From a virus, in the IMG/VR virus record IMGVR_UViG_3300029904_000005, positions 64,001-97,145 of that record: a stretch of DNA of 33,145 nt, one strand, 5' to 3'. Shown here piece after piece: positions 1-33,145 of the stretch (position 1 is the first letter of the stretch; the number at the start of each line of letters is the position of its first letter). The notes under the pieces were generated by a model. The model saw only the letters and a list, made by a program, of their open reading frames with translations. It made no database searches and had not been told where the DNA came from. The position numbers were made by a program, and so were the translations under genes.

Positions 1-2
1 TT

Positions 3-494
3 TCCCTGGTCAAATAATATAGTAAACCATTTTTTCTTTATATAAGCTTCCAAAGCTCTTGTAAAGCTGCTATTATCAGGAAGAAGAGGAAATCCATCCT
101 TATCAACAGCTATAGCATGATAGGCAATTTCTATATCACACTCCTCTACTGAAGTAAAAATAACATTCCCTTGTATCTTATAAGTAAACTCAATATAATC
201 TTTATTACAAGGTTTCTTGCAGTCACTCATATGGAAAGAGTCTGTAGAATATCTGAATGCAGGACCATCTTTTTTTCTGACTTGAATCATAGTATAGTAA
301 TCACATGGAAGACAGGCTCTATAATCATCAACATGGAGTACCTCAGTCTTTTCAAAAAACATTGAGGGGACTCCCATTAATCTCATGAAATCAATTGTAT
401 AATCTACAGCTGTCTCCAGAGGTATATCCTGCAGCATAGGATGTCTTAATGTCTTATCCATGATAAGACGAATGCTTACATATTGTTCACTCAT
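3..494 (-). CDS. Tail tubular/ring protein (phiCrAss001 ring protein 1-like), truncated by the window edge
   Basis: Absent from the ORF track because it has no stop in the window. Manual translation from ATG 494 (MSEQYVSIRLIMDKTLRHPMLQD...ALEAYIKKKWFTILFDQG) stays open to the edge. The start overlaps the upstream stop, and the position after the IHF-like gene fits crAss synteny. Confidence 0.65.
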   Translation of the reverse strand, partial: MSEQYVSIRLIMDKTLRHPMLQDIPLETAVDYTIDFMRLMGVPSMFFEKTEVLHVDDYRACLPCDYYTMIQVRKKDGPAFRYSTDSFHMSDCKKPCNKDYIEFTYKIQGNVIFTSVEECDIEIAYHAIAVDKDGFPLLPDNSSFTRALEAYIKKKWFTILFDQG

Positions 495-1047
495 ATTTTA
501 ATCTTCTTTTAAGAAGGAAAGCATCAATTAAATCCTCATCAACATTCTTATAAAACTTTTCCAAAAAAGGTACATGTGGAATAAATTCATAAAAAGTCTT
601 ATTAGTATAATCTGCTACCCCTCTATTGTAATATATTCTAAATATCTCCTTTTTCTGGACTTTAACAAGTGTCTTATTCTTATAGGCCTCCTTGTCCTCA
701 TACCATAACCTGAGTGTCTTGTTCCAGTCAACGGGAAAACTTGTCTTGACCCCATTCTCTTTTAACTTTATCTTAGGTATATATTTTCTTATCTCAAGTC
801 TACCCATATGGTGAGGAAAAGTAATATCCTCCCCAAGTGCAAGAGCATCACCAAGTATCTGATTGACTCTTCTTATTATAGCAAAATACTGTGACTCAGT
901 AAGCACATACTTTGATTCCTTAGGTTTATTTTTTCTATAGTATTTATATCCATCATATACTCCCCAAGAATTTCTAACCTTAAATTGTGGATTAGGTTTA
1001 TTGAGTAATCTGCTTCTAAACTCTTCAAAACTCTCATATTTTTCCAT
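487..1047 (-). CDS. IHF/HU-like DNA-binding protein of the crAss capsid-tail module
   Basis: HU-like segment 'IIRRVNQILGDALALGEDITFPHHMGRLEIRK'; basic protein; crAss synteny. Start placed at ATG 1047, just after the upstream stop. Confidence 0.6.
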   Translation of the reverse strand: MEKYESFEEFRSRLLNKPNPQFKVRNSWGVYDGYKYYRKNKPKESKYVLTESQYFAIIRRVNQILGDALALGEDITFPHHMGRLEIRKYIPKIKLKENGVKTSFPVDWNKTLRLWYEDKEAYKNKTLVKVQKKEIFRIYYNRGVADYTNKTFYEFIPHVPFLEKFYKNVDEDLIDAFLLKRRLKYE

Positions 1048-1048
1048 A

Positions 1049-1741
1049 CTAGTTCCTCTCAATCATCTTATTCTCCAAATCATCAGATGCATTATTCTCC
1101 TTATCAGAAGGTTTATATGAGGCTCCTGTAAGCTCTCTTATTACAGACTGCACAACAACAGAAACAAATGCTTCCTCAAGAGGAAACTCTGTATCAAGTA
1201 CATCACATATTTCATTGCATCCTTCAATACAAGACAACTTAGCTACATCCTTAGGATTCTGAAATATAGCAGTCATCTTTACTTTATTAAGATAAAGAAA
1301 TTGAGGATTAGTAGATTTAAAATATAAATAATTATCAGGTCCAAGAGAACAATAAATAATATTCTGAAGATACTTATTATAACCTATATATCTCATTCTA
1401 TCCCTACTAACAAATGTTATCTCACCCTGGTAATAATCTTGAGGATATACTCTGGTGTTACCTATCCCCAAAGTAAAAGGTATTTTATCCTTACTTCTTA
1501 AATAAGAACCTCCACTACAGGGTACTCCAGCTATTGCCGGCACTTCAATAAGGTCAAGACATATAGTTTGATAATTACTATCAGGAATAATTTTTCTTAC
1601 ATCAGAATATCTCTGTTTTAATATAAGTCCTCTGAACTTATCAAGCTGAAACATAATATGCTCTTCTGTAAAAGAGTAGTCATCACTCATGCCTTTTATC
1701 TCATCAAGACACATATATACTAATTCTCTATAAGTACTCAT
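1049..1741 (-). CDS. Tail ring protein (phiCrAss001 ring protein 2-like)
   Basis: ~230 aa and syntenic. Start moved to ATG 1741 (MSTYRELV) because the track start overlaps the promoter at 1769-1799. Confidence 0.55.
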   Translation of the reverse strand: MSTYRELVYMCLDEIKGMSDDYSFTEEHIMFQLDKFRGLILKQRYSDVRKIIPDSNYQTICLDLIEVPAIAGVPCSGGSYLRSKDKIPFTLGIGNTRVYPQDYYQGEITFVSRDRMRYIGYNKYLQNIIYCSLGPDNYLYFKSTNPQFLYLNKVKMTAIFQNPKDVAKLSCIEGCNEICDVLDTEFPLEEAFVSVVVQSVIRELTGASYKPSDKENNASDDLENKMIERN

Positions 1742-1768
1742 ATGCTGATATATAAATAAATAACCTTG

Positions 1769-1799
1769 CAAATATAGGAATTATTATCTATATTTACAA
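1769..1799 (-). promoter_or_regulatory. Bacteroidota sigmaA-type promoter (-33 TTG / -7 TAnnTTTG)
   Basis: Minus strand TTG-N20-TATATTTG. Confidence 0.75.
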
Positions 1800-1829
1800 G
1801 GTTATAATAAATTTACTTAACATCCACGA

Positions 1830-2219
1830 TTAAGGAAGTTTAAGTTCAATATCATCTACTTCTATAACTGTGTCATTTAACTTAGTCTTTACAACTTTAG
1901 TATTTTCAACATCAGTTACTCTATCCTTAAGGTCCTCTATATCTCTTCTCATATATGAGACATCAGATAAATGCAATGAATCCATACAGCAGCAATGTTT
2001 AGGAAATGGTATAATACAATGAGTACCGAATATCTTGTATATGGCATTCTGTATTGACCTGTAGTCAGAGTCATCAAGATACCCATCATAATCATGTGAG
2101 GTAAATTCCTCAACAGCTATGAGAAACAGTATGTCGTATACAGAGCTGTAATTGAGATATCCTGTACTGGACAAAAGTCTGAAGTATCTGTCCAGTATAT
2201 CATTAATCACCTTAGTCAT
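1830..2219 (-). CDS. Putative tail hub protein B-like structural protein
   Basis: Synteny and size. Probable start ATG 2219 overlaps the upstream stop (ATGACTAA). Confidence 0.45.
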   Translation of the reverse strand: MTKVINDILDRYFRLLSSTGYLNYSSVYDILFLIAVEEFTSHDYDGYLDDSDYRSIQNAIYKIFGTHCIIPFPKHCCCMDSLHLSDVSYMRRDIEDLKDRVTDVENTKVVKTKLNDTVIEVDDIELKLP

Positions 2220-2769
2220 AGCAGGAGCAGTTATCAATTTTTACTTCACTCTCCTTCATATGCCTTATATACCTATTGTAATAGTCAATGGCCTGTATGT
2301 AGTTGTTTGTGTTTATGGCAACCATGAAGGCCTTATATCTTAGGAAGGCATTAATGAAATTCCTTGGAACAACACACTTCCTCTCAACCTCTCGTACATA
2401 TCCCATCATATAGTCATACATAGGACAGAGCCACAATGTGACTCCTATAGTGTACTCATTGTCCATACCACAGGGAGTATCAGCAGAAGGAATGCCCTTT
2501 GTCTTCACATATACTATGAACATATTGTTATCTAGTGCAGGAAGAAGGTCTCCTTTACCAATTTCAACCCTAAAGCTCTTTACATCTCCTTCTATTTTCT
2601 TTGAATAGACAGGAGTACTACTTGGACCTGAATCAAGATAGGTGTCCTGAGTATCTACTATAATACTATCAAGGTAGACATTAGTATAATATTCCAAGTC
2701 TCTCACTGATACATCTATGATAAGTCTGGTACCATTAGGAATAATTCTCAATTCATTAAACTGAACCAT
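2212..2769 (-). CDS. Putative tail hub protein A-like structural protein
   Basis: 185 aa, beta-rich N-terminus and helical C-terminus; follows the auxiliary capsid gene as in phiCrAss001-type phages. Confidence 0.5.
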   Translation of the reverse strand: MVQFNELRIIPNGTRLIIDVSVRDLEYYTNVYLDSIIVDTQDTYLDSGPSSTPVYSKKIEGDVKSFRVEIGKGDLLPALDNNMFIVYVKTKGIPSADTPCGMDNEYTIGVTLWLCPMYDYMMGYVREVERKCVVPRNFINAFLRYKAFMVAINTNNYIQAIDYYNRYIRHMKESEVKIDNCSCYD

Positions 2770-2795
2770 AATCTGTCATAATTATACTATTAAAT

Positions 2796-2829
2796 ATTAA
2801 AATAAAGGGAGGGCCAGACCCCTCCCTTC
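2796..2829 (-). terminator. Intrinsic terminator
   Basis: AAGGGAGGG-GTCTGG-CCCTCCCTT hairpin followed by TATTTT. Confidence 0.7.
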
Positions 2830-2842
2830 TTATCAGTATGTC

Positions 2843-3886
2843 TTAAGCAGACACATCCAGAGTAGGTATTGTAAGTCCTGTGGCAGTGTTGATAGCTGCA
2901 ATAATATCATTAGTCAGCTTGTTGGCTGTCTGATTATTGGCTCCTATCTTAGGAACCACAATAGTGATGTCCTTTTCAGACTTCTGCACTGACTCATTGG
3001 CACCTACATAGGCATAATGAATATCAATAACATTGTACTTGTTATCAGGATTAACAAGATACTTGGTTCTGATTACATGAGGGAATCCTACCATTCTGTA
3101 TATGTCACCCCTCTCACCCATGCAAAAATACTCAAGGTCTGCAATCTTATGCCCATCAGGAATACTGTTAGTAGAAGTTACCTGCTTAACAGTGCCCCAG
3201 ATTCTCTCATCACCACTGGATATTATAGTATCAGGTTGTAGTGTGAAGTTAACAGGAACCTGCTCCATTACACCAAGAATCCACTCCTGAGGAGCTTCCT
3301 CAATTACAAGACCAGTATAAGTACCAGTCAATGAGCTTTCCTTGGTATCTTTGGTTACTTCTGTGGGTGTACCTGCTACAGTACCTGCATCAGAACCTCC
3401 TATTTCAAGGTAGAACTTCAATAGACCTTCCTCTTCCTTACTGAAGTTCTTTACTAAAGACAGAGCAAGGGTCTTGTAGAAATCTGAAGCAGTCATACCT
3501 GTAACTGCATGGACCATACCATATTTAAAGTATTGGTCTTCCTCTGACAAGCCAATATAGTTTCTGAAAGCAATTCTCAAGATATAATCTTGACCTGCTA
3601 CAGGAGTCCCACCATTGACACTTGCATCAAGGGTTAGCTTGTACTTAGCTAAGTCATGTGCCAAGTCATCAGCATCAGTTGCCTTTGCATACAAGATGTT
3701 CTTGATGTCAATCAAATCACTTCTTGTCATGCCGCCAGCACCCATATACTCAAAGTACAGATGAGTCTTAGCTGTATCAGCCTTTACTGCAATAGAGCCT
3801 GCTGCATCAGTTGCAATCACATTAGGAGTTTTTAATGCTTCTGCTACATAAAGCTGTCTTACTTGATTTGTACTAAATGTTGCCAT
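2843..3886 (-). CDS. Auxiliary (minor) capsid protein
   Basis: 347 aa; N-terminal 'STNQVRQLYVA' as recalled for the crAss auxiliary capsid protein; synteny; followed by its own terminator. Confidence 0.65.
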   Translation of the reverse strand: MATFSTNQVRQLYVAEALKTPNVIATDAAGSIAVKADTAKTHLYFEYMGAGGMTRSDLIDIKNILYAKATDADDLAHDLAKYKLTLDASVNGGTPVAGQDYILRIAFRNYIGLSEEDQYFKYGMVHAVTGMTASDFYKTLALSLVKNFSKEEEGLLKFYLEIGGSDAGTVAGTPTEVTKDTKESSLTGTYTGLVIEEAPQEWILGVMEQVPVNFTLQPDTIISSGDERIWGTVKQVTSTNSIPDGHKIADLEYFCMGERGDIYRMVGFPHVIRTKYLVNPDNKYNVIDIHYAYVGANESVQKSEKDITIVVPKIGANNQTANKLTNDIIAAINTATGLTIPTLDVSA

Positions 3887-3922
3887 TTCTAATTTAATAT
3901 TAAATTATACATTATTCTACTT

Positions 3923-4588
3923 CTATGAAGCCCATGCAGCTTTGGCAAGCTGCACAGCCCTGCTGAGAATTGCCCTATGTATTGCAGGATGTAATTGACA
4001 TTCAGTGACATAAGTCCTACCTTCAATTGACAGTCCTGAGTCAGTAAGGTCAGTGAGTATGATTGGTTGGGGCTTGGACAGGTACCTTACAGTATAGGAC
4101 TTTATAGGATACCTGCTTATCAACTCAATCTTGTTGTCTGACAGAAGTCTCAGCACCCTTCTGTCATTGTCCCTCCTAAAGGGATTCCTGCTTATGGAAT
4201 AGTAAGTGTCCTGTGTAACAGGTCTCACTACCACATTCCTCTGGTGGCAGCACTTAAGACATTCATCCTTTATCAGTGCTGTCTCATAGGTTATGAACCA
4301 CATGTCAGGAGGTATTGGGAAAAACACGGAATTTCCAGATACACCATCTCCCTCAACATAGCAGTCCATAGTCACCTGTTTTACAAGAGGATTGAGATAA
4401 GCTGAGGCTTCCTCAGTACCCTCAAAAGAAATACCATTGTATTTACCATTGTAAATATCACGCACTATTGACTCCTGTGCCTGTGTGAGGAACAAACTCT
4501 TCTCATACTCATTAAGGCCTGGAGCAGCATTACTCATTATATTATTGTAGAGCAAGTCAAACTCCAGTGAAAACTCCGGTGTTATCAT
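3923..4588 (-). CDS. Tail ring protein (crAssphage gene 74-like)
   Basis: 'EFDLLYNNIMSNAAPGLNEYEKSLFLTQAQ' N-terminus and 'CQLHPAIHRAILSRAV' C-terminus typical of crAss ring proteins. Confidence 0.65.
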   Translation of the reverse strand: MITPEFSLEFDLLYNNIMSNAAPGLNEYEKSLFLTQAQESIVRDIYNGKYNGISFEGTEEASAYLNPLVKQVTMDCYVEGDGVSGNSVFFPIPPDMWFITYETALIKDECLKCCHQRNVVVRPVTQDTYYSISRNPFRRDNDRRVLRLLSDNKIELISRYPIKSYTVRYLSKPQPIILTDLTDSGLSIEGRTYVTECQLHPAIHRAILSRAVQLAKAAWAS

Positions 4589-4589
4589 A

Positions 4590-5621
4590 TTACTGTTTTA
4601 GTTTTGCTTGAAGAGTAAAGAGCAGGTCCTGATGTTTAGGAGAATTAAGGTACTTTGCTGCTATATTCATAGTAGGCTCCTCATTCACCTCACATAAAGG
4701 AGTATTGTCACTCTTGAGGTACAGATAATTACCCCTATTTGAGATAAGTCCAGCCTCAATACATTTCTTGATAAGCACCTTAGTATTCAGCAGAGGGTCT
4801 GTAATTACTCTTAGGAATATCTTACTGTCAGCCTGAATAAGGTTATTAATCTTTGTCTGCAAGAACTCAAGTTTAGCTGAAGGAGAAGTAGGTCTACCAT
4901 CAATAGACTCAATTATTACTCTTAGAGTATCAATATCATTCTCAATCTTACCAAACTCCTTATAGCATCTCATTGTGGTGCTCATATTATCCTTAGCTGT
5001 CTTAGTCTCTTCACCTTCTGAGATGATGACAAATTGGTAGGTAGCCTTAGGATTGTCTTGCAATGTTTGCAGTGAAGGAGCAATAAAATCCTTATTTGCC
5101 AACAGTATTTTATATCTGATATAATCTTCTGGGTCAGCAAGATTAAGATAATTGTCCTGCTTAGTCAATCTTACTCTTGAGATACCATTCTCATTACTGT
5201 CATCCCAGAAATTATCAACTTTCTTATAAATGCTGAGGGCATTATATTCCAAGCCCATTACTTCCTCAAGGAAAGCCTTCTCTTTATCTGTAAGGACATT
5301 AACAAACATACCTGAGGATAGCCTTGGAACCACAAAAGTTCTTGTAGCATTCTCAGCCATGCCTCCAAATAGAACATGTTTAGGATTAGTAATCATACCA
5401 CCTTCCTTCGGAATATGCCTTACAATCACTCTTTCATTTCTCAAGCAGCTTACAAGGGTGTCATCTTCTACTGACATAGCCTTCCTAACTGGCTTTGAGG
5501 GACTTGTTTTTACTTCTTCTTTTGGTACTTCTTGTAGAGGCATCTCCTGCATTGGAGTCTCATCAATATCAAAGTCAGAAGCTGTGTAATCTACTTTCTC
5601 TTCCATTTTTTCTTTTGTCAT
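4590..5621 (-). CDS. Conserved crAss-like protein downstream of MCP (gene 75-like)
   Basis: 343 aa with an acidic, probably disordered N-terminus; directly downstream of MCP. Confidence 0.55.
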   Translation of the reverse strand: MTKEKMEEKVDYTASDFDIDETPMQEMPLQEVPKEEVKTSPSKPVRKAMSVEDDTLVSCLRNERVIVRHIPKEGGMITNPKHVLFGGMAENATRTFVVPRLSSGMFVNVLTDKEKAFLEEVMGLEYNALSIYKKVDNFWDDSNENGISRVRLTKQDNYLNLADPEDYIRYKILLANKDFIAPSLQTLQDNPKATYQFVIISEGEETKTAKDNMSTTMRCYKEFGKIENDIDTLRVIIESIDGRPTSPSAKLEFLQTKINNLIQADSKIFLRVITDPLLNTKVLIKKCIEAGLISNRGNYLYLKSDNTPLCEVNEEPTMNIAAKYLNSPKHQDLLFTLQAKLKQ

Positions 5622-5637
5622 ATCTTCTCCTTTTATT

Positions 5638-5678
5638 AAAAAAAAAATAAGGGAGCAGGAGCAATTCCTACTCCCTTT
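5638..5678 (-). terminator. Intrinsic terminator after MCP
   Basis: AAGGGAGTAGGA-ATTGC-TCCTGCTCCCTT followed by a 10-nt T run. Confidence 0.85.
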
Positions 5679-5684
5679 GTATCA

Positions 5685-7199
5685 TTAGCCCTGTAGTACA
5701 GCAGGGATTAGTGACATAGTTCTTGTAGGGTCAAGCACACAGATACCAAGTGTAGCCATTCTGTGAATAACTGCTGAGTCCTCATCAAATGACATATAAG
5801 GATTACCCTTTTGTCCAGTGAAAGGATTTCTCAGACCCCACTGATAACCTCTGTATTCATTATCTCCCTTAATCCTACACTTGAAGATATTAGGCTGGTC
5901 CATAGTACCAATGTACATAATATCATATCTGTAAGACATAGCCACACCTCCAAGAGGATGAAGGATTTTATTTCTTACTGGGTCATCATAGAACGGGTCT
6001 ACATCAATCTTAACTCTCACCCCATTAGGTGCCTGATACTCTACAAATTGGAAACCAGCACTTAGTGAGTTCTTGTGTAGTTGAGAGTTAGTCTTCTGGA
6101 TAACTCCAATAGAGTTATTATCAAGAACAAACTGAGTCCAACCAGAGATTGTCTTCAGCACTTCCTTGTGGAATTGGATAGCACCTCTTTCACCTGTCTT
6201 AATTAAGAAGTATCTATCATTAAAGTCCAACTTAGAAGCAGATAGTTCATATAGTGCATCCTCAAGTAACTTCAGTGAGAATGTATTGTAATACATGGTG
6301 TTGGCAACTTCCATTTGCTCAAACAGACCAGCACCAGTCTTGATTACATTACCTGATTTACCAAAGTTCATGTACTCACCATTAGCATTTCTGTTAGAAG
6401 TACCAAATGCAAGTGCATTATTCTTATACTCAGAGAACTGACACTCTACTTCCCAATCTACATTGTGCATCCACATTGTAGCCACAGACTTAACAAGCTT
6501 GCCTCCCTCAGTTGCCTTAGTAATAGGCACACCTACAGCCAACTTCTTATTAAGCATATTACCCGGGACTTTGTGTTGGATTCTGATTGTAGACCACTCA
6601 TTTCTCATAGAAACAGGGCTTGTGAATCTTACATCACCAACCTTTCTTGACAGTTCCTTCTCTACAGGAGCAAAATCTATAGAGAATTTCTCACCTGCAA
6701 GCAGCCTCTCAGCAGGACATCCTGTAGTGTTACCTCCCATCAGTTCCACCTTGTAGACAGCATTAGTTCCTTCCATCCTTGCATCACCAAGGATTCTGAA
6801 AGGATATACTTGATTCAAGTGACCTACAATTACTTCACCATCAGCAAACCAATCCTCTGGGAACACCAAATAGAAAGGTGTAGTGCCTACACCCACATTA
6901 CCACTACCAGCAGTAACTACAGTTCCATTCTCATCTCTTGCCTCAACAAGAGGAATGTTTCTTCTTGAAGAACCAATTACATCCCAGTAATACTCACTGT
7001 CATCCTCAAATTCCCTTGAGGGGAATTGATTCAGGAATGTATCAAGGGTCTTTCCTCTATAGTAGGCAAGCAATTGAACCATCAGGTTTGTAGCCTTCTG
7101 TGGAGCTAACTGAAAGATAGAACCCAAGTGATTTTCCTTGGTAAGTCCCTTCCAGTGTTGGAAACCCACCATTTGAAATTTACCTAACTTTCCAGCCAT
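5685..7199 (-). CDS. Major capsid protein (HK97 fold, crAss type)
   Basis: 504 aa; crAss MCP-like sequence (WKGLTKENHLGSIF, IKTGAGLFEQME, DPTRTMSLIPA); follows the scaffold gene; strong terminator. Confidence 0.9.
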   Translation of the reverse strand: MAGKLGKFQMVGFQHWKGLTKENHLGSIFQLAPQKATNLMVQLLAYYRGKTLDTFLNQFPSREFEDDSEYYWDVIGSSRRNIPLVEARDENGTVVTAGSGNVGVGTTPFYLVFPEDWFADGEVIVGHLNQVYPFRILGDARMEGTNAVYKVELMGGNTTGCPAERLLAGEKFSIDFAPVEKELSRKVGDVRFTSPVSMRNEWSTIRIQHKVPGNMLNKKLAVGVPITKATEGGKLVKSVATMWMHNVDWEVECQFSEYKNNALAFGTSNRNANGEYMNFGKSGNVIKTGAGLFEQMEVANTMYYNTFSLKLLEDALYELSASKLDFNDRYFLIKTGERGAIQFHKEVLKTISGWTQFVLDNNSIGVIQKTNSQLHKNSLSAGFQFVEYQAPNGVRVKIDVDPFYDDPVRNKILHPLGGVAMSYRYDIMYIGTMDQPNIFKCRIKGDNEYRGYQWGLRNPFTGQKGNPYMSFDEDSAVIHRMATLGICVLDPTRTMSLIPAVLQG

Positions 7200-7216
7200 T
7201 TTCTTAAATTTTAATT

Positions 7217-7759
7217 TTAGTTATCTTTATAATACCATAGAAATTTATGACTTCTGTGTCCCAAAGTACAATTCCTGCCTCTACAAGCCATAGAGATACT
7301 AACATGATTTATTCCTGTCTTCTCTTCAGCTTCTCTTGTACTGTGATACTCAGCTATAATATTTCCTTCCAAATCTTTTTGTATTACTCTTTTATTACTA
7401 TCAGAATTTATTCTACATTTCTTTTTCATTTCTGTTACAACTTCAGGAGTTAAGTGATATTCTATATCACCTCCAGTTGTTAAATTATATAATGAATACC
7501 CATTATCCCTAAAATGAGTAATAAAAATTCTTTCAAGTAAGTTTAGTGAGTCATAATCACAGTAGGCAAGAACTTTGTACTCCCAAACTTCTGGAGTATC
7601 CTTATATTTGTTTCTTACATTATTTATGTATCTTCCTCCATAGTAATACCTATTCTTATCTAAAAATTGGGATTTTCTAAGTGATAGGTTTCTTGTTTGT
7701 CCGATATATACCTTACCTGTGATTTTGTTCTTCCATAAGTAAATACCTGATTTATACAT
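7217..7759 (-). CDS. Free-standing GIY-YIG homing endonuclease with C-terminal NUMOD1-like HTH
   Basis: 'SGIYLWKNKITGKVYIGQT', conserved Arg, 'LE..FI' and 'YNLTTGG'; C-terminal 'VIQKDLEGNIIAEYHSTREAEEKTGI'; AT-rich relative to its neighbours. Confidence 0.9.
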   Translation of the reverse strand: MYKSGIYLWKNKITGKVYIGQTRNLSLRKSQFLDKNRYYYGGRYINNVRNKYKDTPEVWEYKVLAYCDYDSLNLLERIFITHFRDNGYSLYNLTTGGDIEYHLTPEVVTEMKKKCRINSDSNKRVIQKDLEGNIIAEYHSTREAEEKTGINHVSISMACRGRNCTLGHRSHKFLWYYKDN

Positions 7760-8924
7760 CTAAATCCCAACCTTTTCCAATGAAAGATTCTGGGTCATCC
7801 TCAACTCCACTTACAAACTTCAAATTTCCATCTAATGTTCTTGATGTATTGTTGAGAGTATGTTCTAATTCCCTAAGACCTTTCTTTACTTCTTTTCTCA
7901 CCTTACCTTTCACCAGACCATCAAGGTTCTTAAAGCCATCAGTCAGTGTGAAAAGCAAGCCTACATTCTTAAGAAACTCAGTTCTGTTCTCCATTTCATA
8001 TCTCTGTATGGCTGTGAACAGTTCCCCTGTTTCAGGGTCTTTGTAAACAGGCTTGCTGATATTATCAAATACTTTCTGTCTTGTGGCTTTATCTATTTGG
8101 ATATCCCCAAATACTTTAGTATCCTCAAGGATAGATTTCCTTAATTTTTCAGCCTGCTCTTTTCTTTCCTGAGTTTCTCTTTTCTCCTCTTCTTGAGCTT
8201 CCTTAACAAGATTATCATACTCATTTTGGAAGAACTCCTTATTACTTGCTAAAGCCTCTTTAGCATCTTCTATATCAGTACCAGAGTTAAAGGATTTCTG
8301 CACTTCTCTTTGTGCTCTTTCCTTACTATAACCTCTGTTAATGAAATCTTGGAAAATGAGTTGCTGTCTCAATTTCTCACCCTTGTCAGTCTCATCAGAG
8401 ATTGCACTGTCTTGAAGAGAGTTAAGATAGCTGAGTGTATTCTCATATCTTTTTATCTCAGAAGGTTCAATGCCAGCATTCAATGCTGCATCTATTCTCT
8501 TCTGTCTCTCATCAAATCTTGCTTGAATCTGTTTCTCAACAGCCTCAGCAAAGTCCTCAGGTGCTTTAATATTATCAGCAGTCTCATCATCAAGGTCTGG
8601 GAAGATACCTTCTTCTTTCAAGGCTTTGGCAATGGAAGAGTAGAAGTTGTTTTTGGGAGAAGTACCTTTTTCCTTGTCAGATTCAGTACCTTCCTTTTCC
8701 TTATTATCCTCTTTTCCACTACCTACGCTCTCTAGTTCCTCTGTAAATAAAGTATCTACATCAACAACCTCAGTAGTTTCTTCTTTATTCTTTTCTTTAT
8801 CCTCCTCATTAGGAGTCTCCTCATTAGCAGGTGGAGTTTCCTGTGTTTCCCCATCATCTACAAACAGATTTTCTATCTCATCTGCTCCTAAGATGTTATC
8901 TAAACTAAGCTCTTCTACTTCCAT
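7752..8924 (-). CDS. Putative capsid scaffolding protein (gene 77-like)
   Basis: Highly acidic 390-aa protein with coiled-coil character, upstream of MCP. Confidence 0.6.
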   Translation of the reverse strand: MEVEELSLDNILGADEIENLFVDDGETQETPPANEETPNEEDKEKNKEETTEVVDVDTLFTEELESVGSGKEDNKEKEGTESDKEKGTSPKNNFYSSIAKALKEEGIFPDLDDETADNIKAPEDFAEAVEKQIQARFDERQKRIDAALNAGIEPSEIKRYENTLSYLNSLQDSAISDETDKGEKLRQQLIFQDFINRGYSKERAQREVQKSFNSGTDIEDAKEALASNKEFFQNEYDNLVKEAQEEEKRETQERKEQAEKLRKSILEDTKVFGDIQIDKATRQKVFDNISKPVYKDPETGELFTAIQRYEMENRTEFLKNVGLLFTLTDGFKNLDGLVKGKVRKEVKKGLRELEHTLNNTSRTLDGNLKFVSGVEDDPESFIGKGWDLDV

Positions 8925-8955
8925 ATCTTCTACTTCTTGATATTAAACATCAGTG

Positions 8956-8986
8956 CAAAGATATATGTGATTTCGGACTTATGCAA
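8956..8986 (-). promoter_or_regulatory. Bacteroidota sigmaA-type promoter for scaffold/MCP
   Basis: TTG-N20-TATCTTTG. Confidence 0.75.
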
Positions 8987-9039
8987 GTATATAAAGAGTA
9001 TTCTTATAATAATATAAGGAAAATACTTATTCTATATGC

Positions 9040-9072
9040 AAAAAGAAAGGGCAAGATATTAATCCTGCCCTA
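9040..9072 (-). terminator. Intrinsic terminator
   Basis: AGGGCAGGAT-TAAT-ATCTTGCCCT followed by TTCTTTTT. Confidence 0.75.
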
Positions 9073-9078
9073 ATTTAA

Positions 9079-9708
9079 TTAGTCTTCTTTGAAGTAATTC
9101 CATAGCTTGAAGCCACCCTTATAGTCATCATCCTTGAACCAGAATATAACAGCAGACTCAATTATCTTCTGCTCTACTCCATCACCAAACCATGACTTAA
9201 ATAATTCACAGTAATCATGATACTGTGCATTAATAGCTACATATACATCAGCATGAGTTATAGTCTGTGGTATGATACCCCTATATCTCTCACATACTTC
9301 TTTGGCTTTAGTCATGTCAAACTTTTCTCCAACATACTTTCTGCCATTCTCAAAGTGATACATATTGGATACCAAGTATTTTGCATAAGAGTCATTGAAG
9401 TGCTCATTACCAGCAGTACTTTTACCCTTCATAGCTCTCATCATCTCATACATATCCCCTTCACTCATACCTTCTGACATTCTATTGAATCTATCAAAGA
9501 ATCTATGCTGACCCCTATTACCTGAGTGGAACATATCATCAAAGTCATCAGGGTAATTATGTCTTCTCATGTAGAAGTCCTCATACATTCTATCAGGTAT
9601 TGGATAATCCTCATCACCATGATGTCTCATATAATGACTTCTATCACCCTTGGACATAAACTCCTTGAACCTATCCATGAACTCCTGCTCACTCATATTC
9701 TTACCCAT
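9079..9708 (-). CDS. Hypothetical protein with Met/Arg/His/Asp-rich low-complexity N-half and helical C-domain
   Basis: Start moved to ATG 9708 because the track start (9786) lies inside a terminator hairpin; 'YMRHH..D' / 'YMRRH..PDD' repeats. Confidence 0.6.
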   Translation of the reverse strand: MGKNMSEQEFMDRFKEFMSKGDRSHYMRHHGDEDYPIPDRMYEDFYMRRHNYPDDFDDMFHSGNRGQHRFFDRFNRMSEGMSEGDMYEMMRAMKGKSTAGNEHFNDSYAKYLVSNMYHFENGRKYVGEKFDMTKAKEVCERYRGIIPQTITHADVYVAINAQYHDYCELFKSWFGDGVEQKIIESAVIFWFKDDDYKGGFKLWNYFKED

Positions 9709-9765
9709 ACCTTTATTTCTGGAGATTATAAAATAAAAAGTTAGGATTATGTTGCTAATAGTGAT

Positions 9766-9798
9766 AAAAAAAAAGGTAGCTGTCATTTAGCTACCTTA
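9766..9798 (-). terminator. Intrinsic terminator overlapping the upstream stop codon
   Basis: AAGGTAGCT-AAATGAC-AGCTACCTT followed by a T run. Confidence 0.7.
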
Positions 9799-10115
9799 TC
9801 ATGCTTATAGAATACATCTACAATCTTGTTATATATGTAAGTAATTAAGTAGGCATCTACTTCATCATTATCACTTTGAGGACTATATCCAATGAAGTCC
9901 CATATATTATTCTTTATATGTTCAGCCTCATGGACAATACTACTTCCTCTCTTGGAGTTCACAGCTACTAATGATGACCCATACTGAGATTTTGTTATAG
10001 CTCTTGGCTCTGGACCACCATCAAACAGGTGCTCTACTTCTTCCCACTTATCAAATATGATTATAGTTAATTTATAATCAAAGATGGGTATATTTATCTT
10101 CTTTTGTGTTACCAT
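9783..10115 (-). CDS. Small HExxH (zincin-like) protein
   Basis: 'IVHEAEHI' plus downstream 'NDEVDAY'; ATG 10115 preferred to TTG 10145. Confidence 0.5.
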   Translation of the reverse strand: MVTQKKINIPIFDYKLTIIIFDKWEEVEHLFDGGPEPRAITKSQYGSSLVAVNSKRGSSIVHEAEHIKNNIWDFIGYSPQSDNDEVDAYLITYIYNKIVDVFYKHDKVAK

Positions 10116-10163
10116 GACTTTTTCTCCTTTTAGCCATTTCAGCAAACTCTATTATGGATATTA

Positions 10164-10499
10164 TTAAGCAAGCTGTGATTTGAGCTTGCTTCGCAAGCTG
10201 TGATTATCTCTACTCTTCCTGACAAATTCATCTAAGTCCTTCTTATGCCAGCTTAATTCTTTAAAACCAATTTCATGCTTACCTTTAGGTAATTTACCTT
10301 CTCTCACATAATTATCAAAGGTTGCTCTACTTACATTCAGATATTTACAGGCAGCATATTTACTTAGTCTCTTCTCCTTGTCAGACAATTCCTTTAGTGT
10401 GTCAATTAACTTGACAGCCTCCTCTTCTGTTATATTTGAATTACCTGCATCTATATCATCCACTATCTTCATCAGCAGGTTTCTTATGATTCTTAACAT
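10164..10499 (-). CDS. Excisionase/AlpA-like HTH DNA-binding protein
   Basis: 'LSKYAACKYLNVSRATFDNYVREGKLPKG...SWHKKDLDEF'. Confidence 0.7.
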   Translation of the reverse strand: MLRIIRNLLMKIVDDIDAGNSNITEEEAVKLIDTLKELSDKEKRLSKYAACKYLNVSRATFDNYVREGKLPKGKHEIGFKELSWHKKDLDEFVRKSRDNHSLRSKLKSQLA

Positions 10500-10857
10500 A
10501 CAAATAAAGTATTATAAACAATGAAATACCTGCTACTATCATTTGCAGGCATAAGTATTCTAAGTCACTGATTGGTATCCCTATATAGCAGTCTATAATA
10601 TTTATCAACCATATAGCTGTCACATAATGCAGGAACATTCTGTGACAAGGACAGAATCTAAATACATAAAAGGAGAGATAGAGAAATATTAGAGTAAATA
10701 TTGATACTCCTCCTATATAACTCAGTATAGGAAGGTCTATACAAAAATAAGACAGAATTGAGTTGAGAAGAGCAACCAATGCAAGTATCATTGGAATGAC
10801 CTTTAACAGACCCAATGCTGTCTTATATAGTGTCTTACTTCTTAAGTTTTCCACCAC
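10456..10857 (-). CDS. Membrane protein with about 4 transmembrane helices
   Basis: Four hydrophobic stretches; start codon uncertain (GTG overlapping a micro-ORF). Confidence 0.6.
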   Translation of the reverse strand: MVENLRSKTLYKTALGLLKVIPMILALVALLNSILSYFCIDLPILSYIGGVSIFTLIFLYLSFYVFRFCPCHRMFLHYVTAIWLINIIDCYIGIPISDLEYLCLQMIVAGISLFIILYLYVKNHKKPADEDSG

Positions 10858-10933
10858 AACTATACCTTCTTTTATTCTTTGTGACCCCTGCCTTAGGAGT
10901 CAAAGGCTTTGCTCTACCAGTCTTTTTTGCCAT
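10835..10933 (-). CDS. 32-aa basic micro-protein MAKKTGRAKPLTPKAGVTKNKRRYSCGGKLKK
   Basis: Manual translation; ATG GCA start after an AT-rich leader; fills an intergenic gap in operon orientation. Confidence 0.55.
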   Translation of the reverse strand: MAKKTGRAKPLTPKAGVTKNKRRYSCGGKLKK

Positions 10934-10952
10934 AATAATCAAACTTTAATTG

Positions 10953-11015
10953 TTATTTACTCTTTTTGCCTTTTGTTGCTTTACCTTTACCTTTGCAACC
11001 ACACTTCTTTGCCAT
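10953..11015 (-). CDS. 20-aa Lys-rich micro-protein MAKKCGCKGKGKATKGKKSK
   Basis: Manual translation; ATG GCA start and TAA stop; fills the gap between adjacent genes. Confidence 0.5.
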   Translation of the reverse strand: MAKKCGCKGKGKATKGKKSK

Positions 11016-11034
11016 AAGTACAGTACTTTAATGG

Positions 11035-11463
11035 TTATACAATTTCTATAGTTATTTCTTCTCCTCTTGCAATAGCTTCCTTCATCATTTTAACTAGCCT
11101 CTCTTCATAAGGAGTTGAATTAAGCACTTTTCCTACTGCTTTATTCTCTCCCACAAGTATGCAGCCTGAGGAATCTTCAGCAGTATTACCCCTGTGAATC
11201 AAGATGCCAGTAAATGAAGGTACATCAAGCAATCTTGGTAATTCTCTTCCAAATTTAGGGGACATATTCACCACTACCTTATATGTACCAAAAGGTATGC
11301 AGGTCTCTCCATAAACCTTTACTTCACCATTGTCAAACTTTCCATTCTTATTCACATCCCTATTCTTGTCTTCAAGAGTATTAGAAAAGAATGAGCCATC
11401 AATATAAAGATTACCTATTGTATAGGTGTCCTTAAAATACTTTCTCTCAAGCTTTAGTTTCAT
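11035..11463 (-). CDS. DUF5675-like protein (L,D-transpeptidase-like His/Cys motif), candidate lysis enzyme
   Basis: 'NTLED', 'TCIPFGTY', 'GILIHRGNTAEDSSGCILVG'; adjacent to holin- and spanin-like genes. Confidence 0.7.
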   Translation of the reverse strand: MKLKLERKYFKDTYTIGNLYIDGSFFSNTLEDKNRDVNKNGKFDNGEVKVYGETCIPFGTYKVVVNMSPKFGRELPRLLDVPSFTGILIHRGNTAEDSSGCILVGENKAVGKVLNSTPYEERLVKMMKEAIARGEEITIEIV

Positions 11464-11857
11464 CTTTATTATCCTTAATATCCTTATCCTCTTTATTTTC
11501 CCCTACATAAGGGACAACCTCCCCCAATATTTCTCTAATCTGCTCTTCTGTGTAGAATTTCCTCTTGATACAACCACTATCAAGACAGGAATTATTTAAT
11601 AATCTATGAATAACACCCTTTAATCTATAAACTTCTATCCTATTATTTTCAGCCAAGTCAATATAGAATTGAAGTTTCTTGTTGTTATCCTTTACAATAT
11701 TCTCATAGAACTCAAGGGACTTCTTCAGATTCTCAATCTCATTGGAATCAACTTCAGTATTATACTTCTTTCTTGCAAAAAACCAAGAAGTCCAACCACT
11801 TACTACTGTAGTAACAAGACCAACAGCTCCTGTTATAAGAACACCTACATCAATCAT
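11447..11857 (-). CDS. Putative holin or lysis membrane protein
   Basis: One N-terminal transmembrane helix plus coiled coil; lysis cassette context. Confidence 0.45.
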   Translation of the reverse strand: MIDVGVLITGAVGLVTTVVSGWTSWFFARKKYNTEVDSNEIENLKKSLEFYENIVKDNNKKLQFYIDLAENNRIEVYRLKGVIHRLLNNSCLDSGCIKRKFYTEEQIREILGEVVPYVGENKEDKDIKDNKDETKA

Positions 11858-11864
11858 AATTCTA

Positions 11865-12488
11865 TTATTTTATAATTTCAATGAATCTTTGTTGTTTATT
11901 CTTAATATAAGGGTTCTTTTCTATAACATTTACTTCTACTACTTTATGCTTCTTCTGAAACCATCTTGCAAGAAAGCATTTCTTAGGAGGATTAATAGTC
12001 TCCTTTCTTAAATCTACTATCACATACTTCTCGCTGATGAACTTAGGTTCAGTTATAATTGTGCTTGGATATCTAAGTCCAAGTTTTAATTGATACCATC
12101 TGTCACCAAGAAGAGTGTCAACACTGATAAGTCTGTCTCTGAATAGTGTATCCCTGAATACTATAGTGTCTTTCTTTTGAGCCTCAGATAGTAAATATTG
12201 CATCTGCTTAAGATTTTTATCCTTAATCTTAAGCTCCTTCTGTACATCTCTTAGCTTTTCAGTTATTGAATCACTGAAATATTCAAGTTGCTCAACAGTA
12301 AGCTGTAATCCCCTATTGCTCCTATTAAGAGAGTCACTTTCATACATTAATGCCTTCTCATTGGCTGTTGATATGGAAAGACTCTCTTTCAGCTCAGTAT
12401 TCCTGTGCTGAAGAATGCCTACTGTCACAGACAGCCCTATAAGAGCCATAGCTCCAACTATAATAAGATACTTCCCAAAAGCAGCCAT
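11865..12488 (-). CDS. Putative inner-membrane spanin-like protein
   Basis: N-terminal transmembrane helix, long coiled coil and 'DTIVFRDTL' beta region. Confidence 0.45.
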   Translation of the reverse strand: MAAFGKYLIIVGAMALIGLSVTVGILQHRNTELKESLSISTANEKALMYESDSLNRSNRGLQLTVEQLEYFSDSITEKLRDVQKELKIKDKNLKQMQYLLSEAQKKDTIVFRDTLFRDRLISVDTLLGDRWYQLKLGLRYPSTIITEPKFISEKYVIVDLRKETINPPKKCFLARWFQKKHKVVEVNVIEKNPYIKNKQQRFIEIIK

Positions 12489-12511
12489 AAAAACAATCCT
12501 TATAATAAAGG

Positions 12512-12542
12512 CAAAGTTAACTGTTTATTATCAATTATACAA
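12512..12542 (-). promoter_or_regulatory. Bacteroidota sigmaA-type promoter for the lysis cassette
   Basis: TTG-N20-TAACTTTG. Confidence 0.7.
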
Positions 12543-12563
12543 TGCTATAATCAAATAATTTAA

Positions 12564-12603
12564 AAGACATAAGAGATATTCTTATAAATATCTCTTATGT
12601 CTT
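12564..12603 (-). terminator. Perfect 17-bp inverted repeat, probable terminator
   Basis: AAGACATAAGAGATATT-6 nt-AATATCTCTTATGTCTT. Confidence 0.6.
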
Positions 12604-12612
12604 ACAATATAA

Positions 12613-13701
12613 TTATTCAGGATTATAAAAATCATCTACAGATAGATGTGACCCAGGCCCCTCTACTACAGGGGTAGCAAAATCAGTCCATCTTGCAAAA
12701 GCAAGACTATAATGGTCAATTGCATCTTCTACAGGAGAATATATATTAGCTTCTGAGCCTTGTACCCAAAGACCTGTTATAGTATTCTCATCTGATTTAT
12801 ACCATTTAAGAATCTTAGGACCTGCTGGATATGTTTCTAGAGAAACATTTGGCATAAATATCCTAGATACACCATTAGGACTAAGAGCATCAGTCTCTGC
12901 CACAGAGATAATTCTTCCAGCCATTGTTACCAAAGTAGTATCAAAGCCCTGAGGAGCTAGACAGCCTGGACTAGTTCCACCCCAACAAGCCGAACATGTT
13001 CTTGGAGTACCATAACTACCTTCTGCCTCAGCTGTAAAGTACCAGTTCTTATCATAAAGGTCCTTCTGGTACTGATGCAGTGTATAAATCTGTATTCTGT
13101 TTTCTGAGGCACTAAGTCTTTCTACTATTATTTCAATTACAGGAGAACCCTGATGAAATGCAGCATGTGCCAAATCATACTGTTTTCCTATAGCTGCATC
13201 TACTGTATTAAGAGTCAGCTTTGCCAGAACATTCTGCTTGAGTGGATTAAGAACCCACTTATCCAAATAAGGTTTAGCATCACTTGCTATCTCACATGTA
13301 TAATTACAGTAGTTTTCACCTCCAAATGGAGACCAGTTTACTACTATATTTGATACACCATCATGAGGGTCATTATACATTCTTAGTCTGTTAACTAATT
13401 CATTAAGAGAAGAAGTATCAAGACCTCCTGTTTCTACATTGTTTTTATATACAGTCATATTAAAAGCAGTAGCATCCTCTTCTGTAGGATAGGAAGCCTT
13501 CGCATCTGTAGGAGCCAAGTTCAGTATAAATCTATATGCCCTATACTGCTGTACAGTGACATTCACAGTTTTACTACCACTTTTAAAGGTAATAACTCCT
13601 TCTCTATTATTACCTATATTTTCTTTAGCTGTTATAGTTACAGTATTATTATTTCCATCCCCAGTCTGAGGACTTACTGTTATCCAATCTGGTATTGCCA
13701 T
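12613..13701 (-). CDS. Fibre/adhesin protein beginning with the C-terminal half of a BACON domain, followed by an unknown domain
   Basis: 'PDWITVSPQTGDG...VTITAKEN...REGVITF...VTVQQ'. Confidence 0.7.
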   Translation of the reverse strand: MAIPDWITVSPQTGDGNNNTVTITAKENIGNNREGVITFKSGSKTVNVTVQQYRAYRFILNLAPTDAKASYPTEEDATAFNMTVYKNNVETGGLDTSSLNELVNRLRMYNDPHDGVSNIVVNWSPFGGENYCNYTCEIASDAKPYLDKWVLNPLKQNVLAKLTLNTVDAAIGKQYDLAHAAFHQGSPVIEIIVERLSASENRIQIYTLHQYQKDLYDKNWYFTAEAEGSYGTPRTCSACWGGTSPGCLAPQGFDTTLVTMAGRIISVAETDALSPNGVSRIFMPNVSLETYPAGPKILKWYKSDENTITGLWVQGSEANIYSPVEDAIDHYSLAFARWTDFATPVVEGPGSHLSVDDFYNPE

Positions 13702-13713
13702 ATTAAATAAAAA

Positions 13714-13746
13714 ATTTAAAAAGGGAGGAGAGTTTTCCCCTCCCTA
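13714..13746 (-). terminator. Intrinsic terminator or attenuator between BACON genes
   Basis: AGGGAGGGGA-AAAC-TCTCCTCCCT followed by TTT. Confidence 0.6.
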
Positions 13747-13756
13747 TATTTTTATA

Positions 13757-15361
13757 TTAAGATAAAATCCAACTATCATTTGATGTAATAGTCAGAGTCT
13801 TAGACTCACCTCCTGCTAAGAGGGTCAGACTATCAGGAGTTATAATCAGGATACTGTCATCTGCCTGTTGAGTAAATTCAATAGTACCACTAGTTGACTT
13901 ACCTCCCTCTCCTGTAATACTCAAAGTAATTGAGTAAGGGCCTCTCTGGTCAGAAGATGTATTCTCAGACACAGTTACTGTATTAAAGTCCCCATCAGTA
14001 GTAAAGCCTTCCAGAGGAGATACTTCCTCTATACTTATAGTAAATTGTACTGGACTGGTTCCAGAAGACTCAGTTCTTTGAGCACCTGAAGTATAACTTA
14101 CAGTCTGAGCAGGTTGAGCAATTTCATTAAAGTCATACTCCTTTCCTTCTACAGGAACTGAGATACTCTCAGATACACCATATGTTACTTCTCCATATGT
14201 AGCAGCATTGGCCTGCTGATAAATAGGAACATGTTCCTCAGCTGTCTTACCACCTTCTCCTGTAGCAGTAATATCAAGAGTTCCTACCTGAGTTCTTGAT
14301 TTGACTGTAGTTGCAAGATTAGCCCCAGTTACTGCATCTCCATAAGATATACTAACTTCTCCAGCTCTTTCAGAACCTGAGGTAAATGTGACAGTTTGTG
14401 TACCTGTAGTACCATTTATCTGAGATACTGAGCCTCCCGATGCAGGAATTTCAGTACCTATACCAAGCTGGATGGTCACTTCACCATAAGATGCCTCATT
14501 GGCAGACTGATAAACATCCCAGGATGAATTTGCGGTCTTGCCGTTCAGAGAAATAGTAGCCTGAACAGTTGCAATCTTGGTCCTTTCCTTTACAGTAGTT
14601 CCCAGAGAATCAACCTCAAACTGTCCTGTTTCTCTGTCTATGGATACTCCCATAGGCTGGGAAGTAAAGCCGTATGATATAGTAGCCCCGTCTGTAACAG
14701 TTCCTCCCCCAGTAGTCTTTCCGTTCCATCCCCAAGTCTGTCTATATGTAGGAGCATGAGGTATGGCTGTGCCTCCCTTTGCGGGAATATCTGCATATTT
14801 CAACCCCATAATAGGTATAATTTCCGAATAGGTCTTAACTCCCGCAGCCTGAGACCAGGAAATCTCCGCTTCTACAGAATCTTCCGCATTACTGTTGTCT
14901 ATCTTAATGGTCTTGCCCGTAAGAGCATTCTCTGTTTTATTTTCAGGTATACTGACAATAATCTCAAATTCATACTCAGCACTTGCACCAGGGTCTCCTG
15001 TTATATTAATAGTCTTATTGCCATCCCAACCTTCCTGCTCTTCTCCATTAATCTTTAGTGAGTCTACAGTAGCTGTAATATCACTCAAAATTACTTTTAG
15101 AGCTGCACTATTAGATGTACCTTGTAGAGTTACTTGCTGTCCTGTTGCAGGTACATTCAGCATTCTTTCACTTGTTATAGTGATATGTTCAGCTTTTCCA
15201 GTCTGCTCAACAGTAGTGGAATCTGAGCCTCCTCTAACAGCTTTTCCTGTAATTGTACCAGTTCTTTTTACTCTTCCTGTAAAAGACTGTGCTGTTACTT
15301 GTACAGTATCATTTCCTGTACCTGAACTTTTACTTAAACTAATCCATGTAGGTTTTGCCAT
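13757..15361 (-). CDS. Tandem BACON-like/Ig repeat fibre protein
   Basis: Repeated 'IPA.GG', 'TTVK.RT', 'YQ.AN.A.YGEVT' and 'TGEGGK' units; begins and ends with half-BACON segments. Confidence 0.75.
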   Translation of the reverse strand: MAKPTWISLSKSSGTGNDTVQVTAQSFTGRVKRTGTITGKAVRGGSDSTTVEQTGKAEHITITSERMLNVPATGQQVTLQGTSNSAALKVILSDITATVDSLKINGEEQEGWDGNKTINITGDPGASAEYEFEIIVSIPENKTENALTGKTIKIDNSNAEDSVEAEISWSQAAGVKTYSEIIPIMGLKYADIPAKGGTAIPHAPTYRQTWGWNGKTTGGGTVTDGATISYGFTSQPMGVSIDRETGQFEVDSLGTTVKERTKIATVQATISLNGKTANSSWDVYQSANEASYGEVTIQLGIGTEIPASGGSVSQINGTTGTQTVTFTSGSERAGEVSISYGDAVTGANLATTVKSRTQVGTLDITATGEGGKTAEEHVPIYQQANAATYGEVTYGVSESISVPVEGKEYDFNEIAQPAQTVSYTSGAQRTESSGTSPVQFTISIEEVSPLEGFTTDGDFNTVTVSENTSSDQRGPYSITLSITGEGGKSTSGTIEFTQQADDSILIITPDSLTLLAGGESKTLTITSNDSWILS

Positions 15362-15370
15362 ATTTTTTTT

Positions 15371-15640
15371 TTAAATTGTCCAACTTTCTTCAGATGCTAC
15401 TGTCACTGTCTTAGATTCCCCTCCAGCAAGGAATATAAGTTCAGTAGGAGTAACTTCAAAACCCTCTATAGGTAATCCATCCTCAACTGTCAAAGTCCAA
15501 GAGTCATCCTCTCCAGCTTCTACATTAAGGGTCTTTTCTCCGCCAGTATCAGCAAAACTGAGAACACTGGGAACCAACTTGAAATTTCCTACAGGAGGAA
15601 TACCTATATGAAGGAGTAATAGATTTCTTATTACACTCAT
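15371..15640 (-). CDS. Small adaptor with two tandem BACON N-terminal halves
   Basis: 'FKLVPSVLSFADTGGEKTLNV...SWTL' and 'FEVTPTELIFLAGGESKTVTV...SWTI'. Confidence 0.6.
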   Translation of the reverse strand: MSVIRNLLLLHIGIPPVGNFKLVPSVLSFADTGGEKTLNVEAGEDDSWTLTVEDGLPIEGFEVTPTELIFLAGGESKTVTVASEESWTI

Positions 15641-16080
15641 TTAAAAATCCCCCATACAGCTAGATTATTCATTACACTAATAAACACTGTACAATTAGCC
15701 TCAACTACAGGAGCCTCTCCATTATTCCATTGTATTTCAGGAGCACCTGTAATATTATGGGCAGTACTTCCTATTTTAATATAATAAATCTCCTCAGAAG
15801 TAGTAGATGGATTGGACTGTATCTGATAGTCACTACTAAGTGTGGGTACTTCATGTACAATATTTCCAGTAAATACTCTCCATTTTCCAGTAATGGAGTC
15901 TACGGTATTAGATGAATCAAACTTGTAAGTTCTTTTATCCTCTGCACAATAGCCAAGATGTCCATCATCTACATCATTATCACGTGTAGCCTTTAGGTCT
16001 GCCAATGTACTATAACTATCCCTTTCAAAGTTTGGTTTCTTACCAAGATAACTAAAATTGTCTGCAATAAATAAGCTCAT
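15637..16080 (-). CDS. Short tail-fibre connector protein
   Basis: N-terminal 'IADNFSYLGKKPNFERD...YCAEDKRTYKF...GKWR' and C-terminal 'IQWNNGEAPVVEAN' modules resemble Bacteroides phage fibre modules. Confidence 0.5.
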   Translation of the reverse strand: MSLFIADNFSYLGKKPNFERDSYSTLADLKATRDNDVDDGHLGYCAEDKRTYKFDSSNTVDSITGKWRVFTGNIVHEVPTLSSDYQIQSNPSTTSEEIYYIKIGSTAHNITGAPEIQWNNGEAPVVEANCTVFISVMNNLAVWGIFK

Positions 16081-16082
16081 AT

Positions 16083-17699
16083 CTATGAATATATTTGTTT
16101 AAACATTGGTATTGTAGCTGCATCTGTCAGAAGATACACATAATATTGTTCTCCATTAATAGAGAGTTCAGTTCTAGTATAAGACAGAAGATACTCAAAT
16201 CCATTAGCATCCTTAATGGAATCAAGAGCACCATACTTCTTAGGATATGCATACAGAGTCTTCTGGTAATCCATTTCTACAGTAGCAGTATAGTTCTTTG
16301 AATTAAGATTCAACTCTTCAGTATTCTCCTTAATATTCTGCTCATTTACTACAAAATCATCTGATACTACCCCAAAATAACTTCTAATAGGAGCAGTTAC
16401 TGTTACAGTACATGTATCAGTCTTACTACCATCATTAGTAGTTACTGTTATAGTAGCTGTACCTTCAGATTTTCCTGTAACTCTTCCTGTATTGGTTACT
16501 GATGCTATTTCAGGTTTATCAGATGACCAAGTAACAGTCTTATCAGTAGCATTACTTGGCTGTACTATAGCAGTCAACATCTTATAGCCACCTACTTCAA
16601 TACTTGTAGAGCTAGGGCTAAGTGTTACTCCAGTTACAGGAACATTTCCACTTGATTTCTCTACTACAGTAACAACACAGGAAGCCTCATATCCACCATC
16701 TACAGTAGAAGCTGTTATAGTAGTAGTTCCCTTAGATACAGCAGTTACCATAACTCTAGTATTATCAGAACCTACTGTAGCTACACTAGGATTTGAAGAT
16801 GTCCATATAATCTCTTTGTTAGTAGCATTTGAAGGAATAATAGTGGCCTCAAGCCAGTTCATAGATTCCTCCTCCATTTCCAACTTAGTCTTATCAAGGG
16901 TAATTCCGGTTACTGGAATATCACCAGACTGTTCTTCTTCTACAGTAATAACACAAGTAGCTTTCTTATTACCATCCTCTGTAGTAACTGTTATTGTTGC
17001 TGTGCCCTTAGATACAGCAGTAATTGAAGCAGTGCTGCCTCCAGTACTAGTGATAGTAACTATACTAGAATTAGAAGAAGACCATCTAACATTCTTATTA
17101 GTTGCATTAGAAGGAGACACAGTAGCCATAAGAGTACCTCTATTACCCTTAGTCATAGTCATCTGTGTCTTATTCAAAGTTACTCCTGTTACAGATATAT
17201 CTCCAGGGTCAGGGTCTGTTCCTCCCCCACCTCCTGTAGGCACACAGACATAAGCTCTACCATTAGAGTCTACTCTGACAGCATAGCAGTCATGGTGCTC
17301 ACTATATCCAGTTTTAATACCACCAAGTACATCATCTGTGGCTACAGGGAGAGAAGAACCTCCTCCTGAGCCAAAGTTAATGTGATAAACTGTCCAATTT
17401 CCTTTACTTTGCATAAATATACATATTTCATTAGTGCTATTTATAAAATCATTAAAATACTCATATGTTCCAGGCTCTAGACCTAAGTAAAACACATTAG
17501 TCAGCTCATTATCTAATGGAGAGTCATGTATTCCTACTACCCCACCAAACAAGTAGGTTTTAAGTATTTCTGTTAGGTAACCCTGTAAATTATTACCTAA
17601 CTTATCAATTACTCCCATAGCTACTGTTACTGGGTAGAGGTCTTCATTAGACTTTCCTCCTATAAGCTCAGTCTCACGAAGTTTTCTTAATTTTGCCAT
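16083..17699 (-). CDS. Tail fibre protein with three Big_2 (Ig-like) domains
   Basis: Three 'VTG(V/I)TL...L.A...PSNAT(N/D)K...W(S/T)S...GT(A/T)TIT..T.DG...C.VTV' repeats; N-terminal 'LYPVT' anchor-like motif. Confidence 0.85.
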   Translation of the reverse strand: MAKLRKLRETELIGGKSNEDLYPVTVAMGVIDKLGNNLQGYLTEILKTYLFGGVVGIHDSPLDNELTNVFYLGLEPGTYEYFNDFINSTNEICIFMQSKGNWTVYHINFGSGGGSSLPVATDDVLGGIKTGYSEHHDCYAVRVDSNGRAYVCVPTGGGGGTDPDPGDISVTGVTLNKTQMTMTKGNRGTLMATVSPSNATNKNVRWSSSNSSIVTITSTGGSTASITAVSKGTATITVTTEDGNKKATCVITVEEEQSGDIPVTGITLDKTKLEMEEESMNWLEATIIPSNATNKEIIWTSSNPSVATVGSDNTRVMVTAVSKGTTTITASTVDGGYEASCVVTVVEKSSGNVPVTGVTLSPSSTSIEVGGYKMLTAIVQPSNATDKTVTWSSDKPEIASVTNTGRVTGKSEGTATITVTTNDGSKTDTCTVTVTAPIRSYFGVVSDDFVVNEQNIKENTEELNLNSKNYTATVEMDYQKTLYAYPKKYGALDSIKDANGFEYLLSYTRTELSINGEQYYVYLLTDAATIPMFKQIYS

Positions 17700-18295
17700 T
17701 ATTCAATTATACTTACATAAATATCAACCAGTTCGCTCAGATTATGCGTCAGTGCCTGCCCGGAGTCCCTGTTGCAGTAATACTTGACCCCGTCCTGAGT
17801 GTAGTACTTTCCATTAAATATCTCCATTGGAGGAGCATAGGGTATGGGGTCTTTCTCAGTGCCCTTATGGTCTTTGACTATCCTCTCATAGAGAGATGCA
17901 GTGTGTATTGAGGGGGGATAATGTTTTTGAGCCTTATGTTCTTGTCTTACTCTCCACATCCCATCGGCAGTTTTAACAATCTGCCCCGCTCTCAGAGGCT
18001 CTTTCTCCTTGCCAACATAATCGGCCCAATCATCAAACAAATCCCTTACCTTTAAGGCCTCATTGTTGCTGAATGTAGTGACCTGCCTTGTCTGTGCCTT
18101 GAGGACAATCTTGACCTGCTCCTCAAAGGGGACTGCCTCCTCTTCCTCATGGAAAGGAATCTCATCCACCTCATCGAAGTCAGTGTCAACATCATCACTC
18201 AGCTTGATGCATCTTGTGAAATAGGACTCAGTTCCTATCCTGTGTACCAGCTTACCTGCATCGGAGTAAACCTCTTTTTCTGTAATGACTATCAT
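17699..18295 (-). CDS. Fibre-associated protein with CBM5/12-like carbohydrate-binding module(s)
   Basis: 'WRVRQEHKAQ' and 'GTEKDPIPY...GKYYTQDGVKYYC'; directly follows the fibre gene. Confidence 0.5.
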   Translation of the reverse strand: MIVITEKEVYSDAGKLVHRIGTESYFTRCIKLSDDVDTDFDEVDEIPFHEEEEAVPFEEQVKIVLKAQTRQVTTFSNNEALKVRDLFDDWADYVGKEKEPLRAGQIVKTADGMWRVRQEHKAQKHYPPSIHTASLYERIVKDHKGTEKDPIPYAPPMEIFNGKYYTQDGVKYYCNRDSGQALTHNLSELVDIYVSIIE

Positions 18296-18340
18296 GGCTC
18301 TATATTATTCCAAAGATTCAACTTCAAGTGTCTCGGCAGG

Positions 18341-19996
18341 CTATGCAAATGAAATCTGCTTGCCCTGCGCTGTGGTGACAAGTGCCTGCCATTCCTCAGT
18401 AGTTCCTCCAACCTCCTCAGTTGGTTGTGCTGTTCCTGTAAGATAACTGTAAGTAGTGGGATGAACAGTTATTGTTATAGCCTTTGTATTACCAGCATTG
18501 TCTACAAGATATTTAATAGATTCATAAGAAAGGAGGCGGGAATCTTCAAGAGAAATATTGACATTTGCACCAGTTATAAGTCTTATTTTCACATCCTTAA
18601 GAGCAGAACACCCCCTAAATGCATGTGTTATATTATTATTATTACTCGTATAAATGGTTAAGATATCCTCAATCTTTCTCAATTTAGGGCAATCCCTAAA
18701 AGCATTCTTTATATGTTCAATATATAAAAATGAAGATGTAGGAGTATCGGATAATTTAAGATATTCCAACTTATTACTTTGAGCAAAGCACGAATCTAAC
18801 ACAAGCTTTGTAGTATAATGACTACCTTTTGGGGTTATCTTTGTAAAATAAGTTCTAGCACTAAGATTTTTATACCTATCTAATATAAAACTTGTTATGT
18901 TCTCTCCTTGAATCTGCTCCAGGGCATAGAAAGCCGCCAAAAAACAATCCTCTTCAGTCATGTCCTTTAAATCTCCATATTCCCAGTACCCAGTCTCCTT
19001 GTTGTACACAGCACCGTACTTCTCATACACCTTGCGCAGGTACTGCTTGTAGGAGTTGACATCTACTGAAGATTTAACCTCGTTTATAGCACCTACTACT
19101 GTCTTGGCATTAGTGGCAAGGGCGCTGTCATTTATCTTCTGATAGGTAGACTCGGCATCTGTCTTTTTGAGATAGAGAGTGAGGTCAACCTCTGACCTGT
19201 AAGTGCCGAACTCCTCCCAATAGCCGTCAGGATGCTGCTCATTGACAACCCATACATATTCAGTGTAGTAATTACCTTCCTCTGTAGTACTTGCAGGGAC
19301 AAGACATATTTTCTTCTTCTGCTCATCTGTGGGTGACTCAGGAGTTGATTCTGCTACAAAGAATACAGTAGTATCCAAAGTAACATTAATGGTGTTCTCA
19401 GGGGTAATCTCTATGCCAGTGCCTGCTTTCAGTTTATCCTGTTTAAGGTCAAGAGCTGCCTGTTGTGCTGTTGACACAGGCTTGTTGGCATCAGATGTAT
19501 TATCTACATTACCCAGTCCTACCTGCTCCTTAGTAACACTGTGAGGATTCTCAGTATTTGAAATATGTTCACTAAGACCTGTAACCTTAGACTGTGGAAG
19601 CTGTGGTATATCATCCTCAGTAATAGCTCTGGTCTCTACACTAATCTTGCCATCTGTCTGTGATACTGAGGACACAACCTCTCCTACCTTTGCTGATACT
19701 TCTGAAACATCAAGAGCATTGATTGCCTCTTTTATATCCTCAGATACATCAATACTATTAATAAGTTCTTTCAGAGCTTTTCCTTGAGCAGCACTTAAAG
19801 GAACATCAGTAGCATCTGACTCAAGGGAGTCCACTATCATGTCCTTTGTGATGACATTATTAGGTACATCCTCAGAGAGAATCACATACTGACCATTGAC
19901 ATATCCCTTCAATATAGGTTTCTTTCCTGATGTATCCACCCATAAGGAGGGATTTACAGGCTCCTTACTAGATACATGTATGTTGTTCAGTCTCAT
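18341..19996 (-). CDS. Head or tail fibre protein with C-terminal BspA-type leucine-rich repeats
   Basis: Fibre motifs 'PLSAAQGKAL', 'NPHSVTKEQVGLGNVDNTSD' and 'TVVGAINEV'; LRR units 'AFRDCPKL' and 'AFRGCSAL'; directly after the portal gene. Confidence 0.7.
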   Translation of the reverse strand: MRLNNIHVSSKEPVNPSLWVDTSGKKPILKGYVNGQYVILSEDVPNNVITKDMIVDSLESDATDVPLSAAQGKALKELINSIDVSEDIKEAINALDVSEVSAKVGEVVSSVSQTDGKISVETRAITEDDIPQLPQSKVTGLSEHISNTENPHSVTKEQVGLGNVDNTSDANKPVSTAQQAALDLKQDKLKAGTGIEITPENTINVTLDTTVFFVAESTPESPTDEQKKKICLVPASTTEEGNYYTEYVWVVNEQHPDGYWEEFGTYRSEVDLTLYLKKTDAESTYQKINDSALATNAKTVVGAINEVKSSVDVNSYKQYLRKVYEKYGAVYNKETGYWEYGDLKDMTEEDCFLAAFYALEQIQGENITSFILDRYKNLSARTYFTKITPKGSHYTTKLVLDSCFAQSNKLEYLKLSDTPTSSFLYIEHIKNAFRDCPKLRKIEDILTIYTSNNNNITHAFRGCSALKDVKIRLITGANVNISLEDSRLLSYESIKYLVDNAGNTKAITITVHPTTYSYLTGTAQPTEEVGGTTEEWQALVTTAQGKQISFA

Positions 19997-22407
19997 TTTG
20001 TATTAGTTTTCTGTTGTTTATTAATCTGTTTCTCTTTTAGTCTGGCATCAGTTGAGGCTTTCTTTTTATCAAGCTCAAGTCTTTCTCTATCCAGTTTCAT
20101 TTTCTCATCAAACTGTCTTATCTTCTCTCTAAGGTTTTCTCTCTCACTCTCTGACATAGGCTCTTGTATGCCATCATCATCACCTTCCTGAGTCTTCTGA
20201 GCATTGATATTGGCTATTACAAGCTTGGTCTCATTATCTCTCATATTGAGCCTATCCTCCTGCTCCATCTTCATTCTCTCCATCTCTTGTTTAGCCTGTA
20301 TCTCCTGTTGCTGTACTTGAATCTGCTGTTGTTGTGCCTGAGCATTTCTCTCCTGTATAGCTCTCTCATCCCTCTCAACAAGTCTCTGTTTCTCAGCAAG
20401 AGAACATGAGTTATATAACTTCATAATGGTTGAGAATGAGAGTGTCTGATTTTGAAGTGCTGCCTGTGCAAGCAGGTCAAGCTTTTGAGACAACTCTTGA
20501 ATACCTTGACTACTGTCAACTACTAATCCATAATCAGCCTCAGCAAATTCATCCCCATCTATCTCCATAATTCTTACTGAGTTATCAGGAAGTATATACT
20601 GAAACTTTTTACTTCTTCCTCTAAGAGCTATCTTAGCTGTCTCAAGAAAACATTCAAGAACTCTTCTTTTTACATCTTCATGCTGTACAAACAGCCATTC
20701 TGTAATATGTGATGACTGTAAAGTGGCTCTCTCAACACCACCTACAGTCTCCCTATTACTTACCTGCCCCTCTCTCTGTCTTGTAATACCTGCAACCTCA
20801 GACATCTCCATCTTAATAAATTCAAGAAGATTAATCTGTGATTGTATTGAATTACCAAACTCAGCATCAATTACTCCAGAGGAGGCATTGTTGAGAGCAC
20901 CTGCAAGTTTACCTGTCGCAGCTCCTATATTTCCTTCTTTAAAGCTATCAACTACTGCAATACCATTAACCTTAGCATAATACATCCACTTCTCAATATC
21001 CCATCCTTTAGGAACTTTAGCAAAATCAAGAGTAATAATCTTACCCCAATTTCTTGCCATCATCTTATTAAGCCTATCATGTATAACATCATAAAGATAA
21101 TTATACTGTTTCATCATATCAACAAGAGAGAATGGTCTGCTGTCATTGAGATTATATATGGAACCTATAATACCAAAGTGACATCTTGAAGGATTTGATA
21201 ACCTGTTGTACTGTACAACTCTTGGCCTCATATTCACATAAATATCAGTACCAATCTTTGTGCCTTCCCAAGCCTCATTTACATAGAATATCTGTTCTTC
21301 CTCACCTGCATCCTTATTAATAATATAGGTCTCAGGATAGAAGTTATACACCTCCTCACCTGTCTCAGGGTCATAGGATTTAACCTTCTTAATTCTTCTT
21401 CTTGACTTCCAGTACATTCTCAACACTCTAAGGTTGCCTGCCAAGTCATAAGGAAGAAGTGTATTTGTCATGGAATCTGAGAAGAGATTCATAGGGTCAA
21501 AATAAAATCCATCAGTACTCATCTCATCTCCTATCATATGATTATTTACATAGCCATACCTCTCATCTATGTTATCCATAGAATCAACAGCAGCCTGCCC
21601 TACATGGTCAGGAAGGCTCTCTATATATTCCATATCTTTTTTGGACAGCACATCATAAAAAGTATCTATGACTTTTCCAGGACTCCAGTAGTCTTCTAAT
21701 ATAATTATATCAGCATCTTCTATTCTATTAGAATAACCAGATTTAAATATTCTTATCTTTAGAGGATTTACTCTATCAATCACTGGCTCTCCACCTACTA
21801 TGTCACACTGATATATTTCCTCACCTACAGTCATGGCATCCATGAATCCATTATTAAACAACAGAGGTATGTTATACTCCTTCCAATAATGATTAAGAAG
21901 TGCATTACCTCTTATTTCTCTCATGTCTTGCCATTCATAAGTATAATAATCACTGAGCTTCTGTATCTCCTGATTAAACTCTTCTTCTGACTGTGCAGTA
22001 TCAGCTATAAGCTGCTGCATTCTTTGAAGAAGTTCTTTCTTTTTAACATTTTCAATTTCTGAAATTGCATTAGGATTAGTAACAACAACTTTATAATCAA
22101 AAACTCTCTTGGACTCCTCACCTCTTAACACATTGAGCTTACTGTTCATGATAGGATAATGTTGTATTCTATCAGGTATGAATCCTGCTTGTATATTTTC
22201 AGGATTCAAGATAAGCTCAAGGTCAGTCATATGCAGCTTGCCATTCAGAAGGTCATAGTTAGTCTTCTTATGAATCACAGATTTCCTCACAAGACTGTAG
22301 TTGAAGAAAGTCTTTGAGTCTGCCCAATCCAAATGTCGACGTCTCCACTGCTTAGTCTTTTTACTAAATGGTAATTGTTGTGGAGGTAAATTTATTAAAT
22401 CCGGCAT
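19993..22407 (-). CDS. Portal protein
   Basis: 804 aa, downstream of TerL; 'GITRQREGQV' motif and Q-rich C-terminal coiled-coil barrel typical of crAss portals. Confidence 0.9.
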   Translation of the reverse strand: MPDLINLPPQQLPFSKKTKQWRRRHLDWADSKTFFNYSLVRKSVIHKKTNYDLLNGKLHMTDLELILNPENIQAGFIPDRIQHYPIMNSKLNVLRGEESKRVFDYKVVVTNPNAISEIENVKKKELLQRMQQLIADTAQSEEEFNQEIQKLSDYYTYEWQDMREIRGNALLNHYWKEYNIPLLFNNGFMDAMTVGEEIYQCDIVGGEPVIDRVNPLKIRIFKSGYSNRIEDADIIILEDYWSPGKVIDTFYDVLSKKDMEYIESLPDHVGQAAVDSMDNIDERYGYVNNHMIGDEMSTDGFYFDPMNLFSDSMTNTLLPYDLAGNLRVLRMYWKSRRRIKKVKSYDPETGEEVYNFYPETYIINKDAGEEEQIFYVNEAWEGTKIGTDIYVNMRPRVVQYNRLSNPSRCHFGIIGSIYNLNDSRPFSLVDMMKQYNYLYDVIHDRLNKMMARNWGKIITLDFAKVPKGWDIEKWMYYAKVNGIAVVDSFKEGNIGAATGKLAGALNNASSGVIDAEFGNSIQSQINLLEFIKMEMSEVAGITRQREGQVSNRETVGGVERATLQSSHITEWLFVQHEDVKRRVLECFLETAKIALRGRSKKFQYILPDNSVRIMEIDGDEFAEADYGLVVDSSQGIQELSQKLDLLAQAALQNQTLSFSTIMKLYNSCSLAEKQRLVERDERAIQERNAQAQQQQIQVQQQEIQAKQEMERMKMEQEDRLNMRDNETKLVIANINAQKTQEGDDDGIQEPMSESERENLREKIRQFDEKMKLDRERLELDKKKASTDARLKEKQINKQQKTNTK

Positions 22408-22427
22408 AATGATTCATATTATTTTTG

Positions 22428-22458
22428 CAAAAATATAGAAAAATATGTATTTATACAA
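22428..22458 (-). promoter_or_regulatory. Bacteroidota sigmaA-type promoter for the portal/fibre operon
   Basis: TTG-N20-TATTTTTG. Confidence 0.7.
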
Positions 22459-22482
22459 TAGTATAAATAAATTACTAATTGT

Positions 22483-24756
22483 TTATATTTGTTTTTCTTT
22501 ACTTTTAATAAACCTCATATCATAATTCTTCTTAAAGAAAGGGTCATTACCTAAGTAATCAGCAGAAGTAATATCCCTATCTCTTGCAGGATTACCTTGA
22601 TAAAGTACCATTTTCTCTTCTCTATACAGCATTACCATTCCAAGTGCTCTTATTCTATCCACATTCAGTTCAGGATTAAAAGCAATAAGCTCCTCTAAGA
22701 GTGCTCTATTTCTAAGATTAAATAGGTTCTGTATAGTTATTTCAACTTCCTGACCCTCATCATTTTTTATAATAGTTGGAACAGGTTTCATAAGCCAGTC
22801 TCTTATAAGACCATTAGCATAATTATTTATAGGAGCAGATGCACTGACTCCTTTCTGGCTACTACCTATTCTGCTATACTTAATCAACTGCTTATCTCTC
22901 AAATACTCAGGAGTATCTGCCAAAAGATGAGTACAGTTCATCTTGGAAAAATAAGCAAACATTCCCTTAATATTACTCTCATAAAGACATTTAGCATTAT
23001 AAAATAAACATAGAAGTCTTGTTATTTCATAATTATCCTCAGCCATTCTCTGCCTTCCAGTATATTCAGCTACTATAGTATCAGTCCATAAGTCCAATAC
23101 AAAATTAGAAGATAAGGAAGTAGATTCAGCAGCATCATTATCAACAGGGTCTGTTCCTATAATATATCTTGTCGAAGGTATTTTACCTGACCTGTCTTTC
23201 TCAGGCATAGCAAATATCTCAATAGCTCCTGGAGTATCATTCTCAACTCCATATTTCCTTATAGGAGTATCATTAGTCAATTTAAATTCAACTTCTCCAT
23301 TCTTATTCATAACAAGTTGTCCTATATAAACATCATCAAAAGCGTGAGTGTCTATATCAAGCTGCTGTAATCTTTCAGTAAGAGCAGCCACAGGAAAGAA
23401 AGCAGACTTTACTTTTATAATAGCTTCAGCAGGAGTAATAGGGTCCTCAGCTATAACTTTCAATACTGACCTTGGGTCTGTTGAAAATTTAGCTTTATAT
23501 CTTGCCATAAGTACTTCAACTAATGCCTTAACCACATCAGATACTCCATCTTTATTATAGCATCCTGCTCTATTTATATAAGCAGGAAAGAAAAATCCAA
23601 ATGTCTGTTTTCCTTGATTAATCTTATCATATACATTAGGATTTGAAAGTATATTATATGCTTCAGGATTATATAAAAGTGTTTTTGCAGAACTAAAATC
23701 TGATTCCTTTTCACTGGCAGTACCTATCAAATACTGAATAGCAAATGTATAATCACCATCTTCTACTGATTTTCTAGTAGTATCATAAAGAGGCAGCAAG
23801 TTAGGAAAAGTACCCATCTCCTCATATAATATCCAACCTCTTTTACCTCTAAGCTTATCACTATCATCTTTTGCAGACACTGCAGTAACCTGATTTAAAG
23901 AGCCTCTTTCAATACCATATTCATCTTTATATCCCATCTGCCAAGACATCTCATTAGGAGAGTTCTTAAGCATAAGATGTGGAAAAGGAGTATTACTAAA
24001 ACAAAAATTAATGGCAGGTTTAAATTTACTCAGTGTGCCATCTTTACTATCAGCTAAATATTCCTTCTGGTATGCAGTAAGTACAGTAATAACTCTTTTC
24101 TTTGATTCCTCTGATTCTCCAAGTATAAGATTATGTGACATTATACTTGCCAATGAGTAGGATTTTCCACAACCCCTGCGTGCTAATTCTATAGCATGAT
24201 GTCCTTCTTCCCTTGCTTTGTATAAATACTTATATCTCCAGTCAATACCTTCAAAGAAAAAGGGAAAAGCCTCTTTTCTTATAGCCTTTTTCCTTCTCTC
24301 CTCAATAACATTTACTATCATAGGGACATAATTGAGAAACCAGTATTCATAACCTGATACCCAAGCACCATCCTCAGGTCTTATAAGGCCCTCATAGCAT
24401 CTTCTTTTCTCTTCATCCCAGAACTTTCTATATTCAGAATTAGGATTGCTATTAGGTCTAAGGAAGGTATAACAACCATGTTTTAAGAAATGAAGTGCCG
24501 GCTGTCTAAAATAATCAGCATTCTCCATTATAGGAGGGTTGGTTATATCTACTATAGCTGCTCCCCTTTCATCTCTTGGAAGGTCCTTATAGTAGGGTCT
24601 ATCAGGAGAAATTAATCTTTTGATAAACTCAATTCCTGTAAGACACTCCATAAGCTGTTCAGCTACGTCTGATGGAAGACTGTCCAGTAACTCCCTTGTT
24701 ACAGGAGTTTGATACTTATTAGTTTGAATTAATACCCCATCCTGTAAATTCTCCAT
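22483..24756 (-). CDS. terL: Terminase large subunit
   Basis: Walker A 'ARRGCGKS', Walker B 'ILYEE', nuclease 'IIGTDPVD'; adjacent to portal. Confidence 0.93.
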   Translation of the reverse strand: MENLQDGVLIQTNKYQTPVTRELLDSLPSDVAEQLMECLTGIEFIKRLISPDRPYYKDLPRDERGAAIVDITNPPIMENADYFRQPALHFLKHGCYTFLRPNSNPNSEYRKFWDEEKRRCYEGLIRPEDGAWVSGYEYWFLNYVPMIVNVIEERRKKAIRKEAFPFFFEGIDWRYKYLYKAREEGHHAIELARRGCGKSYSLASIMSHNLILGESEESKKRVITVLTAYQKEYLADSKDGTLSKFKPAINFCFSNTPFPHLMLKNSPNEMSWQMGYKDEYGIERGSLNQVTAVSAKDDSDKLRGKRGWILYEEMGTFPNLLPLYDTTRKSVEDGDYTFAIQYLIGTASEKESDFSSAKTLLYNPEAYNILSNPNVYDKINQGKQTFGFFFPAYINRAGCYNKDGVSDVVKALVEVLMARYKAKFSTDPRSVLKVIAEDPITPAEAIIKVKSAFFPVAALTERLQQLDIDTHAFDDVYIGQLVMNKNGEVEFKLTNDTPIRKYGVENDTPGAIEIFAMPEKDRSGKIPSTRYIIGTDPVDNDAAESTSLSSNFVLDLWTDTIVAEYTGRQRMAEDNYEITRLLCLFYNAKCLYESNIKGMFAYFSKMNCTHLLADTPEYLRDKQLIKYSRIGSSQKGVSASAPINNYANGLIRDWLMKPVPTIIKNDEGQEVEITIQNLFNLRNRALLEELIAFNPELNVDRIRALGMVMLYREEKMVLYQGNPARDRDITSADYLGNDPFFKKNYDMRFIKSKEKQI

Positions 24757-25051
24757 TTCTCAAAGATTTTAATAGTTCACTATCCTGAGTTATATTAAAT
24801 AGATTGGAGAGTAGGAACTCTTCCATCACTTTAATATTATGCCTTTCCTCTGCCTCTGTAACTTCTCTTGCTGTATGATTATGAGCAAATAACTGGTACT
24901 TCTTCCCATTATTGATATACCATACAATCCAAGTATATTTCTTAAAAGCTTTTATCTGAGTTTGTGTCTTAGTCTTTTGTAAGACAATAACAACTCCATC
25001 TATATCTCCAAGAAACTTGTTAAATGCATCTATTACTTCTACTGCTTCCAT
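24719..25051 (-). CDS. Hypothetical protein
   Basis: ORF in operon orientation overlapping the terL start. Confidence 0.6.
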   Translation of the reverse strand: MEAVEVIDAFNKFLGDIDGVVIVLQKTKTQTQIKAFKKYTWIVWYINNGKKYQLFAHNHTAREVTEAEERHNIKVMEEFLLSNLFNITQDSELLKSLRNGEFTGWGINSN

Positions 25052-25110
25052 AATTATTTATATTCAAATTTATAACCTAAATAACTCCTCTTGTTAACTT
25101 TATTAGAAAG

Positions 25111-25644
25111 TTAAAGGTCCTCGTACATAGCCTTTTCAGCAGCTCCTCTGACCTTATCATTCTGAGTTACTTCCTTTGCAACAGCCTTTTCAGCTTCATC
25201 AAGGTCCTTTATTAAGGAGGGAATCTGCTTTATTATAGCTCCTATTTCCTTAGTTTCCTTTACATCAAGTTCAGTCATATTAGCTGTAAGGTCTCTTATC
25301 TTCATCCTATAGCCATCAACCATAGCTCTTGTATCTTCCAGTAGAAGTGCTGATGTAGACTTAAAGCTATTATAAAATATCATAGCCTCATTTACATATT
25401 TATCAGGCTCCCATTTCTCAGGCAATCCCTCACCTTCCTTAATAGCATTCTTCCTTTGCTCTTCATCTACAATATACTGATAGTCACTACGTGGGTCTAC
25501 CATAAAATAGATAAATCCCAACTCCATTATAGCTCTTTCCTTATTCTGTGATTTATCTCTATTCCACAGCTTCTTAAAAGGCTTCAGCAGTATAGCTTCA
25601 GGCTCAACTGTCATAGTATATCCTTCATATCTGAATAATCTCAT
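25111..25644 (-). CDS. Helical protein upstream of terL (terminase small subunit candidate)
   Basis: Start moved to ATG 25644 because the track start runs through a hairpin. Function inferred from position only. Confidence 0.4.
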   Translation of the reverse strand: MRLFRYEGYTMTVEPEAILLKPFKKLWNRDKSQNKERAIMELGFIYFMVDPRSDYQYIVDEEQRKNAIKEGEGLPEKWEPDKYVNEAMIFYNSFKSTSALLLEDTRAMVDGYRMKIRDLTANMTELDVKETKEIGAIIKQIPSLIKDLDEAEKAVAKEVTQNDKVRGAAEKAMYEDL

Positions 25645-25673
25645 ATGATTCTCCTTTAAGTAGGTAAATAAGT

Positions 25674-25704
25674 AAAGCCTGCCAGAAATCCGACAGGCTT
25701 TTTT
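25674..25704 (-). terminator. Stem-loop or terminator after the GroES-like gene
   Basis: AAAGCCTGTCGG-ATTT-CTGGCAGGCTTT; its G-U pairs work on the minus strand. Confidence 0.55.
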
Positions 25705-25705
25705 C

Positions 25706-26128
25706 TTATACAATTAGTTCTTTTTTCGGTTTAATCAAAGGTGAAGGCTCAGGGTCTGGAACCTCCTCATACTCTTCAATTATAAAATCTATATCTCTAT
25801 CTTGAAGAAGCAGGCACTGTCTCCCATCCATTTCTACAACATCAAAGTTGTATTTGATTACAGGATTATCAGTAATTACTCCATCTTTAAGAGTTCCTTC
25901 TTTGTGTTTCTTTACTGCGAATCTAGTAGGATTTACACATACTAAATCACCTACCTTAATATCTCTTACTAACTCTCCTACTGCAAGTACTGTCTGATAT
26001 TCCTTAATACTTCCCTGCTGTTTAGTTGTATCAATTAAACCACCCTCAACTCTCACATCCTGCTCATACTTATCCATTGTAGTTATAAGAGCTGTAAACA
26101 TCGGTTTTATTTTCTTAATTTTAAGCAT
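25706..26128 (-). CDS. groES: GroES/Cpn10-like co-chaperonin
   Basis: 'IKPM', mobile-loop-like 'EGGLI', 'TVLAVG...IKVGDLV', 'EMDGRQCLLLQDRDI'. Confidence 0.75.
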   Translation of the reverse strand: MLKIKKIKPMFTALITTMDKYEQDVRVEGGLIDTTKQQGSIKEYQTVLAVGELVRDIKVGDLVCVNPTRFAVKKHKEGTLKDGVITDNPVIKYNFDVVEMDGRQCLLLQDRDIDFIIEEYEEVPDPEPSPLIKPKKELIV

Positions 26129-26129
26129 C

Positions 26130-26399
26130 TTATTTCTTCTCCCTTTTCTGTTTATTATACTCAAAACTCCATTTACATCTTCTAAATCTATCCCATGTCA
26201 AGGCAAGTTTACCTAAACTTGGGATATTGAAATTGGTTCTCAGTTCAGCAAACTCTCTCTCACTGATATCCTCCTTCAATGGTAAGGACTGTATAGTCTG
26301 CTTTATGAATTTCCAAAAAGAACTGTAAGCCAGACTCACTACCTCAGAAGGTATACCCAGTTCCTGTGAGACTTTATCTACAGCATCAGACCAGTTCAT
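26130..26399 (-). CDS. HU/IHF-like DNA-binding protein
   Basis: 'VSQELGIPSEVV...FWKFIKQTI...FNIPSLGKL'. Confidence 0.55.
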   Translation of the reverse strand: MNWSDAVDKVSQELGIPSEVVSLAYSSFWKFIKQTIQSLPLKEDISEREFAELRTNFNIPSLGKLALTWDRFRRCKWSFEYNKQKREKK

Positions 26400-26779
26400 T
26401 TTAACTCAAAAAGCAACAGTAATTGGAAAGTTCCTGTCTCACTATCAATATTAGGTATAAATCTTGGATTTATTCTACCATCAATTATGACATTATTTTT
26501 CCTAAGTTTACCCATAATTACTTGAAAATGAGGGAGAGTAATATCACACTCCTCTCTTACTTTTCTTTTGGTATCCTCACTCATTGTAACTTTATCAAGA
26601 ATATCTGCATCTTTGATAACCTTACTAAGCTCATACCTATGTTTTACAAAACATGTAATTACATCAATTTCTCTATCAGTTAACTTATGAAAAGGACGTA
26701 GAAACTCAAACCAATATCTAAAAAACTTACCATTCAATGAAGTAGGAATCCTAACAATATTATTGGCTTTCCTATTCAT
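26396..26779 (-). CDS. Hypothetical protein, possible winged-helix DNA binder
   Basis: 'LTDREIDVI' and 'KRKVREECDITLPHFQVIMGKLRKNNVI'. Confidence 0.45.
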   Translation of the reverse strand: MNRKANNIVRIPTSLNGKFFRYWFEFLRPFHKLTDREIDVITCFVKHRYELSKVIKDADILDKVTMSEDTKRKVREECDITLPHFQVIMGKLRKNNVIIDGRINPRFIPNIDSETGTFQLLLLFELK

Positions 26780-26791
26780 ATCAACTAAGTT

Positions 26792-27088
26792 TTACTCCTC
26801 TGCCTTATTTTCAGTACTCTCAGTTTCAGGAACTGTTATCAGTTCTTCAATCTCAGCTACACACTTATCTACAAATTCCTCATTAAAAGCATGTGCATTT
26901 TCCACCACCTTGAACAGGTAGTCAAGTCTCTTGAATATGTTAGTCATATTGGCTTTCTGCAACTCTGCATACAGTTGTCTAGCCTGTTCACTAAGCTGAT
27001 GAGCTACATTTTCCAATTGCTCATAGGACATTTTCTCAGGCCTATCTGCCGAAGCAGTGCCTGAATTTAACTTCTCATTCTCTTCCAT
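26792..27088 (-). CDS. Acidic coiled-coil hypothetical protein
   Basis: ORF in operon orientation. Confidence 0.6.
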   Translation of the reverse strand: MEENEKLNSGTASADRPEKMSYEQLENVAHQLSEQARQLYAELQKANMTNIFKRLDYLFKVVENAHAFNEEFVDKCVAEIEELITVPETESTENKAEE

Positions 27089-27089
27089 T

Positions 27090-27311
27090 TTATTTCTTTA
27101 TAAAAGTTTTACCATATTTTTTCTTATACATCTCCTCCCAGTCTTCTATATTTGCAGTATCTATATCAGTACTGCCACAATCATCACAATAGTCTATCTC
27201 ATCATTAATAGACAATATCTTAAGTGATAAACATTTCTTACAAAAGACTACAGGTTCTGAATTATATTCATCTTTGGAGTACTCCTCATTAATAATGCTT
27301 GATTCTTTCAT
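27090..27311 (-). CDS. Zn-ribbon protein
   Basis: CKKC...CDDC. Confidence 0.65.
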   Translation of the reverse strand: MKESSIINEEYSKDEYNSEPVVFCKKCLSLKILSINDEIDYCDDCGSTDIDTANIEDWEEMYKKKYGKTFIKK

Positions 27312-27573
27312 AAATCTTTTTCTTTAGCTCGTTGACAGCCCTACTGTGCTTACCTCTTCTCTTACAGGTATTAGCAGCATTATGGAATGGTCTAGCAGGC
27401 ATTATAATACCATCAGTAGTAACATGTCCTCTTCTCATAGCTCTTCTTACTGACCTAAATTTGTAGACTCCATTATAAGTAACCAAATGTAGAACCATAA
27501 TACCTTTTGAGATATAATCCTCAAACTCTTCCTGACTCATCAAGTCTCTTTCAATTTTCTTCTGCTCTTCCAT
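27289..27573 (-). CDS. Basic hypothetical protein
   Basis: ORF in operon orientation. Confidence 0.55.
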   Translation of the reverse strand: MEEQKKIERDLMSQEEFEDYISKGIMVLHLVTYNGVYKFRSVRRAMRRGHVTTDGIIMPARPFHNAANTCKRRGKHSRAVNELKKKIYERIKHY

Positions 27574-27592
27574 ATTTCACAATGTTATATTA

Positions 27593-27793
27593 TTACTTAT
27601 AATATATAAGTACAAACTGGCCATTCTCTTTTAGAAGAGATACAATATTCTCTCTTTTGACTCCTTCCTCATTAGCAGCTCTTACAATCTCCCTTATTGT
27701 ATTAGCTGCCATTGCAGTCATAAAACATGAAGGTGTTCCAGCTTCTACTTTTTTAGTCCTTACTGTTTTACTCTTTTCAATCTCCATAGCCAA
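27593..27793 (-). CDS. Small hypothetical protein (start may be ATG 27787)
   Basis: ORF directly downstream of tRNA-Met. Confidence 0.5.
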   Translation of the reverse strand: MAMEIEKSKTVRTKKVEAGTPSCFMTAMAANTIREIVRAANEEGVKRENIVSLLKENGQFVLIYYK

Positions 27794-27813
27794 ATTTCTT
27801 TTAGCTTAATTAG

Positions 27814-27883
27814 TAGCGGAGAAGGGAATCGAACCCTTGGAGGCAGGCTTATGAGACCTACTTGAATACCAATTCTCCCCGCA
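27814..27883 (-). tRNA. tRNA-Met(CAT), initiator-like, atypical D arm
   Basis: Anticodon loop CT-CAT-AA, T loop TTCGATT, 1:72 T/T mismatch, 4-nt D loop. Confidence 0.7.
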
Positions 27884-27885
27884 GT

Positions 27886-28058
27886 ATAACCAGAGATTTG
27901 GTAGCTGGTACTCTGGTACTGCAAGTATCACCTTAACTTGCACCCTCCTTCACCACCCATCCTTAAGCTTGTTATAAGTGTCAGCCTCACTAGTGGGATT
28001 TCCATTAGGGGTAAGGAGTGTCAGTCTCTCTAAATGGAATATAGTTCTACTGACCTGT
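27886..28058 (-). ncRNA. Candidate structured spacer RNA between tRNA-Thr and tRNA-Met
   Basis: No ORF in the track; several helices (see findings). Confidence 0.4.
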
Positions 28059-28060
28059 TG

Positions 28061-28131
28061 AGGCTTCTGCCAGAATCGAACTGACATTACTGGGTTACAA
28101 AGCCAGCTTTCTGCCATTGAAATAAGAAGCC
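28061..28131 (-). tRNA. tRNA-Thr(TGT), atypical
   Basis: GGCTTCT/AGAAGCC acceptor, loop TT-TGT-AA, C31/C39 mismatch. Confidence 0.75.
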
Positions 28132-28137
28132 CTTTCT

Positions 28138-28608
28138 CTATATTTTTCCTACATTCTTTCCTCTATAATTATCTGTTAAAGCATGGCAATTAGGACATAA
28201 TAATTGTAAATTTTCTAGCCTATTATCAGTATTAATACCATTAATATGATGTAACTCTAAAGGAATAGGCTTACCAAGCCATTCTATATTACCACATAAT
28301 TCACACTTGTACTCTTTAAGTTTTTCTCTTAAAAGTCTTTTACCTAGCTTATAAGATTGATAATTTGAATTTTCTACTAATATCTTACTTAAAGGTCTAG
28401 CAGGGTTACATACCACATGACCTCCTTTATTCCAAAGTTTACCTGTAAAATGAGATATATCTATATTCCACTCCTTAATATACTTACACACAGTTTTATA
28501 ATTTCCCCCTGCTGGTACTATATCTAAATGTTTTAGGACTCCTGATATAGATAAACTCTTTCTTACAGCTTCTTCTAGCTCTTCTTTATTATACCTTTTC
28601 TGACTCAT
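28138..28608 (-). CDS. HNH homing endonuclease inside the tRNA array
   Basis: 'CELCG...LELHHING...DNRLENLQLLCPNCH'. Confidence 0.9.
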   Translation of the reverse strand: MSQKRYNKEELEEAVRKSLSISGVLKHLDIVPAGGNYKTVCKYIKEWNIDISHFTGKLWNKGGHVVCNPARPLSKILVENSNYQSYKLGKRLLREKLKEYKCELCGNIEWLGKPIPLELHHINGINTDNRLENLQLLCPNCHALTDNYRGKNVGKI

Positions 28609-28609
28609 G

Positions 28610-28695
28610 TGGGAGTAAAGGGAATCGAACCCTTAAGGATATTACTACCCATAGCTGTTTAAGAGCTACATGTTTGCCTGTTTCATCATACTCCC
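28610..28695 (-). tRNA. tRNA-Leu(TAA)
   Basis: GGGAGTA/TACTCCC acceptor, loop CT-TAA-AC, long variable arm. Confidence 0.9.
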
Positions 28696-28715
28696 TAATG
28701 ATTTAAATTTTATTA

Positions 28716-29168
28716 TCAATAAGGTTTAATATCACAAAGCTCAAATAGATACTTATACTTATTAATGTTCTGAATAAATGTCTCGCACTCAGAGGCAATA
28801 CCTTTATACACTGTTTCCTGTGGTATCTTATCATAGAATACTATAGTAGCACCCCTAACTTCATTAATAAAGTCCATAGCATTAAGAGTATCACTTGGAG
28901 TACCTTTAATAACATTAGGTTGCATTCTACCAAGTATTCCCATATATCCTTCTGCAAGACTATCCTGATAGTCTGAAAGTATGCTCAGAAATTCATCAAG
29001 ATATACATGTATATTCTTCTTAGGTGCTGCCCAATGCAGATTCTTACACTTTGTTTTCCATCCCTCAAGTCTATTTAAGAAACTTATAAAGAACTCAGAA
29101 GGACTCATATTAGGGTCCTCTTGTTTCATTGCCTCAAGTGGTGTCAATAACATGTCATTACCATACAT
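28716..29168 (-). CDS. Dps/ferritin-like four-helix protein
   Basis: 'KNLHWAA...IHVYLDEF...QDSLAE' matches the Dps H-W...H...D...E spacing. Confidence 0.65.
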   Translation of the reverse strand: MYGNDMLLTPLEAMKQEDPNMSPSEFFISFLNRLEGWKTKCKNLHWAAPKKNIHVYLDEFLSILSDYQDSLAEGYMGILGRMQPNVIKGTPSDTLNAMDFINEVRGATIVFYDKIPQETVYKGIASECETFIQNINKYKYLFELCDIKPY

Positions 29169-29193
29169 AAGCTTTATTGTTTATTTGACAATG

Positions 29194-29225
29194 CAAAGGT
29201 AAGTATTTTATTTGGAATATGCAAA
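29194..29225 (-). promoter_or_regulatory. Bacteroidota sigmaA-type promoter
   Basis: TTTG-N20-TACCTTTG. Confidence 0.8.
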
Positions 29226-29254
29226 TAAAATACTAATTATTTTTAATTATTTCG

Positions 29255-29329
29255 TACCCCCTAAGAGACTCGAACTCTTAAAACCTTGGTTCTAAGCCAA
29301 GTATGTATGCCAAATTCCATCAAGGGGGC
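29255..29329 (-). tRNA. tRNA-Leu(TAG) with short variable loop
   Basis: CTTGG-CT TAG AA-CCAAG; Leu-type D arm and A73; 5-nt variable loop. Confidence 0.85.
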
Positions 29330-29335
29330 ATTTTG

Positions 29336-29421
29336 TGCTCCTGAAGGGAGTCGAACCCTTAATCTATCTTTCAAGCCCTGACTTTTGAGGTCAGTGTGTA
29401 TTCCAATTCCACCACAGGAGC
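29336..29421 (-). tRNA. tRNA-Leu(CAA)
   Basis: GCTCCTG/CAGGAGC acceptor, loop CT-CAA-AA, long variable region. Confidence 0.9.
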
Positions 29422-29427
29422 ATATAT

Positions 29428-29514
29428 TTACTTTAGATGTTTTTCATTATAATGAATTTCTCTATGGCAGTTAGAGCATACTAACTGACATTTTGCCAAC
29501 TCTTCTATTTCTGC
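29428..29514 (-). pseudogene. C-terminal relic of an HNH endonuclease
   Basis: Translates to AEIEELAKCQLVCSNCHREIHYNEKHLK* with no in-frame start in the spacer. Confidence 0.7.
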
Positions 29515-29583
29515 ATACCCCTAAAGACTTGAACTCTAATCTATGGTTTTGGAGCTATTATGCTGCCATTACACCAGAGGTAC
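29514..29583 (-). tRNA. tRNA-Trp(CCA), degenerate or pseudo
   Basis: Acceptor, D and T arms and G73 present; anticodon stem broken (ATAG/ACCAT). Confidence 0.6.
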
Positions 29584-29590
29584 ATTTTTG

Positions 29591-29665
29591 CGGGAAGTGT
29601 AGGACTCGAACCTACAACCTTCTGATTAACAGTCAGATGCTACTAACCAATTGAGCTAACAACCC
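29591..29665 (-). tRNA. tRNA-Asn(GTT)
   Basis: TCTGA-CT GTT AA-TCAGA; G73; two T/T mismatches in the acceptor stem. Confidence 0.85.
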
Positions 29666-29667
29666 AT

Positions 29668-29751
29668 AAAGGCAGTTTCTTTAACCTCTAAACTGCCCAA
29701 AAGAGGGTCCTAAGCAAAAGCTCTAACATTATGAAAACATGAAAACAACAA
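29668..29751 (-). ncRNA. Candidate sRNA with tandem GUUUUCAU and a terminal pseudoknot
   Basis: See findings. Confidence 0.45.
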
Positions 29752-29752
29752 G

Positions 29753-29825
29753 TGGACCTTATGAGATTTGAACTCCCCTTAGACTTTGCAAAAGTCTCGT
29801 GCTGCCAGATTACACTATAAAGCCC
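29753..29825 (-). tRNA. tRNA-Ala(TGC), atypical 8/4-like fold
   Basis: AGACT-TT TGC AA-AGTCT; G3:U wobble; A discriminator. Confidence 0.75.
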
Positions 29826-29830
29826 TATTG

Positions 29831-29902
29831 TTGCTGCCAGAAGACTCGAACTTCTACTATAAGAGCCAAAATCTTATGTGACTACCATTACACCAGACAG
29901 CA
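29831..29902 (-). tRNA. tRNA-Gln(TTG)
   Basis: TGCTGTC/GGCAGCA acceptor; TAAGA-TT TTG GC-TCTTA. Confidence 0.9.
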
Positions 29903-29918
29903 ATGTTTAAAAAGGAGA

Positions 29919-30215
29919 CTATTTAGTCTCCTTTGTTTTAGCCTTCTTAGCAGCAGATACTGCCTTTGATACAGTAGTTGTATCAAGAGATGTAAACCAC
30001 TCCTTGATTCTGTCTACAATCTCCTCAGCATCAGGTATCTCTATTACTTCCTCAATCTTATCCTTAGATAGCCAAGCACATGCAAAACCAGCTACAAAAG
30101 CTACAAGTGAGGCAATGGTAGCCCAAAAAGGCATAAACTTAATCAGTGCAAAAGCACCTAAAATGACAAGGGCAGCAATAACAGCTGCTACAGTTTTCTT
30201 CCAATTCCAATTCAT
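29919..30215 (-). CDS. Small membrane protein with two transmembrane helices
   Basis: Two hydrophobic helices and a basic tail; has its own promoter. Confidence 0.65.
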   Translation of the reverse strand: MNWNWKKTVAAVIAALVILGAFALIKFMPFWATIASLVAFVAGFACAWLSKDKIEEVIEIPDAEEIVDRIKEWFTSLDTTTVSKAVSAAKKAKTKETK

Positions 30216-30234
30216 ATCTTATTTAAATTTTGTG

Positions 30235-30266
30235 CAAAGATAAGTTAAATATTTCTAATATGCAAA
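30235..30266 (-). promoter_or_regulatory. Bacteroidota sigmaA-type promoter for the tRNA array
   Basis: TTTG-N20-TATCTTTG. Confidence 0.8.
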
Positions 30267-30267
30267 T

Positions 30268-30714
30268 TTATTTTATTATATTTTCATCTATAGTACCTTT
30301 TTCTCTATCTATACCTGCCAGCTTATCAGCCCATTTCTCAGTATAGAACTTATAATATCCATTCTTTGTAGGTTTAATAACAGAACCATAAAGCCCTGCC
30401 CATATCAAAGAAGGAAGTCCTATTACTATTAAATATAAAGGACCAAGCATCATAGATTGTTTAGCATGTCCAGTACCCTCATGTGCTACTGTCAGCTTAT
30501 CTTTTGCAGATATCTTGCTTACAAAAGCATAATCTCCTAAAGATATACCACCACTCATTCTGCTTGATGAATATACTGTAGCTATAGTATCAGCATTCAG
30601 CTTTGTCAATGGTCTCAGGAAGAGAGACATAATAAGTCCCAAGATATTCTGGGGAAGTTGCCATATCCAGAAATATACATTTATAACAGCACGTCTCCAC
30701 TCTTTTACAGTCAT
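30268..30714 (-). CDS. Membrane-associated protein with HExxxH...E metal-binding-like motif
   Basis: 'WQLPQNILG', 'AHEGTGHAKQS', 'FYTEKWADKLAG'. Confidence 0.55.
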   Translation of the reverse strand: MTVKEWRRAVINVYFWIWQLPQNILGLIMSLFLRPLTKLNADTIATVYSSSRMSGGISLGDYAFVSKISAKDKLTVAHEGTGHAKQSMMLGPLYLIVIGLPSLIWAGLYGSVIKPTKNGYYKFYTEKWADKLAGIDREKGTIDENIIK

Positions 30715-30788
30715 AATACTTTATTCTAAAATTCCATAATTTTCTTTATTCCACTAATATTAAATTGGTTATAATCCTTTTTCTATAT

Positions 30789-31045
30789 AGGAGGGACCTA
30801 GGTGGCTCATTTTCACACCCAAGCTTAGGATTAAGGCTCCTAACATACATAGTCCATCCCCCGGTTATATAATATTAGTCTGTCCCCTCTTATCACTATT
30901 GTAATGAACAATAGCCTCTGCATTACCGACCCTATGTCAGTATCCCTTACTTTCCTGACTTGGTGCAGAGCAGTTCAGTCCTAAGTATGCCTTCCTACCA
31001 AAAAGGTACCAATAAAATATCAGTGTACTTGCTATGTCCACTTAA
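30789..31045 (-). ncRNA. Candidate ~260-nt highly structured RNA
   Basis: Own promoter, no ORF in the track, at least 6 helices with strand-specific G-U pairs. Confidence 0.55.
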
Positions 31046-31049
31046 GGTG

Positions 31050-31081
31050 CAAATATATGTAAAAAATCTGATAATTCCAAA
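31050..31081 (-). promoter_or_regulatory. Bacteroidota sigmaA-type promoter, first of the late arm
   Basis: TTTG-N20-TATATTTG. Confidence 0.8.
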
Positions 31082-31179
31082 TTTTCTTTATGATATTTTC
31101 TCGTTAATTTTATGAATTTACAGTGCGCAGGCTCTTATATATCACCTAAACTTCTGTAAGTTAATAAAATAGGAAAACT

Positions 31180-31300
31180 GAAATTTTTTTTTTTTTAATT
31201 TTTTTTTTTGAAATTTTTTTTTTGTTATGGATAGAGGTGAGGGGGATATAGGGGGTGCATCCTGCCCCCCTCCCCATTTCATGGGGACCTCTCCCCCCTA
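31180..31300. other. Strand-switch region: three long T tracts and a G/C-run multi-hairpin
   Basis: T runs of 10-13 nt, then GGGGG/CCCCC, CCCCAT/ATGGGG and AGAGGT/ACCTCT inverted repeats. Confidence 0.6.
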
Positions 31301-31301
31301 G

Positions 31302-31343
31302 GAACAATACACAACATATTACAGTCTGGGACAGAGTGTCCCA
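31302..31343 (+). promoter_or_regulatory. Repeated upstream motif, copy 1 (candidate phage RNAP promoter)
   Basis: 27 of 33 nt identical to 31736-31768; ends in a triloop hairpin. Confidence 0.5.
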
Positions 31344-31361
31344 AACTAAAACTACAAGAAT

Positions 31362-31700
31362 ATGGCACAGAGTGGAAAAAACAGGCAAAATAGCCTGTTT
31401 AAAGAGACATTAAATGCATCTTACAAAGTTGAGTCCCAATGGGCTCAACTTTCTGAGGAGTATATTACTCCTCAAGTGGTAAGACAACTTGCAAAAGCTG
31501 TCATCTGTACAGGCCAATATGGCCTGTATGGTCAGCTGAAGCTGAAGGATGGTAGGCTTAAAAGCCTACCACTTGCCTGGGAAACCAGGCAAATAGTTGA
31601 GGCAGGAGACTGCCTCAAACTATCCAGCCTAAGGCTGATACAGTTATCTCACCAAGAGACTGGTGAGATAAAGGTATTCCTTGCAGGAACACCAGAATAA
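31362..31700 (+). CDS. Small beta-rich protein, possible OB-fold/ssDNA-binding; probable paralog of 31931-32266
   Basis: Shared 'G.YG......DG' and 'AGD' pattern. Confidence 0.55.
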   Translation: MAQSGKNRQNSLFKETLNASYKVESQWAQLSEEYITPQVVRQLAKAVICTGQYGLYGQLKLKDGRLKSLPLAWETRQIVEAGDCLKLSSLRLIQLSHQETGEIKVFLAGTPE

Positions 31701-31731
31701 TAAAAGACAGGGAAACCTGTCTTTTATTTTT
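31699..31731 (+). terminator. Intrinsic terminator
   Basis: AATAAAAGACAGG-GAAA-CCTGTCTTTTATT followed by TTT. Confidence 0.85.
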
Positions 31732-31735
31732 AAAA

Positions 31736-31772
31736 GAACAATACAGAACATTTTACTCTGTGGCACAGCCAC
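31736..31772 (+). promoter_or_regulatory. Repeated upstream motif, copy 2 (candidate phage RNAP promoter)
   Basis: GAACAATACAGAACATTTTAC...GTGGC-ACA-GCCAC, directly after a terminator. Confidence 0.5.
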
Positions 31773-31850
31773 CAGGTCATTGGTATGCAGAACATAGACT
31801 GTCTACAGTACTTAGAAGATAATCTGTGCTATATATATAATAGGTATAGT

Positions 31851-31906
31851 TGGCATCTCTCATTTAAAGGAGAGTTTATGGGAGATGTCATTATATTAAA
31901 CTCTCT
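31851..31906 (+). promoter_or_regulatory. H-type pseudoknot in the leader of the 31931 gene
   Basis: Stem 1 = 31851-63/31878-90; stem 2 = 31869-77/31898-906. Confidence 0.5.
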
Positions 31907-31930
31907 ACAACAATTAAAACAACAACAGCA

Positions 31931-32266
31931 ATGGCAACAGCTACTAAGAACAGCCCTAAGAAACAGGAGGAGAGGGGCTTCCTCCAACATGCAATTGAAC
32001 TTAGCCACTCATGGGAAGTGGTGGACTCCAAACCTCTGACTTCTGAGGAGAAAGAGTCAATCAAAGAGGTGAGAGTTTCTGAAGGAAACTATGGTCCTCA
32101 GATGAGATTCTCAATGGCTGATGGCTCTACTAGAGTCATGCAGGTAAGTCAATTTTGCTCACTTAAGGCAGGTGATAGAGTGAGGATTAGTACTATTATG
32201 ATTGATGAACTGTATGACAGCCAGGATGATAGGACCATCTACAGGGCCTATGGTCAGAAACTCTAA
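31931..32266 (+). CDS. Small beta-rich protein, possible OB-fold/ssDNA-binding
   Basis: 'VSEGNYGPQMRFSMADGS...LKAGDRV'; A-rich leader. Confidence 0.6.
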   Translation: MATATKNSPKKQEERGFLQHAIELSHSWEVVDSKPLTSEEKESIKEVRVSEGNYGPQMRFSMADGSTRVMQVSQFCSLKAGDRVRISTIMIDELYDSQDDRTIYRAYGQKL

Positions 32267-32268
32267 TC

Positions 32269-32307
32269 AGAAAGAGGGTAGTAGAACTATTTACTGCCCT
32301 ACTTTCT
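32269..32307 (+). terminator. Terminator-like hairpin
   Basis: AGAAAG-AGGGTAGTA...TACTGCCCT-A-CTTTCT. Confidence 0.55.
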
Positions 32308-32680
32308 AATAAAAACCAAATAGGGGAAGTACTATTAGTACTTCTGTCAACTACAACAAGTACATAAACTTCCTCTAATAACCATACACTTTAAGCATTT
32401 TGTAGTTATTTAACCCTAAAAACAGACCTATAGAACAGACTCCTGTAAAAAAAGACACTATATAAAACTGAACACTGTATAATAGTAAAGATACATACAC
32501 CCCAAGGACTGTAGTGAGAAAAAGATGCAATGTAATTAATGAGGTTATCCAATGAAAGATTGCATGGAATTATCAACAGCTTTAGTGAGTGGAAGGAATA
32601 GACTCAACTTAAAGTTATACATTAGTAAGCCGCACACATATTAGTTAAATCTACCTTACAGGAGCCTGACAACTATCTAA

Positions 32681-32762
32681 GAGTGCATTAGTTTAATAGG
32701 AAGAACAATGGTACAGCTATCAAGTCTTGGCCAGTGTGATAGTTCGAATCTATCATGCACTC
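32681..32762 (+). ncRNA. tRNA-like element with aberrant, expanded anticodon arm
   Basis: GAGTGCAT/ATGCACTC acceptor, GTTT/GAAC D arm with GG, GATAG-TTCGAAT-CTATC T arm, 17-nt anticodon loop. Confidence 0.7.
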
Positions 32763-32797
32763 CTCAATAATAATCAAACAATCAAATTTTCAAACAA

Positions 32798-33118
32798 ATG
32801 TCAGAATATTTTTATAATGGCATACTTTATCAGATAGAGTATCAGCCACAATTGTCCAACAATGATTACACTCAACACAAAGTGTATCATATAAAGACAG
32901 AAGATGAGAACTATCCTCATGCTAAGAAAGCTATTGCCTCTATTATGGAGGATGAACTTGGTTATGAGCAAGGAGCAATATGGAATAAGGGTTTATATCA
33001 ATTGAAGAATGATGAAGAACCTTCCATGTTAAATGCTCTTCATGTCTATTATGAGTTCTCATATAATGAGGAGCTTGATGTGTATGTATATACTTTTGTC
33101 AGACCTTATGATGATTGA
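32798..33118 (+). CDS. Tyr-rich acidic hypothetical protein
   Basis: ORF with an A-rich leader. Confidence 0.65.
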   Translation: MSEYFYNGILYQIEYQPQLSNNDYTQHKVYHIKTEDENYPHAKKAIASIMEDELGYEQGAIWNKGLYQLKNDEEPSMLNALHVYYEFSYNEELDVYVYTFVRPYDD

Positions 33119-33145
33119 GCTATGGCAAGGAAACATACATTTCAC

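Follow-up and report, generated by a model that had tools for sequence, protein, structure and literature searches.

The window analysed here, a 33,145-nt stretch of a viral genome, belongs to the Crassvirales: a Pfam scan returned PF23898, PF25650, PF25710, PF25702, PF25724 and PF25711 across its major capsid, auxiliary capsid, ring and tail-hub genes, and its crAss-type portal shares 72% identity with gp20 of crAss001. A putative fibre gene cluster sits in this crassvirus structural region, with its genes and junctions on the minus strand. It includes genes for a 147-aa protein with the C-terminus ...AVWGIFK (15637..16080), an 89-aa protein (15371..15640), a 534-aa protein (13757..15361) and a 362-aa protein (12613..13701), which are referred to here, after their proposed roles, as the adaptor, initiator, shaft and tip. 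The last three are candidate parts of a virion fibre. A 28-nt inverted repeat (I1, 12553..12614, with no strand assigned) lies directly after the tip gene and is likely to mark the end of the fibre cluster. The ORFs, coordinates and end sequences that an earlier note had given for the 89-, 534- and 362-aa proteins all check out.

That note had proposed that a BACON domain is divided between neighbouring genes, and the profile matches agree. The initiator and the shaft carry the opening part of a BACON domain at their C-termini (the plug), and the shaft and the tip begin with the remainder (the socket). As anticipated, the matches are truncated: PF13004 starts at model position 8-9, corresponding to residue 3-4 of both downstream proteins. 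The tip scores 47.5 bits (E 1.7e-12), above the gathering cut-off of 25 bits, and the shaft 20.9 bits, below it; the initiator has no Pfam match. A socket profile (A3) aligns with 3ZMR_A, a solved BACON-bearing chain, over residues 42-91 only (E 7e-6). No complete beta-sandwich was found in one chain, as the sockets cover residues 42-91 of 3ZMR_A and 74-129 of 3ZMR_B and the first part of the domain ends another gene. Four conserved residues, W, N, R and Q, have been described for BACON domains (PMC6949934). The tip carries all four (W6, N28, R33 and Q52), and the shaft has W6, R33 and Q53, with T28 replacing the Asn. In a six-frame scan of the 97-kb genome, two sockets and three plugs were detected, all within the three genes, and the next-best matches scored 4.1 and 11.0 bits.

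The shaft consists of an N-terminal socket (residues 1-56, 15194..15361; PF13004 model positions 8-47), four complete Ig-like domains in the AlphaFold2 model, and a C-terminal plug (residues 501-534, 13760..13861) with the conserved end ...SNDSWxLS. In the monomer model, the core has a pLDDT of about 90 and the socket, modelled without a partner, 77-87; the plug (pLDDT 60-71) is mostly unpaired and has little secondary structure. Structural matches to the shaft are tandem Ig/cadherin-like chains, with residue 1 of the model aligning at approximately residue 34-42 of the cadherin chains, and no PDB sequence relatives of the shaft were found. The best monomer model has no ring closure within one shaft, although models of a single chain do not exclude it. 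Within individual shafts, plug-socket covariation, calculated from 159 distinct rows (effective number 43), is strongest for T50-I506 and V20-I506, about 4 SD above the mean and inseparable from shared descent.

The tip has a socket (residues 1-55) and a compact body, and lacks a plug. Its AlphaFold2 model has a pLDDT of 83 and a pTM of 0.86, with the partner-less socket at 74-88. Residues 1-55 of the model have residues 74-129 of 3ZMR_B as their top match among 48,161 chains, albeit with a low Z of 4.9 (rmsd 2.4, 54 residues aligned), and a search with the whole model gave no VIA match at Z>=5. For the tip body, there was no Foldseek match at E<=0.001 and no PHROG, and Atlas matches were all below 0.9. 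In full-length relatives of the tip (P0250-P0280), the socket is also N-terminal. Tips ranging from about 80 to 1100 aa are found behind shafts that are 93-97% identical, which supports the earlier suggestion of swappable tips, exchanged in this case between relatives.

The initiator has a short N-terminal segment followed by two plugs and no socket, with plug HMM matches at residues 19-51 and 61-89. Plug 1 (residues 19-52, 15485..15586) is the counterpart of the single plug in the 49-59-aa initiators of relatives, and plug 2 (residues 60-89, 15374..15463) is of the shaft type, sharing identical residues with the shaft plug at 15 of 28 aligned positions. Initiator plugs extend 8-9 residues past the Trp, versus 3 in shaft plugs. 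The double plug was the basis for a proposal that the fibre branches; the two plugs are present, but the proposal is weakened given that only one of 86 small plug genes, confined to this lineage, has two, and that plug 2 is damaged in three of the nine homologue clusters of the 89-aa initiator. Nearly all small plug-only genes (85/86) stand after a gene ending in an AVWGxF motif, and on the strength of this linkage alone the adaptor is likely to hold the N-terminus of the initiator.

Two junctions separate these genes. Junction 1, between initiator and shaft (15362..15370), is a 9-nt A-rich spacer; junction 2, between shaft and tip (13702-13756), is 55 nt long, out of frame, and contains a terminator-like 10-pair hairpin with a T-run (13722..13745). 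The earlier note had argued that simple readthrough cannot fuse junction 2, whose length, frame and hairpin are as described there; it did not mention that junction 1 is in frame, with a single TAA. In a close strain from run X9, the junctions are 8 nt and 57 nt, shifting both frames (one contig each, in homopolymer runs). Across loci, spacers fall in frames 0, 1 and 2 in 39, 12 and 22 cases upstream of the shaft and in 22, 23 and 20 downstream. RNA from run X20 yielded seven short pieces, all off both junctions, and is silent on splicing and expression. In all of 16 clusters, the shaft is followed by a hairpin of at least -18 kcal/mol in strength, versus 18 of 142 other ORFs; many of these 16 hairpins have a common descent, and most are at a cluster end anyway. 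A hairpin also precedes the shaft at four loci (L003, L081, L082 and L084), which complicates any reading in terms of stoichiometry.

The position of the cut is conserved. Both an N-terminal socket and a C-terminal plug are present in 84 of the best 120 of 3249 shaft homologues, and these ends are kept down to approximately 40% identity and in Steigviridae, Crevaviridae and an epsilon crassvirus, as the earlier note expected of a genuine split point. Fused ORFs in relatives had been named as the refuting case; no internal plug-socket junction fusing a shaft to a tip or initiator occurs among the 240 homologues returned (the 120 best and 120 longer ones). Among 810 internal socket-like stretches of ordinary proteins, the upstream Trp is present in cis for 798, and the two Trp residues of these intact domains are 8 apart in 610 of the 798 cases. 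A plug HMM match precedes 353 of the 810 stretches at the threshold used; the plug profile is narrow, and plugs or fusions may have been missed. Among distinct plug ends, 143 of 184 stop 3 residues past the Trp, and 125 of 168 distinct sockets have the Trp at position 6, always (125/125) with Ala, Pro or Thr at position 2. Small residues of this kind at position 2 are the context in which an N-terminal Met is removed. With the Met removed, the 3 and 4 residues contributed by the two free ends equal the loop length of an intact domain.

The gene neighbourhood was compared at 91 shaft loci, chosen for having both ends, of which 65 are from one cluster; they lie in viral contigs recovered by an alignment search, and a single-sequence search gave none. 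The commonest layout is initiator, shaft, tip (60/91). At 65 of the 91 loci, the shaft is followed by a gene with a socket, at 20 the next gene lacks one, and at the remaining 6 the contig ends. Gene order is thus not fixed, whereas the cut itself is kept. In three complete genomes (G002-G004) of the seven searched, two other socket genes precede the shaft, with no further match. The genome csAssE-Sib has a lone 218-aa socket-plus-plug gene on the opposite strand, among replication genes and 44 kb from its plug-socket cluster, and in G001 a gene with a socket alone lies 17 kb away from any plug gene found, an arrangement as compatible with a self-sufficient socket as with action in trans. Within 13.6 kb at L080, L082 and L084, there are three plugs, and the sole socket is that of the shaft itself. 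Identical shaft plugs (33/33) precede sockets with only 20 of 54 residues identical to each other, and the shaft's own socket has 23-25 of 56 residues identical to one of those downstream sockets. Identical plugs before very different sockets favour a self-repeating shaft, so the self-polymerisation suggested earlier gains comparative support from such promiscuous plugs. The plug-ending protein at L003 combines an N-terminus like that of crAss001 gp22 (E 1e-5, pairwise) with a gp29-like Ig domain (E 2e-13). A 538-aa protein has a weakly gp24-like start (E 4e-4, pairwise). For a 551-aa protein, no PDB sequence relative and no alignment with the start of crAss001 gp21 were found. crAss001 itself has no socket match, and tblastn of the phage collection detected no cultured phage with a plug-socket system.

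In the proposed mechanism, separately translated proteins would join by rebuilding one BACON Ig-like domain from two chains. A C-terminal plug of approximately 34 residues would fold into the N-terminal socket (approximately 55 residues) of another molecule, leaving the domain interrupted only in the loop that links the two conserved Trp residues, where the backbone is broken. The initiator, probably held by the adaptor at the end of an upstream fibre, would offer its plugs; shaft subunits would join via their sockets, each exposing a new plug; and the plug-less tip would close off the growing filament. Tips might be kept rarer than shafts by the hairpin downstream of the shaft gene, and length thereby influenced. 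Assembly would give a long filament of beaded form, with adhesion as its probable function. Judging from sequence comparison, plug-socket joining in trans, at any stoichiometry, is probable. The conserved ends, the matching loop length, the variable gene order, the promiscuous plugs, the unpaired, low-confidence plug of the monomer model, the strong hairpin behind the shaft, the virion-type domains of the L003 protein and the Tuc2009 precedent discussed below count in its favour, and the fair pLDDT predicted for partner-less sockets (74-88) counts against completion in trans. As to a repeating, head-to-tail shaft, the balance appears to tip slightly in favour, with the prospect of runaway polymerisation or ring closure of a two-ended subunit on the other side. 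The broadest version can be put forward only tentatively: the split BACON domain may be a universal chaperone-free snap connector in gut phages of at least three crassvirus groups, building pilus-like virion filaments in which initiators nucleate, two-ended shafts self-polymerise into chains of variable length, tips are freely swapped and may even come from genes far away, the proportion of shafts to tips is set by a terminator and the double-plug initiator of this lineage makes the filament branch.

Joining in trans could also be restricted, with one preferred socket per plug and plugs 1 and 2 perhaps taking different partners, so that a short fixed chain of initiator, one shaft and tip results. 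The predominant gene order (60/91 loci) and the different reach of initiator and shaft plugs past the Trp suit such a chain, as does the single heteromeric joint of Tuc2009, and runaway polymerisation would be avoided. This arrangement is nevertheless rather unlikely given the identical plugs before very different sockets, the excess of plugs over sockets in this genome (three versus two) and the three loci where only the shaft's own socket is nearby; furthermore, plug 2 resembles the shaft plug (15/28), so one binder may take both. It is improbable that the half-domains do not complete each other at all, with sockets folding alone or homodimerising and plugs adding strands to the sheet of another virion protein. 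The socket pLDDT values in monomer models and the lone socket gene of G001 would be in keeping with independent halves, and the crAss-BACON profile of De Jonge et al. lacks its first 10 positions, which were read as flexible (PMC6949934). However, the two ends sum to the intact loop length, plugs and sockets co-occur in shaft loci, and socket-like stretches of ordinary proteins have the upstream Trp in cis almost without exception (798/810).

That the two halves instead end up in a single chain, whether through readthrough of the stop codon, a frameshift, hopping of the ribosome or splicing of the RNA, could be suspected from junction 1, which is in frame behind one TAA in an A-run. Such fusion in cis appears very unlikely, and is largely refuted, because spacers occur in all frames, no socket gene follows the shaft at 20 of 91 loci, both junctions are shifted in the X9 strain, and a socket-plus-plug gene is found by itself, far from its cluster and on the other strand. 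Recent decay of one long BACON-repeat gene might be suspected from the damaged plug 2 in three of nine clusters and from a frameshifted shaft at L120, but it is refuted by the conservation of the ends to approximately 40% identity and across Steigviridae, Crevaviridae and an epsilon crassvirus. Mis-assembly, which the earlier note had allowed for, can be dismissed along with it, since the region is covered in one piece and gap-free by a contig of separate origin (run X7, another study), which independently confirms the DNA.

Cryo-EM has resolved crassvirus tail fibres only poorly (PMC10172136), and a link with phage adhesion to gut epithelium has been drawn for proteins bearing BACON domains (PMC13370021). 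If joining in trans is true, many 'single-BACON' phage proteins would be modular filament subunits and not free-standing adhesins, and their annotation and expression should change. Tip exchange without in-frame recombination would be explained, and a phage-borne pilus analogue without a chaperone would be predicted. A natural plug-socket pair, available in several variants, could also serve as a protein connector.

In chaperone-usher pili, which consist of a base, a repeating shaft and a tip, each subunit in the chain supplies what is missing from the Ig fold of its neighbour; the donor is a single strand on an N-terminal extension, and both chaperone and usher are needed. The analogy to pilus donor-strand complementation drawn in the earlier note holds as far as completion of an Ig fold by a neighbour, but the donor proposed here is C-terminal, spans approximately 34 residues and forms the first part of the domain. 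Each phage shaft subunit also has four whole domains, and no chaperone or usher Pfam families were found among the 33 window proteins. The genetic layout is compatible with a joint of the kind formed by BppU and BppA in Lactococcus phage Tuc2009, where a C-terminal extension of approximately 25 residues on one virion protein completes the beta-sheet of its partner, forming a composite domain that resembles a titin Ig domain and attaches a carbohydrate-binding accessory protein (PMC4742702). The Tuc2009 case, in the portion of that account used here, is a single heteromeric joint in which a beta-hairpin enters the partner's C-terminal domain, with no two-ended protein or polymer described (PMC4742702), whereas here initiators, shafts and tips all share one standard BACON cut. 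The earlier note knew of no such description for BACON or phage fibres; completion of a fold between adjacent phage proteins has been described once (PMC4742702), though, within that same portion, not for BACON and not as a polymer. Literature searches, limited to main texts and mostly to open-access papers, gave no account of a BACON domain split between genes; the supplements of PMC6949934 and PMC13370021 might show truncations. The crAss-BACON proteins of PMC6949934, with tandem repeats and multi-ORF clusters, belong to the same family (PF13004/PF19190) and the same structural-gene neighbourhood, but that paper handles the domains as intact units (neither 'split' nor 'truncat' appears in its main text), whereas in this window separate genes each encode part of the domain. 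Type V pili of Bacteroidota, the probable host phylum, are likewise head-to-tail polymers, formed from secreted pilins by protease-mediated strand exchange involving the C-terminus (PMC13655056). In contrast, the phage domain is BACON and the sockets start at residue 2, with Trp at position 6 (125/168), so there is no leader to cut. Finally, the chain-like fibres of phages A1002, GP4 and VP1 contain many copies of a small subunit in beta-sheet contact, with dimers hanging on a rope protein by sheet augmentation (PMC13730344), whereas the subunits proposed here would themselves be the continuous chain.

The window encodes crassvirus major capsid, auxiliary capsid, ring and tail-hub proteins (Pfam), with a portal and a terminase matched in PHROGs, and its portal is 72% identical to gp20 of crAss001; this is a crassvirus structural region. 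The sequencing runs containing this DNA are mostly recorded as bird or chicken gut metagenomes, and the stretch is spanned, free of gaps, by a contig of separate origin from a different study. Between portal and capsid, on the minus strand, lie the genes for an 89-aa initiator (15371..15640), a 534-aa shaft (13757..15361) and a 362-aa tip (12613..13701); the same interval in crAss001 holds fibre genes gp21-gp29 (PMC10172136). Elsewhere in the window, a GIY-YIG/NUMOD1 endonuclease gene (7217-7759, minus strand) is inserted immediately before the major capsid gene, genes for a DUF7841 protein (N-terminal half Met/His/Arg-rich), an HTH_17 protein and DUF5675 (9079-11463, minus strand) lie between lysis-type and capsid genes, and a coding-strand switch near 31000 coincides with a sign change in GC skew.

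An earlier note had proposed that BACON domains are split between these genes, and the ORFs, their ends and the junctions match its description when checked on the sequence. Here, plug denotes the first part of the domain, found at C-termini, and socket its second part, found at N-termini. The BACON matches are truncated as that note anticipated, with the Pfam match beginning at model position 8-9 at the very start of both the shaft and the tip. A profile from 18 socket N-termini matches the solved BACON chain 3ZMR_A at residues 42-91 only, and structural alignment pairs residues 1-55 of the modelled tip with 3ZMR_B 74-129 (Z 4.9, rmsd 2.4). A scan of the whole 97-kb genome found two sockets and three plugs, all in these three genes. 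The initiator/shaft junction (15362..15370) is 9 nt and in frame, a point absent from the earlier account, and the shaft/tip junction (13702-13756) is 55 nt. The split of BACON domains between genes is a real and strongly conserved feature.

Among the best 120 of 3249 shaft homologs, 84 have socket and plug, 4 a plug only, 31 a socket only and one neither; for the 120 longer homologs listed of 1165, the numbers are 32, 21, 29 and 38. Single fused ORFs, which the earlier note took as counting against its reading, are not seen: none of these listed homologs has an internal plug-socket junction fusing shaft to initiator or tip, within the reach of narrow profiles that may miss diverged cases, and their internal plug-socket pairs are ordinary whole domains. 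The same chain is present in cr127_1 (Crevaviridae), cr111_1 (Steigviridae) and csAssE-Sib, but crAss001 gave no socket match. A probable second socket type, missed by the socket profile, occurs downstream of plug-ending genes (L002:7673-7966, L153:2460-2759, L011:4801-10878, P0136, P0146), with a PW.DG-like motif in the N-terminus ahead of the domain's second part. A 202-aa socket-only gene (L151:4218-4826, genome G001) has no adjoining plug gene and is separated from the fibre cluster by about 17 kb. L146 is a contig from a Phocaeicola dorei genome bin; the genes of its related fibre region are broken into short ORFs under table 11, possibly reflecting another genetic code.

Internal socket-like stretches in 150 proteins listed for the tip (n=810) served as the reference for intact domains. 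An upstream Trp lies at most 16 residues away in 798 of the 810, with a Trp-Trp spacing of 8 in 610 of those 798; the plug profile matches ahead of only 353 of the 810. In split proteins, the plug stops three residues past its Trp in 143/184 distinct ends (115/119 for proteins having both ends), and Trp is position 6 in 125/168 distinct sockets, all 125 having Ala, Pro or Thr second. The initiator Met is removed when the next residue is Ala, Pro or Thr, and its removal from the socket would leave 3+4 residues, the loop length of an intact domain. Judging from these sequences, the cut amounts to a clean break in the backbone, at the common point between two Trp residues that the earlier note had described, and the exact register of both ends, apparently under selection, would be best explained if plug and socket meet.

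The halves might instead be fused in cis, and here the gene layouts are informative. We examined 150 loci (149 fetched plus the window) and counted the 91 with a 500-600-aa gene bearing both ends, which form 16 clusters, one of 65 loci; the other 59, which had different layouts or repeat proteins of more distant kinship, were left out of the counts. Upstream spacers fall in frames 0/1/2 in 39/12/22 of the shaft loci and downstream spacers in 22/23/20. The gene after the shaft has a socket in 65/91 loci and none in 20, with a contig edge in 6. The shaft is last in 17 loci with long flanks, either after socket-only genes or with none present, and in those inspected lysis-type genes come after it; three complete genomes of seven searched (G002-G004) have three socket matches and no more, the shaft being the final one. 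In a close strain (run X9), junction 1 is one base shorter and junction 2 two bases longer, each in one contig at depth 52 and inside a homopolymer run. In csAssE-Sib, a 218-aa socket-plus-plug gene stands alone among replication genes on the opposite strand, and a cluster of the order plug / socket-plus-plug / socket is 44 kb away. Fusion in cis is thus very unlikely. Plug-socket covariation is weak and does not stand out from shared descent. Joining in trans is, in our estimate, probable. The lone csAssE-Sib gene (L152:4989-5645) is annotated as glycosyl hydrolase family 5, and similar proteins in cr127_1 and cr111_1 as lipocalin-like; these labels look like mis-annotation via the BACON part. 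About 1 kb upstream of the csAssE-Sib cluster is an annotated diversity-generating retroelement with VR, TR and reverse transcriptase (L154:1-3817). The spacer upstream of the shaft start in L121 (~5930-5990) is a tandem 12-nt repeat of at least four copies.

A gene ending in AVWGxF precedes 85/86 small plug-only genes, and the 147-aa gene of the window (15637..16080) ends likewise, which suggests that the initiator docks on this protein. L003 has a second plug-ending protein with a gp22-like N-terminus (pairwise E 1e-5) and a gp29-like Ig domain; since crAss001 gp22 docks on the tail hub (PMC10172136), some chains may by analogy hang on the tail. Initiators of other lineages (L001:6778-6990, L002:6656-6961 and L153:1362-1742) carry another N-terminal module before the plug, with a repeated I..NG..(I/V)W pattern. 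The earlier note's double plug is present in the 89-aa protein (residues 19-52 and 60-89), but this is the only such case among the 86 genes, and plug 2 is cut short or mutated in 3/9 homolog clusters. Plug 2 and the shaft plug (residues 501-534) share 15/28 residues, and from the L003 layout the double plug may have been born by deletion between the initiator and the next plug-ending gene. Of the earlier note's proposals, branching via the double plug, though possible, is the weakest.

AlphaFold2, with 52 homologs, gave a shaft model of four confident Ig-like domains (pLDDT ~90; pTM 0.47), a four-stranded socket (pLDDT 77-87) and a plug with little secondary structure (pLDDT 60-71). It matches tandem Ig and cadherin chains (Z under 9), and several of these matches pair residue 1 of the model with a position near residue 34-42 in the first cadherin domain, which fits a shaft N-terminus lacking the opening part of a domain. 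The tip model is a confident fold (pLDDT 83, pTM 0.86), and structure searches with it found no clear relative of the tip body. The latter (12613-13536, minus strand) forms a small family with P0250-P0280 and P0367, in which WSP, AAFHQGSP and C-terminal FY.P motifs are conserved.

Whether the shaft also joins to itself is more finely balanced. Identical shaft plugs (33/33) occur in two loci whose downstream sockets share only 20/54 residues, and one of these sockets is 23-25/56 identical to that of the shaft itself; a plug tolerating both would have little reason to refuse its own. Tips of ~80 to 1100 aa follow shafts 93-97% identical (61/65 loci), in keeping with the swappable tips proposed earlier. 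In L080, L082 and L084, the 13.6 kb covered of each contig contain three plugs and no socket but that of the shaft. All 16 clusters have a hairpin of at least -18 kcal/mol in strength after the shaft, compared with 18/142 other ORFs, 1/24 plug-only genes and 2/16 socket-only genes; such a hairpin would favour shaft over tip. However, many of these hairpins are of common descent, most stand at a cluster end, and in L003, L081, L082 and L084 the shaft start is also closely preceded by a terminator-like hairpin, so that the gene is flanked by two. A repeating shaft is disfavoured by the usual initiator-shaft-tip order (60/91 loci), by initiator plug ends distinct from shaft plug ends and by unexplained control of polymerisation. 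On balance, we lean slightly towards trans joining with a self-repeating shaft.

The split BACON domain would work like donor-strand pili. The likeness extends to type V pili (PMC13655056). However, the donor here is C-terminal and ~34 residues long, with no leader to cleave, and the split BACON domain lacks defining features of both kinds of pili. De Jonge et al. observed multi-gene BACON clusters and a crAss-BACON profile without the first ten positions, the split not being described in the sections covered (PMC6949934); BACON proteins have been tied to epithelial adhesion (PMC13370021), and the passages covered of PMC10136315 and PMC11054128 make no mention of the split. In the literature covered, mostly open-access main texts, no description of BACON domains split between genes was found, as the earlier note had supposed, but fold completion between phage proteins is known. 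In Tuc2009, BppU ends in a 25-residue hairpin that completes a BppA sheet, giving a titin-like composite domain (PMC4742702). This is the nearest phage precedent, although it is one joint and not a reusable connector as proposed here; the split BACON domain would be a variant of fold complementation, and as such new.
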